From: Escherichia coli | GTDB taxonomy: Bacteria > Pseudomonadota > Gammaproteobacteria > Enterobacterales > Enterobacteriaceae | Strand: one strand, 5' to 3' | Assembly (NCBI RefSeq): GCF_003334765.1 | Contig: NZ_QOWT01000023.1 | DNA length: 64,000 nt | Part shown: positions 1 to 64,000 of the stretch, one piece after another | How positions within the stretch are numbered: position 1 is the stretch's first letter | Layout of the letters: each line of letters starts with the position of its first letter | Position numbers and translations under genes: made by a program | The notes under the pieces: generated by a model | Seen by the model: only the letters and a program-made list of their open reading frames with translations | The model's database searches: none | What the model was told of the DNA's origin: nothing

Positions 1-10439: not shown

Positions 10440-11552
10440 ATGACCGCCTTAAATAAAAAATGGCTATCGGGTCTGGTTGCGGGTGCTCTGATGGCCGTCT
10501 CTGTCGGCACGCTCGCGGCTGAACAAAAAACACTCCACATTTATAACTGGTCTGATTATATCGCCCCGGACACGGTGGCCAATTTTGAAAAAGAAACCGG
10601 TATTAAAGTCGTCTACGATGTTTTCGACTCTAACGAAGTACTGGAAGGCAAATTAATGGCCGGGAGTACCGGCTTTGATCTGGTGGTTCCATCTGCCAGC
10701 TTTCTGGAGCGCCAGTTGACTGCGGGAGTTTTCCAGCCGCTGGACAAAAGCAAATTGCCGGAGTGGAAGAATCTCGACCCGGAACTGCTGAAGCTGGTCG
10801 CCAAACACGATCCCGACAATAAATTTGCTATGCCCTATATGTGGGCGACGACCGGGATTGGCTATAACGTTGATAAAGTTAAAGCGGTGCTGGGCGAAAA
10901 CGCGCCCGTCGATAGCTGGGACTTGATCCTCAAACCTGAAAATCTGGAAAAACTGAAAAGCTGCGGTGTCTCTTTCCTGGATGCGCCAGAAGAAGTTTTT
11001 GCTACCGTGTTGAATTATCTCGGCAAAGATCCCAACAGCACTAAAGCGGATGATTACACCGGACCGGCAACAGATCTGCTGTTAAAGCTGCGCCCGAACA
11101 TTCGTTATTTCCATTCATCTCAATACATTAACGACCTGGCAAACGGCGATATTTGCGTCGCTATCGGCTGGGCAGGTGATGTCTGGCAGGCGTCAAACCG
11201 CGCGAAGGAAGCGAAGAATGGCGTGAATGTCTCGTTCTCGATTCCAAAAGAAGGGGCGATGGCGTTCTTTGATGTATTCGCCATGCCTGCGGATGCCAAA
11301 AACAAAGACGAAGCCTATCAGTTCCTGAATTACCTGCTGCGCCCGGATGTAGTAGCGCATATTTCCGACCATGTGTTCTATGCCAACGCCAATAAAGCAG
11401 CCACGCCGCTGGTGAGTGCGGAAGTCCGTGAGAACCCAGGTATTTATCCGCCTGCGGATGTTCGTGCGAAGCTGTTCACTCTGAAAGTGCAGGATCCGAA
11501 AATCGACCGTGTGCGCACCCGCGCGTGGACCAAAGTGAAGAGCGGAAAATAA
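10440..11552 (+). CDS. potF: putrescine ABC transporter periplasmic binding protein
   Basis: 370-aa product with signal peptide MTALNKKWLSGLVAGALMAVSVGTLAA; first gene of potFGHI. Start at the ATG at 10440. Confidence 0.95.
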   Translation: MTALNKKWLSGLVAGALMAVSVGTLAAEQKTLHIYNWSDYIAPDTVANFEKETGIKVVYDVFDSNEVLEGKLMAGSTGFDLVVPSASFLERQLTAGVFQPLDKSKLPEWKNLDPELLKLVAKHDPDNKFAMPYMWATTGIGYNVDKVKAVLGENAPVDSWDLILKPENLEKLKSCGVSFLDAPEEVFATVLNYLGKDPNSTKADDYTGPATDLLLKLRPNIRYFHSSQYINDLANGDICVAIGWAGDVWQASNRAKEAKNGVNVSFSIPKEGAMAFFDVFAMPADAKNKDEAYQFLNYLLRPDVVAHISDHVFYANANKAATPLVSAEVRENPGIYPPADVRAKLFTLKVQDPKIDRVRTRAWTKVKSGK

Positions 11553-11646
11553 TCCGCAGTCGTAGATGCCGGAGGGGCGCACCACACCCGCCGGCAATTC
11601 GCACCATTATGGTGCGCTTGCACACATTCAATGCCGGAGAGCAGCC

Positions 11647-12780
11647 GTGAATGACGCTATCCCTCGCCCGCAGGCGAAAACCCGTAAGGCGCTGACGCCG
11701 CTATTAGAAATCCGCAACCTGACCAAATCCTACGATGGTCAACATGCGGTGGATGATGTCAGCCTGACCATCTACAAAGGTGAAATCTTCGCGCTGCTGG
11801 GCGCATCCGGCTGTGGCAAGTCCACGCTGCTGCGTATGCTGGCAGGTTTCGAACAACCTTCTGCCGGACAGATAATGCTTGATGGCGTCGATTTGTCACA
11901 GGTTCCGCCTTACCTGCGCCCCATCAATATGATGTTTCAGTCTTACGCGCTGTTTCCGCATATGACCGTGGAACAGAACATCGCTTTTGGCCTGAAACAG
12001 GACAAACTACCGAAAGCGGAAATTGCCAGCCGGGTCAATGAGATGCTCGGCCTGGTGCATATGCAGGAGTTCGCCAAACGCAAACCGCATCAGCTTTCCG
12101 GTGGTCAGCGACAACGTGTGGCCCTGGCCCGAAGCCTTGCGAAGCGCCCGAAACTATTACTGCTCGATGAGCCGATGGGCGCGCTGGATAAAAAGCTGCG
12201 TGACCGGATGCAGCTTGAAGTGGTGGATATTCTGGAGCGCGTCGGTGTGACTTGTGTGATGGTCACCCACGATCAGGAAGAGGCGATGACCATGGCGGGG
12301 CGCATCGCCATTATGAATCGTGGGAAATTTGTCCAGATTGGCGAACCGGAAGAGATCTACGAGCATCCGACTACCCGCTATAGCGCCGAATTTATTGGCT
12401 CGGTAAACGTCTTTGAAGGCGTACTCAAAGAGCGTCAGGAAGATGGCCTGGTGCTTGATTCGCCGGGGCTGGTGCATCCACTGAAAGTCGACGCGGATGC
12501 CTCGGTGGTCGATAACGTGCCGGTACATGTGGCGCTGCGCCCGGAAAAAATCATGCTTTGCGAAGAGCCGCCCGCCAATGGTTGTAACTTCGCGGTGGGG
12601 GAGGTGATACACATTGCCTATCTCGGCGATCTTTCGGTGTATCACGTTCGTCTGAAAAGTGGGCAGATGATTAGCGCCCAGCTACAAAACGCCCATCGTC
12701 ATCGTAAAGGGTTACCGACCTGGGGCGACGAAGTGCGTTTGTGCTGGGAAGTGGACAGCTGTGTGGTGCTGACGGTTTAA
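11647..12780 (+). CDS. potG: putrescine ABC transporter ATP-binding protein
   Basis: 377-aa product with Walker A GASGCGKST, signature LSGGQRQRV, Walker B LLLDEP. GTG start at 11647 chosen from expected N-terminus MNDAIPRPQ. Confidence 0.93.
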   Translation: MNDAIPRPQAKTRKALTPLLEIRNLTKSYDGQHAVDDVSLTIYKGEIFALLGASGCGKSTLLRMLAGFEQPSAGQIMLDGVDLSQVPPYLRPINMMFQSYALFPHMTVEQNIAFGLKQDKLPKAEIASRVNEMLGLVHMQEFAKRKPHQLSGGQRQRVALARSLAKRPKLLLLDEPMGALDKKLRDRMQLEVVDILERVGVTCVMVTHDQEEAMTMAGRIAIMNRGKFVQIGEPEEIYEHPTTRYSAEFIGSVNVFEGVLKERQEDGLVLDSPGLVHPLKVDADASVVDNVPVHVALRPEKIMLCEEPPANGCNFAVGEVIHIAYLGDLSVYHVRLKSGQMISAQLQNAHRHRKGLPTWGDEVRLCWEVDSCVVLTV

Positions 12781-12789
12781 GGAGCAAAG

Positions 12790-13743
12790 ATGAGTACACT
12801 TGAACCTGCTGCCCAGTCGAAACCGCCGGGCGGATTTAAGCTGTGGTTGTCGCAGCTGCAAATGAAGCATGGGCGCAAACTGGTCATTGCGTTGCCATAT
12901 ATCTGGTTGATCTTGCTGTTTCTGCTGCCATTTCTGATTGTCTTTAAAATAAGCCTGGCGGAGATGGCGCGCGCTATTCCACCTTATACCGAACTGATGG
13001 AGTGGGCTGACGGGCAACTGTCCATCACTCTTAATCTCGGTAATTTTCTGCAACTGACCGACGATCCGCTCTATTTCGATGCTTATCTCCAGTCGCTACA
13101 GGTGGCTGCGATTTCGACATTTTGCTGTTTACTGATCGGCTATCCGCTGGCGTGGGCGGTGGCGCACAGTAAGCCTTCGACCCGTAATATTTTATTACTA
13201 CTGGTGATCCTGCCGTCGTGGACCTCGTTTCTGATCCGCGTTTATGCCTGGATGGGAATATTAAAAAACAACGGTGTGCTGAATAATTTTCTGCTGTGGC
13301 TGGGGGTTATCGATCAACCGCTGACCATTCTGCATACCAATCTGGCCGTTTATATCGGCATTGTTTACGCTTACGTGCCGTTTATGGTACTGCCGATTTA
13401 TACCGCGTTGATTCGTATTGATTATTCGCTGGTGGAAGCAGCGCTGGATCTCGGTGCACGACCGCTGAAAACGTTCTTTACTGTGATCGTGCCGCTGACT
13501 AAAGGTGGGATTATTGCCGGATCGATGCTGGTGTTTATCCCGGCTGTGGGCGAGTTTGTGATCCCGGAACTGCTCGGTGGCCCGGACAGCATCATGATCG
13601 GGCGCGTGCTATGGCAAGAGTTTTTCAATAACCGCGACTGGCCGGTGGCCTCGGCGGTAGCGATCATCATGTTGCTGCTGCTAATTGTGCCGATAATGTG
13701 GTTCCACAAACACCAGCAAAAAAGCGTGGGAGAACACGGATGA
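12790..13743 (+). CDS. potH: putrescine ABC transporter permease
   Basis: 317-aa multi-pass permease, operon position after potG. Confidence 0.94.
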   Translation: MSTLEPAAQSKPPGGFKLWLSQLQMKHGRKLVIALPYIWLILLFLLPFLIVFKISLAEMARAIPPYTELMEWADGQLSITLNLGNFLQLTDDPLYFDAYLQSLQVAAISTFCCLLIGYPLAWAVAHSKPSTRNILLLLVILPSWTSFLIRVYAWMGILKNNGVLNNFLLWLGVIDQPLTILHTNLAVYIGIVYAYVPFMVLPIYTALIRIDYSLVEAALDLGARPLKTFFTVIVPLTKGGIIAGSMLVFIPAVGEFVIPELLGGPDSIMIGRVLWQEFFNNRDWPVASAVAIIMLLLLIVPIMWFHKHQQKSVGEHG

Positions 13744-14585
13744 ATAATTTACCGGTAGTTCGTTCGCCCTGGCGGATTGTGATTTTGCTGCTGGGCTTTA
13801 CCTTTCTCTACGCGCCAATGCTGATGCTGGTTATCTATTCGTTTAACAGCTCGAAGCTGGTGACGGTGTGGGCCGGCTGGTCAACGCGCTGGTATGGTGA
13901 GTTATTGCGCGATGACGCGATGATGAGTGCGGTTGGTTTAAGTCTGACAATTGCGGCCTGTGCGGCGACGGCGGCGGCGATCCTCGGAACTATTGCGGCG
14001 GTGGTGCTGGTGCGCTTTGGCAGGTTTCGCGGATCAAATGGCTTTGCCTTTATGATCACCGCGCCGCTGGTAATGCCAGATGTCATCACGGGCTTGTCGC
14101 TGTTGTTATTATTCGTCGCGCTTGCTCATGCCATTGGCTGGCCTGCGGACCGCGGTATGCTCACCATCTGGCTGGCGCATGTCACTTTTTGTACGGCTTA
14201 TGTGGCGGTCGTTATTTCTTCAAGATTGCGGGAACTGGATCGCTCGATAGAAGAAGCAGCGATGGATCTCGGTGCGACGCCGCTGAAAGTGTTTTTCGTC
14301 ATTACGCTACCGATGATCATGCCCGCGATCATTTCTGGCTGGTTACTGGCTTTTACTTTGTCGCTTGATGATCTGGTGATCGCCAGCTTTGTTTCCGGGC
14401 CGGGAGCCACCACGTTACCGATGCTGGTCTTTTCCAGCGTGCGGATGGGGGTGAATCCGGAAATCAACGCCCTGGCAACATTGATCCTCGGCGCGGTCGG
14501 AATTGTCGGATTTATCGCCTGGTATCTGATGGCTCGCGCAGAAAAACAGCGGATACGCGACATCCAGCGTGCAAGACGTGGCTGA
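13740..14585 (+). CDS. potI: putrescine ABC transporter permease
   Basis: 281-aa permease starting MNNLPVVRSPWRIV; start overlaps the potH stop (ATGA). Confidence 0.93.
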   Translation: MNNLPVVRSPWRIVILLLGFTFLYAPMLMLVIYSFNSSKLVTVWAGWSTRWYGELLRDDAMMSAVGLSLTIAACAATAAAILGTIAAVVLVRFGRFRGSNGFAFMITAPLVMPDVITGLSLLLLFVALAHAIGWPADRGMLTIWLAHVTFCTAYVAVVISSRLRELDRSIEEAAMDLGATPLKVFFVITLPMIMPAIISGWLLAFTLSLDDLVIASFVSGPGATTLPMLVFSSVRMGVNPEINALATLILGAVGIVGFIAWYLMARAEKQRIRDIQRARRG

Positions 14586-14616
14586 AGACACTAAAATTTG
14601 CCAACCTGGCTACATA

Positions 14617-14645
14617 ATGCCGCGCATGTCGCGGCATTGTTTTCA
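14617..14645 (+). terminator. rho-independent terminator after potI
   Basis: Hairpin atgccgcg-catgt-cgcggcat followed by tgttttc. Confidence 0.55.
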
Positions 14646-15133
14646 TGGAAGACGAAACGTTGGGATTTTTTAAGAAAACATCTTCATCTCATGCTCGCCT
14701 GAATGTGCCTGCGCTGGTGCAGGTGGCGGCGCTCGCCATTATTATGATCCGTGGCCTCGACGTGCTGATGATTTTCAATACGCTGGGCGTGCGCGGTATT
14801 GGCGAGTTCATTCATCGCAGCGTACAAACCTGGAGTTTAACGCTGGTCTTTTTAAGCAGTCTGGTGCTGGTTTTCATTGAGATCTGGTGTGCGTTTTCAC
14901 TGGTGAAAGGGCGTCGCTGGGCGCGCTGGCTATATCTGCTGACACAAATCACCGCCGCAAGTTACTTGTGGGCGGCTTCGCTGGGGTACGGTTATCCGGA
15001 GCTGTTCAGCATTCCCGGTGAATCAAAACGTGAAATCTTCCATAGCCTGATGCTGCAGAAGCTGCCGGATATGCTCATCCTGATGCTGCTGTTCGTTCCC
15101 TCGACCAGTCGGCGGTTCTTCCAGTTGCAATAA
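14645..15133 (+). CDS. ybjO: inner membrane protein YbjO
   Basis: 162-aa hydrophobic ORF in conserved position. Confidence 0.9.
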   Translation: MEDETLGFFKKTSSSHARLNVPALVQVAALAIIMIRGLDVLMIFNTLGVRGIGEFIHRSVQTWSLTLVFLSSLVLVFIEIWCAFSLVKGRRWARWLYLLTQITAASYLWAASLGYGYPELFSIPGESKREIFHSLMLQKLPDMLILMLLFVPSTSRRFFQLQ

Positions 15134-15173
15134 TGTGTATAATCGTCGCCCCTGATGATGTGAAGGTCAATGT

Positions 15174-16301
15174 ATGCAGTGCGCACTTTACGACGCGGGT
15201 CGCTGTCGTTCCTGTCAGTGGATAATGCAGCCGATTCCAGAGCAACTCTCCGCTAAAACCGCCGATCTTAAAAATCTGCTCGCCGACTTTCCGGTTGAGG
15301 AATGGTGCGCGCCGGTGTCAGGCCCGGAACAAGGGTTTCGTAATAAAGCCAAAATGGTGGTGAGTGGTAGCGTTGAAAAACCACTGCTCGGTATGCTGCA
15401 TCGCGATGGCACACCAGAAGACCTTTGTGACTGCCCGCTTTATCCTGCCTCATTTGCGCCCGTTTTTGCGGCGCTAAAACCGTTTATCGCCCGAGCGGGG
15501 TTAACGCCCTACAACGTGGCGCGTAAGCGTGGCGAACTGAAATACATTCTGCTGACTGAAAGCCAGAGTGATGGAGGCATGATGCTGCGCTTTGTACTGC
15601 GTTCTGATACCAAGCTGGCGCAACTGCGTAAGGCGCTGCCGTGGTTACACGAACAACTACCGCAGCTGAAAGTTATTACCGTCAATATTCAGCCGGTACA
15701 TATGGCGATTATGGAAGGGGAGACGGAGATCTACCTGACCGAACAACAGGCACTGGCGGAGCGTTTTAATGACGTACCGCTGTGGATCCGTCCGCAAAGT
15801 TTCTTCCAGACTAATCCGGCGGTCGCCAGCCAGTTGTACGCCACCGCGCGCGACTGGGTACGACAGCTGCCGGTTAAACATATGTGGGATCTGTTCTGCG
15901 GTGTGGGGGGCTTTGGTTTACACTGCGCGACGCCTGACATGCAGTTAACCGGGATCGAAATTGCATCAGAGGCCATTGCCTGTGCAAAGCAGTCAGCCGC
16001 TGAACTGGGCTTAACGCGTTTGCAATTTCAGGCGCTGGACTCCACTCAGTTTGCCACCGCTCAGGGGGATGTGCCGGAGCTGGTGCTGGTTAACCCGCCG
16101 CGCCGCGGCATTGGTAAACCGCTGTGTGATTATCTCTCAACGATGGCACCGCGTTTTATCATCTACTCCAGCTGTAACGCCCAAACTATGGCGAAAGATA
16201 TCCGCGAACTGCCTGGGTTTCGTATTGAACGGGTGCAGCTTTTCGATATGTTCCCGCATACCGCGCACTATGAAGTGCTGACGCTGCTGGTGAAGCAATA
16301 A
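15174..16301 (+). CDS. rlmC: 23S rRNA (uracil747-C5)-methyltransferase RlmC
   Basis: 375-aa ORF with N-terminal Cys cluster (CRSCQW...) and SAM-MTase motif VLVNPPRRG. Confidence 0.95.
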
Positions 16302-16304
16302 AAA

Positions 16305-16320
16305 AGCCGCATGTGCGGCT
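16305..16320. terminator. short hairpin after rlmC stop (possible bidirectional terminator)
   Basis: agccgc-atgt-gcggct hairpin flanked by an A-run on plus (T-run on minus). Confidence 0.35.
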
Positions 16321-16350
16321 TCAGATTGCTGACAAAGTGCGCGTTGTTTA

Positions 16351-16450
<100 letters not shown>

Positions 16451-16499
16451 ATTTTACCTTTGTCATCAGTCTCAAGCCGCGGTTGCGGCTTTCTGAATC

Positions 16500-17231
16500 T
16501 TACTGTGGGAACCACTGGTCACTGATTTTTTGATAAGTACCGTCAGCTTTAATTGCTGCCAGCGCGTTATTCAGTTTTTCCAGCAGGGCTTTGTTATCCG
16601 GACGTACAGCGATGCCCAGGCCGGTGCCAAAATATTGCGGATCGGTCACTTTCTCAGTAGCAACACCAAGTTGTGGATTGGTTTTCAGCCATTCGTTTAC
16701 CACCGCTGTGTCACCAAATACCCCATCAATACGACCATTTTTCAGATCGATAAAGGCATTCTGATAACTGTCATAAGAGACAGTTTTCACTTCCGGGTGC
16801 TGATCCTGAATATATTTCTGGTGCGTAGTACCGTTTTCCATCCCAATACGTTTGCCTTTCAGATCGGCAAACGTTTTGTAGGTATCTTTTTTGGCAATCA
16901 CGACGGCTGAGTTTTCATAGTAGGGCGTGGTAAACGATACCTGTTTGCTACGCTCCGGGGTGATATCCATACCGGAGATTACGGCGTCATATTTTCTGAA
17001 TTTCAGGGACGGGATCAGGCTGTCGAACGCGTGATTAGTAAAAGTACATTCTGCCTGCATTTGTTTGCACAAGGCTTTTGCCAGATCGATATCAAAGCCG
17101 ACAATCTCATTATTAGCACCTATAGATTCAAAGGGTGGATAGGTGGCTGAAACGCCAAAATTGATTTTCTCTGCGGCAGAAGCACCGAAAGTAAAGGAAG
17201 CAAGTAAAGCGGCAAGAACTAACTTTTTCAT
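16500..17231 (-). CDS. artJ: arginine ABC transporter periplasmic binding protein ArtJ
   Basis: 243-aa product MKKLVLAALLASFTFGASAAEKINFG...; start taken at MKKLVL (ORF track extends to 17282). Confidence 0.95.
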   Translation of the reverse strand: MKKLVLAALLASFTFGASAAEKINFGVSATYPPFESIGANNEIVGFDIDLAKALCKQMQAECTFTNHAFDSLIPSLKFRKYDAVISGMDITPERSKQVSFTTPYYENSAVVIAKKDTYKTFADLKGKRIGMENGTTHQKYIQDQHPEVKTVSYDSYQNAFIDLKNGRIDGVFGDTAVVNEWLKTNPQLGVATEKVTDPQYFGTGLGIAVRPDNKALLEKLNNALAAIKADGTYQKISDQWFPQ

Positions 17232-17345
17232 GATGGAACTCCCGTCTGTCAATCTTATGATTTTTGGCCGTGTCTGCGGCATGGGATAACAATGCCATCA
17301 AGTGAATTTATATGCAATAAACATGATTAAATAATTTAAATGAAA

Positions 17346-17379
17346 TAAAAAAGACGGACAACTTAGTGGGTTGTCCGTC
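17346..17379 (-). terminator. rho-independent terminator of artPIQM operon
   Basis: 10-bp stem gacggacaac/gttgtccgtc with T-run on the minus strand. Confidence 0.6.
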
Positions 17380-17403
17380 TTCATTATAAGAATTTATGCA
17401 CTA

Positions 17404-17492
17404 TGTAGGCCGGATAAGGCGTCCCCGCCGCATCCGGCACAGGCACCGTGCTGATGTCTGATGCGACGCTGGCGCGTCTTATCAGACCTACA
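17404..17492. repeat. REP/BIME element
   Basis: tgtaggccggataaggcgtccccgccgcatccggca plus a second inverted REP-like unit. Confidence 0.8.
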
Positions 17493-17521
17493 AAACCCCC
17501 CGGCGAATGTACGCAGCCACA

Positions 17522-18190
17522 TTAATTTCGCCGTTCGAATGCCAGCGCTTTGCGCTCGATCAGACGCATCATCAGCGTCAGCAGGCCGTTAACGACCAGG
17601 TAAATAATCCCTGCCGCACCGAACACCATTACATCGTAGGTGCGTCCGTACAACAACTGGCTGTATCCCATCACTTCCATCAGCGTAATGGTGTATGCCA
17701 GAGAGGTACTTTTGAATACCAGCACCACTTCGTTGGAATAAGAAGAGAGCGAGCGTTTAAAGGCATACGGCAGCAGGATCGCCAGCGTATCTTTTTTGCT
17801 CATTCCCAGGGCGCTACAGGACTGCCACTGACCTTCCGGGATCGCACGAATTGCACCGTAAAACAGCTGCGTGGTATACGCCGCACTATTCAGCGACAAC
17901 GCAATCAGCGCACATAACCACGGTTCTGACAACAAATGCCACAGTGCCGGATACTCCTGCAAAGTCGGAAACTGGCCCGGCCCGTAATAAATCAGGAAGA
18001 TCTGCACCAGCAGCGGCGTACCGGTAAACAGCGTGATATAACCCCGCACCAGCCACACCAGCACCGGCGTTTTCAGCGTCAGGATGATGGTAAAAATCAA
18101 TGCCAGAATCAGTGCCACAATCAGCGAGGCAACGGTTAGCGTCAGGCTGGTGTGTAGCCCTTTCATCAGTTCGGGTAAATACTCAAACAT
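17522..18190 (-). CDS. artM: arginine ABC transporter permease ArtM
   Basis: 222-aa permease; operon order artP-artI-artQ-artM on minus strand. Confidence 0.95.
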   Translation of the reverse strand: MFEYLPELMKGLHTSLTLTVASLIVALILALIFTIILTLKTPVLVWLVRGYITLFTGTPLLVQIFLIYYGPGQFPTLQEYPALWHLLSEPWLCALIALSLNSAAYTTQLFYGAIRAIPEGQWQSCSALGMSKKDTLAILLPYAFKRSLSSYSNEVVLVFKSTSLAYTITLMEVMGYSQLLYGRTYDVMVFGAAGIIYLVVNGLLTLMMRLIERKALAFERRN

Positions 18191-18906
18191 TAGCTGGGCC
18201 TCCGCTCAAAACGTGTCGCGCGCAGGTCAATGCGTTTGAGAATGTACTGACTGAGCAGGGTGATCACCAGGTAAATCGCCGCCGCCACAATGTACCAGGT
18301 AAATGGTTCCTGGGTACGAGTAGCGATGCTTTTTGTTTGCAGCATTAAATCATTCACACTAATCAAACTGACCAGCGCGGTATCTTTCAGCAGCACCAGC
18401 CACTGGTTACCGAGGCCAGGCAGCGCATGACGCCACATCTGCGGCATCACCAGACGGAAAAAGATAGCCGATTTCGACAGCCCCAGCGCCTGACCAGACT
18501 CCCACTGACCCACCGGCACCGCTTTCAACGCGCCCCGAAGCGTTTGCGAGGCATAGGCGGCATACAGCAGTGACAGAGCGATGACACCACAAAGGAACGG
18601 GCTAACGTCGAAGTTCTCAATGTCCATCTGCACTGGGATCTGCACGAACCCAAGATTGATAGTGAAGCCATCCGAAAGCGTCAGCAGCAGCTGCGAGGAG
18701 CCAAAATAGATAAACAGCACCACCAGAATTTCTGGCAGGCCACGCAGAATGGTTACCAGCGCTGAACCTGCCCACGCGACAGGACGCCATTTTGCCGACT
18801 CCCATACCGCAAAGAACATCGCCAGCGCCAGCCCGACAATCAATGCACAAACGGCAAGGCCGACGGTCATCCCGGCGGCGCTTGCTAAAGGAAAAAATTC
18901 ATTCAT
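18190..18906 (-). CDS. artQ: arginine ABC transporter permease ArtQ
   Basis: 238-aa permease. Confidence 0.95.
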
Positions 18907-18912
18907 CAGGAA

Positions 18913-19644
18913 TTACTTCTGGAACCATTTGTTGTAGATGGTTTCGTAAGTGCCATCTTTCTTCACTTTTTCCAGCGCAGTGTTGAGTTTCTGCTGCAGC
19001 TCAGTGTTGCCCTGACGTACCGCGATGCCGAGGCCAGTGCCGAAGTAATCTTTATCGGTCACTTTGTCGCCCACCGCCGCCAGTTTCGGGTTATCTTTCA
19101 GCCACTCAGTGACCACTGCGGTGTCACCGAAGACGCCGTCGATACGCCCGTTTTGCAGATCCAGTTTTGCGTTCTGGTAGCTGTCATACGGAACGGTAGT
19201 GATTTCCGGGTGCTTATCCATAATGAATTTCTGGTGTGTCGTCCCGTTCTGTACGCCGACTTTTTTGCCTTTCAGCTGATCAACACTGGTGTATTTGCCT
19301 TGCTGACCCACAAACAGGGCAGAGTTGTCATAGTACGGGGTGGTAAACAGCACCTGCTTTTCACGCTCCGGAGTGATATCCATGCCCGCCATCACGGCTT
19401 CTACGCGACGGAATTTCAGGCTTGGGATCAGGCTGTCAAACGCCTGGTTAGAGAAAGTGCAGGTTGCATCAATCTCTTTACACAGCGCTTGTGCCAGGTC
19501 GACGTCAAAACCAACGATCTGGTTGTTTGCATCAATCGATTCAAACGGAGGATAGGAGGCTTCGGTAGCAAAACGAATGGTTTCGGCAGCTGTGGCGGAA
19601 AGACTAAAACCTGCAATTAACGCGGCAATCAGAACTTTTTTCAT
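18913..19644 (-). CDS. artI: arginine ABC transporter periplasmic binding protein ArtI
   Basis: 243-aa paralogue of ArtJ (MKKVLIAALIAGFSLSATAAETIRFA...). Confidence 0.95.
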   Translation of the reverse strand: MKKVLIAALIAGFSLSATAAETIRFATEASYPPFESIDANNQIVGFDVDLAQALCKEIDATCTFSNQAFDSLIPSLKFRRVEAVMAGMDITPEREKQVLFTTPYYDNSALFVGQQGKYTSVDQLKGKKVGVQNGTTHQKFIMDKHPEITTVPYDSYQNAKLDLQNGRIDGVFGDTAVVTEWLKDNPKLAAVGDKVTDKDYFGTGLGIAVRQGNTELQQKLNTALEKVKKDGTYETIYNKWFQK

Positions 19645-19661
19645 TGTTGTTATCCCGAATC

Positions 19662-20390
19662 TTAGTGAGAGAGATAGTTTTTAAATGCTTCGGTTTGCGG
19701 CTCGGTAAAGCAGCTCGCGTCGCCTTGTTCTACGATATGACCATTTTCCATATACACCACTCGGCTGGCGGTTTTACGCGCCACTTCAACTTCGTGGGTG
19801 ACGATCACCTGGGTAATATTCGTTTCTGCCAGCTCACGAATGATGCTGACGATTTGTGCCGTAATTTCCGGGTCCAGTGCGGCGGTCGGTTCATCGAACA
19901 GCAGTACCTGCGGTTCCATCATCAACGCACGGGCAATAGCAACACGCTGCTGCTGACCACCAGAAAGATGCAGCGGGTAACGATCGCTATAAGGTTTGAG
20001 ACGCAGACGTTCCAGCAGTTTTTCTGCACGGGCCAGCGCCTGATCTTTACTCAACCCCAGTACACGGCAGGGCGCTTCAATCAGGTTTTGCTGCACGGTC
20101 AGATGCGGCCACAGGTTGTATTGCTGAAACACCATGCCAACGTTACGACGCAAATCGCGAATCGCTTTGTCAGAGGGTGTTTTGGTGAAATCGAAATGGT
20201 TGCCTGCAATGTTGAGCGTACCGGAGCGCGGCATCTCAAGCAGATTGAGTACACGCAGCAGCGAGCTTTTACCCGCGCCGCTGGGGCCAAGTAACACCAG
20301 CGTTTCGCCCTGTGGGCAATCCAGCGTGATATCGAACAGCGCCTGATGCGCGCCGTAGAAGCAATTAATGCCGTTTAATTGAATACTCAT
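19662..20390 (-). CDS. artP: arginine ABC transporter ATP-binding protein ArtP
   Basis: 242-aa product [43 protein letters not shown], with LSGGQQQRV. Start at the ATG at 20388-20390 (ORF track extends to 20489). Confidence 0.94.
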
Positions 20391-20607
20391 TGACACTCGT
20401 ATACTGGCAGTCTGATAGCTATTGAGGTCGAAGATAGTACCTTTGACAGAATAATTATGCAATATTTCTGCTTTAAAAGTTAAAAGCAAAGCGCATTATT
20501 CAATAAACATAGCACAAAATAACGGGGGCGGTGGTCGGCGAGCATAAATGTCGGCATTCCTCACGAAATGCCGGACAATTTACGGGGTTTATTGGTTGAT
20601 CAAGGCG

Positions 20608-21123
20608 TTAGCGATTCTCGATGGACTGACGGAGCGTACCCGCCGTGGCATGAACGCTACCGCCTAAGTAACGCACATCGTCGATGACCCAACACTGGCC
20701 TTCCTGAATCATTAACACTTCATCCTGCCAACCCTGGTCACCCTGTTTGAGATCCACGCGCAATGGAATGTTACGGGCATCACGATTAGGGATAGTCGAT
20801 GCACTGGCAACGTGGGCGCTATCTGGCAAGGTGGTTCGACTGGAGAATGGATCGTTGGTCAGTAGTTCCCGATGGTTATTATCCCGGGAGGCATCGCTAA
20901 GCAGTGTCGCCAGTTTGTCGCTCAGATAAGGGCGCAAGGCGGTGATGTCGTTGCTGCGGTGCAAAATGCGGTAGTCATAAAATTGCTGGGCCACGTTATC
21001 CGGGCCTCCTTCAACGCAAGGACCACTGCGTGTGCCGTTATCTTTATAAGCTGGAGTGACTGTGGTGCAGGCACTGAGGAGCAGTGCGCAGGGGATAAGC
21101 ATTGTCAATTTGCTGTAGCGCAT
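20608..21123 (-). CDS. ybjP: lipoprotein YbjP
   Basis: 171-aa ORF with lipoprotein signal ...LLLSAC. Confidence 0.9.
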   Translation of the reverse strand: MRYSKLTMLIPCALLLSACTTVTPAYKDNGTRSGPCVEGGPDNVAQQFYDYRILHRSNDITALRPYLSDKLATLLSDASRDNNHRELLTNDPFSSRTTLPDSAHVASASTIPNRDARNIPLRVDLKQGDQGWQDEVLMIQEGQCWVIDDVRYLGGSVHATAGTLRQSIENR

Positions 21124-21248
21124 AATGATTTCCTTATAAGCGATCGCTCTGAAAGCGTTCTACGATAATAATGATATCCTTTCAATAATAGCGTATCAGT
21201 CTGATAATGCTTTTGAGATCGAAGGCTTAGCAAACAAGGAGATCGATC

Positions 21249-21572
21249 ATGCAATTTTCTACAACCCCAACTCTGGAAGGCCAGACCATCGTTGAATATT
21301 GCGGTGTGGTGACCGGCGAAGCGATTTTAGGTGCCAATATTTTCCGTGATTTCTTTGCCGGTATCCGCGATATCGTTGGCGGACGTTCCGGTGCGTATGA
21401 AAAAGAACTGCGTAAAGCACGGGAGATCGCCTTTGAGGAATTAGGCTCCCAGGCGCGGGCGCTGGGGGCCGATGCCGTCGTCGGTATTGATATCGACTAC
21501 GAAACGGTCGGGCAAAACGGCAGTATGCTGATGGTTAGCGTCAGCGGTACGGCGGTGAAAACGCGTCGATGA
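21249..21572 (+). CDS. ybjQ: YbjQ (UPF0145 family) protein
   Basis: 107-aa [54 protein letters not shown]. Confidence 0.92.
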
Positions 21573-22399
21573 GAAGATTCTTCTGGCTGGTCGCTGCCGC
21601 TCTGTTATTGGCAGGGTGTGCAGGCGAAAAAGGCATTGTCGAGAAAGAGGGATATCAGCTTGATACCCGACGCCAGGCGCAGGCGGCGTATCCGCGCATT
21701 AAAGTGCTGGTGATCCACTACACCGCAGATGATTTTGATAGCTCGCTGGCGACACTGACCGATAAGCAGGTCAGCTCGCATTATCTGGTCCCTGCGGTAC
21801 CACCGCGATACAACGGTAAACCGCGCATCTGGCAACTGGTGCCGGAACAAGAACTGGCCTGGCATGCGGGGATTAGCGCCTGGCGCGGGGCAACGCGCCT
21901 TAACGACACCTCTATTGGCATTGAGCTGGAAAACCGTGGCTGGCAAAAATCGGCCGGAGTGAAATATTTTGCCCCGTTTGAACCGGCACAGATTCAGGCG
22001 CTTATTCCACTGGCGAAAGATATTATTGCCCGTTATCACATCAAGCCGGAAAACGTAGTGGCACATGCGGATATCGCACCGCAGCGCAAAGACGATCCGG
22101 GGCCATTATTTCCCTGGCAGCAACTGGCGCAGCAGGGGATTGGTGCCTGGCCGGATGCGCAGCGGGTTAACTTTTACCTTGCCGGGCGCGCGCCGCACAC
22201 ACCGGTAGATACCGCGTCATTGCTGGAGCTTTTGGCGCGCTACGGTTATGACGTTAAACCTGATATGACACCGCGCGAGCAGCGGCGCGTGATTATGGCA
22301 TTCCAGATGCATTTCCGCCCGACGTTATATAACGGCGAAGCGGATGCAGAAACTCAGGCGATTGCCGAAGCATTGCTGGAGAAATACGGGCAGGATTAG
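21569..22399 (+). CDS. amiD: N-acetylmuramoyl-L-alanine amidase AmiD (lipoprotein)
   Basis: 276-aa ORF with lipobox LLLAGCAG and amidase_2 features. Confidence 0.93.
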
Positions 22400-23409
22400 C
22401 GCGGCAGTTTTCCGTGGTCGCGTAGCCAGGCGGCAGTTTTCTCGATACCTTCATCCAGGGTGATGACCGGCTGATAACCTAACTCTTCCTGCGCACGCGT
22501 AATATCCAGCGTAAAGTCAAAATTCAACTTGGAGACGCCGTAGTGGGTCAGCGGCGGCTCTTTTGCTGACTTGCGGCCTAAACGCTCCATGCTGCGGGCG
22601 ATCATATCCAGCATCGGGTAGGGGACGGAACGAATACGACAGTCAATATTCAACTCGTCGATCAGCTTCTGCACGATGCTGCGCAGTGTGCGATGCTCGC
22701 CGTTGGTGATGTTGTACACACGCCCGGAAGGTAGCTTATCGCAGGCTTCCTGGCTTGCCAGCCACATTGCGTGCACGGCATTTTCATAGTAGGTCATATC
22801 GACCAGCGCACTGCCGCCATGCGGTAACAGAATACTGCCGTAGTGGTGCATCATATGCGCCAGACGGGGAATAAAGACTTTATCGTGCGGTCCGAACAGA
22901 CTTTGTGGGCGCAGAATAGTAAAGCGCGTTTGTGGATTCGCCTGCGAAAGCATATTGATCACTTCTTCGCTGGCTGCTTTGCTGCGGGCAAACTCGTTGG
23001 CGAAGCGGTGAGGGCGAAAATCTTCTTTAATATCGCGATGGTGGTGATAATCGAAGTACAGGGAGGGGGAAGAGATATGAATAAAGTTACGCACACCCCA
23101 GGCGACAGCCCATTCACCCAGGCGGCGAGTGGCGCGAACGTTAGCCAGATCGAAAGCCTGTTGTGTCCCCCAGGGTGAGGTAAAGCTGGAGCAGTGCCAC
23201 AGCGTATCAATGCCCGCGAGCATCACTTTAGCTTGTGATGAAACCAGCTCGGTCAGATCCGCCGGAACAAACTCTGCGCCCATTTTTTCCAGCAATTTGC
23301 CCATTGCCTCGTTGCGACCGGTCGCTCGCACGCTGATGCCTTTCTGGCATAAAAACTCTACCGCGTTTCGACCTAAGCCGCTGGTGGCGCCGGTAACCAG
23401 TACCTTCAT
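22396..23409 (-). CDS. ybjS: NAD(P)-dependent epimerase/dehydratase-family protein YbjS
   Basis: 337-aa product [20 protein letters not shown]... (Rossmann GxxGxxG). Start at the ATG at 23407-23409. Confidence 0.92.
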
Positions 23410-23507
23410 ATCAATCCACTGTTGTTGAGAAAATAACGTGCGCATTCTTCCGTGATTTCCCCCATGATGCAATGGGAAACATGAAAGAATAACGCAGGTT
23501 TTGTCGA

Positions 23508-24938
23508 TTAATCTGTGCTTTGTTCTGCCAGTCTGGCGATTTGTTTTGCCATTCCGCGAAAAATAAACAGATGCGCGGGGATCATCAATAACCAGTAAAA
23601 CAGCCCCGGCATACCGTGCGGATGCCAGAAAGCGCGGACATCGATAGTACGATAGTCGCCTTTATCTTCCAGGCTAAAACACAGTCGTCCCAGCCCCGGC
23701 GCTTTCATGCCAAATAACAACGTAAGTTGTTTTTCCGGTTCAACGACAATCACTTTCCAGCTATCCACCGCATCGCCAGTCTGTAAATATTCGCGCTCCG
23801 GGCGGCCTTTCGCCAGCTTATGACCGATCGCGCGGTCCATCAACGCCCGTGTCTGCCACAAAATATTGCCAAAGAAATAACGCTCTTTACCGCCGATTTG
23901 GTTCACTACCTGCCATAAAGCAGCAAGGCTGGCGGACGTTTTAACGGTAAACCCCGCCTGTTTGGCAAAATAACCGTACTCCGGTCGCCAGCGGGCAAAG
24001 GCCTGAGCGTCGTAGCCCCAGTCGCTGGAGTTGACCAGTTTTTCCTCCTCTTTCAACGTGCTACGTACCGCGTCATCGAAAGCGATCAGCCGTTGTGGGA
24101 TGAGTGCACGTAGCGCGGTATCATCCGCCAGCAGATCGTGTTTCAGCCCCTGAATCAACGCCCTGGCGGTGGTGGGCGGTACGGAAGTAATCACATTGAG
24201 AAACCACACCGAAATCCAGCGGGTGGGGAGGGGGATGGGGATCAACCAGCGGCGCTTACCGCTCACCGCCATAAAATGTTCAAACTGTTGCTGATAACTG
24301 AGCACCTCTGGTCCGGCGGCTTCGAAGATGCGGTGTTCGCTGGCCGGATGATCTAACAACGCAACCAGATAGTGCAGCAAGTTTTCCAGCGCAATGGGCG
24401 TGGTGCGTGAACGAACCCAGCGCGGAGGCGTTAAGACTGGCAGGTTGTAGACCATATCGCGCATGACTTCGAACGCCGCGGAACCTGCGCCAACGATAAT
24501 TCCGGCCCGCAGTTCGGTCACGGGTACATTCGCTTCACGCAGAATGTCCGCCGTAGCCTGACGAGCACGCAGATGATCCGACTGCTCATGTGGCGGGGCC
24601 TGCAACGAACTAAGAAAGATTAATTGCTTAACTGGTACTTCACGTAGCGCATCGCGGACGTTGAGAGCCACCTGGCGCTCCTGAGCGATAAAATCGCCGC
24701 CTTCGCCCATGCTGTGCACCAGAAAATAGACCGTATCGATATCCTGCAACAGGGCCGGTAGGTTATCCGGCCAGCTGAGATCGACTTTATGGCAACTGAC
24801 GTTTGCCAGTTGCAGCTTTGCAAGCCTGTCGACATGACGTGCCGCCGCCAGGATCTGATGCCCTTGCTGGCTGAGTGTGCGCACCAGATGCTGACCAATG
24901 TAGCCACTGGCACCGAGAACTAAAATGCGTTGCGGCAC
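23508..24938 (-). CDS. ybjT: NAD(P)-binding domain protein YbjT
   Basis: 476-aa product, N-terminus (V/M)[17 protein letters not shown]; GTG start at 24936-24938 inferred. Confidence 0.88.
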
Positions 24939-24948
24939 GTCTCTCTCC

Positions 24949-25950
24949 TTAACGCGCCAGGAATGCACGCCAGTGGGCGGCGACTTCCGCCAGTTGTTCG
25001 CGCGAGACGTCAAGATGCGTCACCAGGCGGACAATCGGCGAGGCGTTAATCAGCACGTTTCTCGCTTTCATGTATTCGCCTAACGCGGCAGCATTTTCTT
25101 CCCCGACGCGAACAAACAGCATATTGGTGTCCTGACGCATCACATCCGCGCCTGCTTCACGCAGCTGCTCCGCCATCCAGGCAGCGTTGTCGTGGTCTTC
25201 CTGCAAGCGCGCAACGTTATTTTTCAGGGCATATATCCCGGCGGCAGCCAGAATGCCGGACTGGCGCATCCCGCCACCTGTCATTTTCCGCCAGCGAATG
25301 GCACGTTTAATGTAATCACGATTACCGACGAGTAATGAACCGACTGGCGTCCCAAGACCTTTCGACAGGCAAATGGTGAACGAATCACAATATTGCGTGA
25401 TCTCTTTCAGTTCGCAGCCGTAAGCCACCACGGCATTAAAGATGCGCGCACCGTCAACATGCAGCGCCAGATTGCGCTCGCGGGTAAATTCCCATGCTTC
25501 TTTCAGGTATTCCCGCGGCAACACTTTGCCGTTGTGGGTGTTTTCCAGACTGAGTAATTTGGTGCGGGCGAAATGGATATCGTCGGGTTTGATTTTCATC
25601 GCCACTTTATCCAGCGGTAGCGTGCCGTCGGCAGCCGCGTCTATGGGTTGCGGTTGAATACTGCCCAGCACCGCCGCGCCACCGGCTTCAAACAGATAGT
25701 TATGCGCGGCCTGACCGACAATATACTCTTCGCCGCGTTCGCAGTGACTGAGCAGAGCGACCAGGTTGGCCTGAGTGCCGGTAGGCAGAAAAATGGCGGC
25801 TTCTTTACCGGAAAGCTCTGCTGCGTAGTCCTGCAGAGCATTAACGGTAGGGTCGTCTCCGTAAACGTCGTCCCCAACCGGGGCGGCCATCATCGCTTCG
25901 AGCATGGCGCGGCTTGGTCGGGTAACGGTATCACTGCGTAAATCAATCAT
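24949..25950 (-). CDS. ltaE: low-specificity L-threonine aldolase
   Basis: 333-aa PLP-dependent [40 protein letters not shown]... Confidence 0.95.
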
Positions 25951-25986
25951 GGCATGTCCTTATTATGACGGGAAATGCCACCCTTT

Positions 25987-27705
25987 TTACCTTAGCCAGT
26001 TTGTTTTCGCCAGTTCGATCACTTCATCACCGCGTCCGCTGATGATTGCGCGCAGCATATACAGGCTGAAACCTTTGGCCTGTTCGAGTTTGATCTGCGG
26101 TGGAATGGCTAACTCTTCTTTGGCGACCACCACATCCACCAACACCGGACCGTCGATGGAGAAGGCGCGTTGCAGGGCTTCATCAACTTCAGACGCTTTT
26201 TCTACACGGATACCCGTAATGCCGCACGCTTCGGCAATGCGGGCAAAGTTTGTGTCGTGTAGTTCGGTGCCGTCAGTCAAATAGCCACCAGCTTTCATCT
26301 CCATCGCCACAAAGCCCAGCACGCTGTTGTTAAAGACGACAATTTTCACTGGCAGTTTCATCTGCACTACTGAGAGGAAATCGCCCATCAACATGCTAAA
26401 ACCGCCATCGCCGCACATGGCGACCACCTGACGTTCTGGCTCTGTCGCCTGCGCACCCAGCGCCTGCGGCATGGCGTTAGCCATCGAACCGTGGTTAAAC
26501 GAACCTAACAGGCGACGCTTGCCGTTCATTTTTAGATAACGTGCCGCCCACACCGTTGGCGTACCAACGTCACAGGTGAAAATAGCGTCATCGGCGGCAA
26601 AATGACTAATTTGCTGCGCCAGATATTGCGGGTGAATGGCTTTCTCGCTCGGTTTAGCTAAATCGTCCAGCCCTTTGCGGGCGTCGCGGTAATCTTCCAG
26701 CGCTTTATCCAGAAACTTGCGATCGGCTTTTTCTTCCACCAATGGAAGCAATGCACGCAGAGTCGACTTGATATCGCCGACCAGTGCCATATCCACCTTG
26801 CTGTGAGCGCCGATGCTGGCTGGGTTGATATCAATCTGAATGATTTTGGCATCGGTCGGGTAGAAGGCGCGGTAGGGAAATTGCGTGCCGAGTAGCACTA
26901 ACGTGTCGGCGTTCATCATGGTATGGAAACCTGACGAGAAGCCGATTAACCCGGTCATTCCAACATCATACGGATTATCGTATTCGACATGTTCTTTACC
27001 GCGCAGGGCATGAACAATAGGCGCTTTAATTTTCCCGGCAAACTCAACTAACTCTTTATGCGCCCCCGCGCAGCCGCTGCCACACATCAGGGCGATATTG
27101 CTGGAATAACGCAGCAGTTGCGCCAGTTTGCGTAACTCTTCTTCTTCCGGCGTCACGACTGGTTGTGGCGCATGATACCAGTGCATGGTTGCCCCTTCTG
27201 GCGCAGGTTTTAACGCCACGTCGCCTGGTAACACGACAACCGAAACGCCACGGTTAAGCACCGCTTTGCGCATGGCAATCGCCAGTACTTGTGGGATCTG
27301 CTCCGGGCTGGAAACCAGCTCGCAATAGTGACTACATTCGCGGAATAGCTCTTGTGGGTGGGTTTCCTGGAAATAGCCGCTGCCAATTTCGCTGGAGGGA
27401 ATATGAGCGGCAATCGCCAGTACCGGAACGTGATTGCGGTGGCAATCGAACAGGCCGTTGATTAAGTGCAGGTTGCCGGGGCCGCACGATCCGGCGCAGA
27501 CCGCCAGTTCTCCGCTAAGTTGTGCTTCAGCGCCAGCGGCAAAGGCCGCCACTTCTTCGTGGCGGGTGGACATCCACTCGATGGTGCCCATGCGATTAAG
27601 ACTGTCACTAAGACCGTTCAGAGAGTCGCCTGTGACTCCCCAGATGCGTTTCACCCCTGCCGATTCGAGTGTTTTGGCGATATAAGCTGCAACCGTTTGT
27701 TTCAT
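25987..27705 (-). CDS. poxB: pyruvate oxidase (ubiquinone-dependent pyruvate dehydrogenase)
   Basis: 572-aa TPP/FAD enzyme [32 protein letters not shown]... Confidence 0.96.
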
Positions 27706-27837
27706 GGTTCTCCATCTCCTGAATGTGATAACGGTAACAAGTTTAGTTCATCTGACGGAGGGGGAAGGGATGGGAGAGAAAGGAGGCACTAACGGTTAAA
27801 TAGCCCGATGAAAGGAATATCATCGGGCATAAGGCGA

Positions 27838-28806
27838 TTATGCGAGAACCAAATCCCCCTGCGGATGGCAGGAGCAGGCCAGTACGTAACCTTCAGCGAT
27901 TTCGGCGTCGGTCAGCGTCATTGTGCTGCTCACCGTATATTCACCGGAAACCACTTTTGTCTTACAGCAGCCGCAAACACCCGCACGGCAGGCAGCGACA
28001 ACCGGAACGTTATTGCTTTCCAGCGCCTCCAGTAGCGTGGTGCCAACCGGGGCGTAAAATTCTCGTGCCGGTTGCAGTTTGGTGAATTTCAGACCGCTGG
28101 TCGCCGCTTCTGCTACTGGGGTGAAGAATTTCTCTTTAAAGAAACGCGTCACGCCGAGCGCTTTCACTTCCTGCTCTACCCAATCCATATACGGAGCCGG
28201 GCCGCAGGTCATCACGGTACGTGAAGCTAAGTCAGGTACACCTGCCAGCAGTTCGCGAGTGAGACGACCAGCGATAAAGCCTTCGGTAACGTTATTTTCT
28301 GCCACCAGCGTTACCGGATAGTTACGCCACTCATCGGCGAAAATAACATCCTGCGGCGTACGCACGTTGTAGATCACCCGCACATCGGCCTGTGGACGGT
28401 TCTTCGCAAGCCAGCGACGCATCGACATAATCGGCGTGACGCCGCAGCCTGCCGCCAGCAACAGGAATTTATCTTCTGCTTTATCGTCGCAGGTAAATTC
28501 CCCCATCGCGTCCGAAAGCCAGAGATAATCACCGCGTTTTACATCGCGCGTCAGCCACTGGGAGCCGACACCGTCATCAATCCGCCGCACGGTCAGGGTG
28601 ATATATTCACTCACGCCTGGCGTGGAGGAAATGGTGTAAGCACGCAGCGTTTCCGCTGAGTTTCGCACGCTGACCAGTGCATATTGCCCGGCGCGATATG
28701 GGTAGTAATCGTGGCAAATCAGGGAAATCGTCCACACATCCGGCGTTTCTTGCGTAATGTGATGAACCTGCATCCGCCACGGGCATTGATTCGTTGGCAT
28801 CGTCAT
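27838..28806 (-). CDS. hcr: NADH oxidoreductase Hcr (FAD/[2Fe-2S]) for Hcp
   Basis: 322-aa product starting MTMPTNQCPWRMQVHH..., C-terminal 2Fe-2S cysteines CRAGVCGCC. Start trimmed by 2 codons from the ORF track. Confidence 0.93.
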   Translation of the reverse strand: MTMPTNQCPWRMQVHHITQETPDVWTISLICHDYYPYRAGQYALVSVRNSAETLRAYTISSTPGVSEYITLTVRRIDDGVGSQWLTRDVKRGDYLWLSDAMGEFTCDDKAEDKFLLLAAGCGVTPIMSMRRWLAKNRPQADVRVIYNVRTPQDVIFADEWRNYPVTLVAENNVTEGFIAGRLTRELLAGVPDLASRTVMTCGPAPYMDWVEQEVKALGVTRFFKEKFFTPVAEAATSGLKFTKLQPAREFYAPVGTTLLEALESNNVPVVAACRAGVCGCCKTKVVSGEYTVSSTMTLTDAEIAEGYVLACSCHPQGDLVLA

Positions 28807-28817
28807 CGACAAACTCC

Positions 28818-30470
28818 TTACGCGCTCAACAGTTGCTTCATGTCTTCTTCAACAGTGGTGATAGAACGCAGGCCGAATTTCTCGTTCAGCACCGCCAGCA
28901 GGTCTGGTGTCAGGAAACCAGGTGCAGTCGGGCCGGTGACGATATTTTTCACGCCCAGAGAAAGCAGCGTCAGCAGAATGACGATCGCTTTCTGTTCAAA
29001 CCAGGAGAGCACCAGCGACAGCGGCAGATCGTTGACACCGCAGCCCAGTTTCTCTGCCAGAGTGACAGCCAGAATAATCGCTGAGTAAGCATCGTTACAT
29101 TGACCTGCATCTACCAGACGCGGCAGACCTTCGATATCGCCAAACTCAAGTTTGTTAAAGCGATATTTACCACAGGCGAGGGTCAGGATCAGGCAGTCAT
29201 CCGGCACGCTGGTGGCGAAATCGGTGAAGTAGTGGCGCTCGCCGCGTGCGCCGTCACAGCCACCAAGCAGGAAGATATGACGCAGTTTTTCACGGCTCAC
29301 CAGATCAATCAGCGTATCAGCAGCGCCAAGCAGCGTCTGGCGACCAAAACCCACGGTGATAAGGTGCGGAATTTCGCTGTACGGGAAGCCTGCCATCTGT
29401 TGCGCCTGGGTGATAACCGCAGAGAAATCATCACCGTCCAGATGACGCACGCCAGGCCAGCCAACAATGCTGCGGGTCCAGATACGATCGTCATAAGCGC
29501 CTACGGTTGGGTCGATGATGCAGTTCGAGGTCATCACGATGGGGCCAGGGAAACGAGCGAACTCCACTTGCTGATTCTGCCAGCCGCTGCCGTAGTTACC
29601 GACCAGATGCTTGAATTTACGCAGCTCCGGGTAGCCATGCGCAGGCAGCATTTCGCCGTGGGTGTAGACATTAACGCCCGTGCCTTCGGTCTGTTCCAGC
29701 AGGTTGTAGAGATCTTTGAGATCGTGACCGGAAATCAGAATGCATTTACCCGCCGTCGCTTTGACGTTGACCTGGGTTGGCGTCGGGTGACCGTATTTAC
29801 CGGTTTCGCCTGCATCCAGAATGCTCATCACTTTGAAGTTCATCTGGCCGATTTCCATTGAACACTCAAGAAGCGCGTTCATATCGGCAGGCCAGGTCCC
29901 CAGCCACGCCATGATTTTATGGTACTGGGCATAAATATCGTTGTCGTATTGACCGAGAACATGCGCGTGTTCCATATAGGCCGCCGCACCTTTCAGGCCA
30001 TACAGGCACAGCAGACGCAGGCCGAGAATGTTTTCGCCAATCGCCGCTTTATCTTTGTTAGGGGTAAATTCTGCTGCCTGACGTTGCAGCTCGCCGAGAT
30101 CGTCGCTCACCAGTTGCAGGTCAGCCATCGGGTTATCGACGCGCGCGTTGGCATCTACAGCCAGGCATTGCGCTTTCAGCGCCTCGCGCAGGGCAATCGC
30201 TTCACGAGCGTAGCCGACAATACGCGGAGAATCGAAGTTAACGTTGGTCAGGGTTGAGAAAAAGGCACGTGGCGCGAAGCTGTCAACATCGTGGTTGATG
30301 ATGCCGTATTCACGCGCTTTTACCGCCCAGGCAGAAAGCCCTTGCAGCGCCGCGATGAGTAAATCCTGAAGGTCAGAAGTTTCCGCCGTTTTACCACACA
30401 TCCCCTGCGCGTATGAGCAGCCGTTTCCTGCCGGAGTACGGATAGTTTGTTCACATTGCACACAAAACAT
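28818..30470 (-). CDS. hcp: hydroxylamine reductase / hybrid-cluster protein
   Basis: 550-aa product starting [28 protein letters not shown] (N-terminal Cys cluster). Confidence 0.95.
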
Positions 30471-30613
30471 GATCACACCTTTTAAAGTTATATTTAATAT
30501 ACATGTTTAAGGTTAAGACGCTTAACGCGGGGATAAAAGGGATTTTTCATGCAACTTTAAGGGAGATTGATTTAGCGCAATTTTGGCGGCAGGGATCTAC
30601 CGCCAGAGAGGTA

Positions 30614-31513
30614 TTACGCAGAGAAAAAGGCGATGAGGATCGGCACTAACAGGCTAAGAATAAAACCGTGAACAATTGCCGCCGGGACCATATCCAGCCC
30701 GCCAGTACGTTGAAGAACGGGCAGGGTGAAATCCATTGATGTGGCACCGCATAAGCCCAGTGCAGTAGAGCGGCTGCGGCGAATCAGCCCAGGGATCAAC
30801 ATAATAGCAATCAGTTCACGGGCCAGATCATTAAAAAACGCCGCGCTCCCGATTACCGGACCAAAAGATTCGGTCAATAAAATACCGGAAAGAGAATACC
30901 AGCCGAAACCGGAGGCCATTGCCAGCGCGGTATTGATGGGGAGATCAAGAATAAAGGCGTTAATTAAACCACCAATTAATGAACTGACAACCACCACCAC
31001 GGCGACAATCATTCCCCGGCGATTAAGGACAATCTGCTTTAAGGTCATGCCATTATTGCGCAACTGAATACCAACGAGGAAAAGTAGCAAAATTAACGTG
31101 TATTCACTGGCTTCGGTTGCGTGTTGTAAGAAAGCCAGTCCACTTAGACCAATGGCAAAACCAATCACTACTACGCCGCACAGTTTTAGCGACTCCAGCG
31201 CCATCGCAATACGCGACGGGAGTTTTTCTTGCTGATGGTGGTTGCGCCACGGCAGGCCTCGCTCCAGCCACATCAGGGCGGCAATATTACACAGTAAAAT
31301 AACGGTAATACTGACGGCAGAATAATGCAGAATCGCCAACAGGTTACTGGCGAGGTTATCGAGAAACGCCAGACTGATACCCATAAAAAAGAGAATAAGG
31401 TAAACCATCCAGCTTAATAGCTGATTAATAACTTTTAACGCAGCTTGTTGGCGAAGCGGAATGAGGTAACCCACAATCAGGGGAACCAGAATGATTAACA
31501 GCCCAGAAAACAT
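30614..31513 (-). CDS. ybjE: lysine exporter LysO (YbjE)
   Basis: 299-aa membrane protein starting MFSGLLIILVPLIVGYLIPL; start at the ATG at 31511-31513. Confidence 0.9.
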   Translation of the reverse strand: MFSGLLIILVPLIVGYLIPLRQQAALKVINQLLSWMVYLILFFMGISLAFLDNLASNLLAILHYSAVSITVILLCNIAALMWLERGLPWRNHHQQEKLPSRIAMALESLKLCGVVVIGFAIGLSGLAFLQHATEASEYTLILLLFLVGIQLRNNGMTLKQIVLNRRGMIVAVVVVVSSLIGGLINAFILDLPINTALAMASGFGWYSLSGILLTESFGPVIGSAAFFNDLARELIAIMLIPGLIRRSRSTALGLCGATSMDFTLPVLQRTGGLDMVPAAIVHGFILSLLVPILIAFFSA

Positions 31514-31968
31514 GAAAACCCAGTCCTTGCAAAGATGAAGTCGAAATGCGCGATGACACACTACTGAAAGCGGAAGGACGAGTAAAGTTGCAATTAAAAG
31601 GAAATGTTATGCATAAGGAGCAGTAGAGTATTCGTTTTCATTTAAAGATATTCTTGCGCTTTAATTACAAACTGCACCGATGTTGGTGGCGTCAAAATCG
31701 CCGAGGCGTTCCCTGAAGGCCGGGGCAGCCCACATGGATGTGGGCTGAGGGCGCGTTTTACAGGGATGTTACCTCGCGCCCGACCCGGTAGCCGTAAGGG
31801 ATAAGTCGAGGGCACCGCGCAGCGGCGATTTTGTTCGCCAGAGCCCGGGGGTGCAGGGGGCGGCGGCGATTGGCCGCCCCCTGCGCGCTCCTTGCGCCAG
31901 TGGCAATATGTTGCTTAGCTCATGAAAGGAGCGCAACAAGATGATGAATCAACATATAACAACATCTT

Positions 31969-31997
31969 AAAAAAAGGCCTGACATTACGCCAGGCCT
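31969..31997 (-). terminator. rho-independent terminator of aqpZ
   Basis: Hairpin aggcctg...caggcct with T-run on the minus strand immediately 3' of the aqpZ stop. Confidence 0.6.
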
Positions 31998-32007
31998 TCT
32001 GCGTTAA

Positions 32008-32703
32008 TTAATCACGCTTTTCCAGCAGGGTCCGGTAAATCAGACCACCGATAATGCCGCCGACAATTGGCACCACCCAGAAGAACCACAGTTGTTCTAA
32101 TGCCCAGCCGCCCTGGAAGATAGCAACCGCGGTGCTGCGCGCCGGGTTAACAGAAGTGTTAGTCACCGGAATACTAATTAAGTGAATCAGGGTTAAGGCC
32201 AGACCAATAGCGATCGGCGCAAAACCTGCCGGCGCGAATTTGTCGGTTGCGCCGTGGATCACCAACAGGAAACCTGCACTCAATACCAGTTCAACTACCA
32301 GCGCGGAAAGCATGGAATAACCGCCTGGTGAATGCTCGCCATAACCGTTAGAAGCAAAACCGCTGGCTGCCGCGTCAAAACCCGTTTTACCACTGGCAAT
32401 TAAATACAGCAGCGCCGCTGCAACAATACCGCCGACAACCTGGGCAATTACGTAGCCAACGACTTCTTTTGCCGGAAAACGTCCGCCAGCCCATAAACCA
32501 ATAGTGACCGCCGGGTTAAAATGACCACCAGAAATATGACCAACAGCAAAGGCCATCGTCAGAACGGTCAGACCGAACGCCAACGCCACGCCGGCAAAAC
32601 CAATGCCTAATTCCGGGAAGCCTGCGGCCAGTACAGCACTACCACAGCCACCAAAAACAAGCCAGAAAGTACCAAAACATTCAGCTGCTAATTTTCTGAA
32701 CAT
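32008..32703 (-). CDS. aqpZ: aquaporin Z
   Basis: 231-aa MIP-family channel with two NPA motifs (HFNPAVT, NPARS). Confidence 0.96.
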
Positions 32704-33128
32704 ATCCACCTCAATTAAAAATTGACCCTGTGAAAAATATGGTCGTTTTATAGGGTCGTCGTAAAAAAGTGACGACGGAAATAATGCGCGGCTATTTTAA
32801 AAACGAAGGCGAGTCATTCACCAGATAAATAAATCCAGTAAATTTGATTTAGGGCAACAGCGGGTTGCCCCATATAGTCATTTGTCTGATTGACAGTGTA
32901 GTGCACGCAAAAGATTTAATCCTTTAGGCGTAATAAAAAATAATTTATCATGCTAATTATTTGATTTTGTTGTTTTTGCAGACTTATCAGCAAGAGGGAG
33001 TATAACGCGATTATTCGCTCATTTTTCAGACATTTGCCATGCTTAAATGTGATGTCATCACGTATTAGCAAGGCCTTTCCCGTTATACTGCCAGCGTAAA
33101 GGATAAGTCACATATTTCTGGAGGGGAT

Positions 33129-34787
33129 ATGATTCTTGAGCGCGTTGAAATTGTGGGTTTTCGCGGTATCAACCGTTTGTCGTTGATGCTGGAACAAAAC
33201 AACGTCCTGATTGGGGAGAACGCGTGGGGTAAATCCAGCTTGCTGGACGCCTTAACTCTGCTGCTATCGCCAGAATCAGATCTCTACCATTTTGAGCGCG
33301 ACGATTTCTGGTTCCCGCCGGGAGATATCAACGGGCGAGAACATCATCTGCATATTATTTTGACCTTCCGCGAATCGCTGCCAGGCCGACATCGGGTTCG
33401 CCGTTATCGGCCGCTGGAAGCGTGCTGGACGCCATGCACCGATGGCTATCACCGTATTTTTTATCGTCTGGAAGGGGAGAGTGCGGAAGACGGCAGCGTG
33501 ATGACACTGCGCAGTTTTCTCGATAAAGACGGACATCCGATTGATGTCGAGGATATTAACGATCAGGCACGCCATCTGGTGCGTTTAATGCCGGTGCTGC
33601 GCTTGCGTGATGCCCGTTTTATGCGCCGTATTCGTAACGGCACGGTGCCAAATGTCCCTAATGTGGAAGTCACCGCGCGCCAGCTCGATTTCCTCGCCCG
33701 TGAGTTATCCTCACATCCGCAAAATCTCTCTGATGGGCAGATTCGTCAGGGACTTTCCGCAATGGTACAGCTGCTTGAGCATTATTTCTCTGAGCAGGGG
33801 GCCGGACAGGCGCGATATCGTTTAATGCGGCGGCGAGCCAGCAATGAGCAACGAAGCTGGCGCTATCTGGATATCATCAACCGGATGATTGACCGACCTG
33901 GTGGGCGCTCGTATCGGGTTATTTTGCTCGGCCTATTTGCTACTTTGTTGCAGGCAAAAGGCACATTGCGACTGGATAAAGACGCCCGTCCATTGTTGCT
34001 GATCGAAGATCCAGAAACCCGTTTACACCCCATTATGCTTTCAGTTGCCTGGCATCTGTTGAATCTTCTGCCATTGCAGCGCATTGCCACCACCAACTCG
34101 GGTGAGTTGCTTTCGTTAACGCCGGTAGAGCATGTTTGCCGACTGGTACGTGAGTCCTCGCGCGTTGCCGCCTGGCGTCTGGGGCCGAGTGGCTTGAGTA
34201 CCGAAGATAGCCGACGCATATCCTTTCACATTCGTTTTAACCGTCCGTCATCGCTGTTTGCACGCTGCTGGTTGCTGGTGGAAGGGGAAACGGAAACCTG
34301 GGTTATCAATGAACTGGCGCGTCAGTGCGGACATCATTTTGATGCCGAAGGGATCAAGGTCATTGAGTTTGCCCAGTCCGGGCTAAAGCCACTGGTTAAA
34401 TTTGCCCGCCGAATGGGGATTGAATGGCATGTACTGGTCGATGGCGATGAAGCAGGGAAGAAATATGCCGCTACGGTACGCAGCCTGTTGAATAACGATC
34501 GGGAAGCCGAACGAGAACATTTAACGGCGTTACCGGCGCTGGATATGGAACATTTTATGTATCGCCAGGGATTTTCCGATGTGTTCCACCGCATGGCGCA
34601 AATCCCGGAAAATGTACCGATGAATCTACGCAAAATTATCTCGAAAGCGATCCATCGCTCTTCCAAACCCGATCTTGCCATTGAAGTGGCAATGGAGGCA
34701 GGACGTCGTGGTGTGGACTCCGTACCGACGCTGCTGAAAAAAATGTTCTCACGCGTGCTGTGGCTGGCGCGCGGTCGCGCGGATTAA
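33129..34787 (+). CDS. ybjD: YbjD, putative OLD-family ATP-dependent endonuclease (ATPase + Toprim-like C-terminus)
   Basis: 552-aa ORF with N-terminal P-loop GENAWGKSSLLDAL; conserved K-12 position between aqpZ and ybjX. Confidence 0.85.
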   Translation: MILERVEIVGFRGINRLSLMLEQNNVLIGENAWGKSSLLDALTLLLSPESDLYHFERDDFWFPPGDINGREHHLHIILTFRESLPGRHRVRRYRPLEACWTPCTDGYHRIFYRLEGESAEDGSVMTLRSFLDKDGHPIDVEDINDQARHLVRLMPVLRLRDARFMRRIRNGTVPNVPNVEVTARQLDFLARELSSHPQNLSDGQIRQGLSAMVQLLEHYFSEQGAGQARYRLMRRRASNEQRSWRYLDIINRMIDRPGGRSYRVILLGLFATLLQAKGTLRLDKDARPLLLIEDPETRLHPIMLSVAWHLLNLLPLQRIATTNSGELLSLTPVEHVCRLVRESSRVAAWRLGPSGLSTEDSRRISFHIRFNRPSSLFARCWLLVEGETETWVINELARQCGHHFDAEGIKVIEFAQSGLKPLVKFARRMGIEWHVLVDGDEAGKKYAATVRSLLNNDREAEREHLTALPALDMEHFMYRQGFSDVFHRMAQIPENVPMNLRKIISKAIHRSSKPDLAIEVAMEAGRRGVDSVPTLLKKMFSRVLWLARGRAD

Positions 34788-35776
34788 CCGCGAAACATCG
34801 TGGCCATTTGTGGCTGAATAGCGTCGAGCATCTCATAGCGCCGACGGTATTCAGCCCGTTTTTTACTGGCGATTTCGGCAATCTCTTTTCGTGCTATCTG
34901 TGCTGGAAGGCGGTAATGGCGTTCAGCATCACATACGCCGCCAACCGATTCCCAGAAAGCGTTGTAATCAGCGTGGATCTTGCCTTCTTTATCGCGATAA
35001 CGCAGGCTGCGGTAAATATGCGTTTCATTGCTGACGGCAATAATCTGCTCTACCTGCAAACGTTGGGCAAACAGACAGGCCGCTTCCATCACGAGGCGTT
35101 TGGGAAATAGCCCGTGGCAGGCTTTCGTCGCATTCTGGATTTCCTGATGTGGAATTTCCCATTTTGCGCCTTGCAGTCCGCCAATAAACATCGTTCTTTT
35201 CCCCTGATATTCACACAGGGTAAACGTGATCTCTGCCAGAGGAATACCTTCGCTGTTGCGGAACAGGATTGTGCTGTCACCTTCTTTATCCATTGAGATC
35301 ATCATGGTCAGCTCAAGCGTGAACTGCTCGCCGTTTTTGCCTTCCAGCTTCGCCAGTTGCAGCCCGGGGGTATTCAAATATAAGCTGAATTCTTCCGCCG
35401 ACATACATTCGCGGAGTAACGCATAATGGTAACGTAACGCCTCCAGCAATTGCTTACGGCTAAGATTCGCCGCAAGGTAAGGGCGATGCAGACGCACAGG
35501 CAGTCGCGGCTGGCGCGTTAACAATACATTGAGATTAGGCCAGTGGGAAAGTTCGTTCATCCACTCAACGCTTAAACGCGGCATAATCAACGAGCGCAGC
35601 AAAAATTTCTGGCGAAAACTACGGCGATGCCAGAATTTACCCGGCCGACACTGTCCACGTGCCAGACTAAGAAAAAGTGACAGGCTGCTGAGAGATTCAG
35701 ATGGCGTAAAGGTCCGTTCAGTTAGCTGCGACATATTCATGAAATCAATGGTTATACATGGCGTCGATTTCACCAT
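34784..35776 (-). CDS. ybjX: YbjX (VirK-like / DUF535) protein
   Basis: 330-aa ORF in conserved position. Confidence 0.88.
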   Translation of the reverse strand: MVKSTPCITIDFMNMSQLTERTFTPSESLSSLSLFLSLARGQCRPGKFWHRRSFRQKFLLRSLIMPRLSVEWMNELSHWPNLNVLLTRQPRLPVRLHRPYLAANLSRKQLLEALRYHYALLRECMSAEEFSLYLNTPGLQLAKLEGKNGEQFTLELTMMISMDKEGDSTILFRNSEGIPLAEITFTLCEYQGKRTMFIGGLQGAKWEIPHQEIQNATKACHGLFPKRLVMEAACLFAQRLQVEQIIAVSNETHIYRSLRYRDKEGKIHADYNAFWESVGGVCDAERHYRLPAQIARKEIAEIASKKRAEYRRRYEMLDAIQPQMATMFRG

Positions 35777-35890
35777 TGCGTATCTTAACCAAACATCAAT
35801 AGTGTGATTACTAACGTAAATTTTAGGGTTTTGTTGATATTTCGTTGAAGTTAATGACCCGGATTGGCATATGGAGTATTCAGAAAATTT

Positions 35891-37006
35891 ATGAAAAAGC
35901 GGAAAACCGTGAAGAAGCGTTACGTTATTGCGCTGGTGATAGTCATCGCCGGACTGATTACGTTATGGAGAATTCTTAACGCACCCGTGCCGACTTATCA
36001 GACGCTGATTGTGCGCCCCGGTGATTTACAGCAAAGCGTGCTGGCGACCGGAAAGCTGGACGCGCTGCGTAAGGTTGATGTGGGCGCGCAGGTCAGCGGT
36101 CAGTTGAAAACTCTGTCGGTGGCGATTGGCGATAAAGTAAAAAAAGACCAGCTTTTAGGGGTTATTGATCCTGAACAGGCTGAAAACCAGATTAAGGAGG
36201 TCGAAGCAACGCTGATGGAGCTACGTGCGCAGCGGCAGCAGGCGGAAGCGGAGCTGAAACTGGCGCGGGTGACGTATTCCCGTCAGCAACGTCTGGCACA
36301 AACGAAGGCTGTTTCACAGCAGGATCTCGACACCGCCGCGACGGAGATGGCTGTGAAACAGGCGCAAATTGGCACCATTGACGCGCAAATCAAGCGCAAT
36401 CAGGCTTCTCTCGATACGGCTAAAACCAATCTCGATTACACTCGCATCGTTGCCCCGATGGCCGGGGAAGTCACGCAAATCACCACTCTGCAAGGCCAGA
36501 CGGTGATTGCCGCACAACAAGCACCGAACATTCTGACGCTGGCAGATATGAGCACCATGCTGGTAAAAGCGCAGGTTTCTGAAGCGGATGTAATCCACCT
36601 GAAGCCGGGGCAAAAAGCCTGGTTTACGGTGCTTGGCGATCCACTGACGCGCTACGAGGGGCAAATCAAGGATGTACTACCGACGCCGGAAAAGGTTAAC
36701 GACGCTATTTTCTATTACGCCCGTTTTGAAGTCCCCAACCCCAATGGTTTGCTGCGGCTGGATATGACTGCGCAAGTGCATATTCAGCTCACCGATGTGA
36801 AAAATGTGCTGACGATCCCTCTGTCGGCGTTAGGCGATCCGGTTGGCGATAATCGTTATAAAGTCAAATTGTTGCGTAATGGTGAAACACGCGAGCGTGA
36901 AGTGACGATTGGCGCACGTAACGATACCGATGTTGAGATTGTCAAAGGGCTTGAAGCGGGCGATGAAGTGGTGATTGGTGAGGCCAAACCAGGAGCTGCA
37001 CAATGA
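35891..37006 (+). CDS. macA: macrolide efflux periplasmic adaptor MacA
   Basis: 371-aa membrane-fusion protein starting [22 protein letters not shown]; start at the ATG at 35891. Confidence 0.94.
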
Positions 37007-38949
37007 CGCCTTTGCTCGAATTAAAGGATATTCGTCGCAGCTATCCTGCCGGTGATGAGCAGGTTGAGGTGCTGAAGGGCATCAGCCTCGATATTTATGC
37101 GGGTGAGATGGTCGCGATTGTTGGCGCTTCGGGTTCCGGTAAATCGACCCTGATGAATATTCTCGGCTGTCTGGATAAGGCCACCAGCGGCACCTATCGC
37201 GTCGCCGGTCAGGATGTTGCCACGCTGGACGCCGATGCGCTGGCGCAACTGCGCCGCGAGCATTTCGGCTTTATTTTCCAGCGTTACCATTTGCTTTCGC
37301 ATTTAACCGCCGAGCAGAACGTTGAAGTACCCGCCGTCTATGCTGGTCTTGAGCGGAAACAGCGACTGCTTCGTGCCCAGGAGTTGCTGCAACGGCTGGG
37401 GCTGGAAGACCGTACAGAGTATTATCCGGCACAGCTTTCGGGTGGTCAGCAACAGCGCGTCAGCATCGCGCGGGCATTGATGAACGGTGGTCAGGTAATT
37501 CTTGCCGATGAACCAACCGGCGCACTGGACAGCCATTCTGGCGAAGAGGTGATGGCGATCCTGCATCAGCTGCGCGATCGTGGGCATACGGTGATTATCG
37601 TCACCCACGATCCGCAGGTCGCTGCTCAGGCCGAGCGGGTGATCGAAATTCGCGACGGCGAAATTGTGCGCAATCCTCCCGCCATTGAAAAAGTGAATGT
37701 TACTGGCGGGACGGAACCTGTTGTCAACACGGTGTCTGGCTGGCGGCAGTTTGTCAGCGGTTTTAACGAGGCGCTGACGATGGCATGGCGGGCGCTGGCA
37801 GCGAATAAAATGCGTACTTTACTGACCATGCTGGGGATTATTATCGGTATTGCGTCGGTGGTTTCCATTGTCGTGGTGGGTGACGCCGCCAAACAAATGG
37901 TGCTGGCGGATATTCGTTCTATTGGTACGAATACTATTGATGTCTATCCCGGGAAAGATTTTGGCGATGACGATCCGCAATATCAGCAGGCGCTGAAGTA
38001 CGACGACTTAATCGCCATCCAAAAACAACCGTGGGTCGCCTCAGCCACACCTGCCGTCTCGCAAAACCTGCGCCTGCGTTATAACAATGTTGATGTTGCT
38101 GCCAGTGCCAATGGCGTGAGCGGCGATTATTTTAATGTCTATGGCATGACCTTCAGTGAAGGAAACACCTTTAATCAGGAGCAGCTGAACGGTCGTGCGC
38201 AGGTCGTGGTTCTCGACAGTAATACTCGCCGCCAGCTTTTCCCCCATAAAGCAGATGTGGTTGGCGAGGTGATTCTGGTCGGCAATATGCCCGCCAGAGT
38301 CATTGGTGTGGCGGAAGAAAAACAGTCGATGTTTGGTAGCAGTAAAGTGCTGCGTGTCTGGCTACCTTACAGCACGATGTCCGGGCGAGTTATGGGCCAG
38401 TCGTGGCTTAACTCCATTACTGTCAGGGTGAAAGAAGGATTTGACAGCGCCGAGGCGGAACAGCAACTCACGCGTTTACTTTCACTGCGCCACGGAAAGA
38501 AGGATTTCTTTACCTGGAACATGGACGGCGTCTTGAAAACTGTTGAAAAGACCACACGTACTTTACAACTGTTTCTGACGCTGGTGGCGGTGATTTCGCT
38601 GGTGGTGGGCGGTATTGGTGTAATGAATATTATGCTGGTGTCAGTGACCGAGCGGACGCGGGAAATTGGCATTCGCATGGCTGTAGGTGCGCGAGCAAGC
38701 GATGTTTTGCAACAGTTCCTGATCGAAGCCGTACTGGTTTGCCTGGTCGGTGGCGCGTTGGGAATAACACTGTCACTGTTAATTGCTTTCACCTTGCAGC
38801 TTTTCTTACCCGGCTGGGAGATTGGTTTTTCACCGTTGGCGCTGCTGCTGGCGTTTCTCTGCTCGACGGTCACCGGGATTTTATTTGGCTGGTTACCCGC
38901 ACGAAATGCGGCACGACTGGATCCAGTAGATGCTCTGGCACGAGAGTAA
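37003..38949 (+). CDS. macB: macrolide efflux ABC transporter MacB (ATPase + permease)
   Basis: 648-aa product with Walker [10 protein letters not shown], signature [10 protein letters not shown]-terminal FtsX-like permease. Confidence 0.95.
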
Positions 38950-38965
38950 TTTTTGAGATAAAAAT

Positions 38966-38990
38966 GCCAGCCGATCGGGCTGGCATTTTG
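38966..38990. terminator. bidirectional rho-independent terminator between macB and cspD
   Basis: Hairpin gccagcc-gatc-gggctggc flanked by A-run upstream and T-run downstream. Confidence 0.65.
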
Positions 38991-39021
38991 CCTTTAGGAT
39001 GTACACAATGAGACAGAAGAG

Positions 39022-39246
39022 CTATGCGACTGCCGCTTCTACTTCGACGGGCACAATAACACTGGCGTGATTGCCTTTTGGCCCCTGGTGGACATCAAAC
39101 TGAACGGATTGTCCAGCTTTTAGCGTTCTGTAACCATCCATCTGAATGGTGGAATAATGAGCGAAAATATCTTCGCCGCCGCCTTCAGGGCAGATGAAAC
39201 CAAACCCTTTGGCATTGTTGAACCACTTAACAGTACCCTTTTCCAT
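39022..39246 (-). CDS. cspD: cold-shock-domain stationary-phase protein CspD
   Basis: 74-aa product MEKGTVKWFNNAKGFGFICPEGGGEDIFAHYSTIQMDGYRTLKAGQ... Confidence 0.95.
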   Translation of the reverse strand: MEKGTVKWFNNAKGFGFICPEGGGEDIFAHYSTIQMDGYRTLKAGQSVQFDVHQGPKGNHASVIVPVEVEAAVA

Positions 39247-39568
39247 GCTTCGACATCCTTCGCAAATCTTATACAAGTAAGATGGAATAAACCGGGGTCA
39301 GAGAGGGGGCTGTTCAAAACCTCGCCAACTCTAGAAATACAATTTAGAGAATTAGGGCGAGCCGTCAAGCATTTGACAGGGGACAAGGGGCAGGTATGAA
39401 TCAAAAATTTGAAGCAGTTAACGCTATTGACAGGAATGTGACAGATGTCGCTGATGCCAACGATAGATGATAGTTATCTATCATGTGGAGTAGATTGGTC
39501 AGGCAAATAAGCTCTTGTCAGCGGCAGGGCGTTCTGCCGATAACCGTAACCGAAGATGATAACTGACA

Positions 39569-39889
39569 ATGGGTAAAACGAACGACTGGCTGGACTTTGA
39601 TCAACTGGCGGAAGAAAAAGTTCGCGACGCGCTAAAACCGCCATCTATGTATAAAGTGATATTAGTCAATGATGATTACACTCCGATGGAGTTTGTTATT
39701 GACGTGTTACAAAAATTCTTTTCTTATGATGTAGAACGTGCAACGCAATTGATGCTCGCTGTTCACTACCAGGGGAAGGCCATTTGCGGAGTCTTTACCG
39801 CCGAGGTTGCAGAAACCAAAGTGGCGATGGTGAACAAGTACGCGAGGGAGAATGAGCATCCATTGCTGTGTACGCTAGAAAAAGCCTGA
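39569..39889 (+). CDS. clpS: ClpA adaptor ClpS
   Basis: 106-aa product [43 protein letters not shown]... Confidence 0.96.
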
Positions 39890-39919
39890 ATGCAGGCATA
39901 AAAATTGGGGGAGGTGCCT

Positions 39920-42196
39920 ATGCTCAATCAAGAACTGGAACTCAGTTTAAATATGGCTTTCGCCAGAGCGCGCGAGCACCGTCATGAGTTTATGACCGTC
40001 GAGCACTTGTTACTGGCGCTGCTCAGTAACCCATCTGCCCGGGAGGCGCTGGAAGCGTGTTCTGTGGATTTGGTTGCGCTCCGTCAGGAACTGGAAGCCT
40101 TTATTGAACAAACCACACCCGTTCTGCCTGCCAGTGAAGAGGAGCGCGACACACAGCCGACGCTGAGTTTTCAGCGTGTACTGCAACGTGCGGTCTTCCA
40201 TGTCCAGTCCTCCGGTCGCAATGAGGTTACCGGTGCAAACGTTCTGGTCGCTATCTTTAGCGAACAGGAGTCGCAGGCGGCATATCTGTTGCGTAAACAT
40301 GAAGTCAGCCGTCTCGATGTGGTGAACTTTATCTCTCATGGCACGCGTAAAGACGAGCCGACACAGTCTTCTGATCCTGGCAGCCAGCCAAACAGCGAAG
40401 AACAAGCTGGTGGGGAGGAACGTATGGAGAATTTCACGACGAACCTGAATCAGCTTGCGCGCGTGGGCGGAATCGACCCACTGATTGGTCGTGAGAAGGA
40501 GCTGGAGCGTGCTATTCAGGTTCTCTGCCGTCGCCGTAAAAACAACCCGCTGCTGGTGGGGGAATCTGGTGTCGGTAAAACCGCGATTGCGGAAGGTCTT
40601 GCCTGGCGAATTGTTCAGGGCGATGTGCCGGAAGTGATGGCTGACTGTACGATTTACTCTCTCGATATCGGTTCTCTGTTAGCGGGCACAAAATATCGCG
40701 GCGACTTTGAAAAACGTTTTAAAGCGTTGCTCAAGCAGCTGGAGCAGGACACTAACAGCATCCTGTTTATTGATGAGATCCACACCATTATCGGTGCGGG
40801 TGCAGCGTCTGGTGGTCAGGTCGATGCGGCTAACCTAATCAAACCGTTGCTCTCCAGCGGTAAAATTCGTGTAATTGGTTCGACAACCTATCAGGAGTTC
40901 AGCAACATTTTCGAGAAAGACCGTGCTCTGGCGCGTCGCTTCCAGAAAATTGATATTACTGAACCGTCGATCGAAGAAACTGTTCAAATCATCAATGGCC
41001 TGAAACCGAAGTATGAAGCGCACCACGACGTGCGTTATACCGCAAAAGCGGTGCGTGCGGCGGTAGAGCTGGCGGTGAAATACATTAACGATCGTCATCT
41101 GCCGGATAAAGCCATTGATGTTATCGACGAAGCGGGCGCTCGCGCACGCCTGATGCCGGTAAGCAAACGCAAGAAAACCGTTAATGTGGCGGATATTGAG
41201 TCCGTGGTGGCCCGTATTGCACGCATTCCAGAGAAGAGTGTTTCTCAGAGTGATCGTGATACCCTGAAAAACCTCGGCGATCGCTTGAAAATGCTGGTCT
41301 TCGGTCAGGATAAAGCCATTGAGGCGCTGACTGAAGCCATTAAGATGGCGCGTGCAGGTTTAGGTCACGAACATAAACCGGTTGGTTCGTTCCTGTTTGC
41401 CGGCCCTACCGGGGTCGGGAAAACAGAGGTGACGGTACAGCTTTCGAAAGCTTTGGGCATTGAGCTTCTGCGCTTTGATATGTCCGAGTATATGGAACGC
41501 CATACCGTCAGCCGTCTTATTGGTGCGCCTCCGGGATACGTTGGTTTTGATCAGGGCGGTTTGCTGACTGATGCGGTCATCAAGCATCCACATGCGGTGC
41601 TGCTGCTGGACGAAATCGAGAAAGCGCACCCGGACGTGTTCAATATTCTGTTGCAGGTGATGGATAACGGTACGCTGACCGATAACAACGGACGCAAAGC
41701 AGACTTCCGTAACGTGGTGCTGGTGATGACCACCAACGCCGGGGTACGGGAAACTGAGCGCAAATCCATTGGTCTTATCCACCAGGATAACAGCACCGAT
41801 GCGATGGAAGAGATCAAGAAGATCTTTACACCGGAATTCCGTAACCGTCTCGACAACATTATCTGGTTTGATCATCTGTCAACCGACGTGATCCATCAGG
41901 TGGTGGATAAATTCATCGTCGAGTTGCAGGTTCAGCTGGATCAGAAAGGTGTTTCTCTGGAAGTGAGCCAGGAAGCGCGTAACTGGCTGGCCGAGAAAGG
42001 TTACGACCGGGCAATGGGCGCTCGTCCGATGGCGCGTGTCATCCAGGACAACCTGAAAAAACCGCTCGCCAACGAACTGCTGTTTGGTTCGCTGGTGGAC
42101 GGCGGTCAGGTCACCGTCGCGCTGGATAAAGAGAAAAATGAGCTGACTTACGGATTCCAGAGTGCACAAAAGCACAAGGCGGAAGCAGCGCATTAA
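39920..42196 (+). CDS. clpA: ATP-dependent Clp protease ATPase subunit ClpA
   Basis: 758-aa product starting [20 protein letters not shown], two AAA+ modules ([16 protein letters not shown]). Confidence 0.96.
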
Positions 42197-42221
42197 TCTG
42201 ATTGTTAGGTAGGTTGGTCAA

Positions 42222-42256
42222 GTCCGTAATCTCGAAAGAGGTTACGGACTTTTTGT
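42222..42256 (+). terminator. rho-independent terminator of clpA
   Basis: Stem gtccgtaacc with gaaa-type loop, followed by tttttgtttat. Confidence 0.7.
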
Positions 42257-42408
42257 TTATGGGGTGGAGGAGGTTCAGACCCTTTTTTTAATGATGATGG
42301 TAAGTTGTTGATAATTAGTGCTGCGGGAAGGTAAGGATAAAAAAGGGTGCTGCAGGAGAATGGGATGGTTTTGCTTTATTAACAACGGGCTAAACGTGTA
42401 GTATTTGA

Positions 42409-42496
42409 GTTCACTGCCGTACAGGCAGCTTAGAAATTCACAGGTAACATACTCCACCCGCCCACCATGTTCACTGCCGTACAGACAGATAAAATG
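42409..42496 (+). CRISPR. type I-F CRISPR remnant: two repeats and one 32-bp spacer, no cas genes in window
   Basis: Repeat 1 gttcactgccgtacaggcagcttagaaa (42409-42436) is the 28-bp E. coli/Yersinia subtype I-F repeat. Spacer ttcacaggtaacatactccacccgcccaccat (42437-42468). Repeat 2 gttcactgccgtacagacagataaaatg (42469-42496) is degenerate at its 3' end. Confidence 0.85.
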
Positions 42497-42540
42497 CGAA
42501 AAAAAAGCTCGCACTTTCGTACGAGCTCTTCTTTAAATAT

Positions 42541-42554
42541 GGCGGTGAGGGGGA
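42541..42554 (-). other. tRNA-Ser (serW) 3'-end fragment = island attachment-site core copy; no intact tRNA here
   Basis: tggcggtgaggggg is the reverse complement of the last 14 nt (incl. CCA) of E. coli tRNA-Ser(GGA). It sits exactly where the serW 3' end is expected, about 344 bp after clpA. The tRNA body is replaced by island DNA. Confidence 0.5.
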
Positions 42555-42600
42555 CCGCCTGAAATAAATCTGACTTAATCCGGGGGTGTTATATAATTTC

Positions 42601-42649
42601 ATTATAAACAATGTATTATACTTTTTTCTGTCCGATATTATCTAATGTA
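42601..42649 (+). repeat. direct repeat copy A upstream of int
   Basis: attataaacaatgtattatacttttttctgtccgatattatctaatgt; near-identical core to copy B at 44084-44105. Confidence 0.6.
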
Positions 42650-42713
42650 TTCTTAGTGAAGCGAGAGACTAATGGCATACTGGATGGCATACTAGAGTAA
42701 CAGGAATTAGCGT

Positions 42714-43931
42714 ATGGCAGTTTTGACGGATACTAAAGCAAGGCATATCAAACCTGATGACAAACCATTGCCCCATGGGGGAATTACAGGACTGACTCTT
42801 CATCCTTCTTCAGTAAAAGGGCGGGGTAAATGGGTTTTTCGTTATGTAAGTCCGGTGACACAAAAAAGGCGTAATGCTGGATTGGGAACTTATCCTGAGG
42901 TCAGTATTGCTGAAGCTGCACGTGCTGCCCGGATAATGCGAGAGCAACTTGCTGCAGGTGATGACCCACTGGAGATTAAAAAGGCTGAAGCTGAAAAAGT
43001 TGTTATCCCAACATTTGCCGATGCAGCCAGGCGTGTACATGCTGAATTGTCACCGGGATGGGAAAATCCAAAGCATGTCAGGCAGTGGTTATCGACGCTT
43101 GAAAATTACGCGTTTCCTCAACTGGGAGCAAAAACGCTGGATTCGATTACGGCTGCGGACGTGGCAGAAACACTGCGTCCAGTCTGGTTAACCTTGTCAG
43201 AAACGGCAAGCCGGGTTAAACAGCGCATTCATGTTGTTATGCAGTGGGGATGGGCGCACGGTTTTTGTGTGGCAAACCCTGTTGATGTGGTTGGCCATTT
43301 GCTTCCTCAGCAGACAAGAGGACGTGATGAACACCAACCCGCAATGCCCTGGAGGCAGTTACCGCTTTTTGTGGCGACCAGTGTGTATACAGATGAACCT
43401 TATAATGTTACCCGGGCACTGTTATTAATGGTGATACTTACAGCAACCCGCTCGGGCGAAGCCAGGGGAATGCGCTGGGCTGAAATTGATTTTCATAAGC
43501 GGATATGGACTATACCCGCAGAAAGAATGAAAGCCAGGATACAGCATCGTGTTCCTTTATCCCGGCAGGCCATTCACATTCTGGAAAATATACGTGGTTT
43601 GCATGATGAACTAGTGTTTCCTTCTCCCAGAAAGCAGCAGATCCTTTCAGATATGGTGTTGACGAGTTTTCTGCGTAAAAAGAAAGCCATCAGTGATATA
43701 CCGGGGCGAGTTGCCACGGCACATGGTTTTCGCTCAACATTCAGGGACTGGTGTAGTGAACAGGGGTATTCGCGGGATCTGGCGGAAAGGGCGCTCGCTC
43801 ATACGCTGAAAAATAAGGTTGAGGCGGCATATCATCGTACTGATCTACTGGAGCAGCGTGTACCGATGATGCAGGCATGGGCGGATTATGTGATGTCTCA
43901 ACTTGCTAAAAACACTAAGGAATTCGCTTAG
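42714..43931 (+). CDS. P4-family tyrosine integrase
   Basis: 405-aa ORF with N-terminal MAVLTDTKARHIKPDDKPLPHGGITGLTLHP and C-terminal catalytic region (...AHGFRSTFRDW...RALAHTLKNKVEAAYHRTDLLEQRVPMMQAW) typical of tRNA-site phage integrases. Confidence 0.9.
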   Translation: MAVLTDTKARHIKPDDKPLPHGGITGLTLHPSSVKGRGKWVFRYVSPVTQKRRNAGLGTYPEVSIAEAARAARIMREQLAAGDDPLEIKKAEAEKVVIPTFADAARRVHAELSPGWENPKHVRQWLSTLENYAFPQLGAKTLDSITAADVAETLRPVWLTLSETASRVKQRIHVVMQWGWAHGFCVANPVDVVGHLLPQQTRGRDEHQPAMPWRQLPLFVATSVYTDEPYNVTRALLLMVILTATRSGEARGMRWAEIDFHKRIWTIPAERMKARIQHRVPLSRQAIHILENIRGLHDELVFPSPRKQQILSDMVLTSFLRKKKAISDIPGRVATAHGFRSTFRDWCSEQGYSRDLAERALAHTLKNKVEAAYHRTDLLEQRVPMMQAWADYVMSQLAKNTKEFA

Positions 43932-44045
43932 TTTCATGGACTGGCATACTCAGAGTAGCCAAATGGTTACTGCTTTCTTTTTTGAAAAATAAATGCAATG
44001 CCAGTTCGTAATGAAAACCTGGCATTGCACTCAGCTAACGATTAT

Positions 44046-44105
44046 TCATTATTATAACGAATAATACACTTGTGATAATTTATTTTTTGTCCGATAGTAT
44101 CTATA
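44046..44105 (+). repeat. direct repeat copy B downstream of int
   Basis: attattataacgaataatacacttgtgataatttattttttgtccgatagtatctatagt. Confidence 0.6.
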
Positions 44106-45630
44106 GTCTGTTTCGGTGATACTTCAGTATGTTTTGATGATCACAAATGAAAACTCCGGCATCGAATGCAGGAATATTTAGTTTTTTTGCCAGTTCGGAT
44201 GGTGTAATCGTGTTTCCTATATAAACAACCAGGTTATCATCAATCCTTATTTTCCTTTGTTCCGCCAGTATGTCAAGTGCTTCATCCAGAACACATTTTT
44301 TCCTGAGAGCATATGGGGCATATTGTAAAATATAACTTTTCTGGAATATGTAACCTGCTGTTGTGATAATTCTTTTCTGAAGCCATTTATCAAGTTTCTC
44401 AGCCGGGGATATTTCCCGAAGGGATTCAAGTTTATATATAAGATGCTTGAAATAAAATTCAATGAGATAAATGGCGCTATTAGTACTTTCCAGCGTTATT
44501 ACTGTCGAGTCTGGATCTTTCTCCAGTTCCAGAAGTGCTGCTATCCTGACAACCTGCTCTCTTTTTCTGACAATAATGTCTTCAAAAGTACCCATATGAG
44601 GATTCTGTCTGACAGTATCCATATTTTCTTTGTGAAAGCGCTCCAGTGCGCGGGATGCTGCATTTGATAATGTCATGCAGATGCGCTCTTTACTTTTTGC
44701 ACGTCTTTCTCTGGATGCTCTCAGAGAGTCTCTGATCTGACTGCCAAAACTTTTCTTACGAAAACAGCTTGCACATTGTTGCGTCACAACAGGAATGGCA
44801 GTATGCGGTTCTGTCGTCATTATTTTAATTGCTCCGGGTTCGCAAAATAGCAACCGGGCCAGAAAGCCATTGCCCCGGATCTGATCGCCAGTGAGAGTAA
44901 AAAACTTATTAAATATTACCGGTTGAGTCAGTATAAGTATAGTGAGACGGACATCATTCAGCCGGAATCCGGGTCTGGATGCTCGTTCAACGTTGACGGG
45001 TTGCCCACTCCATAATGTGTTGTACAGTGCCGATTTGCGTTCGAAACGCTTATCCAGAATAGTACCTCCTTCGTCAGACAGCAACAGAAGAGAGGGGGAC
45101 TGGCTGAGTTTCAAAGCTATCCCTTCTGGTGTCGCGTCATTAACGATGAGAACCTGTTGTGTGGGAGGTACGGGTTTATTTGCTATACACTTTTCAAGTG
45201 CTGCTCGTGCAGCAGCAGCATTTTCCGGGGATCTTTCCATTTCCTTTTTATATCTCCGCTCCAGTATTTTTTTATCTGTTGTCCACATCTCCATCATTCG
45301 GTCATAGTTTTTCTTATCGTCGATATATGCCTGATGTAGTTCTTCTTCTGTTTCATGAACAGGAGCGATTAATTTTGCACAGGCAGAGGTTTTTCCACTG
45401 CCTGATGCTGATGAAAGACACATAAATATCTGAAGGCTGGTACGCTGTCCTCCGGAAAGTTCAACTTCATGCGTATCCTGGACTGAGGCAGCCTTGACCG
45501 TCAGCATAACAGACAGCAGTATTTCACGGCTTATTCCCGTTTCTTCATGCATTTCATTAAGTAATGCCTGGCTCCTGTCAGGCAGTTTAGTTATGTCAAG
45601 TTCAGGGAGTGATAGTTTTGTCGTCATCAT
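44101..45630 (-). CDS. DUF3987-like (YfjI-like) protein with P-loop motif; putative island replication/primase-associated protein
   Basis: 509-aa ORF downstream of alpA on the same strand, motif SASGSGKTSACAKL. Start uncertain because of a 29-nt overlap with the alpA stop. Confidence 0.5.
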   Translation of the reverse strand: MMTTKLSLPELDITKLPDRSQALLNEMHEETGISREILLSVMLTVKAASVQDTHEVELSGGQRTSLQIFMCLSSASGSGKTSACAKLIAPVHETEEELHQAYIDDKKNYDRMMEMWTTDKKILERRYKKEMERSPENAAAARAALEKCIANKPVPPTQQVLIVNDATPEGIALKLSQSPSLLLLSDEGGTILDKRFERKSALYNTLWSGQPVNVERASRPGFRLNDVRLTILILTQPVIFNKFFTLTGDQIRGNGFLARLLFCEPGAIKIMTTEPHTAIPVVTQQCASCFRKKSFGSQIRDSLRASRERRAKSKERICMTLSNAASRALERFHKENMDTVRQNPHMGTFEDIIVRKREQVVRIAALLELEKDPDSTVITLESTNSAIYLIEFYFKHLIYKLESLREISPAEKLDKWLQKRIITTAGYIFQKSYILQYAPYALRKKCVLDEALDILAEQRKIRIDDNLVVYIGNTITPSELAKKLNIPAFDAGVFICDHQNILKYHRNRL

Positions 45631-45907
45631 TAAGTTCCTTTTGTTTGTTTTCAGGTTCAGACCAGGCTGGTGCCGTATGTAACGTCAGCCACTCATCGAT
45701 GGCAGATGCCCGCCAGCCAACGGATGCACTTCCAAGCCTTATCGGTTTGGGAAAGGTAGGGTCGTGGTATTTCGAGGCCGGATTTATTTTCACGTAAATC
45801 GTGGACCTGGATATACCCAGCAGCCGGGTAAGTTCAGCCATACGCAGGATGCGTGAAGGTGTGTCAAGCTGTCCGGTTTGATTTGACATATTGTTCTCCA
45901 TATGCAT
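45602..45907 (-). CDS. alpA: AlpA-family phage transcriptional regulator (HTH)
   Basis: ...ILRMAELTRLLGISRSTIYVKINPASKYHDPTFPKPIRLGSASVGWRASAIDEWL matches the AlpA/prophage CP4-57 regulator signature. True start may be the internal MSNQTGQ. Confidence 0.75.
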   Translation of the reverse strand: MHMENNMSNQTGQLDTPSRILRMAELTRLLGISRSTIYVKINPASKYHDPTFPKPIRLGSASVGWRASAIDEWLTLHTAPAWSEPENKQKELNDDDKTITP

Positions 45908-45962
45908 TGCACGTTGTGGTATCAGTTTGATAGCTTAAGGTCGGAATGTCCCCTGCGATAAA

Positions 45963-47825
45963 ATGCAAACCAACCGGAGAGCACAGCATATGCGCACATT
46001 TACAAATCTGTTGTATGATATTTGTACTGTTCTGGGGTTGTTCAGGGAAGGCGAGAACCCGGCACACAAGCGGAAGAGCACTAATTTCGAAATGCATCAA
46101 AAATTCTGGGATCAACGTTACAATGCGATCAGTCGTATTATTGATGCTGAAGGGGTGTATAGTCAGGAGCAACGGCGGATCATATATGCCCGGTATGAAC
46201 ATTTTTATTACATGATGAATTCTTATCCAGTTCATTCCACACTAAAATCTGAATTCCTTCGCAGCTATTGTCTGCGCACTTTTGGGGTTATTTTTCTTGT
46301 TGTAGATATTTATAATACATACAGACCAGAGAATGACTCTGCTTTTTATTATCATATTTATAATTTTTTACAGAAGTCGTATTGTCCTTGTCTTGATCAC
46401 TCTGATACAGAAAGCGATGAAGCTGCTGTTAAACGTTATCTTCGGGAATATCTGGCAGAACTGGGATTCAACAAGGAAGATTTTCATGAAAATGGAAAGT
46501 TGTATGCTCTGGGGAAATATACAGGAACTATTCGGAGGGATAACGGGAAAAGCAAGAGTCTGATGAAACAATATATCATGTCTATCAAAAATGAATATAA
46601 AAAGGATTATCGGGAGAAGAAACTGGATAAGGATGAACTGGAGAAATTACTCAGGAATATTGATAAATTCTATAATGCATTTTATTCATTAAGTGTCTTA
46701 CTTGATATACAACGAAAGACGAAGATACTTCAAAGCCTTGCATATTATCTCAGAGTGTTGGTGAGAAAGGGGCTCTGGACTCATGGTTTATATGGTTACG
46801 CTGAGCAATATCTTTATGACTTTACCAGCTTGGATACAACGCCTTATGCAAAAAAATTACTGGAAATGTTTTATAAGTTTGAAAACAGTGCAGAAGGGAC
46901 ATTGGCTCGTTATAATGTATCACTTGATGATAAATCTCAGGAATATATTGCCCGTCTGAAAGATCTTGTATTTAATATTAATGAGAAGAATGGTTGTGAT
47001 GACGCATATCTGAAAATGATTATAAGTCATTTTGGGCAGTTGCAGAATGAGGCTGTTCATGTGACCAGCTGCTACGGAACACTTGCGGTGTACATTTGTC
47101 TGATAAGGAAAAATAAAATTAATGATGTGCTGCATCATTATGATGACATGGAAAGAAAAGGATTGTTTGCTGAATTACCTTCAGGATATATCAGGGGGGC
47201 ATTATCGTTGCTTCGGACAGCACTGGAGGTTAAAGTAAATAGAAAAAATATAAAGTATGGCTCGTTGTTTTATTGGCTTGACCATGTAAAAGCTCATCAG
47301 GATGCATTTATTGAATCAATACCACTTATTGATCCTGTATATAAGGAGGGTGAAATACAGTATGATGCGAACAATTTTACCCTGATGCGTGTTATTAAGA
47401 TGTATAATTGTATGCTTGAAAAGATCAGTACGAAACCATATATAGCTCCCCCATATATTACAGGTTTGCTTGATGACGTAGAGAAGGTGCTGGATAAGAT
47501 AAATATTCTGATAGATAAAGAGTATGTTTATGATGGTAAGACACTGGCTGAAGTCATTATAGAGAACAAAGTATTATCCAGTCGCGAGCGTAAAGATACT
47601 ATGATAGGGCTTTTCACAGGCAGTAAGAAATATACTTTACTGCAATGTGTTGAGAAGCTTGGTGTATTAGTTCACTACGTGAAATCACCGGTCGATGAAA
47701 TTAAAAATGTGATGATGTTGTATGGCGATAAGGCCGAAAACAGGAACAGACGCAGAATGATATATGATGCGTTAACCATTATTTGTGAGGATGATAACAG
47801 GGCTAAACACCCTGATCTGTCGTGA
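45963..47825 (+). CDS. hypothetical protein, 620 aa (611 aa if start is the ATG at 45990); no recognisable domain
   Basis: Long uninterrupted AT-rich ORF divergent from alpA, rich in K/Y/N/I/E and predicted mainly helical. No Walker, nuclease, HTH or transmembrane motif recognised by eye. Confidence 0.6.
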   Translation: MQTNRRAQHMRTFTNLLYDICTVLGLFREGENPAHKRKSTNFEMHQKFWDQRYNAISRIIDAEGVYSQEQRRIIYARYEHFYYMMNSYPVHSTLKSEFLRSYCLRTFGVIFLVVDIYNTYRPENDSAFYYHIYNFLQKSYCPCLDHSDTESDEAAVKRYLREYLAELGFNKEDFHENGKLYALGKYTGTIRRDNGKSKSLMKQYIMSIKNEYKKDYREKKLDKDELEKLLRNIDKFYNAFYSLSVLLDIQRKTKILQSLAYYLRVLVRKGLWTHGLYGYAEQYLYDFTSLDTTPYAKKLLEMFYKFENSAEGTLARYNVSLDDKSQEYIARLKDLVFNINEKNGCDDAYLKMIISHFGQLQNEAVHVTSCYGTLAVYICLIRKNKINDVLHHYDDMERKGLFAELPSGYIRGALSLLRTALEVKVNRKNIKYGSLFYWLDHVKAHQDAFIESIPLIDPVYKEGEIQYDANNFTLMRVIKMYNCMLEKISTKPYIAPPYITGLLDDVEKVLDKINILIDKEYVYDGKTLAEVIIENKVLSSRERKDTMIGLFTGSKKYTLLQCVEKLGVLVHYVKSPVDEIKNVMMLYGDKAENRNRRRMIYDALTIICEDDNRAKHPDLS

Positions 47826-47861
47826 ACTCATCTGAGTGTGTTTTGAGTCAATAATCTTTAT

Positions 47862-47908
47862 ATCCCCCTGCTAATTTTGCTAACCATTAGCAAAATTAGC
47901 AGGGGGAT
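47862..47908. repeat. perfect 22-bp-arm inverted repeat (palindrome) 3' of the 620-aa ORF
   Basis: atccccctgctaattttgctaa-cca-ttagcaaaattagcagggggat; arms 47862-47883 and 47887-47908. Confidence 0.9.
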
Positions 47909-48176
47909 TATCTATGTCTGGCAAGAGAAAATTCTATAATAGTATGATTTCTTTGTTTATTTTGTTTTTCAATTAGAATGGTGTGTTTTTGTGATCTATG
48001 TCTAATTGTTTTGTATTCTTAGCGCCATCCCATTCATGGGCAGATGTACATACCGCCCCTATTAGATTGATGGGTTGCATGTTCATTGTATCTGTAAAAT
48101 ATGCCAGTTTTGACATTAATACATAATCTGTAATTCGGTGTAAGCTCTTGTCTGGTGAATTATGTTGCGTATTCCG

Positions 48177-48246
48177 CTCTATTCGATCACGGATTGGGCC
48201 AAATCATGATCGATTCGAATGCCAAACTGCGATCGATTCAGATGCC
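48177..48246 (+). repeat. GATC-containing direct repeats (iteron-like) in AT-rich non-coding region
   Basis: gatcgattcgaatgcc (48208-48223) and gatcgattcagatgcc (48231-48246), plus related attcgatcac at 48181-48190. Three Dam GATC sites fall within about 50 bp. Confidence 0.6.
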
Positions 48247-49200
48247 ATTTTGCATTATGTTAGTGGCTTATTCTTCTTGTTCTTTTTTACAGGTTATGTA
48301 AGTGTGATTATCCTGATTACTGGTCACTCATTATATACTGAGTCGACAAAACAAATGAGTATTAACTGAAGTTTTTATACAGTGATCATCTGTCTGGTTA
48401 GGTTAGTTAGTTCTGGGAGAATCACATTTATTTCATATACCATGAATAATTAAGGTTAATTAGTATTATTAGTTGGAGTTATGGTATTGTGTGTCTGTGC
48501 CGTATTGTTTGTATATTTGTTGTATAACTTATCTCTTTACGTGGTAATGTCACTCCTCTTTATGCTAAGTATTCTGTATGTGTGTAATGCATATATCTCC
48601 ATACACTACGCAGTGAAGCATATGGGGGAAGCTGTATGGTGAATTATGTGTGTAATGTTGTCCTGTACGTACTTAACACTGGTTACGTATCGGAACACTA
48701 TTAGAGCGTGTTATGACTCCGTTACAGTTTATAGGTATAGGTAAATATGATCTTTTCTGTATGGAACAATCTTCTTATGGTGTGTGGGTATGTTCTGTAT
48801 ACCATTATTCTTTTATGCTAATGATTAAATACCCGTGGTCTCTCTCGGCTTTACTTAATGGTTCGACAATATTAATAGCGATGTTGCCTGTAGCTAGCCG
48901 ATACTGAGTTTTGTGAATGTCAGATTACTTCCTGTAAAGAATTTAGTGGTGCTTCCTGAAACTCAATTCTATGAGGTGTGTTTTTCCATTGTAATTCGTA
49001 CTGGTTCTCAGTTTAAGAGAGTCTCACTGTATTCTGAAGTATTACCTCATCACAGTAATGCGGTAATACAAAACAGTTTTATCAGGTTGTCTGTGCTGCT
49101 GGTTTACTTCGTTTATTAATGCCGTGGTACGGCGTTTCTCTACTCTCAGTATTTACGTAAGTCTCTCTTCCTGTGAGTTTTATAAAGTAAGGACTATAAA

Positions 49201-49764
49201 ATGTATAATGCCAATCCCAATTACAAAATGGATTTCATGATTCTGAAAGACGTGAATGAACACATGGATGGTATGTTTCAACGTTTTTCTAAACTGTTAC
49301 CTTTCAGAATTGATTTTGCTTACAGGAAAGACACGCCCAGTTTCGGTCATTCCTGTAAGCACAGTATGTGTATGGAAATATACCGTTTACTTTGCGAAAC
49401 CCAGACGATGTTGGCGGGATATTACTGGGTAATGGAATATACACCAGACAAAGGGCTTCATATTCATTTTGTCGGCTACCTGGATGGGCAACGTCACAAG
49501 AACTCTTATCAGATATCCAGGCAACTGGGAGATATCTGGAGGCGGATCACGGAAGGGGAGGGTTACTTTCACCTTTGCCGGGCTAAAGACAAATACCCGG
49601 TGCGTATCGATCACGTGATGCACTATAGTGATAAGTCCGCGGTAGACAACTTACGTTACGCCCTTAGCTATCTGGCTAAACAGGATCAGAAAGAACACGG
49701 TATTATTCTGGGCCGTAGCAGGCTTCCCGAAAAAAGCAACCGGGGCCGACCACGACATAACTGA
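49201..49764 (+). CDS. YagK/YfjJ-family (inovirus Gp2-like) protein with HUH-type motif
   Basis: 187-aa ORF containing GLHIHFVGY (His-hydrophobic-His) and a downstream Tyr-containing region, reminiscent of rolling-circle/HUH initiators and CP4-57 YfjJ. Confidence 0.5.
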   Translation: MYNANPNYKMDFMILKDVNEHMDGMFQRFSKLLPFRIDFAYRKDTPSFGHSCKHSMCMEIYRLLCETQTMLAGYYWVMEYTPDKGLHIHFVGYLDGQRHKNSYQISRQLGDIWRRITEGEGYFHLCRAKDKYPVRIDHVMHYSDKSAVDNLRYALSYLAKQDQKEHGIILGRSRLPEKSNRGRPRHN

Positions 49765-49840
49765 ATTACAGTTGTATTAGGTATTAGAATTAAGTTTCTG
49801 TAAGTTGTTGGGAGGTGCTTGAGTTAATAGGCAGAAGAGG

Positions 49841-52279
49841 GTGGGGCGCTTTGTCATCAGTGTAGGGGACCCGAATTTCTGCCGTGGTGCCTCAGTGGAT
49901 CGGATACAGGTAACGAATATGGTTCATAAATCTGACAGTGATGAATTAGCTGCATTGAGGGCAGAAAATGCCCGTCTGGTCTCATTACTTGAAGCTCATG
50001 GGATTGAATGGCGACGTAAACCGCCGATCTCTGTGCAGCGCGTTTCTGTATTATCCACCAATGAGAAGGTTGCATTATTTCGTCGGTTGTTTCGCGGGCG
50101 TGATGATGTATGGGCACTTAGATGGGAAAGTAAAACCAGCGGCAAATCAGGGTACTCTCCTGCCTGCGCTAACGAATGGCAGGCGAGAATATGCGGTAAG
50201 CCCCGGATAAAATGTGGGGACTGCGCTCACCGTCAGTTGATTCCTGTATCTGATCTCGTCATCTACTACCATCTGGCAGGTACCCATACTGCCGGGATGT
50301 ATCCGTTGCTGGAAGATGATTCCTGTTATTTTCTGGCTGTTGATTTTGATGAAGCTGAATGGCAGAAGGATGCATCCGCATTCATGCGATCCTGTGATGA
50401 GCTGGGTGTACCCGCTGCGCTGGAAATATCCCGTTCACGTCAGGGAGCGCATGTCTGGATATTTTTTGCTTCACGAGTTTCGGCCCGCGAAGCTCGCCGT
50501 CTGGGGACTGCTATTATTAGTTATACGTGTAATCGAACTCGACAGCTGCGATTGGGTTCTTATGACCGATTATTTCCTAATCAGGATACGATGCCAAAAG
50601 GGGGATTTGGTAATCTCATAGCATTACCTCTGCAAAAAAGACCGCGTGAATCGGGGGGAAGTGTTTTTGTTGATATGAATTTCCAGCCTTATTCTGATCA
50701 ATGGGCTTTTCTTGCATCGGTGATCCCGATGAATGTGCAGAATATTGAACCGACGATATTACGGGCTACAGGAAGTATCCATCCTCTGGATGTGAACTTT
50801 ATCAACGAAGAAGACCTGGGTACGCCATGGGAAGGGAAAAAATCATCAGGAAACAGACTGAATATTTCTATTGCAGAACCGCTGAAAATCACGCTGGCAA
50901 ACCAGATCTATTTCGAAAAAGCGCAATTACCTCAGGTGCTGATTAACCGACTTATTCGGCTGGCAGCATTTCCGAACCCTGAGTTTTATAAGGCTCAGGC
51001 AATGCGTATGTCAGTCTGGAATAAGCCCCGTGTTATAGGTTGTGCGGAGAATTACCCGCAACACATTGCGTTGCCCCAGGGATGTCTGGACAGCGTATTA
51101 TCTTTCCTTAGGGACAACAATATTGCTGCAGAATTAATCGATAAACGATTTGTCGGGACGGAATGTAATGCCGTTTTTATGGGAAACCTCAGAGCGGAGC
51201 AGGAAGAGGCCGTTTCGGCATTACTCCGTTATGACACTGGTGTGCTTTGTGCGCCAACGGCTTTTGGTAAGACAGTTACCGCAGCGGCAGTGATTGCCAG
51301 ACGGAAAGTGAATACACTGATACTGGTACACCGGACTGAATTGCTGAAGCAGTGGCAGGAGCGTCTCGAGGTGTTTCTGCAGGTTGGTGACAATATTGGT
51401 ATTATCGGGGGAGGTAAACATAAACCCTGTGGCAATATTGATATTGCGGTGGTGCAGTCCATATCCAGACACGGAGAAGTTGAACCTCTGGTCAGGAATT
51501 ATGGGCAAATCATTGTGGATGAGTGCCATCATATTGGCGCGGTTTCATTTTCTGCGATTCTGAAGGAAACGAATGCCAGATATCTGCTTGGCCTGACGGC
51601 AACACCAATCCGACGGGATGGTCTGCATCCCATTATTTTTATGTACTGTGGTGCCATTCGCCATACAGCGGTCCGCCCGAAGGAAAGCCCACATAATCTG
51701 GAGGTACTGACCCGTTCCCGTTTTACATCTGGTCATTTACCATCGGATGCGAGAATCCAGGATATTTTCAGAGAAATTGCTCTGGATCATGACAGAACGG
51801 TGGCGATAGCTGAAGAAGCCATGAAAGCTTTCGGGCAGGGGCGAAAAGTTCTGGTACTGACTGAACGTACAGATCATCTGGATGAGATAGCATCAGTGAT
51901 GAATTCACTGAAATTGTCCCCCTTTATTCTCCATGGACGACTATCGAAAAAAAAGCGTGCGATGCTGATATCCGGGCTGAATGCTCTTCCTCCTGATTCT
52001 CCCCGTATTTTGTTGTCAACAGGCAGACTTATTGGTGAGGGATTTGACCACCCTCCGCTGGATACGCTGATTCTTGCCATGCCTGTGTCATGGAAAGGGA
52101 CATTACAGCAGTATGCGGGACGTCTACACAGAGAGCATACCGGTAAAAGCGATGTCAGGATCATTGATTTTGTGGATACCGCGTATCCAGTGCTGCTCAG
52201 AATGTGGGATAAACGCCAGCGGGGTTATAAGGCGATGGGGTACAGGATTGTGGCTGATGGTGAAGGGCTTTCATTTTAA
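49841..52279 (+). CDS. PrimPol-like (AEP) N-terminal domain fused to SF2 DExH helicase
   Basis: Helicase motifs: I APTAFGKT, II IVDECHH, III GLTATP, VI QYAGRLHR. N-terminal region has AEP-like motifs FLAVDFDE (DxD) and QGAHVWIFF (sxH) plus a Cys cluster CGKPRIKCGDCAH. Likely start is the ATG at 49919 (MVHKSD). Confidence 0.7.
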   Translation: MGRFVISVGDPNFCRGASVDRIQVTNMVHKSDSDELAALRAENARLVSLLEAHGIEWRRKPPISVQRVSVLSTNEKVALFRRLFRGRDDVWALRWESKTSGKSGYSPACANEWQARICGKPRIKCGDCAHRQLIPVSDLVIYYHLAGTHTAGMYPLLEDDSCYFLAVDFDEAEWQKDASAFMRSCDELGVPAALEISRSRQGAHVWIFFASRVSAREARRLGTAIISYTCNRTRQLRLGSYDRLFPNQDTMPKGGFGNLIALPLQKRPRESGGSVFVDMNFQPYSDQWAFLASVIPMNVQNIEPTILRATGSIHPLDVNFINEEDLGTPWEGKKSSGNRLNISIAEPLKITLANQIYFEKAQLPQVLINRLIRLAAFPNPEFYKAQAMRMSVWNKPRVIGCAENYPQHIALPQGCLDSVLSFLRDNNIAAELIDKRFVGTECNAVFMGNLRAEQEEAVSALLRYDTGVLCAPTAFGKTVTAAAVIARRKVNTLILVHRTELLKQWQERLEVFLQVGDNIGIIGGGKHKPCGNIDIAVVQSISRHGEVEPLVRNYGQIIVDECHHIGAVSFSAILKETNARYLLGLTATPIRRDGLHPIIFMYCGAIRHTAVRPKESPHNLEVLTRSRFTSGHLPSDARIQDIFREIALDHDRTVAIAEEAMKAFGQGRKVLVLTERTDHLDEIASVMNSLKLSPFILHGRLSKKKRAMLISGLNALPPDSPRILLSTGRLIGEGFDHPPLDTLILAMPVSWKGTLQQYAGRLHREHTGKSDVRIIDFVDTAYPVLLRMWDKRQRGYKAMGYRIVADGEGLSF

Positions 52280-52296
52280 GGAGTACTTTACCCTTT

Positions 52297-52512
52297 TTAA
52301 ATAATTTGAGCTCCCCGGGTTGTTCGGGCAACAAAGAGTCCCAGTATACAGGCTTCAGGAATATGTTGTAGTATCAGGCTTTTCATCGCTTTAAAATGGC
52401 TACCGGCAGTAAGAACGTCATCAAAAATAACAATCCAGGGCCTGCATCCCTCCAGTAATTGTTCATTCAGTTGGTAGTTTGCCATAATCGCTTCTGGTGA
52501 GGGCCGGTTTGT
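52297..52512 (-). pseudogene. phosphoribosyltransferase (ComF/GntX-like PRTase) C-terminal fragment, truncated by IS66-family insertion
   Basis: ...PWIVIFDDVLTAGSHFKAMKSLILQ carries the type-I PRTase PRPP-binding motif. The reading frame runs straight into the IS66-family terminus at 52514. Confidence 0.55.
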
Positions 52513-52551
52513 TGGTAAGCGTGCAGCAAGAACCGTATTGACGGGGATGTG

Positions 52552-52899
52552 TTATTCAGTCGGCAGTGCTACGCGCCAGGGGAGCAGTTCGCCGACCCGG
52601 TTTATCGGCCAGTCGGCTATGACGTCAAGGACATAGCGGAGGTAGCTTTCTGGCTCCACTCCGTTCAGTTTGCACGTCCCGATCAGGCTGTACAGCAGCG
52701 CTCCCCGCTCTCCTCCATGATCCGAACCGAAGAACAGGTAATTTTTGCGGCCCAGACTGACCATCCGCAGCGCATTCTCAGCTATGTTGTTATCAGCCTC
52801 GGCCCAGCCGTCGTCAGTATAGTAAGCCAGCGCTGGCCACTGGTTCAGTACGTACGTGAACGCTTTCGCCAGTTCTGAGTGTCGCGACAGGGTTTTCAC
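52552..52899 (-). pseudogene. IS66-family transposase TnpC, C-terminal fragment
   Basis: ...NNIAENALRMVSLGRKNYLFFGSDHGGERGALLYSLIGTCKLNGVEPESYLRYVL...ELLPW is the conserved IS66 transposase C-terminus; the N-terminal part (about 400 aa) is absent. Confidence 0.8.
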
Positions 52900-52928
52900 C
52901 TTTTCACGTAGCCAGCCTTCCAGGGATT

Positions 52929-53192
52929 TCAGTCGCCTTTGTCATCGCGGGCCGACGGCCAGGCGAAGCGGCCACGCTCCAGCCGTTTGGTCAGCAGACA
53001 CAGTCCATCGCCGGTAGACCAGAGGAGCTTTACCTGACTGCCATTACGCCCACGGAAGATAAAAACGTGACCTGACATCGGATCGTCTTTCAGCGTCGTC
53101 TGCACCTTTGCCGCCAGGCCGTTGAAGCCGTTTCTCATATCGGTGATGCCAGCGACGAGCCAGATCTTTGTCCCTGATGGTAATGGGATCAA
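52929..53192 (-). CDS. IS66-family accessory protein TnpB (Orf2)
   Basis: 87-aa ORF MIPLPSGTKIWLVAGITDMRNGFNGLAAKV..., typical IS66 orfB. Confidence 0.8.
   Translation of the reverse strand: MIPLPSGTKIWLVAGITDMRNGFNGLAAKVQTTLKDDPMSGHVFIFRGRNGSQVKLLWSTGDGLCLLTKRLERGRFAWPSARDDKGD

Positions 53193-64000: not shown

Follow-up and report, generated by a model that had tools for sequence, protein, structure and literature searches.

The GC-rich block located between lysO (ybjE) and aqpZ in the 64,000-nt stretch of Escherichia coli DNA analysed here (hereafter the window) is the TRIP1a repeat containing the replication risk sequence RRS-lysO, one of two near-identical, opposed elements that flank the terminus region, and very probably acts as DNA and not by way of a gene product. 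This assignment was made because the window is identical to the K-12 strain MG1655 at the published coordinates of both TRIP1a and the RRS-lysO deletion. The identity is 100% over NC_000913.3 914500–915800 (window position being K-12 position minus 883344), within which TRIP1a has been placed at 915016–915281, with TRIP1b after putP and TRIP1c beside yohI/dusC (Li et al. 2024, PMC10888264), and RRS-lysO was deleted by Pham et al. as the segment 168–389 bp upstream of lysO (PMC11194060). The G-quadruplex (G4) motif published for RRS, GGGGGTGCAGGGGGCGGCGG, was found once on the plus strand and not on the minus strand. The TRIP1 family was first described by Rudd in 1999, and again in 2023–2024 (Li et al. 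2024, PMC10888264; Pham et al., PMC10287960, PMC11194060). When compared with the TRIP1/RRS elements on record (Rudd 1999; Li et al. 2024; Pham et al. 2023, 2024; Kusi-Appauh et al. 2026), the window copy was the same in sequence, locus, G4 motif, dusC paralog and short putP copy, and no differences were noted. The window as a whole is not K-12, as the IS cluster at 55300–58300 is common to only eight of the 5,426 complete E. coli genomes.

The GC content, estimated in 100-nt windows, was 0.56–0.73 over 31650–31949 and 0.37–0.41 in the flanks (31550–31699 and 31900–31999). For the unit 31672–31937 the values were 0.61–0.73, with 0.37 in its flanks. Folding of the 266-nt unit as a single strand gave an energy of -143.4 kcal/mol (RNA, plus strand), and the z-scores against 200 dinucleotide shuffles were -4.9 (RNA, plus strand), -4.7 (RNA, minus strand) and -7.0 (DNA, plus strand), the observed energy being reached by 0 of the 200 shuffles. 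From this GC contrast and these z-scores, the structured block pointed out in the original prediction is real. The block is present at the extent then given, 31690–31930, and the natural unit is slightly larger (Table 1): conservation across the family runs from about 31668 to 31939, and in the lysO copy of K-12 type and the dusC copy in flipped orientation the similarity extends to 31646–31948. The sequence gcccacatggatgtgggc at 31728–31745, taken at first for a perfect 18-bp palindrome, is not strictly so and represents an inverted repeat with 10-nt arms around GG; three further inverted repeats were found, namely the closing stem and the stems of hairpins 3 and 4. The unit is situated between the terminator of aqpZ (32008–32703, minus strand) and lysO (30614–31513, minus strand). 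The terminator hairpin was not listed by the simple terminator scan of 31400–32100.

Table 1. Positions of the TRIP1a/RRS-lysO unit and its parts in the window
Feature	Position	Strand	Description and basis
TRIP1a repeat unit, 266 nt	31672–31937	G-rich "sense" strand on +	Corresponds to MG1655 915016–915281
RRS-lysO, 222-bp "replication risk sequence"	31681–31902	+	Mapped from lysO start at 31513
Closing stem around two-hairpin module	Arms 31693–31708/31818–31833	+	16 nt, 88% complementary; present in minimum-free-energy fold and extended there
125-bp internal module (hairpins 1 and 2)	31709–31833	+	Alignment; BLAST; missing from short forms (K-12 TRIP1b, short inverted lysO allele)
Hairpin 1	31726–31747	+	Arms CAGCCCACAT (31726–31735) and ATGTGGGCTG (31738–31747), 10 nt, 100% complementary, GG spacer
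Hairpin 2	31749–31781	+	GGGCGCG...CGCGCCC; loop motif CAGGGATG at 31761–31768, family consensus CAnGGAyG
RRS G-quadruplex motif GGGGGTGCAGGGGGCGGCGG	31847–31866	+	Exact match to motif published in PMC11194060
Hairpin 3	31853–31884	+	Perfect 12-bp stem, GCAGGGGGCGGC (31853–31864) and GCCGCCCCCTGC (31873–31884); overlaps G4 motif
Hairpin 4	31885–31934	+	GCGCTCCTT (31885–31893) and AAGGAGCGC (31926–31934), 9 nt, 100% complementary; interior variable
aqpZ intrinsic terminator hairpin	31974–31998	-	AAGGCCTG...CAGGCCTT, then T-run on minus strand; about 31 bp from TRIP1a; inverted repeat

The non-match to the REP consensus was confirmed: the REP-derived naRNA4 model matched nothing in 31300–32200, even at E<=10, and did match 17408–17488 elsewhere in the window. 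TRIP1 resembles REP/BIME in being GC-rich, hairpin-forming, intergenic and located just downstream of genes, and the Klebsiella TRIP1-like unit adjoins a REP, but TRIP1 is about 270 bp in length against about 35 bp, is present in 1–5 copies against hundreds, and carries no REP consensus. The guess of a different repeat family was therefore right, TRIP1 being a low-copy family distinct from REP/BIME; a known repeat family had also been named in advance as the outcome that would count against the prediction, and this is essentially what was found. The two other readings then offered, a small structured RNA and a protein-binding site, are unsupported for the block, and a role at the level of DNA, as a replication obstacle that triggers gaps, was absent from the options. 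The sighting was thus correct, but the element is already described and experimentally characterized, and its re-finding adds nothing in itself.

The internal 125-bp module is bounded by imperfect 18-nt direct repeats (31708–31725 and 31833–31850), and the same 125 bp are absent from TRIP1b as described by Li et al. (2024, PMC10888264). For analysis of covariation, ten long Escherichia copies and five Klebsiella copies were compared. Among these 15 mutually related copies, both sides were changed in 14 of 78 base pairs, with 98.7% of cells paired, while the slid control, in which the 3' partner was moved by 1–3 columns, gave 0–2 such pairs; the ten long Escherichia copies by themselves gave seven both-side-changed pairs against 3.0 +/- 0.9 in shuffles and 0–2 after sliding by 1–3 columns. 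At least one compensatory change was seen in each of the major helices, among them the closing stem, hairpin 1 and hairpin 3. In the closing stem, G-C was replaced by C-G in the Klebsiella copies. Hairpin 1 included three compensatory pairs in the copy type TRIP1d, and its loop-closing pair was changed from A-T to G-C in Klebsiella; hairpin 2 showed a G-C to A-T replacement in TRIP1d (in the Escherichia-only analysis) and a rebuilt stem in Klebsiella. Compensatory changes were found in four pairs of the hairpin 3 helix, and the outer stem of hairpin 4 was invariant around an interior that varied across copies. The loop motif of hairpin 1, CATGGATG (31733–31740), was invariant in all 15 copies, and that of hairpin 2 was CA(G/A/C)GGA(T/C)G throughout. 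Template-switch mutation at quasi-palindromes can also give compensatory changes without selection, and covariation is the same for hairpins of DNA and of RNA. Taken across the two genera, the covariation and the conserved loops point to the hairpin scaffold and its loops as the selected features.

The identity, the anatomy and the conservation of hairpins come from the sequence analysed here, and the polymerase block, the gaps and the effects on topology from published experiments. Peaks of single-stranded DNA carrying RecA and SSB on the lagging strand at lysO and dusC vanish upon deletion of RRS (PMC10287960). The G-rich strand halts three polymerases, Pol I, II and IV, at the G4 site and slows the replication of M13, and RRS causes gaps wherever it is placed (PMC11194060). 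Loss of both RRS copies was obtained only alongside a large amplification, or when inverted copies took their place; deletion or inversion of both alters global supercoiling (PMC11194060), and the engineered inversion of both is reported to abolish the gaps (Pham et al., PMC11194060). In single-molecule experiments, a gap was formed at essentially every encounter with a replisome when the G4 strand was the lagging-strand template, and fewer in the other orientation (bioRxiv 2026). From these observations together with the anatomy, the following order of events may be proposed. When the fork unwinds the duplex, the G-rich strand would fold into a compact multi-hairpin structure composed of the long closing stem, the two hairpins with CAnGGAyG loops, the 12-bp G/C hairpin overlapping the G4 motif, and the terminal hairpin. 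The folded strand would block lagging-strand synthesis, and the replisome would skip ahead, leaving a gap of single-stranded DNA, up to about 2 kb long, to be loaded with SSB and RecA. Pham et al. hypothesize that such programmed, transient gaps could be topological relief valves around the Ter domain, a physiological purpose that they infer.

The contribution of the G-quadruplex itself was evaluated within the window. The G4Hunter score of the GGGGGTGCAGGGGGCGGCGG motif was 1.84, which places it among the top 0.02% of 25-nt windows; the canonical pattern of four G3+ runs with loops of 1–7 nt was not found, and only a G2+ pattern could be fitted (31847–31873). Tracts of stronger or similar potential exist at 24210–24252 (G4Hunter 2.44), where GGGTGGGGAGGGGGATGGGGA fits a canonical four-run G4, and at 27750–27786 (1.76). 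Since other sites of the window score equal or higher, G4 potential alone does not single out the RRS site, and the hairpin scaffold probably matters as well. Only two prominent gap peaks were reported genome-wide (Pham et al., PMC10287960) and none has been published at 24210–24252, a point that counts against the explanation given above; both tracts could be used as internal controls in asking if a high G4 potential is by itself enough to produce replication gaps. The K-12 TRIP1b retains hairpin 3 and lacks the 125-bp module and the first G5 run, and the restriction of prominent peaks to two (PMC10287960) suggests that this short form is not an RRS. In one K. aerogenes copy (GGGAGTACAGAGGG / CCCTCTG), a G-C to A-T change in hairpin 3 keeps the stem and breaks both G5 runs. 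This again is awkward for a role centred on the quadruplex, and the compensatory nature of the change suggests that selection may act on the hairpin rather than the G4.

A 291-bp query covering the element matched all of the 5,426 complete E. coli genomes, at a median of three places per genome, and the central 125 bp alone behaved in the same way; the copy number, for which a BLAST-type check had been suggested, is thus low. For the full copy between yohP and dusC, the identity was 91% in O157 and Ecol_867 (about 305 bp aligned) and 94.1% in K-12, where it spans 272 bp on the opposite strand. The short K-12 copy between putP and efeU was aligned in two pieces separated by a 125-column gap, and the further copy type, TRIP1d, was located between alx and sstT in non-K-12 strains. 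The orientation of these copies was not constant. At yohP-dusC, 3,311 of the 5,426 genomes were K-12-like and 2,000 were flipped relative to the flanking genes, while at lysO-aqpZ 4,029 genomes were K-12-like and 928 carried the inverted allele, 896 of these in the long form; at both loci, the spacers were non-homologous between the two orientations. For TRIP1a, these figures match the "direction" counts given by Li et al. (PMC10888264), and for TRIP1c the match is looser. Natural flips in such numbers fit poorly with a strict requirement that the G4 lie in the lagging-strand template.

The same difficulty arises in O157:H7 PV15-279, in which both copies are flipped with respect to K-12, with the G-rich strand on minus at lysO and on plus at dusC and the flanking genes in the K-12 orientation. 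Judging from synteny, in a record where oriC and dif were not located, the G4 strand would lie on the leading-strand template at both loci. This double flip reproduces in nature what was engineered in the double-inverted strain, in which the gaps are reported to be lost (PMC11194060), and is an arrangement that the main explanation does not readily accommodate.

Outside Escherichia, one K. pneumoniae chromosome contained the element at 13 places, in unrelated intergenic sites, including one tandem pair, and adjoining REP-like sequence; about 13 dispersed copies are at odds with a simple model in which two sites flank Ter. The Klebsiella TRIP1-like units (record L018, 1489–1845 and 1914–2282; records L019–L021, about 1926–2290) were longer on the left and preceded by the REP-like sequence and a shared AATTTATTCACCAT spacer. 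Two units were in tandem in K. pneumoniae strain 176, and in the copy of L021 hairpin 3 was extended to a near-perfect palindrome of about 56 nt, giving rise to spurious Rfam matches to microRNA precursors. An exact scan of 100,044 species genomes with the 19-mer CATGAAAGGAGCGCAACAA, which is too strict to recover other genera, detected six Escherichia loci and one match in a Desulfomonile MAG, where only the 19-mer was common, at about the chance expectation estimated for a 19-mer in 298 Gb.

This dispersal raises the question of whether the element is a selfish or recombination-spread intergenic repeat of MITE- or BIME-like character, with the effect on replication as a by-product of its structure. 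We consider this somewhat unlikely, and it is compatible with the RRS explanation. The Klebsiella copies argue for it, as do the presence of the element at lysO and dusC in either orientation with non-homologous spacers, the five locus types of E. coli TRIP1, in all of which a stop codon lies 38–96 bp upstream of the element (Li et al. 2024, PMC10888264), and the near-identical Kluyvera copies found despite a divergent genome (Pham et al., PMC10287960), which suggest horizontal spread. At alx-sstT, loci with and without TRIP1d have non-homologous segments in place of one another, and not a clean insertion: the K-12 locus (record L022, 3547–3760), compared with the TRIP1d-bearing record L014 (405–835), contains a different GC-rich inverted repeat (GGGAGAGGGTCGGGGTGAGGG ... 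CCCTCACCCTAACCCTCTCCC), so that no clean empty site is seen there. Against the proposal, no terminal inverted repeat was found among 21 inverted pairs, nor any target-site duplication or associated transposase, and a MITE in the usual sense was rejected on these grounds together with that of the empty site. The E. coli copy number is also very low for such a repeat, the opposed pair persists even where both copies are flipped, and conditional essentiality and effects on topology have been published (PMC11194060).

With respect to carriage by mobile replicons, the phage collection gave no match to the element, and the "plasmid" matches proved to be chromosomal fragments or mislabelled chromosomes. 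Two records labelled as plasmids, pMTY11352_3 and pZ1323HEC0475-2, carried the chromosomal hcr-hcp-lysO-aqpZ-ybjD segment, extending in the latter to poxB and macA; one of the two showed a 75-bp internal deletion of the element (window 31705–31779) and the other the inverted allele in its short form. Such records may have arisen by faulty assembly or by excision of chromosomal segments.

At gathering thresholds, the Rfam scan proposed in the original prediction gave nothing in the block. Below threshold, the best match by cmscan was TwoAYGGAY (RF01731), on the G-rich strand at 31692–31831, with 30.6 bits against a gathering score of 43. For each of the long Escherichia copies, too, no Rfam model scored better, and the match always lay on the G-rich strand, at 25.9–36.9 bits and below 43 in all cases; in four Klebsiella loci no match to it was obtained at E<=5. 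TwoAYGGAY has been described by two loops with AYGGAY and a P1 stem that is often very long (Weinberg et al. 2010). The closing stem of TRIP1, with its 16-nt arms, agrees with the long P1, and loop 1, AUGGAU, conforms to AYGGAY, while loop 2 is AGGGAU (AAGGAC or ACGGAC in other copies), so that a pyrimidine is not always present at the second position. AGGGAU or AGGGAC is also seen in some of the Psychromonas sequences in the original TwoAYGGAY alignment. The two are alike in the arrangement of a long closing stem around two adjacent hairpins with AYGGAY-type loops, and the Psychromonas ingrahamii members are likewise multi-copy within a genome; they differ in that TRIP1 scores below threshold, has AGGGAU or AAGGAC in its second loop, is unmatched in Klebsiella, and possesses extra 3' hairpins and the G4. 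In the portion of the original alignment that was available, none of six E. coli accessions looked for was found, and among the literature matches listed for TwoAYGGAY there were neither TRIP1 nor RRS papers. The resemblance is a lead, rather than evidence of family membership. We consider it unlikely that the 125-bp core might be a diverged TwoAYGGAY and that the orphan motifs of Psychromonas, Clostridia and gut metagenomes might be of the same kind as the enterobacterial RRS, each a stem presenting two CAnGGAyG loops to a common factor or folding pathway in single-stranded nucleic acid. The O157:H7 double flip and the Klebsiella copy that keeps the hairpin while losing the G5 runs point in this direction, and together would mean that the selected feature is the hairpin scaffold, not a lagging-strand G-quadruplex.

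The conservation of the loops could also reflect recognition of the two CAnGGAyG hairpin loops, on single-stranded DNA or RNA, by a protein acting in trans, for example a factor that binds as a dimer, or a recombinase or transposase specific for hairpins. Across the 15 copies of the two genera loop 1 does not vary and loop 2 conforms to CAnGGAyG, while adjacent stem pairs change by compensation, and the same duplicated loop motif defines TwoAYGGAY, which is multi-copy in Psychromonas. However, no candidate protein came to light, no linked gene was common to the loci, short forms without both hairpins persist (TRIP1b), and the kinetics of folding could equally constrain the loops, so that such a recognition site appears very unlikely.

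A structured TwoAYGGAY-type non-coding RNA, produced from the G-rich strand with a cis or trans mode of action, was judged to be most improbable. In its favor are the Rfam result for the long Escherichia copies, the shared architecture of two adjacent hairpin loops, AUGGAU and AGGGAU, in a long closing stem, and the covarying stems and conserved loops. One-sided substitutions were also mostly G.U on the G-rich strand, at about 9–10 sites against four that were wobble only on the other strand, but this asymmetry was not statistically significant and the structure had been predicted on the G-rich strand in the first place. The Rfam scores are all sub-threshold with Klebsiella unmatched, and the covariation is equally expected from single-stranded DNA hairpins or from quasi-palindrome template-switch mutation. 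Scanning of 31400–32100 detected neither a sigma-70 promoter nor an intrinsic terminator, and because both scans were empty there is no support for a discrete transcript. In addition, the orientation relative to neighbouring genes flips among strains, and the element is explained at the DNA level by published experiments.

A leader followed by a small ORF (AAGGAG, then ATGATG, within 31926–31945) was rejected: the ORF has only nine codons here, its ATG falls beyond the unit conserved across the family and is found in neither TRIP1b nor TRIP1d nor the copies of Klebsiella, and AAGGAG is the 3' arm of hairpin 4, a stem arm and not a demonstrated Shine-Dalgarno sequence. As a separate observation, in the flipped dusC-type arrangement (record L008, 1163–1246, minus strand; L010, 8390–8470, plus strand; L003, from about 3219), AAGGAG...ATGATG opens a conserved ORF of 26–27 codons (MMKLNKRFIVSNMLRFHYYRSLSISIA), which extends into the 3' end of dusC in the antisense direction, so that it may be conserved simply on account of dusC.

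Several other features were recorded elsewhere in the window. The IS cluster mentioned above is annotated in matching genomes as IS200/IS605 tnpA, IS3 and IS1, and its Rfam matches were STnc100 (55373–55587), STnc490 (55594–55717) and group-II-D1D4-3 (56423–56593), the last being a strong match to group II intron domains 1–4 (113 bits). A single CRISPR-DR4 repeat was matched at 42409–42436 (50 bits, above the gathering score) and may be a remnant repeat. Ordinary known features were the RybB sRNA (4632–4710, 105 bits), ES036/CssrF (16386–16428) and the REP-derived naRNA4 noted above.

TRIP1a/RRS-lysO is biologically important: no bacterial chromosomal sequence described earlier had been proposed to programme gaps after replication and to influence chromosome topology around the terminus (published 2023–2026). 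The only other example cited by Pham et al. of bacterial G4-forming DNA triggering gaps is the pilE G4 of Neisseria gonorrhoeae (PMC11194060), which differs in that it is of unrelated sequence, serves antigenic variation at a single locus, and is without the multi-hairpin scaffold. What might be new here is the covariation across genera, the conserved loops, the orientation counts tied to flanking genes, the double-flipped O157:H7 and the resemblance to TwoAYGGAY. The natural dimorphism of orientation at both loci, including double-flipped lineages, the cross-genus covariation with its conserved loops and the possible link to TwoAYGGAY may be useful to those who study RRS.

Follow-up and report, generated by a model that had tools for sequence, protein, structure and literature searches.

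ybjD of Escherichia coli is a conserved core gene for a predicted OLD-family ATP-binding nuclease with a Class-2-type catalytic region

The feature at positions 33129 to 34787 of the window (the whole stretch of Escherichia coli DNA analysed here, 64,000 nucleotides of contig NZ_QOWT01000023.1) is the known gene ybjD, which encodes an intact, predicted ATP-binding nuclease of the OLD family and has already been described. Schiltz et al. 2019 (PMC6755086) used YbjD as the query for their searches, and the name oldB (OldB), denoting a Class 1 OLD protein, was proposed by Atahualpa et al. (MicroPubl Biol 2026, PMC13261556). With the gene, its family and its phage phenotypes already in print, the finding itself matters little. 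What our analysis adds to that last report is a Class-2-type C-terminal region, an asparagine at the H-loop position (Asn323), a selection profile and the phyletic spread of the protein.

Identity of the gene and its locus

The following elements define the gene and its flanks:

33129..34787, + strand: ybjD coding sequence (ORF list; RefSeq annotation under a 100% match; Pfam DUF2813 and OLD-like_TOPRIM)
33120..33124, + strand: ribosome-binding site GGAGG, read from the sequence and kept across genera
33084..33089, + strand: -10-like hexamer TATACT, a probable ybjD promoter element by cross-genus conservation
34812..34863, + strand: terminator-like hairpin with U-run (inverted repeat I3; RNA fold)

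The reading frame runs on the plus strand from an ATG at 33129 to a stop at 34785-34787 and encodes 552 amino acids (ORF list), a size typical of OLD nucleases, as the first-pass annotation had said. The same coordinates carry the label "ybjD: ATP-dependent endonuclease" in RefSeq E. coli genomes, and the protein in the window matches the K-12-type protein at 100% identity over all 552 residues and shares its neighbours and its Walker A lysine, K35. The OLD-family membership claimed in the first-pass annotation was borne out by Pfam, PADLOC, PDB-profile and fold searches. The search it had proposed for Toprim and ATPase domains was run with Pfam and returned DUF2813 over residues 1-375 (E 3.5e-160) and OLD-like_TOPRIM over residues 376-440 (E 7.8e-16), with further N-terminal matches to AAA_15, AAA_29 and SMC_N. 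The GajA and Old models of PADLOC matched down to E 6.8e-80, a value belonging to the top match, GajA model PDLC00094, over residues 260-549. A profile of the YbjD family searched against the PDB retrieved GajA (4e-20) and the Thermus scotoductus (Ts) OLD (3.6e-19), and Foldseek with the full-length AF2 model (pLDDT 86) retrieved GajA (1.8e-19), Ts OLD (3e-17) and Eco8 OLD (3e-14). In NCBIfam the sole matches were to the N-terminal P-loop and fell far short of the cut-off, so YbjD has no curated equivalog there.

Upstream of ybjD lies aqpZ on the opposite strand, and ybjX is convergent with it, the two stops overlapping by 4 bp; PMC12288877 lists ybjD-ybjX as a convergent transcript overlap. 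GC content at the locus is ordinary (0.52-0.53). Defence-system models found nothing among the neighbours save the generic ABC similarity of MacB, Rfam found no structured or retron RNA over 30000-38000, and the ORF list showed neither a reverse-transcriptase ORF near ybjD nor a long conserved antisense ORF opposite it. Across 10 enterobacterial genera, TATACT is the sole conserved upstream block besides the ribosome-binding site and is probably a ybjD promoter element; simple scanning for sigma-70 promoters upstream of ybjD found none, and the evidence for TATACT is its cross-genus conservation. A search bearing on SOS control found no LexA box (CTGT-N8-ACAG, one mismatch allowed) in the 419-bp upstream region. 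The upstream palindrome TGATGTCATCA (33050-33060) was rejected as a regulator site, its spacing being wrong for CRP and the sequence not being kept outside Escherichia. Downstream of the ybjD stop, within the 3' end of convergent ybjX, the hairpin folds at -26.7 kcal/mol (z = -4.05) and is followed by UUUUUU.

An OLD-type ATPase domain with an altered H-loop

These features lie in the N-terminal part of the protein:

33129..34253, + strand: ABC-type ATPase domain (Pfam DUF2813), residues 1-375 (Pfam E 3.5e-160; profile; AF2)
33213..33236, + strand: Walker A / P-loop GENAWGKS, residues 29-36, with K35 (read from the sequence)
33657..33959, + strand: helical insertion in the ATPase domain, residues about 177-277 (AF2 model)
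33993..34031, + strand: Walker B / D-loop stretch LLLIEDPETRLHP, residues 289-301, with E293, D294, E296 and H300 (alignment with P2 Old)
34089..34103, + strand: H-loop position TTNSG, residues 321-325 (alignment with P2 Old)

The family profile matches residues 1-388 of GajA and residues 1-433 of Ts OLD. The N-terminal ABC-type P-loop noted in the first-pass annotation is the GENAWGKS motif at residues 29-36, whose K35 aligns with K37 of P2 Old. Conservation was assessed over 46 diverse relatives of 28-53% identity: G29 and E30 are invariant, and K35 is Lys in 41 of the 46, Arg in 4 and Ser in 1. The helical insertion comprises four long helices (177-195, 202-220, 241-255 and 259-277), modelled by AF2 at lower confidence, and is probably a dimerisation domain, by likeness to those of Ts OLD (PMC7049728) and GajA (PMC10568477).

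The Walker B and D-loop histidine signature of P2 Old (D299/E300/H306) and Ts OLD (E276/H283) recurs in YbjD, where E293, D294, E296 and H300 align with P2 Old D299, E300, E302 and H306; among the relatives, E293 and E296 are kept in 42/46 and H300 in 45/46. The H-loop differs. Its histidine (P2 H332, which P2 Old requires for killing, and Ts H310) is replaced in YbjD by Asn323, which sits opposite His332 in the alignment with P2 Old, and the "STHS" motif of GajA likewise aligns with "tTns" of the YbjD family profile. This position is Asn in 32 relatives, His in 7, Tyr in 4, Gln in 2 and Ala in 1; the reading of Asn323 comes from sequence alignment, and 7/46 relatives keep the histidine. With the histidine replaced, ATP hydrolysis by YbjD is probably slow. 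Because OLD proteins tolerate deviations from the ABC motifs (PMC7049728), Asn323 argues for altered ATPase chemistry and not against OLD membership.

A predicted two-metal nuclease of Class 2 type

The remainder of the protein is divided between two domains:

34254..34508, + strand: Toprim domain, residues 376-460, with E385 and E389 in LVEGETE and D438 and D440 in DGD (Pfam PF20469, E 7.8e-16)
34509..34784, + strand: C-terminal helical domain, residues 461-552, with D472, E474 and K513

Mapping onto the mutated residues of P2, Ts and Burkholderia pseudomallei (Bp) OLD places YbjD E385, E389, D438 and D440 opposite Bp OLD E400, E404, D455 and D457, and opposite P2 Old E398, E402, D453 and D455. 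YbjD bears a complete predicted two-metal nuclease set (E385/D438/D440, E389/D472/E474 and K513). All seven residues are invariant in 46/46 relatives, in an alignment with 25 invariant columns; the absence of Toprim catalytic residues, which the first-pass annotation had named, alongside a lack of phenotype, as refuting its reading, was therefore not what we found. For the second metal site (Bp E404/T506/E508/K562; P2 E402/D541/E543/K550), E389 aligns directly. D472, E474 and K513 are putative metal-B ligands and a putative catalytic lysine, inferred from their conservation and from the overall superposition of the helical domain on Bp OLD, not from a residue-level structural alignment.

Both structure and profile comparisons place this catalytic C-terminal region, as modelled, in the Class 2 structural type of Gabija GajA and Burkholderia OLD, here lacking a helicase partner: the Foldseek query-normalised TM-score is 0.67-0.72 vs 0.37, and the sequence profile scores 2.6e-7 vs 7e-3.

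Distribution and selection

ybjD is a vertically inherited core gene under strong purifying selection. It is intact and single-copy in 5425/5426 complete E. coli genomes (at least 95% nucleotide identity), and the order hcp-lysO-(aqpZ)-ybjD-(ybjX)-macAB is kept across 80 Enterobacterales species, in agreement with the earlier description of a gene standing alone at a conserved core position and outside any island. Identity drops with phylogenetic distance, from 90% in Salmonella and Citrobacter through Klebsiella (85%), Serratia (66%), Yersinia (64%) and Proteus (56%) to Aeromonas (45%), Vibrio (43%) and Chitinilyticum (37%). All seven distant relatives whose context was inspected stand alone among housekeeping genes, without a helicase. 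One laboratory strain has an IS1 inside ybjD.

The dN/dS of ybjD is 0.015-0.06, equal to or below that of macB, aqpZ and hcp. Constraint is tightest, and dN/dS lowest, in the Toprim domain, in which E. coli and E. albertii do not differ by a single amino acid at a dS of 0.85. Beyond E. albertii dS reaches saturation, which leaves dN and the ratio for E. albertii as the measures used; in the Serratia comparison, dN was overstated at 0.348 by an ungapped comparison and is 0.278 with a gapped alignment.

No close relative of YbjD occurs in 50,697 phage records, the phage collection yielding only P2 Old, which matches a third of the protein at 28% identity, and relatives on true plasmids are partial and at most 31% identical. 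Apparent plasmid matches of 42% or more proved to be records of chromosomes or chromids. Giant relatives of 1000-1900 aa were considered as SMC-like coiled coils and rejected, their insertions being Ser/Ala/Gly-rich low-complexity stretches. The marks of a mobile defence gene (patchy spread, variable place, mobile elements and defence neighbours) are all missing from ybjD. A core-genome location is, in itself, compatible with defence.

Native role of YbjD

The published experiments (PMC13261556) show that ybjD is transcribed and expressed, that it is non-essential and that knocking it out changes nothing in the response to 68 BASEL phages. Overexpression has weak to modest anti-phage effects that need the ATPase domain and can dispense with the Toprim domain: at non-toxic induction, plaquing of Bas18 and Bas20 is reduced and plaques of Bas64-68 are smaller. 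A K35A mutant is more toxic, and toxicity is RecBC-independent. The phage-neutral knockout and the modest, Toprim-independent overexpression effects bear out the caution of the first-pass annotation, which had called any defence role speculative.

There is a discrepancy here that deserves attention. The only activity reported for YbjD does not need the Toprim domain, yet the nuclease site never varies across the clade and no other part of the protein evolves as slowly, which suggests that the native function is still to be observed. The Class-2-type region, Asn323 and the high constraint on a "dispensable" Toprim domain together suggest that this function is not simply mobile phage defence. 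Resolving the discrepancy would tell us whether an OLD enzyme has been recruited to a cellular task in bacteria as in archaea, and whether the context-defined "Class 1" mixes structurally different OLD lineages.

The explanation we favour, and consider more likely than not, is that ybjD/oldB encodes an OLD ATPase-nuclease with a role in cellular nucleic-acid surveillance or maintenance and not a mobile anti-phage module. A YbjD homodimer would bind nucleic acid; occupation of the ATPase heads by nucleotide would serve mainly as a switch that restrains activity, a reading alongside which the extra toxicity of K35A may be cited; and the Toprim and helical domains would nick or cleave by two-metal catalysis in the service of a conserved cellular surveillance or maintenance task. 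The weak, Toprim-independent anti-phage effects of overexpression would then be a side effect of the ATPase domain and not the native activity. Archaeal Cran1 offers a precedent for a non-defence OLD protein (PMC12796447). Against a maintenance role, the sole reported ybjD phenotypes are anti-phage, with none known in repair or maintenance; ybjD is also non-essential, with no upstream LexA box and no functionally informative neighbour.

The same published effects could instead reflect a true single-gene anti-phage system, a Class 1 OLD "OldB" fixed in the core genome, which would sense infection, perhaps as nucleotide depletion as in Gabija, and stop phage growth, its cognate phages or conditions lying outside the tested panel. 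The reduced plaquing of Bas18/Bas20 and the smaller Bas64-68 plaques (PMC13261556) fit such a system, as do the strong PADLOC matches to GajA and Old, the resemblance of K35A toxicity to ATP-inhibited GajA and the fact that every characterised bacterial OLD protein is defence-related (PMC10568477). We nevertheless think it somewhat unlikely: the knockout is unchanged with 68 phages (PMC13261556), the effect bypasses the Toprim active site that is the family's most conserved part, the gene has a fixed position with no island and no defence neighbours, purifying selection is as strong as on the housekeeping neighbours with no sign of diversification, and neither phage records nor true plasmids carry members of the clade.

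The substrate and the very functionality of YbjD may also be questioned. That it is a Toprim nuclease directed at RNA, such as tRNA or rRNA precursors, and not at DNA, has models in P2 Old, which cuts the tRNA anticodon arm (PMC12445682), in the tRNA-cleaving Toprim nuclease AriB of PARIS (PMC12409363) and in RNase M5, whose active site is mirrored in Class 2 OLD (PMC6755086); however, the closest structural relatives (Bp OLD, GajA and Ts OLD) cleave or nick DNA in vitro and YbjD toxicity is RecBC-independent, unlike that of P2 Old, and we regard an RNA target as improbable. A decaying, functionless relic, for instance a GajA that has lost its GajB helicase, would account for a Class-2-like C-terminal region with no helicase partner, for a knockout with no reported phenotype and for the IS1 insertion. 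This reading is already contradicted by the selection data and is scarcely credible: the frame is intact in 5425/5426 E. coli genomes and transcribed (PMC13261556), dN/dS is 0.015-0.06 with the Toprim domain unchanged between E. coli and E. albertii, and 25 columns are invariant among relatives of 28-53% identity.

We tentatively suggest that YbjD and the DUF2813 clade could form a housekeeping lineage among bacterial OLD proteins, with a Class-2-type nuclease, no helicase and vertical inheritance in Gamma- and Betaproteobacteria. Its strictly conserved nuclease would serve DNA or RNA maintenance in the cell, comparable to the part played by Cran1 in archaea, and the anti-phage effect would be an overexpression by-product of the ATPase domain.

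Relation to known OLD systems

YbjD has the ABC-type ATPase, the Toprim domain with catalytic Glu and DxD (metal A) and the fold of the OLD family. By context it is a Class 1 OLD gene, single and isolated, lacking any partner helicase, retron or split nuclease, and PMC13261556 likewise classes it as stand-alone. It shares ATPase and Toprim motifs with the Class 1 proteins P2 Old, Ts OLD and Vibrio cholerae (Vc) OLD, but has a C-terminal helical domain, whereas the lack of one is the Class 1 hallmark derived from Ts OLD (PMC7049728). P2 Old is carried by a prophage and kills in a way that depends on RecBC status, while YbjD killing is RecBC-independent (PMC13261556); Vc OLD defence needs both ATPase and nuclease residues, while the YbjD phenotype does not need Toprim; and Class 1 genes are described with variable neighbourhoods (PMC12796447), while that of ybjD is fixed in Enterobacterales.

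With the Class 2 proteins (B. pseudomallei and Xanthomonas OLD, Bacillus cereus GajA), YbjD shares the ATPase-Toprim-helical layout, and their metal-A and metal-B acidic residues and helical-domain lysine appear to be kept. Sequence identity to Class 2 OLD and GajA is only about 12-20%, and the GajA H-loop has His where YbjD has Asn. Since the best PADLOC models for YbjD were those of GajA, a helicase partner was sought, and no GajB-like helicase lies beside ybjD or its relatives in the window, the 80 Enterobacterales loci or the 7 distant contexts. Gabija has an adjacent UvrD/PcrA-like GajB helicase; ybjD has none and is a core gene at a fixed position outside any island. Class 3 systems, retrons with an adjacent reverse transcriptase and msr/msd RNA, are unlike ybjD, near which no such ORF or Rfam match occurs, and Class 4 (PARIS) splits ATPase and Toprim between AriA and AriB, whereas ybjD fuses both in one ORF. 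Cran1 (PMC12796447), an OLD-family ATPase-nickase that acts in the archaeal cell cycle, is essential and of a separate class, whereas YbjD is non-essential with no known cell-cycle or chromatin link; like YbjD, Cran1 is conserved on the chromosome, and it does not behave as a defence protein, as YbjD would not in the reading we favour.

The ybjD locus and its expression signals

The ybjD gene occupies exactly the coordinates given by the first-pass annotation, with 552 codons running from an ATG at 33129 to a stop at 34785-34787 on the + strand in the ORF list of the window. The features of the locus are as follows.

33084-33089, +, TATACT, a −10-like hexamer kept across ten genera
33120-33124, +, ribosome-binding site GGAGG 5' of the ybjD ATG, read from sequence
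33129-34787, +, ybjD coding sequence (ORF list; RefSeq "ybjD: ATP-dependent endonuclease" on the same interval)
34812-34863, +, hairpin with a UUUUUU run, −26.7 kcal/mol, z −4.05, starting 25 nt past the ybjD stop

Upstream lie hcr-hcp, lysO (ybjE), and aqpZ on the opposite strand, and downstream the convergent ybjX, whose stop shares the tetranucleotide TTAA with that of ybjD, followed by macA-macB. The GC content of the region is ordinary. The hexamer and the ribosome-binding site are the only elements conserved upstream of ybjD across ten genera, and a CTGT-N8-ACAG pattern scan found no LexA box there. The stable downstream hairpin resembles a terminator for ybjD. It sits within the 3' coding end of ybjX, in agreement with the published listing of the pair as a convergent transcript overlap, or "excludon" (PMC12288877).

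Several other sequences were recorded along the way. A perfect palindrome, TGATGTCATCA, at 33050-33060 (+), about 70 nt 5' of the ybjD start, is confined to Escherichia, with a single base changed in E. albertii, and is not conserved in other genera; its spacing is wrong for a CRP site. The sole exact match in the window to the LexA-box-like pattern CTGT-N8-ACAG is CTGTCATAAGAGACAG at 16768-16783 (+); allowing one mismatch gives 35 occurrences, where about 19 would be expected. In the laboratory strain E. coli NCM3722 (NZ_CP011495.1 2168852-2171287), an IS1A is inserted in ybjD, which is annotated there as two DUF2813 fragments.

YbjD belongs to the OLD family

Pfam assigns residues 1-375 of YbjD to DUF2813 (E 3.5e-160) and residues 376-440 to the OLD-like Toprim (E 7.8e-16), with AAA_15, AAA_29, and SMC_N also matching the N-terminus; no NCBIfam model matched at or above its cut-off. 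Among PADLOC models, those for GajA scored best, reaching 6.8e-80 over residues 260-549, and the Old model came next at 1.9e-24. An alignment of 46 diverse YbjD relatives at 28-53% identity (A1) was the source of both a profile and an AlphaFold2 model. Against the PDB, the profile matched Gabija GajA (4e-20) and Thermus scotoductus (Ts) OLD (3.6e-19) about equally, then PtuA and the retron Eco8 OLD. The model, a confident one (pLDDT 86, pTM 0.85), gave GajA, Ts OLD, and Eco8 OLD as the best Foldseek matches (E 1e-19 to 1e-14). Together, these matches make OLD membership secure.

Nuclease and ATPase residues

Mutations that inactivate P2 Old, Ts OLD, and Burkholderia (Bp) OLD are listed in Schiltz et al. 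2020 (PMC7049728), and we mapped these residues onto YbjD after verifying the P2 Old numbering on the P2 genome record. By alignment, K35 is the Walker A residue, E293-D294-P-E296 and H300 form the Walker B/D-loop, E385, D438, and D440 are the predicted metal-A ligands, and E389 is the predicted first metal-B ligand. From their invariance and overall superposition, we infer that D472-x-E474 and K513 are the counterparts of D541-x-E543/K550 in P2 and T506-x-E508/K562 in Bp OLD. The Toprim search and residue alignment proposed by the first-pass annotation thus find the catalytic residues in place, all seven predicted nuclease residues being invariant in 46/46 relatives.

The ATPase positions are more variable. 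Position 35 is Lys in 41 of the 46 relatives, Arg in 4, and Ser in 1. Hydrolysis by ABC ATPases depends centrally on the H-loop His, whereas nucleotide binding does not. Asn323 of YbjD occupies this position in the sequence alignment (P2 H332, Ts H310, GajA "STHS"), as does Asn in 32/46 relatives, with His in only 7. This substitution suggests that YbjD may bind ATP and hydrolyze it slowly, with the nucleotide acting as a switch. In P2 Old, H332A abolishes killing (PMC7049728). Set against the invariant nuclease residues, the variability at positions 35 and 323 makes ATPase chemistry look the less constrained of the two in the DUF2813 clade. Under the mechanism we propose, YbjD would dimerize via a helical insertion (approximately residues 177-277), its activity would be held in check by ATP binding, and its Toprim and helical domains would cut nucleic acid by two-metal catalysis.

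A core gene under strong purifying selection

ybjD is present as a single copy at ≥95% DNA identity in 5425/5426 complete E. coli genomes. Across 80 Enterobacterales loci, the order hcp-lysO-(aqpZ)-ybjD-(ybjX)-macAB is kept from Escherichia to Serratia; aqpZ, absent from several genera, and ybjX are variable, and ybjD always stays. Protein identity drops with phylogenetic distance, from about 90% in Salmonella and Citrobacter to 85% in Klebsiella, 66% in Serratia, 64% in Yersinia, 56% in Proteus, 45% in Aeromonas, 43% in Vibrio, 40% in Motilimonas, and 37% in the betaproteobacterium Chitinilyticum. By the Nei-Gojobori method, dN/dS is 0.015 in the comparison with E. albertii and 0.03-0.06 in those with other genera, no higher than for macB, aqpZ, hcp, and lysO; in more distant pairs dS is saturated and only dN was compared. 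Constraint is strongest in the Toprim segment, which has zero amino acid changes against E. albertii at a dS of 0.85. YbjD is an ATPase-nuclease of the OLD family that is intact, expressed, and fixed in its core position, and the selection data exclude a decaying relic.

No YbjD-like protein was found in the phage collection, true plasmids held only partial OLD relatives (≤31% identity), and no neighbor matched a defense model apart from the generic ABC similarity of MacB. PLSDB records CP088669.1, CP061270.1, NZ_OL790696.1, NZ_CP141089.1, and others carry ybjD-ybjX at >99% identity; several span 0.7-4.9 Mb and a few 40-90 kb, and all of this appears to be chromosomal DNA deposited under a plasmid label.

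The neighboring ybjX (34784-35776, −) evolves far faster than all its neighbors, with a dN to Citrobacter of 0.34 against 0.06-0.08 for ybjD, macA, and macB, and no copy of it stands between ybjD and macA in Klebsiella, Raoultella, Superficieibacter, and others (among loci L005-L081). Metagenomic relatives of 1000-1900 aa (proteins P0150, P0162-P0165, P0175, P0196; locus L090, 392-4360) are YbjD cores with long insertions after about residues 65 and 497. These are Ser/Ala/Gly-rich, of low complexity, and not coiled coils. One such relative lies near a polA-like gene.

Published phenotypes and the native role

A study of May 2026 characterized ybjD, proposing the name oldB, and found it transcribed (PMC13261556); the finding is therefore already known. 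The Keio deletion left plating of 68 BASEL phages unchanged, while arabinose-driven expression reduced plaquing of Bas18 and Bas20 and gave smaller Bas64-68 plaques (PMC13261556). These results bear out the caution of the first-pass annotation, which had called a defense role speculative. The anti-phage effect was unchanged when the three acidic residues thought to be catalytic were mutated or the entire Toprim domain was removed, and it was abolished by deletion of the ATPase domain (PMC13261556).

The sole reported phenotype is Toprim-independent, yet the Toprim active site is the most conserved part of a vertically inherited clade. This favors a cellular role: YbjD probably serves in nucleic acid surveillance or maintenance, with the overexpression phenotype a by-product of the ATPase domain. 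The main alternative, a true defense gene fixed in the core genome with cognate phages outside the tested set, we consider rather unlikely. An RNA target for YbjD, on the model of P2 Old and AriB, seems improbable.

Relationship to known OLD systems

As a gene standing alone, YbjD is Class 1 by its context, and it has been filed there by Schiltz et al. 2019 (PMC6755086) and the 2026 paper (PMC13261556). Structurally, residues 355-552, which reached a pLDDT of 93.8 when modeled separately, are of the Class 2 type, and the sequence profile of the C-terminal region also sides with Class 2 (2.6e-7 versus 7e-3). A C-terminal helical domain is absent from Ts OLD (PMC7049728), whereas YbjD has one at residues 473-547, bearing K513. 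No UvrD-like helicase adjoins ybjD in the window, the 80 Enterobacterales loci, or seven distant relatives (Vibrio, Chitinilyticum, metagenomes). YbjD therefore resembles the Class 2 enzymes but does not have the partner that defines them, consistent with the published OLD tree, in which Class 2 is nested within Class 1 (PMC12796447). It could perhaps represent a lineage of bacterial OLD proteins that has a housekeeping role, a nuclease region of the Gabija type, and no helicase. YbjD toxicity does not depend on RecBC, in contrast to that of P2 Old (PMC13261556). In the published K35A mutant the phage effect persists and toxicity is increased (PMC13261556), which fits the nucleotide-switch reading, and such a switch would recall the ATP-inhibited GajA.

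Follow-up and report, generated by a model that had tools for sequence, protein, structure and literature searches.

The element at positions 42409-42496 of the window, by which we mean the whole 64,000-nucleotide stretch of DNA analysed here, is the known orphan type I-F CRISPR array of E. coli in its K-12 allele. It consists of a leader, one perfect repeat, one spacer directed against cas1f and a degenerate terminal repeat. Established here are its identity, the lack of cas genes in the window, the match of the spacer to cas1f beside a PAM and the pattern across the species. Very probably, the array is a latent anti-cas guide that turns incoming I-F Cas proteins on the DNA encoding them. Both its nature and its proposed role were already known: they were published in 2010, and the anti-cas idea was reportedly tested experimentally by Almendros et al. 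in 2016. What this analysis adds is the anti-cas1f spacer of this allele with its PAM, a stem mutation in the terminal repeat besides the degenerate tail, and the placement of the neighbouring island as a serW insertion that left the array untouched.

Structure and setting of the array

Repeat 1 (42409-42436, plus strand; GTTCACTGCCGTACAGGCAGCTTAGAAA) shows no deviation from the 28-nt E. coli type I-F repeat. It is followed by the 32-nt anti-cas1f spacer (42437-42468, plus strand; TTCACAGGTAACATACTCCACCCGCCCACCAT) and by repeat 2, the terminal repeat (42469-42496, plus strand; GTTCACTGCCGTACAGACAGATAAAATG), which gives a repeat period of 60 nt from start to start. The initial annotation, made from the sequence alone, had described two I-F repeats and one 32-bp spacer, and this description was borne out. 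Repeat 1 matched the Rfam model CRISPR-DR4 over its full length with 50.1 bits (E = 8.5e-9; gathering score 35 bits) and was identical, at 28/28 positions, to the repeats on either side of the cas operon of the I-F system in E. coli LF82. A search of the 64-kb window for the 20-nt repeat core, allowing up to 3 mismatches, returned these two copies only, where 100 dinucleotide-preserving shuffles gave an expectation of 0, and type I-E repeats were absent from the same 64 kb. Several features by which a type I-F array is recognized were found, namely an I-F consensus repeat, a 32-nt spacer on a 60-nt period and a leader homologous to that of a cas-associated array.

The two repeats differ in their capacity to fold. 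Repeat 1 contains the Cas6f hairpin CUGCC-GUACA-GGCAG at 42414-42428 (5-bp stem, 5-nt loop; predicted fold -8.6 kcal/mol), and its last 8 nt (CUUAGAAA) would form the 5' handle of the crRNA. Repeat 2 matches repeat 1 at 19/20 core positions, the sole core change being G17A inside the hairpin stem, and its last 8 nt are degenerate (ATAAAATG). The 3' degeneracy of the second repeat, already noticed in the initial annotation, is thus real and is accompanied by a stem change. The latter introduces a C-A mismatch and leaves a predicted fold of -1.4 kcal/mol, which is as weak as that of shuffled sequence (z-score near 0).

The array sits in a conserved chromosomal context. Positions 4619-42553 of the window are 99.97% identical to K-12 DH10B, from rybB via ybjL to clpA and 14 nt of serW, and the clpA-serW intergenic region (42197-42553) is 100% identical to E. 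coli K-12, array included. The clpA gene (39920-42196, plus strand, stop codon at 42194-42196) was taken from the list of open reading frames and is collinear with the PGAP-annotated clpA of K-12 DH10B (99.97%), which ends at the matching base. Downstream of it, the terminator scan detected the intrinsic clpA terminator, a hairpin with a T-run (42220-42251, plus strand; 14 pairs, TTTTGTTTATG tail), which was also found as an inverted repeat and which separates the array from clpA transcription. The A/T-rich CRISPR4.1-type leader follows (42252-42408, plus strand). It aligns end to end with the CRISPR4.1 leader of LF82 and is identical to the leader of the cas-positive strain ATCC 43896. Among 12 strains its last ~45 nt are nearly invariant; 163/228 columns of the leader region are invariant among the strains sampled, and repeat 1 is invariant in all of them. 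A consensus scan of the leader (42252-42408) gave no clear sigma-70 promoter, and inspection by eye gave weak candidates only; array expression is therefore taken from the literature.

Some further features of the intergenic region were recorded. Across strains it is more variable than the repeats: in one strain the leader contains 17 consecutive G, against 3-6 in others, and in some strains an RtT-like repeat element is inserted between the array and serW (643-777 and 643-778 of two fetched sequences). A 12/14 complementarity between the leader (42262-42275) and the spacer (42446-42459) was rejected as chance, being within the range of other background inverted repeats. The array carries no PGAP annotation at all in K-12 DH10B and EC2. 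In strain GMM076, PGAP places a 'hypothetical protein' (WP_012602745.1, minus strand) across a three-spacer orphan array (3118-3516 of the fetched sequence), which is probably a spurious open reading frame.

On the other side of the array, 2 nt past the terminal repeat, lies the intrinsic serW terminator (42499-42534, minus strand; hairpin and T8 in the terminator scan), with homology to what follows tRNA-Ser in LF82 and K-12. It is followed by the last 14 nt of the tRNA-Ser gene serW (42540-42553, minus strand; TGGCGGTGAGGGGG), at the left junction of the island. K-12 identity ends at 42553, and the island runs from 42554, 14 nt inside annotated serW. Its first gene encodes a tyrosine integrase (42714-43931, plus strand), with an NCBIfam integrase domain at E = 2.5e-55 and the PGAP name 'tyrosine-type recombinase/integrase' in EC2. 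Since the island starts 14 nt inside serW, the integration target is serW and not the array, which lies 43 nt from the island junction and was untouched by the insertion. The initial annotation had regarded the array as marking an integration hotspot next to the island; the adjacency holds, but the hotspot is serW. ARAGORN found no tRNA genes in the 64-kb window, so the rest of serW lies beyond position 64000; the far end of the island is likewise outside the window.

Blastn with the LF82 operon found no I-F cas genes in the 64-kb window, the sole match being the spacer itself. The left part of the window consists of K-12 core genes, and the right part is the island, in close relatives of which no cas genes are annotated. 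The array is therefore an orphan, at least within 64 kb, in agreement with the earlier statement that the window has no cas genes. The canonical I-F cas slot between the array and serW is empty. The location was also correctly given in the initial annotation as the clpA-infA locus of cas-less E. coli. The I-F system sits between clpA and infA, and the single short array of cas-less strains is named CRISPR4.1-2 (PMC3903273); the same array is CRISPR3, or 'anti-CRISPR', in Touchon & Rocha 2010 (PMC2886076). The clpA-serW intergenic region was matched in 5424/5426 complete E. coli genomes.

Other mobile elements surround this locus. In close relatives, the island (42554-64000) encodes a DUF3987 protein, a TOTE conflict-system primase, the serine-protease autotransporter EspI and many IS elements. 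In NCTC9082, the best match to the whole island, the same island adjoins ycdU and not serW. In the island of the window Rfam also identifies two directly adjacent sRNAs, STnc100 and STnc490, as well as a group II intron D1-D4 domain (55373-55717, 56423-56593), and related islands have an annotated group II intron reverse transcriptase (ltrA). At the opposite end, positions 1-4618 are missing from K-12; they hold a P2-like phage tail region, with a tape measure gene at 1188-2666 followed by gpU-like and gpD-like open reading frames, which ends beside the sRNA gene rybB (Rfam RybB; 4632-4710). This region looks like the end of a prophage at a second integration site in the window. Strain E200086 carries a phage-satellite-like element between yljB and clpS, 3.7 kb upstream of the array (876-10293 of the fetched sequence), that encodes an integrase, a primase, a major capsid protein, a head decoration protein and a small terminase. 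The yljB-clpS site is thus a further insertion site in the neighbourhood of the array.

The spacer target and its distribution

The spacer is the reverse complement of nt 98-129 of LF82 cas1f (codons for NGGRVEYVTSE), on the antisense strand. It matches LF82 cas1f at 30/32 positions, with mismatches at positions 4 and 6, and BLAST against the 28 Gb of 5426 complete E. coli genomes gave this match, seen in genomes with I-F cas genes, E = 8e-5. In the 24-kb LF82 locus no shuffled spacer exceeded 21/32. The cas1f of ATCC 43896 is matched at 29/32. A closer target was found by scanning one genome per species for CC followed by the protospacer with the three variable positions left free, which returned 1 match, in E69 (CP089930.1; CC-TTCACTGGTAACATACTCCACCCGCCCACCAT, at 922-955 of the fetched sequence). 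Here 31/32 positions agree, the sole mismatch being at position 6. The cas1f of E69 has 92% nucleotide identity and 311/328 identical amino acids to that of LF82, and it adjoins a 37-repeat I-F array. In LF82, ATCC 43896 and E69, CC lies directly 5' of the protospacer on the spacer-identical strand; the E. coli I-F PAM is CC, or GG when given for the opposite strand and the leader-proximal side (PMC3506596).

E69 cas1f is a perfect target, with CC, for the version of the spacer found in O157:H7. As a candidate source of the anti-cas1f spacer it is preferable to the E. coli B2 alleles. Type I effector complexes flip out every sixth spacer base, which stays unpaired, so the spacer of the window is effectively a full match to E69-type cas1f. 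Against LF82-type cas1f it has a seed mismatch at position 4. Under the established I-F rules, this position-4 mismatch to both groups of E. coli cas1f alleles favours priming over direct interference.

The BLAST check of the spacer proposed at the outset yielded the E. coli cas1f match, phage and plasmid matches that carry no meaning, and no self-target in the window, where a second match at up to 3 mismatches was absent. A phage origin was rejected, the only phage match being 17 nt, exact, in phage Lw1 (E = 3), which is chance. A plasmid origin was likewise set aside: the only match, 22/25 in a Vitreoscilla plasmid (E = 9), lies inside the cas1f of that plasmid, and while it fits a conserved cas1f segment, it is not significant alone.

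Seven other cas-less versions of the locus carry one, two or three spacers, flanked by the same repeats and in the same register. The sampled orphan arrays contain nine distinct spacers, that of the window and K-12 plus eight other 32-mers. All nine match LF82 I-F cas genes at 29-31/32, and every protospacer has a 5' CC; three of the spacers target cas1f, three cas3f, two csy3 and one cas6f. The initial annotation had named as a refuting observation that the spacer is simply part of a longer conserved non-CRISPR sequence. The comparison gave the opposite outcome: the slot holds unrelated 32-mers in other strains, which makes the sequence a CRISPR spacer, exchangeable as a module, rather than a piece of some longer conserved block.

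Species-wide counts set the array against its target. An array with the anti-cas1f spacer is present in 2321/5426 genomes, and the spacer is perfect in 1433. The cas1f gene itself occurs in 241/5426 genomes (all 244 cas1f places are chromosomal), which leaves 95.6% of genomes without an I-F partner. By nucleotide identity to LF82 cas1f the alleles fall into two groups, 201 genomes at 99% or more and 40 at 95-99%, the sampled divergent allele of ATCC 43896 being at 96.2%. In the three strains examined (LF82, ATCC 43896 and E69), cas1f follows an array, and in the first two it lies downstream of clpA. At most 4 of the 5426 genomes have two places matching the spacer, so spacer and target almost never coexist. 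These four may have both an anti-cas1f spacer and cas1f itself, a self-targeting combination, or may carry a duplicated locus.

The terminal repeat has a distribution of its own. The exact terminal repeat of the window, with G17A, occurs in at least 2693/5426 genomes, together with different spacers. It is common to the anti-cas1f array of K-12 and the anti-cas3f array of O104:H4, while other lineages, including O157:H7, keep G17. Since roughly half of the species carries it, next to differing spacers, the change is old and tolerated. Sharing of G17A between arrays with different spacers suggests an older multi-spacer array from which different lineages may have lost different spacers.

A proposed latent guide against incoming cas genes

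For transcription, processing and interference by the array, the proposed mechanism draws on inference and on the literature. The array would be transcribed from its own leader and would be inert alone, because the cell lacks I-F Cas proteins. Should DNA with an I-F cas operon enter the cell and be expressed, Cas6f would cleave the transcript at the repeat hairpins to give one crRNA, made of the CUUAGAAA handle, the 32-nt spacer and the 20-nt hairpin. The Csy complex would load this crRNA and bind cas1f on the incoming DNA beside the CC PAM. Cas2/3 would then degrade the incoming DNA and prime more spacer uptake, and the I-F system would fail to establish. Such a role was proposed by Touchon & Rocha (2010), who found a cas-less array with spacers matching Cas1, Cas3 and Csy2, named it anti-CRISPR and suggested that it blocks invasion by elements with a working system (PMC2886076). 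According to reviews by the discoverers (PMC8616872, PMC5972030; both citing Almendros et al. 2016), native orphan arrays are constitutively expressed, and plasmids with I-F cas genes meet interference and priming from them. The initial annotation had called the array a remnant. It is indeed the known array of cas-less strains, but a spacer that targets cas1f beside a CC PAM, the anti-cas arrangement already published, makes it more than a remnant.

Alternatively, the array could be an inert fossil, the leftover of a lost I-F system that persists by inertia and, in this allele, is unable to make a working crRNA. Decay of this kind would fit the terminal hairpin weakened by G17A, the position-4 seed mismatch to the common E. 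coli cas1f alleles, the leader without promoter consensus and the large majority of genomes that have no I-F partner. It would also fit position 6 of the spacer, where the difference from the likely source allele would change Ser AGT to Cys TGT in cas1f and therefore looks like drift in the spacer. This change falls, however, on the one seed-region base that type I effectors leave unpaired, and G17A, as noted, is an old change tolerated in about half of the species. Inertia also accounts poorly for the retention of the array in essentially all cas-less genomes, for a repeat 1 that is unchanged in all sampled strains while the upstream leader varies, and for sampled spacers that are all anti-cas with the correct PAM. 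Interference by native orphan arrays is, moreover, on record (PMC8616872, PMC5972030). We consider an inert fossil unlikely. A more radical doubt, that the locus is not CRISPR at all, the repeats having been duplicated by chance or belonging to a longer intergenic or REP-like element that is conserved, draws on there being two copies only, as two-copy repeats often arise by chance, and on the RtT-like element nearby in some strains. With no match expected in shuffled sequence, a full-length match to CRISPR-DR4, exact identity to the repeats of cas-linked arrays, and unrelated 32-mers swapped into the slot of other strains, some of which have two- or three-spacer arrays at the site, we regard it as extremely improbable.

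A third account concerns origin only and would hold whether or not the array works today. An ancestor whose I-F system was functional may have taken up spacers against its own cas genes, and the resulting autoimmunity would have selected for deletion of the operon, an idea attributed to Diez-Villasenor et al. 2010 (PMC2886076). The PAM is the one expected if the spacers were genuinely acquired by an I-F system, the CRISPR4.1 leader is kept at the place where, in LF82, it adjoins cas1f, and the gap between the array and the serW terminator is the exact place of the operon in LF82. The best source allele is, on the other hand, the divergent cas1f of E69, at 92% nucleotide identity to LF82, and not an E. 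coli B2 allele. Such a self-targeting scar is possible but somewhat doubtful.

The preferred reading remains the latent anti-cas guide, and within it the function of this particular allele deserves separate comment. On structural grounds, the stem weakened by G17A may impair the 3' cut and the retention of Cas6f on the crRNA. Taken further, G17A may stop Cas6f from cutting or holding the terminal repeat, so that the widespread allele would be functionally dead or would yield a non-canonical crRNA with a long 3' tail; we think this rather improbable. If it were true, the I-F barrier would be real only in lineages with an intact terminal repeat, such as O157:H7. In a weaker variant of the same reading, orphan I-F arrays may serve not for defence but to guide incoming I-F3 CRISPR-associated transposons.

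The array has value for annotation, as it marks the empty I-F cas slot of the strain and places the left edge of the serW island at 42554. It also predicts that the strain would resist acquiring an I-F CRISPR-Cas system.

Comparison with LF82, K-12 and O157:H7

The complete I-F locus of LF82 reads, in order, clpA, leader, CRISPR4.1 (9 spacers), cas1f, cas3f, csy1, csy2, csy3, cas6f, serW, a further leader, CRISPR4.2 (22 spacers) and infA. The window is collinear with it at 98.3% up to 42436, the last base of repeat 1, and again from the serW terminator (42501-42553). Both share the chromosomal slot, the leader, the 28-nt repeat, 32-nt spacers and terminal repeats that are degenerate in their last 8 nt. 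They differ in content: LF82 has six cas genes and 9 + 22 spacers, none of which matches its own cas genes, whereas the window has no cas genes, no CRISPR4.2 in view and a single spacer, which targets the cas1f of LF82.

The orphan array of K-12, between clpA and serW, is identical to that of the window throughout: leader, repeat 1, spacer and the terminal repeat with its G17A. The difference lies downstream, where serW of the window is split by the island 14 nt from its 3' end and an integrase gene follows the array instead of serW-infA. Orphan arrays of the O157:H7 type have the same architecture and a spacer of the same anti-cas1f family, but they carry T at spacer position 6 and an intact terminal hairpin with G17. 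Compared with O157:H7, the allele of the window has both derived changes, the one at spacer position 6 and G17A.

Follow-up and report, generated by a model that had tools for sequence, protein, structure and literature searches.

Integrase attachment arms in which the recombination sites also bear on int expression have been described for P4 and for KplE1. Int and Vis of P4 repress Pint (Piazzolla 2006), and in KplE1 (CPS-53) the attachment arm at attL overlaps the integrase promoter PintS, IntS and TorI both repress int, and the TorI sites (GTTCG, GATCG and GTCCG) have the core on one side and, on the other, the Int arm-type sites next to the promoter. Large virulence and resistance islands, including the SRL PAI, the tellurite/urease O-islands and EspI/Iha/microcin islands, are moved by the serW/serX integrase family, which roughly one in four complete E. 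coli genomes carry. Int-dependent precise excision is documented for the SRL PAI and OI-43/48 family (PMC3064760). The published accounts found for SRL and the O-islands give the core repeat only, with no arm motifs, and those found for the integrase family contain no description of DNA sites for AlpA/Vis-type proteins.

The window, meaning the whole 64-kb stretch of DNA analysed, covers the E. coli clpA-serW region with an island to the right belonging to the SRL-PAI/OI-43/48 integrase family. The Shigella flexneri SRL PAI and the E. coli O157:H7 O-islands 43/48 (SpLE1) have the same integrase family and the same 14-bp TGGCGGTGAGGGGG at serX/serW, recorded there as the island repeat (PMC3064760). 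The int gene of the island is 1218 bp, 15 bp longer than the 1203-bp O157 allele, which fits the reported 15-bp difference between SRL and OI alleles (PMC3064760), the likeness to SRL being through reported lengths. Features around int are as follows.

42499–42534, minus strand: host flank with the intrinsic terminator of the serW tRNA gene on the chromosome, found by terminator scan and identical downstream of serW in K-12
42540–42553, minus strand: 14-bp att core TGGCGGTGAGGGGG, which is the displaced tRNA-Ser (serW) 3′ end and the direct repeat of the island
42568–42575, plus strand: A0, a weak A-like element ATCTGACT adjoining the core, aligning with sites that match GTCCAATR exactly in the Budvicia and Salmonella relatives
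42622–42648, plus strand: repeat copy 1, motif A1, ttttttctgtccgatattatctaatgt, a T-run and the motif core GTCCGATA at 42630–42637
42673–42693, plus strand: B1 and B2, candidate Int arm-type sites: tandem TGGCATACT gga TGGCATACT with a 12-bp period, 21–41 bp upstream of the int ATG
42714–43931, plus strand: int, P4-family tyrosine integrase of 405 aa
43942–43950, plus strand: orphan motif B3 (TGGCATACT), starting 10 bp past the int stop codon
43954–43985: terminator-like hairpin of int, downstream of B3
43978–44033, minus strand: hairpin with 15-bp stem and U-tract, terminating the alpA-DUF3987 operon (−23.9 kcal/mol, z = −4.3)
44083–44107, plus strand: repeat copy 2, orphan motif A2, ttttttgtccgatagtatctatagt, with the motif core GTCCGATA at 44089–44096
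44101–45630, minus strand: DUF3987 (YfjI-like) gene, convergent with int
45602–45907, minus strand: alpA, AlpA-family HTH protein (PF05930, E = 2e-17), upstream of the DUF3987 gene in the operon

Int carries an Arm-DNA-bind_3 domain at residues 4–92 (2e-15), followed by Phage_int_M and Phage_integrase domains. At the att core, GGCGGT (42541–46) and ACCGCC (42554–59) are inverted with a 7-bp spacer between them, the layout of core-type sites around an overlap region. The 64-kb window stops short of the far island end and no intact tRNA was found within it, so the far arm was taken from the E2348/69 and FG31-1 islands; in E2348/69 the far end lies beside an intact tRNA-Ser and the core is duplicated at both ends. 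The DUF3987 protein has close kin in just two sister clusters (91% and 84%), after which the values drop to 30%, and the stem of the alpA-DUF3987 terminator is kept in the sister islands. An Rfam scan gave only a CRISPR repeat above threshold.

Two copies of a repeat, reported in the preliminary description as bracketing int, are both present. The sites had been picked out correctly, with positions off by 1–3 bp. In ungapped register (42624–42644 against 44083–44103; spacing 1459 bp) 19/21 bases are identical, and a degenerate form of the 21-mer has exactly two matches in the window against 0.01 expected by chance, two matches being reached in none of 100 shuffled windows. Local alignment of the sequences upstream and downstream of int scored 33 (shuffles 18.3 ± 2.7; 1/1000 equalled 33). 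The additional similarity claimed for the preceding 20 bp amounts to a gapped, AT-rich alignment (33/44 columns), weak evidence alone. Chance similarity in AT-rich intergenic DNA is suggested by the AT-rich flanks and by this weak, gapped extension, but is exceedingly improbable as an origin of the repeat itself, given the expected number of matches, the co-occurrence of a second motif (below) and the conservation of motif A across lineages. Motif A has the core GTCCGAT preceded by a T-run. A1 lies 66–92 bp upstream of the int ATG, as had been proposed, 90 bp from the start of the att core and 44 bp before B1. A2 starts 152 bp past the int stop and overlaps the DUF3987 stop codon (44101–44103), in agreement with the position given for it at the operon's 3′ end, and is placed between that stop codon and the operon terminator. 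A0, ~62 bp from A1, coincides in part with the −35 element of a promoter-like sequence at 42570–42597 (CTGACT-16-TATAAT).

The second motif, B, had gone unremarked. TGGCATACT occurs at 42673, 42685 and 43942, against 0.46 occurrences expected, and no shuffle contained three. The likeness of B3 to B2 runs on to TGGCATACT(c)AGAGTA. The int-proximal arm thus reads 14-bp serW core - 90 bp - A - 44 bp - B-B - ~20 bp - int ATG. Comparison was extended to 12 lineages from Escherichia, Edwardsiella, Budvicia, Limnobaculum, Citrobacter and Salmonella, with Int 72–97% identical and at least two tRNA targets (Ser, Asp); a search of genome contigs with Int returned chiefly distant integrases, with five useful loci, and a search of the plasmid collection contributed no further relatives. 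Across the 12 lineages the distance from core to A is 89–91 bp and from A to B1 43–44 bp, while the spacer sequence diverges; the period of B is 12 bp, with 11 bp to a third copy where one exists. Tandem B is present in all relatives compared, GTCC in motif A in 11/12 lineages, and the only invariant blocks in the arm are TCC of A and TGGCATAC of B.

The same A-44 bp-B-B unit also occurs on the tRNA-proximal arm at the other island end in two independent island families. In the E2348/69 serX island this far arm reads GTCCGATA - 44 bp - TGGCATACC cga TGGCATACT - 76 bp - core, and in the FG31-1 aspV island GTCCGAAG - 44 bp - TGGCATACT gga TGGCATACC - 75 bp - core. The far arm was found in 1,356 genomes, in every case beside tRNA-Ser. 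An Int with an arm-binding domain, a tRNA-derived core, arm motifs on both sides and conserved positions, four properties expected of a P4-type attachment site, are all present. By these comparisons A1 is a conserved, position-fixed element of a predicted P4-type integrase attachment arm, and the B repeats are probably Int arm-type sites. The repeat is thus rather likely, on balance, to be part of the predicted protein-binding architecture of such a site, with the downstream copies as an extra, lineage-limited addition. For island silencing and release this supplies a map: the core, GTCCGAT at +90, tandem TGGCATACY at +134/+146 and a mirrored unit on the other arm.

Motif A is probably bound by AlpA, which is homologous to Vis, the excisionase of P4. 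P4, CP4-57 and the serW/serX family all have GTCC while the arm repeat changes with the integrase, which suggests a recognition element for AlpA/Vis-type excisionases. An alpA gene lies within ~5 kb in 11/11 loci (eight distinct int-upstream arms) with intact GTCCRAT, and two lineages without a nearby alpA have a deviant A (GTCCAGCG and ATCCGATG) and an intact B. The GTCC cluster upstream of vis in P4 and the form of the TorI sites in KplE1 point in the same direction. A cognate HTH factor is encoded in the island, as expected for directionality-factor sites; such sites usually comprise several direct repeats about one helical turn apart on one arm, whereas A is single and occurs on both arms, which is unusual. 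Placement of A on both arms within a fixed A-B-B unit is typical of integrase arm sites, the island-side core half-site of the tRNA-Asp lineages (GTCCGCC or GTCTGCC) is A-like, and the T-run before A suggests a bent-DNA site. Motif A could therefore be recognised by a bending protein of the host or by Int itself, either as a site resembling the core type or as a second kind of arm site. This alternative is a serious one but unlikely: it sits poorly with the constancy of GTCC under changing arm repeats and with the decay of A beside intact B where alpA is missing, and no good IHF consensus was evident on inspection of the sequence at A.

With AlpA as the preferred reader of motif A, the Int N-terminal domain would occupy the B repeats and AlpA would act on A as a Vis-like recombination directionality factor, Int and the accessory factor together making the arms fold onto the core during integration and excision. 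As the arm also covers the predicted int promoter and leader, its occupancy would throttle int transcription too, as in P4 (Int, Vis) and KplE1 (IntS, TorI). The proposal that the repeats are recombination or regulatory sites therefore holds up for A1, which is conserved, fixed in position and repeated on the other arm, but not for A1 and A2 as a conserved pair.

Two other roles for motif A were considered and rejected. Autoregulation by AlpA was discarded because the regions upstream of alpA in the different lineages share no consistent A-like site, and an outward minus-strand promoter overlapping A1 (TAGATA-18-TATAAT) was set aside since other genera do not keep its promoter context. A role at the RNA level, in which the 3′ end of the alpA-DUF3987 mRNA (A2 complement) would pair with A1 within the 5′ leader of int, regulating int in trans, is very unlikely. 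A1 and A2 do lie on convergent transcripts and would yield complementary RNAs with perfect blocks of 9 bp and 6 bp, and the promoter-like site at 42570–42597 would put A1 in the int leader; however, the duplex energy is no better than that of shuffles (64/500 at least as good), attachment-arm conservation fully explains A1, and the A-like copy of the sister lineages lies beyond the operon terminator.

The downstream copies have a much narrower distribution. The segment with A2 and B3 occurs in ~75 of 5,426 E. coli genomes, in copies all at least 99% identical, and is absent from >1,000 genomes with OI-43/48-type islands. The expectation that the motif would be kept in related islands thus failed for A2, which is missing from OI-43/48-type islands sharing the same int and from the Salmonella, Edwardsiella, Budvicia and Citrobacter relatives; with A2 absent from otherwise conserved islands, a conserved pair is unsupported. 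Since A2 and B3 are confined to one lineage, the bracketing of int is a minor, lineage-specific feature. OI-43 and OI-48, which unlike the island studied here lack both downstream copies, still excise, at ~1e-3 and ~1e-4, respectively (PMC3064760).

The int and alpA-DUF3987 transcripts converge, and A2 and B3 lie within their 3′ untranslated ends, one on each side of back-to-back terminators. Under a paired model, Int, AlpA or both, bound at A1, B1 and B2 and at B3 and A2, would bridge the two sides of int, and a loop around int or a block to read-through from the convergent operons would control int expression or excision in this island lineage. Both motif families recur downstream of int, jointly improbable by chance, with B3 placed past the int stop and A2 past the DUF3987 stop, symmetrically around the two terminators. 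The 19/21-bp match of A2 to A1 extends far past the conserved core, which also counts against A2 being a neutral relic. Two sister lineages have an A1-like copy (GTCTGATATTTGCAATG) at another position of the same int-DUF3987 spacer, and orphan arm repeats are found in P4 too, within int as well as at the int ATG. A paired function is nevertheless improbable: most islands with the same Int lack the downstream sites and yet excise, B3 and A2 (146 bp apart) fall outside the conserved A-44 bp-B-B arrangement, and the near-identity of all downstream segments leaves purifying selection on A2 unmeasurable. A narrower version, confined to the SRL-type lineage, would make B3 and A2 a second platform by the terminators, paired with A1, B1 and B2, with int looped or shielded from convergent read-through; this is doubtful, and if true would amount to an additional lock, peculiar to that lineage, on the expression of integrase and the stability of the island.

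A2 and B3 are most likely a duplicated piece of arm DNA, dispensable for recombination, that may still bind the same proteins as the arm sites. A short-word BLAST of 43932–44112 against all fetched loci, which would reveal a relic of another arm, gave nothing beyond A1. Upstream of alpA in a distant island, GTCTGATAGTGTCTA is 13/15 identical to A2, and the recurrence of A-like copies there and in the sister lineages could reflect selection. The repeats were also considered as a deletion substrate through which int would be lost between A1 and A2; this was rejected, as none of 5,426 genomes covers at least 80% of a synthetic int-deleted A1/A2 hybrid junction.

Among systems compared, lambda attP resembles the island in its heterobivalent integrase, arm-type repeats on both arms, tandem sites beside int and accessory bending proteins, but has no sequence relationship to it, and lambda Xis sites lie on one arm only. 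KplE1 differs from the island in integrase lineage and in its TAAA-containing arm-type motif; membership of TorI in the AlpA family was not adopted, the match being marginal only (E = 0.16), with no BLAST similarity to the island AlpA. The P. aeruginosa ‘AlpA binding element’ GGGACG, the complement of which contains GTCC, was likewise discounted as support, since that AlpA is a Q-like antiterminator, presumably named after the alp lysis locus and not after E. coli AlpA. KpLE2 intB lacks the GTCC plan, which is therefore not universal among P4-like integrases. CP4-57 has it, as GTCC - 44 bp - tandem GGCCCA repeats, the 44 bp depending on which base is counted first.

P4 encodes a homologous Int (32% identity, E = 5e-50) and Vis (36% identity to AlpA, E = 1e-10), and the core of P4, like that of the island, coincides with a tRNA 3′ end. 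Its orientation to int is opposite in the two, which places the island int beside the displaced fragment of the tRNA, whereas in P4 the intact tRNA adjoins int. Binding is documented for P4, whereas the island sites are predicted; Vis binding at the P4 late promoters was reportedly described by Polo and colleagues in 1996. In P4, same-strand clusters of GTCC are confined to three places, including the int-proximal arm and upstream of vis. The int-proximal arm of P4 has three copies of GTCC, unlike that of the island, and the P4 pairs of GTCC 20 bp apart have no counterpart in the island. The arm repeats also differ in sequence, TGGCATACY in the island and, in P4, a 12-bp ‘attP arm sequence repeat’ (GGGGGCAT) annotated in the P4 record as tandem pairs on both arms. 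Like B, however, the P4 repeats are G-rich and contain GGCAT, one pair lies just upstream of the int ATG, and GTCC is found 44 bp before this int-proximal pair, an equality that depends on the base counted first in the repeat. The A1/A2 finding is thus a new instance of a type of site already described, with P4 among its closest counterparts.

In the window, which is E. coli DNA, the genomic island begins to the right of a 14-bp att core, the displaced 3′ end of the serW tRNA; to the left lie clpS-clpA, a type I-F CRISPR remnant (two GTTCACTGCCGTACAGGCAG... repeats and one spacer, identical in K-12) and the serW terminator. A tRNA search of the 64-kb window found no tRNA genes, so intact serW sits past position 64000. 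An integrase of this kind and the 14-bp repeat have both been described for O157:H7 O-islands (OI) 43/48 and the Shigella SRL PAI (PMC3064760; PMC7545054). The int gene (Arm-DNA-bind_3, Phage_int_M and Phage_integrase domains) is 1218 bp vs 1203 bp in O157, in agreement with the 15-bp difference on record (PMC3064760). Features around int, where motif A (A1, A2) is the direct repeat of the preliminary description and motif B (B1–B3) a second repeat, are:

42409–42496, type I-F CRISPR remnant (already known) between clpA and the serW terminator (Rfam CRISPR-DR4)
42540–42553, serW remnant, last 14 nt (TGGCGGTGAGGGGG), the only part of serW in the window here
42541–46 and 42554–59, GGCGGT and ACCGCC, an inverted pair around a 7-bp spacer (usual core-type-site layout)
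42630, core of A1 (GTCCGATA), 90 bp from the att core start and 44 bp ahead of the first TGGCATACT
42714–43931, (+), int, P4-family integrase
43954–85, terminator-like hairpin after int, with B3 between the int stop and the hairpin
44089–96, core of A2, between the DUF3987 stop codon and the terminator of that operon
44101–45630, (-), DUF3987 gene, convergent with int
45602–45907, (-), AlpA-family gene (PF05930)
terminator of the alpA-DUF3987 operon, (-), 15-bp-stem hairpin plus U-tract (-23.9 kcal/mol, z = -4.3)

After alpA, the island carries a divergent 620-aa gene, Gp2/YfjJ-like and TOTE primase genes, IS elements and espI. Between the 620-aa and Gp2/YfjJ-like genes, ~1.4 kb (47826–49200) is AT-rich (36% GC) without an ORF of at least 100 aa, and a near-perfect long palindrome (47858–47912) gives spurious microRNA-family matches in Rfam. 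A YagK/YfjJ (inovirus Gp2-like) gene is then followed by an 812-aa protein with PrimPol and helicase matches in NCBIfam, whose counterpart in a near-identical island is annotated in RefSeq as a TOTE conflict-system archaeo-eukaryotic primase; these genes (49201–52279) are a candidate defence module.

Both sequences originally described as repeats bracketing int exist, at 42622–42648 and 44083–44107 (1–3 bp from the coordinates first assigned). Ungapped alignment of 42624–42644 with 44083–44103 gives 19/21 identical bases, the window contains two matches to the degenerate 21-mer (0.01 expected), and local alignment of the int-upstream spacer with the int-downstream one gives a best score of 33 (shuffles, 18.3 ± 2.7). 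The preceding 20 bp also show similarity, weak on its own because the alignment there is gapped and AT-rich. The previously unreported motif B, TGGCATACT, has three copies in the window (0.46 expected): at 42673 and 42685, 12 bp apart and directly before the int ATG (pair spanning 42673–42693), and at 43942–43950, 10 bp past the int stop. Likeness between the copies at 42685 and 43942 runs on to TGGCATACT(c)AGAGTA.

The interpretation first offered is partly supported. The upstream copy of A does represent a known type of attachment-arm site, conserved with fixed spacing in 12 lineages and with the same unit on the far arm. Relatives, gathered by DNA search in E. coli, genome scan and protein clusters with contigs, comprise lineages from Escherichia, Edwardsiella, Budvicia, Limnobaculum, Citrobacter and Salmonella (Int 72–97% identical) using at least two tRNA targets (Ser, Asp). 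In all 12, core-to-A distance is 89–91 bp and A-to-B1 distance 43–44 bp, and B is present in two to four copies with a 12-bp period, the third copy, if any, lying at 11 bp. The sole invariant blocks in this otherwise diverged sequence are TCC in A and TGGCATAC in B; GTCC is found in A of 11/12 lineages. In several lineages another exact A copy adjoins the core (e.g. GTCCAATACAA twice in Budvicia), a position where the window has only a weak ATCTGACT.

In E2348/69 the same island, located at serX, has the far end GTCCGATA – 44 bp – TGGCATACC cga TGGCATACT – 76 bp – core plus intact tRNA-Ser. In all, 1,356 E. coli genomes carry this far arm, adjoined by tRNA-Ser in every one; variable positions are few and mostly off the motifs, although one variant turns A into GTCTGATA. 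The far end of an independent aspV island family (Int ~73% identical) reads GTCCGAAG – 44 bp – TGGCATACT gga TGGCATACC – 75 bp – core plus tRNA-Asp. Presence of A–44 bp–B–B at the far ends of both island families thus makes this unit a part of each arm of the circular attP. Many genomes have several tandem copies of the 14-bp serW/serX core, partial tRNA and terminator upstream of int (comparison loci L101 1484, 1740, 4642, 4824; L103 4642, 4825; L005 3805–3941), annotated as ‘RtT sRNA’ in RefSeq and possibly scars of serial integrations.

Bracketing of int is neither conserved nor required, given the restricted distribution of the downstream segment. This segment was found in ~75/5,426 complete E. 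coli genomes, all ≥99% identical. In >1,000 genomes with OI-43/48-type islands that have the same int and upstream arm, homology stops ~26 bp short of the end of int, with neither A nor B beyond it, and the downstream copies are likewise absent from relatives in four other genera (Salmonella, Edwardsiella, Budvicia, Citrobacter). OI-43/48 islands without them undergo precise excision at 1e-3 to 1e-4 (PMC3064760), and none of the 5,426 genomes shows deletion of int between the repeats. B3 is 146 bp ahead of A2, placing both outside the A–44 bp–B–B arrangement. Proposed as a protein-binding site like its upstream counterpart, the downstream copy is, judging from its distribution, a lineage-specific extra. 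Its identity with A1 extends far past the conserved core, which suggests an origin in arm DNA by duplication or gene conversion. In two sister lineages, whose DUF3987 is 91% and 84% identical, a different A1-like copy (GTCTGATATTTGCAATG) lies ~75 bp past the int stop, and the DUF3987 stop has just a degenerate GTCCCATAT; such recurrence of A-like copies in the spacer, together with orphan arm repeats in P4, leaves room for an auxiliary role. An AT-rich palindrome (ATTATTCATTAT t ATAACGAATAAT, 44041–44065) lies directly upstream of A2, overlapped by a minus-strand promoter-like site (TTATCA-16-TATAAT, 44078–44051).

Int and AlpA of the window are 32% and 36% identical to P4 Int and Vis (the P4 excisionase/regulator), and the arm plan is shared. 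In the P4 GenBank record, 12-bp ‘attP arm sequence repeats’ (GGGGGCAT) are annotated in a tandem pair on either arm, the int-proximal pair directly upstream of the ATG, plus one repeat inside int and one inverted at the ATG. GTCC lies 44 bp ahead of the int-proximal P4 pair and TTCCGATT ~46 bp ahead of the other; in K-12 CP4-57, tandem GGCCCA repeats follow GTCC after 44 bp, and a further copy lies inverted near the intA start codon (the exact 44 bp depends on the repeat base counted as first). The arm repeat therefore varies with the integrase, while GTCC is constant. GTCC is under-represented across the P4 genome (59 vs 91 expected), and same-strand clusters occur in only three places, two of which share GTCC-N16-GTCCGT: the int-proximal attP arm (L109 3984–4050) and the region directly upstream of vis (9048–9072), a Vis-regulated late promoter.

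Motif B is the natural candidate for an Int arm-type site, as a tandem 12-bp repeat on both arms that adjoins int, co-varies with Int and matches the annotated P4 arm repeats. Motif A is a candidate AlpA/Vis site: GTCC is the same with differing integrases, and its P4 clusters include the int-proximal arm and the region upstream of vis. Additionally, alpA is within ~5 kb at all 11 loci with intact GTCCRAT, whereas in two lineages without alpA nearby A is GTCCAGCG or ATCCGATG and B is intact, and TorI, the KplE1 directionality factor, reads GTTCG, GATCG and GTCCG. However, presence of A on both arms is atypical of a directionality factor, so that reading of A by Int or a host protein instead is a real alternative.

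Upstream of alpA itself, the divergent alpA/620-aa promoter (45930–45960) contains ...GGTTGGTTT..ATCGCAGGGGACATTCCGACC..., a block with a GTCC/GGAC element kept in the window and a close sister and in part (GGACA or GAGACA) in distant lineages. In a tRNA-Ser island with Int 81% identical (L099 7615–7629), alpA is preceded at 107 bp by GTCTGATAGTGTCTA, which matches A2 (GTCCGATAGTATCTA) at 13/15 positions in like orientation to alpA transcription and hints at an extended AlpA-related operator.

Since the arm shares sequence with the region upstream of int, which has a promoter-like site (42570–42597), proteins bound there would be expected also to regulate int transcription, as shown for P4 (Int, Vis) and KplE1. 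In the literature covered, SRL attP papers not included, neither the arm map for these integrases nor the constant GTCC element appears to have been described. KpLE2 intB lacks the GTCC-spacer-arm-repeat plan. Compared with P4 (L109 4078–4097), the core in the window (42540–42560) has the opposite orientation with respect to int; unlike in P4, the displaced tRNA fragment is beside int and the intact tRNA at the other island end.

Follow-up and report, generated by a model that had tools for sequence, protein, structure and literature searches.

A probable excision and replication operon of alpA and a DUF3987 gene in an SRL-PAI/SpLE1-type island of Escherichia coli

The locus described here raises the question of what an AlpA-type regulator and a DUF3987-like protein, encoded by two overlapping genes, contribute to the genomic island that carries them, and whether the overlap itself is of any functional relevance. 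Within a 64-kb stretch of Escherichia coli DNA (the window), a sequence-only reading had described the two genes on the minus strand with an overlap of 29 nt and proposed their translational coupling. Our analysis confirmed this arrangement, the assignment of both proteins to their families (Pfam PF05930 and PF13148), and the presence of a P-loop in the DUF3987 protein, and it led us to a different view of the overlap.

The gene pair and its island

The DUF3987/YfjI-family gene (44101..45630, minus strand) encodes 509 amino acids that comprise an MCM-like AAA+ ATPase core (around residues 35-400) and a C-terminal winged-helix domain (around residues 405-470), and its reading frame, checked for disruption, is intact in the window. 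The alpA-family gene (45602..45889, minus strand) encodes a protein of 95 amino acids that is a probable Rox-type excision factor or activator. From the span of 44101 to 45907 originally given for the pair, the DUF3987 end stands and the alpA start probably does not. Counted from its first ATG, the AlpA reading frame would cover 45602-45907 on the minus strand (101 aa), but RefSeq places the start at 45889. A GGAGAA Shine-Dalgarno sequence in front of this ATG (GGAGAA-N6-ATG) is kept in seven loci from about four independent lineages, so that a frame beginning at 45907 probably includes 18 nt too many. Among complete E. coli genomes, 231 carry an annotation of the pair.

The interpretation of the two genes as an operon holds: They share one strand, each start codon has a Shine-Dalgarno sequence before it, no internal terminator was found within alpA-DUF3987, and the DUF3987 stop codon is followed by a strong intrinsic-terminator-like hairpin (43985..44033, minus strand; inverted repeat I1) with a 15-bp stem and then AUUUAUUUUU. 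The 121-nt stretch folded around it reaches -30.5 kcal/mol (z -3.96), a stability attained by 0 of 200 shuffles. The hairpin and its U-run sit between the DUF3987 gene and the convergent gene of a P4-family tyrosine integrase (42714..43931, plus strand; NF007246, PHROG 1), with int, alpA, and DUF3987 all located within 3.2 kb. In all 13 lineages with enough upstream sequence, a small sample that was partly chosen by similarity, alpA is the gene that immediately precedes DUF3987. The earlier claim that this pairing forms a conserved core of CP4-57-like and PICI-like elements can be upheld for the pairing, given these lineages and the defining gene set of PICMI satellites (PMC10803314), but not for a PICI-like nature of the island in the window.

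Beside int lies the left-end direct repeat TGGCGGTGAGGGGG (42541..42554, plus strand), which comprises the last 14 bp of tRNA-Ser serW/serX and is identical to the one described in OI-43/48 and SRL PAI (PMC3064760). In comparison to SpLE1, the integrase (Sakai ECs_1299) and IEE (ECs_1305) are each 97% identical and the Gp2-like protein is 91% identical. The island in the window, inserted at clpA/serW at the 3' end of tRNA-Ser, is a pathogenicity island of the SRL-PAI/OI-43/48/SpLE1 family at serW/serX. No intact tRNA was found within the window, which places the right end of the island and the second copy of the repeat beyond base 64000. Complete site-specific excision has been demonstrated for OI-43/48 (PMC3064760), and orf1 and orf3 of SRL PAI are int and rox, respectively (PMC6980539). 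In the SRL-PAI/SpLE1 island family, the gene pair is already known as backbone. Finding it matters little in itself, given that the family is well studied, its excision shown, and the helicase nature of DUF3987 published. The island carries virulence genes. It takes up more than 21 kb of the window, exceeds 70 kb in NCTC9082, and is full of IS debris, so that autonomous replication may no longer matter to an element of this kind. We found no origin near the operon, and neither 43925-44110 nor the rest of 42200-49900 contains iterons; an ORF-poor stretch of 1.4 kb (47826-49200) was rejected as an origin because it shows little conservation among alleles and no convincing iterons, and an Rfam search returned only a CRISPR repeat and sub-threshold noise.

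Proposed roles of the two proteins

With residues 18-74, the AlpA protein matches the full Phage_AlpA model of Pfam (PF05930, positions 1-51 of 51, E 2.3e-17), and it is 49% identical to E. coli K-12 AlpA across 57 residues (E 6e-18). It is a small winged-helix protein and probably the orthologue of SRL PAI Rox, an RDF (PMC3014918), and, by analogy, it probably promotes Int-mediated excision. Published AlpA homologues vary in being an RDF, an activator, or both: AlpA is required for excision of CP4So (PMC5148205) and both necessary and sufficient for excision of PICMI satellites (PMC10803314), and AlpA of EcCICFT073 activates its own operon, with pri-rep being needed for replication (PMC6092414).

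The function of the DUF3987 partner had been called poorly defined, which is outdated. DUF3987 was predicted in 2016 as an SF6/MCM-like replicative helicase with a C-terminal wHTH domain (PMC4889955), and a PriCT-DUF3987 protein was shown in 2025 to be an ATP-dependent 5'-3' helicase that interacts with the primase-polymerase of its own element, the pair being proposed as its replication machinery (PMC11724360). Our own fold search agrees with this work in that it recovered an AAA+ fold of the SF6/MCM-like type followed by a winged helix at the C-terminus, with replicative MCMs as the top structural matches and matches to Cch and the SaPI5 replicase, and it was the only informative approach, as PDB sequence searches with the DUF3987 protein and with an 86-sequence profile gave no useful match. 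The Pfam match covers residues 35-398 (PF13148, model positions 4-359 of 364, E 2.2e-62) and includes a Walker A motif (SSASGSGKT, K80) and a Walker B motif (LLLLSDE, D186 and E187). Across 86 sequences, K80, Q236, G255, R259, and R362 are invariant and E187 is nearly so, and all of them are kept in the window protein. An HMM search for DUF3987 and primase C-terminal domains had been suggested as a check and was positive for the former only, since the 509 residues comprise just the ATPase and winged-helix domains, without a fused primase. A primase fused or encoded immediately upstream is frequent but not universal among DUF3987 proteins (PMC4889955). The gene immediately upstream of DUF3987 in the window is no primase gene but alpA. 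IEE, encoded 4.2 kb away, is the only AEP primase nearby and has a different known role. The dN/dS values of alpA (0.11) and DUF3987 (0.26) between the window and strain B771 indicate purifying selection on both genes. Some strains have an IS1 insertion in the DUF3987 gene, which is thus dispensable for the host. For islands of the SRL-PAI/SpLE1 type, we suggest annotating the "DUF3987 protein" as a helicase that is MCM-like and ends in a winged helix.

Based on the gene identities, the protein fold, the intact motifs, the gene order, the purifying selection, and the island family, we consider it likely that alpA-DUF3987 is the excision and replication operon of a P4-integrase island of the SRL-PAI/OI-43/48/SpLE1 type at serW. 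As suggested by its relatives, AlpA would stimulate excision by acting as recombination directionality factor together with the neighbouring integrase, directing recombination between the 14-bp repeats, and it may also switch on its own promoter. Encoded on the same transcript, the DUF3987 protein, as an MCM-like AAA+ hexameric helicase, would then load onto the circular DNA after excision and unwind it, again in analogy to its relatives, so that the island could be replicated or protected from loss after excision, with priming provided by the host or by another island gene.

The same genes could instead be the core of a phage satellite (PICI or PICMI) in which a helper phage induces alpA, leading to excision, DUF3987-driven replication, and packaging into helper capsids. 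The combination of int, alpA, and DUF3987 is indeed the published defining set of PICMI satellites and precisely the mandatory set of the PICMI detection model, both genes are needed for the transfer of PICMI115 (PMC10803314), and alpA of EcCICFT073 is phage-induced (PMC6092414). We nevertheless regard a satellite as unlikely, because the size of the island exceeds the ca. 10 to 15 kb of a PICI, its cargo consists of virulence genes and IS elements, there is no iteron-flanked origin downstream of the helicase gene, and alpA-DUF3987 converges with int, unlike the PICI layout. None of six tested ORFs (42.7-52.3 kb) matches a packaging, capsid, or structural PHROG. In the regions covered, we found neither the iteron origin nor the packaging genes of a PICI, and the island has neither the small size of a PICI nor the minimal ca. 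6-kb form beside fis of a PICMI.

The overlap of alpA and DUF3987

Translational coupling had been suggested from the 29-nt overlap (45602..45630, minus strand), in which the 3' end of alpA (…AAT GAT GAC GAC AAA ACT ATC ACT CCC TGA) runs over the 5' end of DUF3987 (ATG ATG ACG…). The overlap would shrink to 26 nt if DUF3987 were initiated at the second ATG of ATGATG. An AAGGA Shine-Dalgarno sequence is found 5 nt upstream of the first ATG. A later start cannot remove it because similarity to relatives begins at residues 10-13 or so, before the next methionine (M27), and the DUF3987 reading frame has no start codon upstream of 45630. Nor is the overlap a sequencing error, since the identical 29 nt are annotated also in NCTC9082, E2348/69, and O104:H4. 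Its origin becomes apparent from a sister allele in B771 (87% identical), where alpA ends 13 codons earlier with a TAA that aligns with a CAA in the window and leaves a gap of 15 nt to DUF3987, so that the overlap results from loss of the ancestral TAA stop codon in the window allele. Across lineages, the spacing of the two genes ranges from -29 to +642 nt and is typically +15 to +30 with a separate Shine-Dalgarno sequence (+128 in K-12), and among the other lineages only Aeromonas has an overlap (ATGA). Judging from these alleles, we regard the overlap as a lineage-specific accident and not as a conserved design feature, and it should not be taken as a regulatory device in annotation.

Coupling is possible in this arrangement but neither required nor indicated, considering the spaced relatives, the Shine-Dalgarno sequence of DUF3987, and the junction RNA, for which folding predicted no stable structure that would mask this sequence (z +0.62). 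A functional overlap would mean either that DUF3987 translation is obligatorily coupled to alpA termination, which would set a fixed stoichiometry of the two proteins, or that a +1 slip creates an AlpA-helicase fusion. With CCC TGA A, alpA stops in a context that may be shift-prone, as a P-site tRNA-Pro could re-pair there on CCU in the +1 frame, which is that of DUF3987; furthermore, every allele checked from the class of at least 95% identity (77 complete genomes) has the overlap, and the AlpA and DUF3987 sequences fell in one 90% cluster. However, in the sister allele and ten other lineages a spacer separates the two genes and DUF3987 has its own Shine-Dalgarno sequence, the 13 residues that read-through adds to AlpA lack conservation, the DUF3987 Shine-Dalgarno sequence sits in unstructured RNA, and no stimulatory Shine-Dalgarno sequence lies upstream of the CCC-TGA site, all of which makes a functional overlap improbable.

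The divergent neighbour and the intergenic motif

Divergent from alpA lies an uncharacterised gene of 611 codons (45990..47825, plus strand) whose product has no match in Pfam, NCBIfam, PHROGs, or PADLOC. That the DUF3987 ATPase serves with this neighbour in an anti-phage or conflict system and not in replication is highly doubtful, as neither protein has a PADLOC match, the structural matches of DUF3987 are headed by replicative MCMs, its partners are constant (AlpA, integrase, and Gp2-like initiator genes) and not variable defence cargo, and there is biochemical precedent for a helicase interacting with its element's own primase-polymerase (PMC11724360). We found no paper on the label "TOTE conflict system".

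Homologues of the 611-aa protein (28-31% identity, E 1e-60 to 1e-80) are encoded in the same divergent position in Salmonella, locus L012, Enterobacterales CwR94, Kluyvera, Xenorhabdus, and SpLE1, and a weaker homologue occupies this position in Aeromonas. Two word-indexed searches for further homologues were dominated by near-identical E. coli entries without added diversity, a scan of a genome collection yielded only three loci, and YfjH of CP4-57 was compared as a remote homologue and rejected. With a dN/dS of 0.17 (window versus B771), the gene is a conserved third member of the cassette. The sequence between it and alpA contains a conserved motif (45943..45981, minus strand; CTCTCCGGTTGGTTT…GGGGACA) in which an alignment of seven loci shows GTTGGTTT without any variation and a mean column identity of 73%, compared to around 30% for the flanking proteins. 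Its exact 11-mer occurs once in the window, and the complement of the motif supplies the Shine-Dalgarno sequence of the 611-aa gene. The conservation is not protein-coding, because the window and L012 differ in the frame that the motif takes with respect to the 611-aa ORF, and an RNA hairpin was rejected, as its pairing is broken in the B771 allele; we consider the motif a candidate promoter or operator.

The conserved divergent partner gene of ca. 611 codons and the conserved intergenic motif are the only new points of our analysis. Comparison of islands indicates that this gene, the motif, and the operon make up one cassette, which islands exchange and which also occurs in inverted orientation. 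We put forward only tentatively, as a rather unlikely scenario, that the functional unit is a three-gene cassette, swapped and inverted as a block, with a conserved control region of ca. 40 bp between its divergent genes, in which the all-helical 611-aa protein acts as a so far unrecognised regulator or sensor timing alpA expression and island excision. If true, the protein would be a functional analogue of the SaPI master repressor Stl, which to our knowledge has no counterpart in Gram-negative islands. The gene and motif are testable candidates for the control of alpA and hence for the stability of virulence and resistance islands in EPEC, EAEC O104:H4, EHEC, and Shigella.

Comparison with known systems

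The closest relatives of the window island are SRL PAI of S. flexneri and OI-43/OI-48/SpLE1 of E. coli O157, which use the same serW/serX sites and the same TGGCGGTGAGGGGG repeat. As in the window, the AlpA-family RDF gene of SRL PAI is found two genes from int (PMC6980539), and S. flexneri sequences share 90% clusters with the DUF3987 and 611-aa proteins of the window. The cargo of SRL PAI and SpLE1 differs from that of the window island with its espI, and the 611-aa/alpA/DUF3987 cassette of SpLE1 Sakai is a distant allele (28%, 67%, and 26% identity, respectively) that is inverted relative to int and IEE and contains 642 nt and IS debris. CP4-57 of K-12 is likewise integrated at an RNA gene and shares the order of AlpA, DUF3987, and a Gp2/YfjJ-like gene (alpA-yfjI-yfjJ) beside a P4-type integrase. 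It differs in a 128-nt gap in place of the overlap, an operon directed away from int, an unrelated divergent neighbour (YfjH), and a YfjI that is only 24% identical to the window protein and carries the variant P-loop GERKS. The PICMI satellites of Vibrionaceae share the core of int, AlpA, and a DUF3987-type prim that is needed for the copy-number increase of the excised circle (PMC10803314), but these are ca. 6 kb elements beside fis that are packaged by virulent phages, whereas the window island is large, located at serW, and shows no evidence of packaging.

Compared to archaeal and eukaryotic MCM, Cch (DUF927), and SaPI5 replicases, with which it shares only 12-19% sequence identity, the DUF3987 protein of the window lacks an N-terminal OB-fold/zinc domain and has a long helical hairpin after the P-loop (around residues 80-150). 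It resembles AgaPH of a Seonamhaeicola integrative element in its DUF3987 core, Walker A and B motifs, and small C-terminal domain (PMC11724360). AgaPH has an N-terminal PriCT domain and is encoded directly downstream of PrimPol, whereas the window protein lacks both and has alpA upstream; encoded like its counterpart in an integrase-bearing element, AgaPH is an oligomeric ATP-dependent 5'-3' helicase (PMC11724360).

The alpA-DUF3987 operon and its overlap

The minus strand carries two ORFs, a 509-aa DUF3987 ORF at 44101-45630 and, upstream, a short AlpA-family ORF, which overlap by 29 nt (45602-45630) as the sequence-only reading had observed. An HMM search in Pfam places the first in PF13148 (DUF3987; E 2.2e-62, residues 35-398), bearing out the proposed family, and the second in PF05930 (Phage_AlpA; E 2.3e-17). 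The limits of the DUF3987 ORF are exact as given there: its first ATG follows an AAGGA Shine-Dalgarno sequence by 5 nt, and the start cannot be moved downstream because relatives are already similar from residues 10-13 onwards and the next methionine comes only at residue 27. The upper end of the AlpA ORF, placed at the first ATG (45602-45907, 101 aa), is probably 18 nt too high, since the RefSeq start (45602-45889, 95 aa) follows a GGAGAA box conserved in 7/7 aligned loci (ca. four independent lineages). Both genes are under purifying selection, with dN/dS values against strain B771, an E. coli carrying an 87%-identical sister allele, of 0.11 for AlpA and 0.26 for DUF3987 (integrase: 0.09). 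At its end the operon has a 15-bp hairpin and then a U-run (z -3.96), located between the convergent DUF3987 and integrase (int) genes.

The overlap had been taken to suggest translational coupling, which may occur but is not indicated by our comparison. Among 5426 complete E. coli genomes, the 2-kb segment occurs in 231, at ≥95% identity in 77 and at 80-90% in 154. In B771, which belongs to the latter class and likewise carries the segment at clpA/serW, the alpA stop codon TAA aligns with a CAA of the window and is separated from the DUF3987 ATG by 15 nt, so that the window alpA is 13 codons longer and runs into the DUF3987 gene. Across 13 lineages the spacing ranges from -29 (window), -4 (Aeromonas, ATGA), +15, +15, +22 and +23 over +25, +26, +26, +30 and +64 to +128 (K-12 CP4-57) and +642 (SpLE1 of O157 Sakai, where the gap contains IS debris), and the spacer carries a Shine-Dalgarno sequence in most of them. 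At the junction, RNA folding does not exceed that of shuffled sequence (z +0.62) and therefore does not hide the Shine-Dalgarno sequence of DUF3987. Close apposition of both genes in one operon is conserved, in line with the view of the pair as a conserved core, and the overlap is not. The annotations of NCTC9082, E2348/69 and O104:H4 show the same 29-nt overlap. More speculatively, a +1 slip of tRNA-Pro at the CCC-TGA that ends alpA could continue translation in the DUF3987 frame and yield a fusion protein; this CCC-TGA (45602-45607) is not conserved in other alleles. We regard the overlap as incidental. The sequence-only observation is confirmed and its interpretation is supported in part. 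Separately, AlpA (95 aa) and the DUF3987 protein (509 aa) are listed in one 90%-identity cluster despite having no common sequence, which may be an artefact of clustering or may stem from an assembly in which a fused gene call bridges the two.

A helicase-like protein and its possible role in island mobility

The function of DUF3987 proteins, described as poorly defined in the earlier reading, is already treated in the literature. The family was assigned to the SF6 helicases as a distant relative of MCM that carries a C-terminal wHTH (PMC4889955), and in element-borne primases it takes the place of established helicase domains (PMC5862659). One PriCT-DUF3987 protein forms oligomers and acts as an ATP-dependent 5'-3' helicase, and mutating Walker A or B abolishes this activity (PMC11724360). 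Our findings agree with this assignment. The closest PHROGs family is labelled DNA helicase (E 5.6e-39), and a search of 1.84 billion representative proteins retrieved 5270 relatives, most of them free-standing at 470-530 aa; a few have N-terminal extensions of ca. 300 aa. All residues invariant (K80, Q236, G255, R259 and R362) or nearly invariant (S76, G77, E187, N204, W207 and R216) in an 86-sequence alignment are intact in the window protein, and an AlphaFold2 model built from this alignment has a pLDDT of 91 and a pTM of 0.87. By position in the model rather than residue-level alignment, SGSGKT and SDE would correspond to MCM-like Walker A and B motifs, TQP to the sensor-1 ANP of MCM, R259 in LARL to the arginine finger in its SRFD, and R362 in a lid helix to sensor 2. 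Unlike MCM, the protein lacks the MCM N-terminal domain, and in the model the P-loop is followed by an extended helical hairpin (about residues 80-150). IS1 splits the gene in E. coli strains cM8a and EC2 and another genome record retains only 39% of the 2-kb segment, indicating that this helicase gene is dispensable for the host.

In relatives, AlpA acts in excision. It is required for excision of CP4So, which is driven by its overproduction (PMC5148205), and alpA is both necessary and sufficient for PICMI115 to excise, leaving satellite gene transcription unaltered, and the circular form accumulates only with a DUF3987-type "prim" (PMC10803314). AlpA of EcCICFT073 activates its own operon and not int, and its over-expression causes excision and runaway replication dependent on int and pri (PMC6092414). 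The SRL PAI has int as its orf1 and, as orf3, rox, which encodes a recombination directionality factor (PMC6980539, PMC3014918). Window AlpA is likely the Rox orthologue, judging by gene order and by S. flexneri members in the same 90% clusters. Rox reportedly promotes excision of the SRL PAI but does not activate transcription of int. Gene identities, fold, intact motifs, gene order and purifying selection come from our own analysis, and we infer the activities of both window proteins by analogy: one transcript would carry alpA and the helicase gene, AlpA would turn the P4-type integrase towards excision at 14-bp repeats, and the DUF3987 helicase would then work on the excised circle. This proposal has weak points: no replication origin was found, with no iterons in 42200-49900; no primase lies adjacent to the DUF3987 gene; the island is large and decayed; and IS1 interrupts the helicase gene in some strains. 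DUF3987 often has a Gp2/YfjJ-like gene as companion, as seen in K-12, Aeromonas, comparison loci L012, L017 and L020, SpLE1 and the window; its product weakly matches replication-initiator profiles (E 0.003) and might, speculatively, supply initiator function.

An exchangeable block with a divergent 611-aa gene

Divergent from alpA lies a plus-strand ORF of 611 aa (45990-47825) whose product is matched by no family in Pfam, NCBIfam, PHROGs or PADLOC; its low-confidence model (pLDDT 68) is all-helical, with generic helical-repeat matches only. Homologues sharing 28-31% identity (E 1e-60 to 1e-80) always keep the divergent position beside alpA-DUF3987, in Salmonella, L012, Enterobacterales CwR94, Kluyvera, Xenorhabdus (frameshifted) and SpLE1, and Aeromonas has a weaker homologue alignable over its full length. 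The gene is under purifying selection (dN/dS 0.17). A motif, CTCCGGTTGGTTT … GGGGACA (45943-45981), lies in the ca. 100 bp that separate this gene from alpA; the motif may be a promoter or operator, and part of it is the gene's ribosome-binding site. Identity between the flanking proteins is only ca. 30%, yet GTTGGTTT is invariant in 7/7 aligned loci, several of them closely related and together representing ca. four independent lineages.

The 611-aa/alpA/DUF3987 block behaves as a mosaic, exchangeable cassette, because it is a distant, inverted allele (window 44101-47825 versus 6162-11415 of the SpLE1 locus L024) between int, Gp2-like and IEE flanks ca. 95% identical in DNA, and because dS against B771 is ca. 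1.0 for alpA and the 611-aa gene versus ca. 0.17 for int and Gp2. Shortly behind the stop codon of the 611-aa gene lies a perfect 22-nt inverted repeat (47862-47908), within a 1.4-kb AT-rich stretch (47826-49200; 36% G+C) that has no long ORFs, is poorly conserved between alleles and yielded no convincing iterons.

The island and its relatives

Between the end of clpA (42196) in this E. coli window and the island, two type I-F CRISPR repeats (42409-42436 and 42469-42496; Rfam CRISPR-DR4, 50 bits) enclose one spacer in what looks like an orphan CRISPR remnant, at a clpA site where E. coli can carry a CRISPR array. The left end is marked by TGGCGGTGAGGGGG (42541-42554), only the last 14 bp of tRNA-Ser gene serW. 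A candidate arm-type or regulatory site is the tandem 12-nt repeat ATGGCATACTGG/ATGGCATACTAG (42672-42695), 19 nt ahead of the start codon of the integrase. Since ARAGORN detects no intact tRNA anywhere in the 64-kb window, the island runs beyond base 64000, and both the complete serW and the second, right-hand copy of the repeat must be located there. The same 14-mer is the direct repeat of O157:H7 O-islands 43 and 48 and of the Shigella SRL PAI, and complete site-specific excision between the repeats was demonstrated for OI-43/48 (PMC3064760). The integrase, the Gp2-like protein (49201-49764, plus strand) and, behind it, a PrimPol-SF2 helicase (49919-52279, plus strand; "TOTE conflict system" in RefSeq) are 97%, 91% and 97% identical to SpLE1 ECs_1299, ECs_1304 and ECs_1305, the last being the IS-excision enhancer IEE. 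This repeat and these near-identical proteins place the island in the SRL-PAI/OI-43/48/SpLE1 family; its cargo is different and consists of espI and IS debris. The 1363-aa ORF at 59517-63608 (plus strand) is virulence cargo amid IS remnants and encodes EspI, a serine protease autotransporter, by annotation of the identical NCTC9082 island. The identical module lies at serX in NCTC9082, E2348/69 and O104:H4. In NCTC9082 the island is more than 70 kb long, with iha, aerobactin genes and cah among its cargo.

Of the CP4-57-like and PICI-like elements proposed as kin, CP4-57 has alpA and DUF3987 in the same order. The island is not a PICI, because it is far larger, shows no packaging or capsid match to PHROGs among the tested ORFs, has no iteron origin that we could find and carries its operon convergent with int. 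With PICMI it shares the three-gene core of int, alpA and DUF3987 but neither size nor site. The alpA-DUF3987 pair is ordinary, already known island backbone, and the exchangeable 611-aa/alpA/DUF3987 block is the only part of the locus not already described.

What the first reader, a model, noticed from the sequence alone, without database searches (positions are those of the whole stretch)
49201..52279. Putative replication module: YfjJ-like HUH protein plus PrimPol-like/SF2 helicase fusion
The 187-aa ORF has an HIHFVGY (HUH-type) motif, and the downstream 786-812-aa protein combines AEP/PrimPol-like motifs (DFD, GAHVW, Cys cluster) with a complete DExH helicase motif set. Together with the upstream repeat region this looks like a self-replication module, implying the island is or was an integrative element capable of episomal replication (PICI-like or satellite-like). 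PrimPol-helicase fusions are also found in conflict systems, so a defence role cannot be excluded.
Basis: partly seen in the sequence, partly recalled or inferred. Interest (0 to 1): 0.55.

Follow-up and report, generated by a model that had tools for sequence, protein, structure and literature searches.

The report
HUH gene beside primase-helicase cargo
Both genes are real and intact, but they are not one replication module: the small gene is a backbone rolling-circle-type nuclease gene of CP4-57-like E. coli islands, and the large primase-helicase fusion is an already-annotated, swappable "conflict system" cargo gene that most likely serves defence.

Summary

The "self-replication module" reading is not supported. 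The HUH gene belongs to the conserved int-DUF3987(YfjI)-AlpA-YfjJ backbone of CP4-57-type islands. The position after it holds different defence cargo in different hosts:
- AbpAB and RnlAB in K-12
- restriction systems in Citrobacter and Erwinia
- Dpd in Yersinia

Among complete E. coli genomes, 1560 carry the HUH gene but only 684 carry the full primase-helicase. Distant primase-helicase homologs sit in toxin-antitoxin or defence islands, on plasmids that have their own replicons, and in no sequenced phage. Some are fused to PLD or REase-type nucleases.

In intact relatives the next genes are a Shosta system. Here IS66 has cut it down to the ShosT tail.

No iteron array lies upstream. There is one 18-nt element, conserved across genera, that travels with the HUH gene.

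The parts
49201..49764 (+). 187-aa YfjJ/inovirus-Gp2-like HUH (Rep/relaxase-type) protein with a C-terminal RGRPR AT-hook-like tail. It is an island backbone gene.
49919..52279 (+). 786-aa fusion protein (812 aa if started at GTG 49841). Layout: N-terminal coiled coil, Zn-finger Cys cluster plus AEP/PrimPol domain (about residues 49-300), XPB-like SF2 helicase (about residues 320-780). It is cargo, and a candidate single-gene conflict or defence enzyme.
48454..48471 (+). Conserved 18-nt AT-rich element GGTTAATTAGTATTATTA (core of AATTAAGGTTAATTA[A/G]TATTATTA). It is single-copy and lies upstream of the HUH gene on the same strand. It is a candidate operator/promoter or HUH nick/origin site.
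   Evidence: Unique in the window, with 0 matches in shuffles. Present upstream of every full-length HUH gene in the E. coli, Citrobacter, Yersinia and Erwinia loci. In a scan of 100,044 species genomes, all 13 element-bearing loci that encode an HUH homolog have the gene directly downstream on the same strand, including Gilliamella and Dechloromonas. Limnobaculum carries a near copy.
52297..52515 (-). C-terminal remnant of a ShosT (PRTase toxin) gene of a Shosta system. The N-terminal two thirds of ShosT and the ShosA antitoxin gene are lost.
   Evidence: PADLOC ShosT 2.8e-15 on the 62-aa ORF. Intact relatives have ShosT (208 aa, 1e-50) and ShosA (297 aa, 4e-103) here. Alignment with the intact locus breaks at about 52515.
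52552..53626 (-). IS66-family remnants (partial transposase, TnpB, TnpA) that truncate Shosta and begin a cluster of IS elements.
   Evidence: ORFs; RefSeq annotation of the identical NCTC9082 locus.
44101..45630 (-). 509-aa DUF3987/YfjI-family protein. It is the more likely replication or helicase-type protein of the island backbone.
   Evidence: RefSeq 'DUF3987 domain-containing protein'; PHROG 2373 'DNA helicase' 5.6e-39 and primase PHROGs; 24% identity, E 8e-41 to K-12 YfjI.
45602..45907 (-). AlpA-like helix-turn-helix regulator/excisionase (backbone).
   Evidence: PHROG excisionase/regulator hits; RefSeq HTH regulator; Phage_AlpA Pfam on the orthologs.
42714..43931 (+). Tyrosine integrase at the left island end, next to a 15-nt tRNA-Ser 3' fragment (about 42541-42555).
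   Evidence: RefSeq annotation; sequence; the flank left of 42553 is core chromosome next to tRNA-Ser in at least 4882 genomes.
45963..47825 (+). 620-aa conserved hypothetical backbone protein with no family match. It is followed by a perfect 22-nt-arm terminator hairpin at 47862-47908.
   Evidence: No hit in Pfam, NCBIfam, PADLOC or PHROGs. A 627-aa counterpart sits at the same backbone position in Citrobacter, where the cargo differs. Hairpin.

Best explanation
The finding covers two separate units of a CP4-57-type integrative island inserted at a tRNA-Ser gene.

(1) The 187-aa gene is a backbone gene. It encodes a minimal HUH nuclease of the YagK/YfjJ/inovirus-Gp2 kind. It travels with int, AlpA, DUF3987(YfjI) and a 620-aa unknown protein, and it has its own conserved 18-nt cis element upstream. 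It probably acts in the island's own DNA transactions, by nicking at an origin for rolling-circle replication or for mobilisation. Alternatively the element is simply its operator/promoter. This function is inferred, not shown.

(2) The 786-aa PrimPol/XPB-like helicase fusion is horizontally mobile, single-gene cargo. It sits in the variable slot after the HUH gene, and that slot carries anti-phage systems in other hosts. It most likely acts as a conflict or defence enzyme. The XPB-like ATPase would load on and open or translocate along invading or replicating DNA, and the PrimPol would synthesise primers or DNA there, interfering with phage or plasmid replication or marking it. Relatives add a C-terminal PLD or REase-type nuclease as executioner; the E. 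coli form has none. The enzymatic competence of both domains is shown by conservation and fold. The defence role and mechanism are inferred from context.

The former neighbour, a Shosta toxin-antitoxin defence system, has been destroyed here by IS66.
For: Identity and fold:
- Domains, motifs and folds are established for both proteins.

The HUH gene is backbone:
- Citrobacter freundii has the same int-DUF3987-AlpA-627aa-HUH order, followed by MTase/Eco57I/AAA_5/McrBC.
- In Erwinia the HUH gene is followed by AlpA and a type I R-M system.
- In Yersinia it is followed by a Dpd-type cluster.
- K-12 CP4-57 has alpA-yfjI-yfjJ followed by abpBA and rnlAB (AbpAB defence, PMC10732053).

Uncoupling within E. 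coli:
- The HUH gene is present at 80% coverage or more in 1560 genomes. The helicase gene reaches that in 684.
- NC101 has the backbone with no helicase.
- About 1000 genomes keep only a roughly 330-nt 5' stub, which in the one such locus inspected is followed by a different 1354-aa AAA protein.

The helicase fusion elsewhere:
- 3288 representative clusters match at E<1e-30.
- Neighbours are toxin-antitoxin and defence genes, with no HUH gene and no Shosta.
- It lies inside a Tn3-like unit on a Pantoea plasmid that has its own IncFII RepA, and beside a type I R-M system plus nucleotidyltransferase, MPN/JAB, 3'-5' exonuclease, NYN and WYL genes on an Aeromonas plasmid.
- None of 50,697 phage records has a full-length homolog.
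- 6 of 56 relatives carry PLDc_2; others carry DUF559, MTES_1575 or PNP_UDP_1 domains.

Selection and public naming:
- Purifying selection acts on both genes.
- Pfam and RefSeq already class the AEP domain as a conflict-system domain.

Neighbour:
- Shosta is intact in relatives and truncated here. ShosTA is a verified two-gene defence/TA system (bioRxiv 10.1101/2022.05.11.491447).
Against: - No experiment shows defence by this protein or any close relative. PADLOC (2023) matches it only through a 'CAS-associated PrimPol' profile and generic helicase profiles, not through a validated system.
- The two genes are on the same strand, 154 nt apart, with no convincing terminator or promoter between them. 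They may therefore be co-transcribed and cooperate in this lineage.
- In E. coli the helicase gene and Shosta stay together even when the left context changes, so a lineage-specific functional link cannot be excluded.
- Only about ten neighbourhoods of distant homologs were inspected. That is a sample, not a census.
- The canonical TOTE partners (TPR, OB, TBP) were not found, so the family label itself says little about mechanism here.
Confidence: 0.7

Rival explanations
1. First reader's model. The HUH protein nicks an origin in the upstream region, and the PrimPol-helicase primes and unwinds. Together they give the excised island autonomous (PICI- or satellite-like) replication.
For: - Both proteins have replication-type enzymology.
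- They are adjacent and on the same strand.
- A conserved cis element lies upstream of the HUH gene.
- The island has int, AlpA and a DUF3987 protein, as Gram-negative PICI-like elements do (the PICI layout is from my own knowledge).
Against: - The two genes are uncoupled across genera and within E. coli.
- The cis element follows the HUH gene, not the helicase.
- Replicative AEP fusions normally use SF3/D5 or MCM helicases rather than an XPB-like SF2 (own knowledge).
- No phage or satellite record carries the fusion.
- Relatives are fused to nucleases.
- Plasmids that carry the fusion have their own Rep.
- No iteron array is present.
Confidence: 0.12
2. The PrimPol-helicase and the adjacent convergent ShosA/ShosT genes form one three-gene defence system in E. 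coli. For example, the PrimPol-helicase generates or senses ssDNA that titrates the DprA-like antitoxin and releases the PRTase toxin.
For: - The block helicase-ShosT-ShosA is kept together in several E. coli contexts, including ones where the HUH gene is truncated or absent.
- The stop codons are 17 nt apart.
- ShosA is homologous to the ssDNA-binding protein DprA.
Against: - ShosTA works as a two-gene system.
- Distant helicase homologs have no DprA or PRTase neighbours.
- The genes are convergent and so not one operon.
- Here Shosta is destroyed while the helicase gene stays intact.
Confidence: 0.08
3. The PrimPol-helicase is a DNA damage-tolerance or repair factor: repriming plus XPB-like lesion opening. 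It benefits the host or the element rather than acting against invaders.
For: - The helicase part is most similar to the XPB/Rad25 and RadD repair helicases.
- An E. coli PrimPol-RT defence protein is reported to contribute to an oxidative DNA damage response as well (abstract of PMC12439943).
Against: - The gene has a patchy, horizontally mobile distribution in TA and defence islands, transposons and plasmids.
- Relatives are fused to PLD or REase nucleases and a PNP_UDP domain.
- About 1000 E. coli genomes retain only a 5' stub of the gene.
Confidence: 0.1

Closest known systems
Pfam PF22548 AEP-TOTE family (AEP domain of 'TOTE' conflict systems; Aravind, Iyer and Burroughs 2022, as cited in PMC12458937) fused to an SF2 helicase
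   Same: The full-length AEP-TOTE domain matches (E 2e-98) with all AEP catalytic motifs. The same AEP plus ResIII/Helicase_C architecture occurs in all 56 sampled relatives. RefSeq uses this very name for the protein.
   Different: TOTE stands for TPR, OB, TBP, Effector. No TPR, cold-shock/OB or TBP gene was detected next to this gene, or next to the seven distant homologs whose neighbourhoods were inspected. Unlike the PLD- or REase-fused relatives, the E. coli form has no fused effector nuclease.
CRISPR-associated Prim-Pol (CAPP), Marinitoga (PDB 7nqd/7nqf)
   Different: It scores below the NCBIfam PrimPol_Msp cutoff (84 versus 200 bits). No cas genes are adjacent. It is fused to an XPB-like helicase.
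XPB/Rad25 and archaeal XPBII, and bacterial RadD (SF2 DNA translocases/helicases)
   Different: Those proteins are stand-alone repair or transcription factors without a primase domain, and they are chromosomal core genes rather than island cargo.
E. coli K-12 CP4-57 segment alpA-yfjI-yfjJ-abpB-abpA-rnlAB
   Same: The layout is the same: AlpA, a DUF3987/YfjI protein, a YfjJ-family protein, then defence cargo. The DUF3987 proteins are homologous (E 8e-41). The 187-aa protein is a distant YfjJ relative that shares the WV.EYT...H.H block.
   Different: YfjJ itself is only marginally similar (pairwise E 0.001) and lacks the 18-nt element upstream. The cargo differs (AbpAB/RnlAB versus PrimPol-helicase/Shosta). 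The gene order and orientation of the alpA-DUF3987 block also differ.
Replicative primase-helicase fusions of mobile elements (pRN1 ORF904 AEP+SF3, P4 alpha, PICI Pri-Rep); from my own knowledge
   Same: They combine a primase or primase-polymerase with a helicase, encoded on an integrative or mobile element.
   Different: Those use SF3/D5-type (or MCM) helicases with an origin-binding domain and are conserved core genes of their elements. This protein has an XPB-like SF2 helicase, is dispensable cargo, and is absent from sequenced phages.
PrimPol-RT defence proteins (UG10/DRT7, E. coli PPRT)
   Same: The AEP domain gives weak matches to the RT_UG10 profiles (E 1e-5). They are a precedent for an AEP/PrimPol domain working inside an anti-phage protein (PMC9226505; PMC12439943 abstract).
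   Different: Those are fused to a reverse transcriptase, not to an SF2 helicase.

Membership tests
AEP-TOTE / AEP-SF2 helicase fusion family (PF22548) | Significant full-length match to the AEP-TOTE profile | tested here: met
   E 2.3e-98, model positions 1-228 of 230. All 56 sampled relatives also match.
AEP-TOTE / AEP-SF2 helicase fusion family (PF22548) | AEP catalytic motifs (DxD, sxH, hD) and AEP fold | tested here: met
AEP-TOTE / AEP-SF2 helicase fusion family (PF22548) | C-terminal SF2 helicase with complete motif set | tested here: met
   GKT, DECHH, TATP and QxxGRxxR are conserved. ResIII and Helicase_C match. XPB-like fold.
TOTE conflict system as an operon (TPR, OB, TBP, Effector) | Neighbouring TPR, OB/cold-shock and TBP-domain components | tested here: not met
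   No such Pfam, NCBIfam or PADLOC hit occurs in the flanking genes. The 620-aa neighbour has no hit at all, and it belongs to the backbone. None is present in the neighbourhoods of distant homologs. Detection was at profile level only. The definition comes from PMC12458937; the original review could not be read.
TOTE conflict system as an operon (TPR, OB, TBP, Effector) | Associated effector (e.g. nuclease) | tested here: inconclusive
   The 786-aa form has no fused effector. Relatives carry PLDc_2, DUF559, MTES_1575 or PNP_UDP_1. The adjacent ShosT toxin belongs to a separate known system.
HUH endonuclease superfamily (Rep/relaxase; YagK/YfjJ, inovirus Gp2 branch) | HUH metal-binding motif and catalytic Tyr motif | tested here: met
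   H87 invariant, H89 at least 90% conserved, E79 invariant. Y153 and Y157 at least 90% conserved, K160 invariant (YxxxYxxK).
HUH endonuclease superfamily (Rep/relaxase; YagK/YfjJ, inovirus Gp2 branch) | Rep-type alpha/beta fold | tested here: met
HUH endonuclease superfamily (Rep/relaxase; YagK/YfjJ, inovirus Gp2 branch) | Significant Pfam family match | tested here: inconclusive
   REP_ORF2-G2P 0.0028 and YagK_YfjJ_C 0.048 for this sequence. Several homologs carry precomputed PF23343 or PF11726 hits. Pairwise E to K-12 YfjJ is 0.001.
HUH endonuclease superfamily (Rep/relaxase; YagK/YfjJ, inovirus Gp2 branch) | Site-specific ssDNA nicking and joining at an origin | not testable with these tools
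   Only a candidate cis site, the conserved 18-mer, was found.
PICI / phage satellite | int + AlpA-type regulator + replication (pri/rep) module | tested here: inconclusive
   int, AlpA-like HTH and DUF3987/YfjI are present. No origin was demonstrated.
PICI / phage satellite | Packaging or capsid-redirection genes and helper-phage induction | not tested
   The right part of the island is replaced by IS elements, espI and iha. No search for terS or capsid genes was made, and induction is not testable here.
CRISPR-associated PrimPol (NCBIfam NF040561) | Score above the curated cutoff, and cas gene adjacency | tested here: not met
   84.4 bits against a cutoff of 200. There are no cas genes. The only CRISPR feature is a core-chromosome mini-array 7.4 kb away.
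Shosta (ShosTA) defence system | Intact ShosT (PRTase) and ShosA (DprA-like) | tested here: not met
   Only the last roughly 73 codons of ShosT remain. Both genes are intact in relatives.

The most novel reading that the evidence does not exclude
The nuclease-free E. coli form of the PrimPol/XPB-like helicase is a self-contained immune enzyme whose effector is synthesis rather than cleavage. The XPB-like motor opens invading or replicating phage DNA, and the PrimPol lays down aberrant primers or DNA that stall or poison phage replication. Independently, the HUH protein with its 18-nt element could be a rolling-circle or mobilisation origin that gives the large CP4-57 family of 'cryptic prophages' an unrecognised mode of propagation.
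Probability: 0.15. Interest if true: 0.65.

Novelty: already known. Interest (0 to 1): 0.27.

Why it matters
The practical result is a corrected annotation. The PrimPol-helicase should not be used as evidence that this island replicates autonomously.

It is an uncharacterised but very common candidate defence gene. A full copy is present in about 13% of complete E. coli genomes, remnants are present in about another 19%, and the wider family has thousands of clusters. That makes it a reasonable target for a phage-challenge experiment.

The analysis also shows that the position after the YfjJ-type gene of CP4-57-like islands is a defence-cargo slot. It further shows that the YfjJ-type HUH gene carries an 18-nt cis element conserved from Enterobacterales to Gilliamella and Dechloromonas. 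This gives a concrete handle for testing what this long-unexplained gene family does.

Tried and rejected
- Iterons or an origin in 47826-49200. The repeat finder, TRF and a k-mer versus dinucleotide-shuffle test found only a terminator hairpin, a weak 23-nt x 2.2 tandem and two-copy k-mers. Rejected as an iteron array.
- Structured RNA in the 1.4-kb gap. Rfam at E<=1 gave only spurious mir-2300 hits on the hairpin.
- Promoter or terminator between the two genes. The scan gave nothing above shuffles.
- TPR/OB/TBP partners that would make this a canonical TOTE operon. None found (and the neighbourhood calls).
- A link to CRISPR, suggested by the PADLOC 'CAS-associated' PrimPol profile and a type I-F repeat at 42409. 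The mini-array is core chromosome, present in at least 4882 genomes, and is not part of the island.
- The 187-aa ORF next to a 62%-identical helicase homolog in L010. It is unrelated to the HUH protein, and the 237-aa neighbour there is unrelated to ShosT.
- PDB sequence search for the HUH protein. It gave only a repeat-driven artefact hit to designed Kelch proteins.
- The Aravind et al. 2022 review that defines TOTE could not be retrieved, and no paper in the library mentions AEP-TOTE or PF22548.
- The genome-wide scan for the 18-mer returned 68 loci. Of these, 54 are in unrelated, mostly AT-rich genomes with no HUH homolog, about the number a random-sequence estimate of mine predicts (not a tool result). 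One more lies at a contig end and is uninformative.


Full report
**What is there**

The window is E. coli chromosome. A genomic island starts at about 42.55 kb, next to a 15-nt tRNA-Ser 3' fragment. From left to right it carries:
- a tyrosine integrase (42714-43931, +)
- a DUF3987/YfjI-family protein (44101-45630, -)
- an AlpA-like HTH (45602-45907, -)
- a 620-aa protein with no family match (45963-47825, +)
- a 1.4-kb AT-rich gap
- the 187-aa ORF of the finding (49201-49764, +)
- the large ORF (49841/49919-52279, +)
- a 62-aa ORF on the opposite strand (52297-52485)
- a pile of IS remnants, then espI and iha

**The small protein**

HIHFVGY is present at residues 87-93. I aligned 25 relatives down to 33% identity.
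- Invariant: H87, E79 and K160.
- At least 90% conserved: H89, Y153 and Y157.

Together these residues form HUH plus a YxxxYxxK motif of the phiX174-A/Rep type (the motif comparison is from my own knowledge). An N-terminal FRIDF block and a C-terminal RGRPR (AT-hook-like) tail are also conserved.

- Pfam matches are only marginal: REP_ORF2-G2P 0.0028 and YagK_YfjJ_C 0.048.
- A confident AlphaFold model (pLDDT 89.8) hits an 'Inovirus Gp2' protein best in the viral structure library (E 1.5e-8, TM 0.66). Parvovirus NS1, microvirus and CRESS Rep proteins follow.

I accept it as a minimal HUH nuclease. RefSeq already calls it 'inovirus-type Gp2 protein' or 'YagK/YfjJ domain-containing protein'.

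**The large protein**

The conserved start is the ATG at 49919, giving 786 aa.
- Pfam gives AEP-TOTE (2e-98), DNA_primase_S, ResIII and Helicase_C.
- In 56 relatives at 36-60% identity the following are invariant or nearly so: the AEP motifs (D142-F-D144, SRSxxGxH178xW, D216), a four-Cys cluster, and the helicase motifs (GKT 450-452, DECHH 534-538, TATP, QxxGRxxR 731-738).
- The AlphaFold model is confident (pLDDT 91.2).

RefSeq names the protein 'TOTE conflict system archaeo-eukaryotic primase domain-containing protein', so its identity is already public knowledge.

**Are the two genes one module?**

No. I looked at neighbourhoods from both sides.

From the HUH side:
- Citrobacter freundii (52% identity) has exactly the same backbone, int-DUF3987-AlpA-627aa-HUH. 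It is followed by methyltransferases, an Eco57I-type enzyme, AAA_5 and McrBC.
- In Erwinia (58%) the HUH gene is followed by AlpA and a type I R-M system, inside a CP4-57-like set of genes: DUF4942, CbtA/CbeA, RadC, DUF932, YfjT and a GTPase.
- In Yersinia (42%) it is followed by AlpA and a Dpd-type cluster.
- Limnobaculum has no primase-helicase either.
- E. coli K-12 CP4-57 shows the same logic: alpA-yfjI(DUF3987)-yfjJ, then abpB/abpA and rnlAB. AbpAB is an experimentally studied defence system (PMC10732053).
- The DUF3987 protein here is a YfjI homolog (E 8e-41). The HUH protein is a distant YfjJ relative.

From the helicase side:
- The fusion family is very large, with 3288 representative clusters at E<1e-30.
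- A 62%-identical homolog is preceded by the PADLOC candidate genes PDC-M21A/B, and a PIN/Phd toxin-antitoxin pair lies further upstream.
- Other homologs lie next to an AbiLi-like ATPase with CcdAB/zeta toxins, or near a DUF4011 helicase and a NERD nuclease.
- A 965-aa form with a fused PLD nuclease sits alone among PIN and MNT toxin-antitoxin genes.
- None of these neighbourhoods has an HUH gene, a DprA/PRTase pair, or TPR/OB/TBP genes.

On plasmids and phages:
- On plasmids the gene is cargo. In Pantoea it lies inside a Tn3-like unit on a plasmid with its own IncFII RepA. In Aeromonas it sits beside a type I R-M system plus nucleotidyltransferase, MPN/JAB, 3'-5' exonuclease, NYN and WYL genes.
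- Identities of 60-81% in Pantoea, Azotobacter, Cupriavidus, Aeromonas and Burkholderia plasmids indicate horizontal spread.
- None of 50,697 phage records encodes the full fusion.
- Among the 56 aligned relatives, 6 carry PLDc_2. Single members carry DUF559, MTES_1575 or PNP_UDP_1. Such domains fit conflict effectors, not replication proteins.

Within E. coli:
- 1560 of 5426 complete genomes hold at least 80% of the HUH gene. Only 684 hold at least 80% of the helicase gene.
- NC101 has the backbone and the HUH gene with no helicase.
- About 1000 genomes keep only a roughly 330-nt 5' stub. In the one such locus inspected (strain 300444) the stub is annotated as a frameshifted pseudogene and is followed by a different 1354-aa AAA-domain protein.
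- Some genomes have an IS1 inside the gene.
- So the gene is not consistently pseudogenised, and dN/dS is 0.24 against a 95% allele. It is, however, frequently replaced, as expected for cargo in an exchange hot spot.

**The right-hand neighbour**

The 62-aa ORF matches the C-terminal part of ShosT (PADLOC 2.8e-15). In intact relatives the helicase gene is followed, convergently, by ShosT (208 aa, 1e-50) and ShosA (DprA-like, 297 aa, 4e-103). CdiB/CdiA comes next.

The window sequence matches the intact locus up to about 52515 and then switches to IS66 remnants. ShosTA is a verified two-gene toxin-antitoxin defence system. The slot after the HUH gene therefore held two defence-type units here, and one of them is now dead.

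**The upstream region**

There is no iteron array and no known RNA family. BLAST of the gap against the corresponding gaps of other genera picked out one short shared stretch. Its core is GGTTAATTAGTATTATTA at 48454-48471.
- It is unique in the window, and none is expected by chance.
- It lies upstream of every full-length HUH gene in the E. coli, Citrobacter, Yersinia and Erwinia loci, on the same strand, with unconserved flanks. It stays with the HUH gene where the left backbone is inverted.
- An exact-pattern scan of one genome per species (100,044 species) gave 68 loci. My own random-sequence estimate for that much DNA is roughly 35 or more chance matches (not a tool result).
- Thirteen of the 68 encode an HUH homolog. 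In all 13 the gene lies directly downstream on the element's strand. These are E. albertii, Salmonella diarizonae, Serratia, Edaphovirga, Erwinia rhapontici, five Gilliamella and two Dechloromonas.
- Limnobaculum has a near copy with one substitution outside the two degenerate positions of the scan pattern (two differences from the E. coli 18-mer); K-12 yfjJ has none.
- The fuller consensus, AATTAA-GG-TTAATT followed by A(A/G)TATTATTA, reads as a 6-nt inverted repeat abutting a -10-like box. It could therefore be an operator/promoter, or it could be the recognition or nick site of the HUH protein. I cannot decide between these by computation.

The element supports the idea that the HUH gene has a dedicated cis site. 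It is linked to the HUH gene, not to the PrimPol-helicase.

**How it most likely works**

Shown:
- Both enzymatic halves of the fusion are under constraint and correctly folded in the model.
- The HUH protein keeps its catalytic residues.
- The two genes have independent evolutionary distributions.
- The fusion's context is repeatedly one of defence, toxin-antitoxin or transposon genes.

Inferred:
- The fusion is a single-gene conflict enzyme. Its XPB-like motor engages and opens foreign or replicating DNA, and its PrimPol synthesises on that DNA. Relatives add a nuclease.
- The HUH protein serves the island's own replication or mobilisation, together with DUF3987/YfjI and AlpA.

I put about 0.7 on the overall picture of backbone HUH plus unrelated defence-type cargo. 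Within that picture, the confidence that the cargo truly acts against phages or plasmids is lower.

**Comparison and novelty**

The protein is a member of the AEP-TOTE/SF2 fusion family by every feature I could test. It is not embedded in a canonical TPR-OB-TBP-effector operon (definition from PMC12458937). It is also not a CAPP by NCBIfam's cutoff.

Both genes are already annotated with these family names in RefSeq, so the finding is already known in kind and in instance.

What may be modestly new is the recognition of the post-YfjJ slot as a defence-cargo position, and the 18-nt element. Neither was checked against the literature beyond the searches listed.

Noticed in passing
window 42409-42496 (+): A mini CRISPR array of type I-F. 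It has a perfect repeat GTTCACTGCCGTACAGGCAGCTTAGAAA (Rfam CRISPR-DR4, 50 bits, E 1.6e-9), a 32-nt spacer and a degenerate second repeat. It lies just left of the island junction and belongs to the core chromosome next to tRNA-Ser (at least 80% of the 301-nt query is present in 4882 of 5426 genomes). RefSeq labels this spot 'RtT sRNA' in some genomes. The spacer target was not searched.
   Followed up: partly
window 42541-42555, and the whole window: Only a 15-nt tRNA-Ser 3' end fragment (tggcggtgaggggga, minus strand) abuts the integrase end of the island. ARAGORN finds no tRNA anywhere in the 64-kb window, so the intact tRNA copy, and hence the other island end, lies outside the window or has been lost.
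   Followed up: no
L097 (E. coli strain 300444) 7001-11585; about 1000 E. coli genomes: Many E. coli genomes keep only a roughly 330-nt, 86-88%-identical 5' stub of an AEP-TOTE gene. In the one locus inspected it sits directly after the HUH gene and is followed by a 1354-aa 'AAA domain-containing protein'. This looks like a cargo swap with a breakpoint inside the 5' end of the primase-helicase gene.
   Followed up: partly
L014 versus L018, L020, L096 (E. coli islands): The block of 605-620-aa protein, AlpA and DUF3987 is inverted relative to the integrase and the HUH gene in some E. coli islands. In those, DUF3987 is often split and an IS1 is present. The 18-nt element stays with the HUH gene.
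   Followed up: no
window 45963-47825 (+): The 620-aa protein is conserved at the same backbone position in Citrobacter (627 aa) and in other E. coli islands (605-607 aa). It has no hit in Pfam, NCBIfam, PADLOC or PHROGs, and its function is unknown.
   Followed up: partly
window 47862-47908: A perfect 22-nt-arm inverted repeat with a 3-nt loop lies 37 nt after the stop of the 620-aa gene. It is probably that gene's terminator, though no T-run follows it. It produces spurious Rfam mir-2300 hits on both strands.
   Followed up: no
L014 11494-16361 and equivalents: In relatives with an intact locus, a contact-dependent inhibition pair (a ShlB/CdiB-type transporter and a CdiA with a PT-VENN toxin domain, over 3100 aa) follows Shosta. 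In the window this stretch is replaced by IS66, IS3, IS200, IS1 and other remnants and then by espI and iha.
   Followed up: no
L010 3728-4979: The 62%-identical primase-helicase homolog is preceded, 23 nt upstream on the same strand, by two genes matching the PADLOC candidate system PDC-M21 (A 1.4e-45, B 1.8e-66). They may be partners of the helicase in that lineage.
   Followed up: no

Follow-up and report, generated by a model that had tools for sequence, protein, structure and literature searches.

A phosphoribosyltransferase gene fragment beside an AEP-TOTE helicase gene in an Escherichia coli island is very probably the decayed remnant of a ShosTA toxin gene

Results

The window analyzed here is the whole stretch of 64,000 nucleotides of Escherichia coli DNA (contig NZ_QOWT01000023.1). 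It shares 99.8% identity with an E. coli NCTC9082 island comprising an integrase, DUF3987, an HTH gene, a 620-aa open reading frame (ORF), a Gp2-type gene, a helicase, the gene fragment described below, an IS cluster and espI. The fragment occupies positions 52297..52514 on the minus strand, and blastn, protein identity, PADLOC and codon comparison identified it as the 3' remnant of shosT, with codons 138–208 of 208 plus the stop codon; it thus retains 218 of 627 nt (35% of the gene) and 71 of the 208 codons. Its minus-strand ORF at 52297..52485 encodes 62 aa (MANYQLNEQLLEGCRPWIVIFDDVLTAGSHFKAMKSLILQHIPEACILGLFVARTTRGAQII) and is labelled hypothetical protein WP_000035067.1 in the RefSeq annotation of identical loci. 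The phosphoribosyltransferase (PRTase) motif that the preliminary description placed at the C-terminus of a minus-strand frame is indeed there: translation revealed the PRPP-binding loop IVIFDDVLTAGSH at 52396..52434 (minus strand), corresponding to residues 164–176 of the intact protein, and D168/D169 of this motif were invariant in an alignment of 24 homologues. The frame remains open for 12 more codons upstream, across the IS junction, until a stop at 52552-52554, which the IS66 tnpC frame shares. The earlier reading of a frame running uninterrupted into an IS66 terminus at 52514 was correct, its position being right within 1 nt.

Converging on the fragment is an intact AEP-TOTE primase-polymerase/SF2 helicase gene (49841..52279, plus strand), identified from its RefSeq name and from Pfam matches to AEP-TOTE (2.3e-98), ResIII and Helicase_C. 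Its longest ORF begins with a GTG at 49841, and the RefSeq CDS, of 786 aa, spans 49919-52279. Between the end of this ORF at 52279 and the stop codon of the remnant (52297-52299) lies a 17-bp spacer (52280..52296) that is identical in the intact locus. Upstream of the helicase is a gene of 187 aa (49201..49764, plus strand), of YagK/YfjJ type or 'inovirus Gp2-type' by its RefSeq names, with weak Pfam matches to REP_ORF2-G2P and YagK_YfjJ_C. The 620-aa ORF (45963-47825) lies in a low-GC (34–37%) segment, in place of the yfjI-type gene of related islands, and had no match in Pfam, NCBIfam or PADLOC. Between it and the Gp2-type gene, positions 47826-49200 form a 1.37-kb stretch of 33–38% GC with short ORFs only, which opens with a perfect 22-nt inverted repeat (47862-47908), is only 75–90% identical to the corresponding region in the island of the intact locus and had no Rfam match.

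The intact counterpart of the fragment is a 208-codon E. coli gene (protein P0055) found in six loci, L007-L012, and the remnant protein is 100% identical to its residues 139–208. Reading these loci, we located shosA, a DprA-like gene of 297 aa (PF02481), at 8111-9004 and shosT at 9001-9627, overlapping the shosA stop by 4 bp. The gene order is shosA, shosT, 17 bp, the convergent AEP-TOTE helicase, the 187-aa Gp2/YfjJ-type gene, DUF3987 and AlpA, which bears out the proposal that the PRTase gene originally lay tail to tail with the helicase gene, with 17 bp between the stops. P0055 matched the PADLOC ShosT model PDLC03962 over its full length (E 1.5e-50, positions 2–213), and the E. coli ShosA matched the ShosA model PDLC03961 (303 positions), also over its full length (E 4.1e-103). 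Salmonella proteins likewise match PDLC03962 and PDLC03961 end to end, the E-values for the two genera ranging from 1e-50 to 1e-103. The remnant itself matched PDLC03962 with E 3.1e-18 at profile positions 143–213 of 237 (~30% of the model), while a search of NCBIfam with the remnant gave no match. The suggestion that the PRTase gene belonged to a toxin/antitoxin anti-phage module is thus supported by the ShosT model match and by the ShosA partner in intact loci. The remnant and the intact allele both match the curated ShosT profile, and the PRTase fold with its PRPP-loop DD pair is present. The window copy has no complete catalytic domain, which makes it a remnant of a family member and not a functional member, and it has no adjacent shosA, whereas the intact allele follows shosA in an operon.

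A first homologue search, with a 72-aa fragment as the query, returned only short or mis-called proteins of 45–126 aa. We rejected a family of small proteins as the source of the remnant: in the Salmonella locus a TTG start, which overlaps the stop of the upstream DprA-like gene, had been missed, and the real protein has 214 aa. With the full-length query we retrieved a family of 208–218-aa proteins from Enterobacterales and beyond.

At the other end of the fragment, L007 9410..13506 aligns by blastn with window positions 52514..48425, and homology to the intact locus stops at 52514. A terminal repeat search located an IS66-family end (GTAAGCGTGCAGCAAGAACC) beginning at 52515 and an identical copy from 63888; the repeat common to both copies begins at 52514, so that the junction lies between 52514 and 52515 with one G ambiguous. 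Together with the identity to P0055, this upholds the description of a PRTase-domain gene that was truncated where an IS66-family end now lies. ORFs, the terminal repeat search and RefSeq annotation of identical loci define an internally deleted IS66-family element with a GTAAGCG... end at 52515..53626 (minus strand). Its minus-strand ORFs correspond to the 3' part of tnpC (52552-52899), a truncated tnpB (52929-53192) and tnpA (53189-53626), and an IS3-family element starting near 53659 interrupts it at the far end. The GTAAGCG end and the tnpA-tnpB-tnpC set, in which tnpB and tnpC are truncated, place the element in the IS66 family, and an IS66 annotation is also found in the RefSeq loci of NCTC9082 and FDAARGOS_1260.

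The preliminary description attributed the loss of the N-terminal part to an IS insertion. IS66 does lie at the cut, but more than an insertion took place. By tblastn, neither a displaced 5' half of shosT nor shosA was found anywhere in the 64-kb window, and genomes with the IS66-cut allele contain one place only that matches the shosA-shosT operon; the upstream part was therefore deleted, not displaced. The loss in the window lineage amounts to 409 nt of shosT and all of shosA, with IS66 abutting codon 137/138. No inverted copy of the IS66 end was found in the window. The second copy of the end (63887-64000) lies at the window edge in the same orientation; its 114 nt equal 52514-52627, and another GTAAGCG-type end (63873) directly precedes it. 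With 11.4 kb between them, the two direct copies could promote additional deletions of the segment that contains espI.

We then followed the operon through 5426 complete E. coli genomes. Some shosAT DNA was present in 688 of them and an intact shosA-shosT in 38, so that the intact PRTase gene could be recovered from islands free of the IS, as had been hoped. DNA 5' of the window's breakpoint is kept in 516 of the 688 carriers, which leaves ~172 genomes with the IS66 junction, in agreement with the 172 genomes that match at ≥99% identity. An independent cut is found in ~475 genomes (O157:H7, O26, O111, O145 and others), at codon 59 beside an IS30 remnant, and in a third class, represented by AZ146 and comprising only a few genomes, the break lies near codon 99 next to an Rpn gene; these two classes and the 38 intact genomes account for the 516. 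A '1414' breakpoint class was rejected as a separate event, as it represents the same IS66 junction with boundary SNPs. Examples of the sister remnants are L001 6510-6953 (O157:H7, codon 59/IS30) and L006 6510-6857 (AZ146, ~codon 99/Rpn). Codon comparison showed that the O157-type remnant carries W163* and six non-synonymous changes including R122W, which the AZ146 remnant shares; R122 is invariant in the family, and its replacement may have inactivated the toxin before the deletions took place. These sister remnants are decaying pseudogenes. All three truncation classes (IS66, IS30 and Rpn-side) remove shosA together with the 5' end of shosT. We infer that joint loss of the antitoxin and the toxin 5' end is the only viable route by which the module can be lost, since loss of the antitoxin alone would be lethal.

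Mapped onto an AlphaFold2 model of the whole protein (pLDDT 89.5), the remnant of shosT in the window covers two core beta-strands, one helix and the PRPP loop. It keeps 12 of 42 family-invariant residues, the other 30 being in the missing N-terminal 137 residues. The remnant region had no Rfam match, and a simple promoter scan detected no sigma-70-like site upstream of the 62-aa ORF, which suggests that this ORF is not expressed. Given the 12 of 42 invariant residues and the lack of a promoter-like site upstream, we regard the remnant as a pseudogene, and we expect that its product could neither fold nor act as a PRTase. There is a very slim chance that the 62-aa ORF is instead a retained small protein, for instance a PRPP-loop peptide, or a fragment with a dominant-negative or regulatory role, expressed from the IS66 end: it starts with ATG, its frame is open, its protein is unchanged from the intact allele in ~172 genomes and RefSeq annotates it as a CDS. 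Yet a recent event would leave the protein identical to the intact allele, so that the identity carries no signal of selection, the O157-type sister remnants have acquired a nonsense codon and non-synonymous changes, and the promoter scan and the two surviving strands speak for a pseudogene.

To which gene the PRTase was functionally tied is answered by its neighbours in other genomes. Scanning one genome per species (GTDB) with the ShosT alignment yielded 41 loci from Proteobacteria, Acidobacteriota, Planctomycetota, Chloroflexota, Bacillota and others, of which 40 are intact or nearly intact and one is a 36-aa fragment. By tblastn, ShosA lies immediately upstream in 38 of the 40, and an AEP-TOTE domain was found near ShosT in none of the 41; two loci show generic SF2-helicase similarity only, 5–6 kb away. 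The pairing exceptions are a frameshifted, degenerate ShosT flanked on either side by a SWIM/SNF2 helicase gene, from a gammaproteobacterial MAG (L049 10001-10606), and a full-length ShosT without an upstream DprA-like gene in a Paracoccaceae genome (L029 9911-10597). Nor was an AEP-TOTE helicase present in any of 10 enterobacterial ShosT loci outside the E. coli island lineage. Salmonella (on a chromosomal islet and an ICE), Klebsiella pneumoniae and Serratia have the same 4-bp shosA/shosT overlap without the helicase or a Gp2-type gene. In Serratia the pair lies beside HicAB on a P2-like prophage, where gpA and the portal gene flank the site. Three such Serratia prophages (L065-L067) carry short ShosTA at this position, next to HicAB or other small cargo; hotspots of this kind are also where Rousset et al. 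came upon the long DprA+PRTase system. The ShosT family also occurs in phages of Burkholderia, Pseudomonas and Ralstonia, and the phage records Mana and Riah have a DprA-like or nucleotide-binding protein annotated at the match.

These results bear on the two-gene accessory or defence system of PRTase and PrimPol-helicase, inactivated by an IS, that the preliminary description envisaged. The tail-to-tail arrangement with its identical 17-bp spacer recurs in every E. coli genome with a remnant or an intact shosT, and, because SSB and primase-helicase genes are where phage escape from ShosTA has been mapped (PMC12961424), a thematic link between ShosTA and a primase-helicase is conceivable. However, shosT converges on the helicase gene but is translationally coupled to shosA, ShosA is nearly always present where the AEP-TOTE helicase is not, and the two genes part company even within E. 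coli: the full-length helicase allele is present in 684 of the 5426 genomes, in ~650 of them beside a destroyed shosTA, and ~1080 genomes have lost most of the helicase too. Co-occurrence of helicase and PRTase genes across genomes proved to be confined to one E. coli island lineage, where the adjacency is real and ancestral, and was not found across independent lineages; since all the E. coli co-occurrences trace to that lineage, they count as a single observation. We therefore consider the helicase–PRTase pair highly unlikely as a system. The lost two-gene system is ShosA plus ShosT; the functional partner of the PRTase is ShosA, and the helicase is a neighbour of ShosTA, not a component of it.

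Pfam gave no match on P0055 and detected Pribosyltran in only 3 of 24 family members, and the family profile, run as an HMM against PDB sequences, found no ShosT chain. In a fold search with the AlphaFold2 model of the intact protein, the best PDB match was ShosT 8zvc (E 2e-5, TM 0.52, 14% identity) and the second-best was H. pylori ComF (7P0H). Island ShosA is closer to S. pneumoniae DprA 3UQZ (8e-31) than to crystallised ShosA (4e-21). What supports the assignment to ShosTA is thus the match to the PADLOC models, the presence of a DprA-like partner and a structural match that is modest.

An ordinary ComF/GntX-type housekeeping paralogue unlinked to the helicase had been offered as the opposite outcome. 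The second-best structural match and the name 'ComF family protein', given to P0055 in some database sources, point in that direction, and outside the island lineage the gene is indeed unlinked to the helicase. The housekeeping part did not hold. A DprA-like gene constantly accompanies the PRTase gene, and the two match the PADLOC ShosA and ShosT models; the settings of the PRTase gene are mobile elements (an ICE, a P2-like prophage hotspot near HicAB, phage genomes and a CP4-57-like island); and presence in 688 of 5426 E. coli genomes, intact in 38, is not the distribution of a housekeeping gene. A housekeeping PRTase with no conflict function has next to no likelihood, and the gene is a mobile-element-borne toxin gene.

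The island itself offers another explanation for the adjacency. Its backbone (integrase, AlpA-type HTH, DUF3987/YfjI and YfjJ/Gp2-type genes) resembles CP4-57 of K-12 (intA, alpA, yfjI, yfjJ). In K-12 CP4-57, the place after yfjJ is occupied by the AbpAB and RnlAB defence systems, and in another strain the same site holds a 1652-aa AAA protein, which suggests that the site after the yfjJ-like gene in CP4-57-type islands behaves as a hotspot for defence cargo. Such behaviour is enough to explain the adjacency of ShosTA and the AEP helicase. K-12 YfjK was rejected as the counterpart of the helicase, as that position in K-12 holds abpB/abpA on the other strand. The helicase gene of ~1080 of the 5426 genomes, exemplified by L054, L055 and L056 (FCI23, FDAARGOS_448 and strain 158), is reduced to a 5' stub of 300–430 nt followed by unrelated cargo: a 1652-aa AAA protein, aerobactin-adjacent genes or IS1-cat-Tn3-integron. 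The boundary of backbone and cargo is a hotspot of recombination or deletion, marked by the helicase gene.

Discussion

Taken together, our analyses make it very probable that the fragment is a non-functional 3' remnant of shosT, the PRTase toxin gene of a ShosTA toxin–antitoxin and anti-phage system. The ancestral island carried a shosA-shosT operon at the start of its variable cargo region, converging on the AEP-TOTE helicase gene. In the window lineage, an IS66-family element has come to abut codon 137/138, everything upstream being lost. The helicase and shosT would then be neighbours because both lie in a defence or cargo hotspot of a CP4-57-like island, and not because they work together.

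ShosTA was reportedly described by Kimelman in 2012. It was also presented as 'DprA + PRTase' from APEC O1 (Rousset, 2022) and is reported by Millman (2022). ShosT binds PRPP and disturbs purine metabolism, leading to DNA duplication and filamentation. Its action is countered by ShosA, a dimer of the DprA type that binds ssDNA and RecA but not ShosT itself; the system is triggered by T7 Gp0.7 or by phage ssDNA (PMC11961720; PMC12961424). The characterised APEC O1 ShosT has 424 aa, with an N-terminal pyrophosphatase-fold domain and a PRTase domain, and loses its toxicity in the D331A/D332A mutant, the equivalent of D168/D169 (PMC11961720). By homology, the intact island ShosT would bind PRPP and derail purine metabolism, resulting in replication stress and filamentation, the intact ShosA, as an ssDNA- and RecA-binding DprA-like dimer, would counteract it without binding it, and phage ssDNA or host shut-off would release the toxicity.

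PADLOC files the intact E. coli protein under ShosTA; it represents a short subtype of ShosT with the PRTase domain only, far removed from the 424-aa form. The N-terminal pyrophosphatase-fold domain is absent from the intact homologues, which are PRTase-only proteins of 208–218 aa. Our literature search found no experiment on the short subtype, the published tests that it covered concerning the 424-aa APEC O1 protein, and the subtype appears to be uncharacterised.

A bolder pair of proposals is that the helicase and shosTA, 17 bp apart, form a functional unit after all and, separately, that the short ShosT has a different substrate from the 424-aa ShosT; we judge them improbable. If the first were true, the DprA-like ShosA might monitor an ssDNA/RecA state that the PrimPol-helicase creates, or, alternatively, convergent transcription might tune expression of the toxin, and the repeated loss of shosTA would reflect the cost of coupling it to the helicase.

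As a decayed copy of a catalogued defence system, the remnant has little discovery value. Its use lies in annotation: the 62-aa WP_000035067.1 is a remnant of a shosT pseudogene, and so are the related ORFs of 58 aa and 104 aa that occur in O157-type and other strains. It also provides a clean example of the loss of a toxin–antitoxin defence module, in which the antitoxin gene and the 5' end of the toxin gene went in one step, in three events, leaving a working operon in only 38 of 688 carrier genomes. Modest leads are the short PRTase-only ShosT subtype and the defence-cargo hotspot after the yfjJ-like gene of CP4-57-type islands.

Several known systems invite comparison. TOTE conflict systems are named, as far as the account cited in PMC12458937 goes, after TPR, OB, TBP and Effector (Aravind et al., 2022). 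The window helicase shares the AEP-TOTE Pfam domain with them, and the PRTase remnant is unrelated to TOTE. No TPR, OB-fold (CSD) or TBP companion was detected upstream of the helicase, in the 187-aa gene or the 620-aa ORF, with Pfam, NCBIfam and PADLOC, and its downstream neighbour is the shosT remnant, so that the locus does not have the composition of a TOTE system; the helicase is either a stand-alone defence gene or part of an island replication module with the Gp2-type protein. PRTase effectors are also found in retrons, but no reverse transcriptase or msr/msd-like element was seen beside shosTA in any locus examined. With ComF (H. pylori 7P0H) and DprA of natural transformation the island pair shares a PRTase fold type and a DprA homologue, but it differs from the competence genes in its carriage on mobile elements, its patchy distribution and its pairing in a toxin–antitoxin operon. 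In PsyrTA/RqlHI, PsyrA is also a DprA-like antitoxin; the island ShosA matches the PsyrA model with E 8e-27, more weakly than the ShosA model (4e-103).

The closest likeness is to ShosTA of APEC O1 (structures 8ZVA-8ZVD and 9VZO), in which a DprA-like antitoxin gene is likewise followed by a PRTase toxin gene with a DD motif in its PRPP loop, and which is likewise carried on mobile elements and in prophage hotspots. The E. coli island ShosT differs in being a PRTase-only protein of 208 aa, of which the window keeps the last 71 codons, without shosA. From the ShosTA of PADLOC (PDLC03962, 237 positions) the intact allele shows no difference, while the window copy covers ~30% of the model and has no ShosA. 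The remnant is shosT, a known kind of element in a decayed state that is already recognised by current defence-system profiles.
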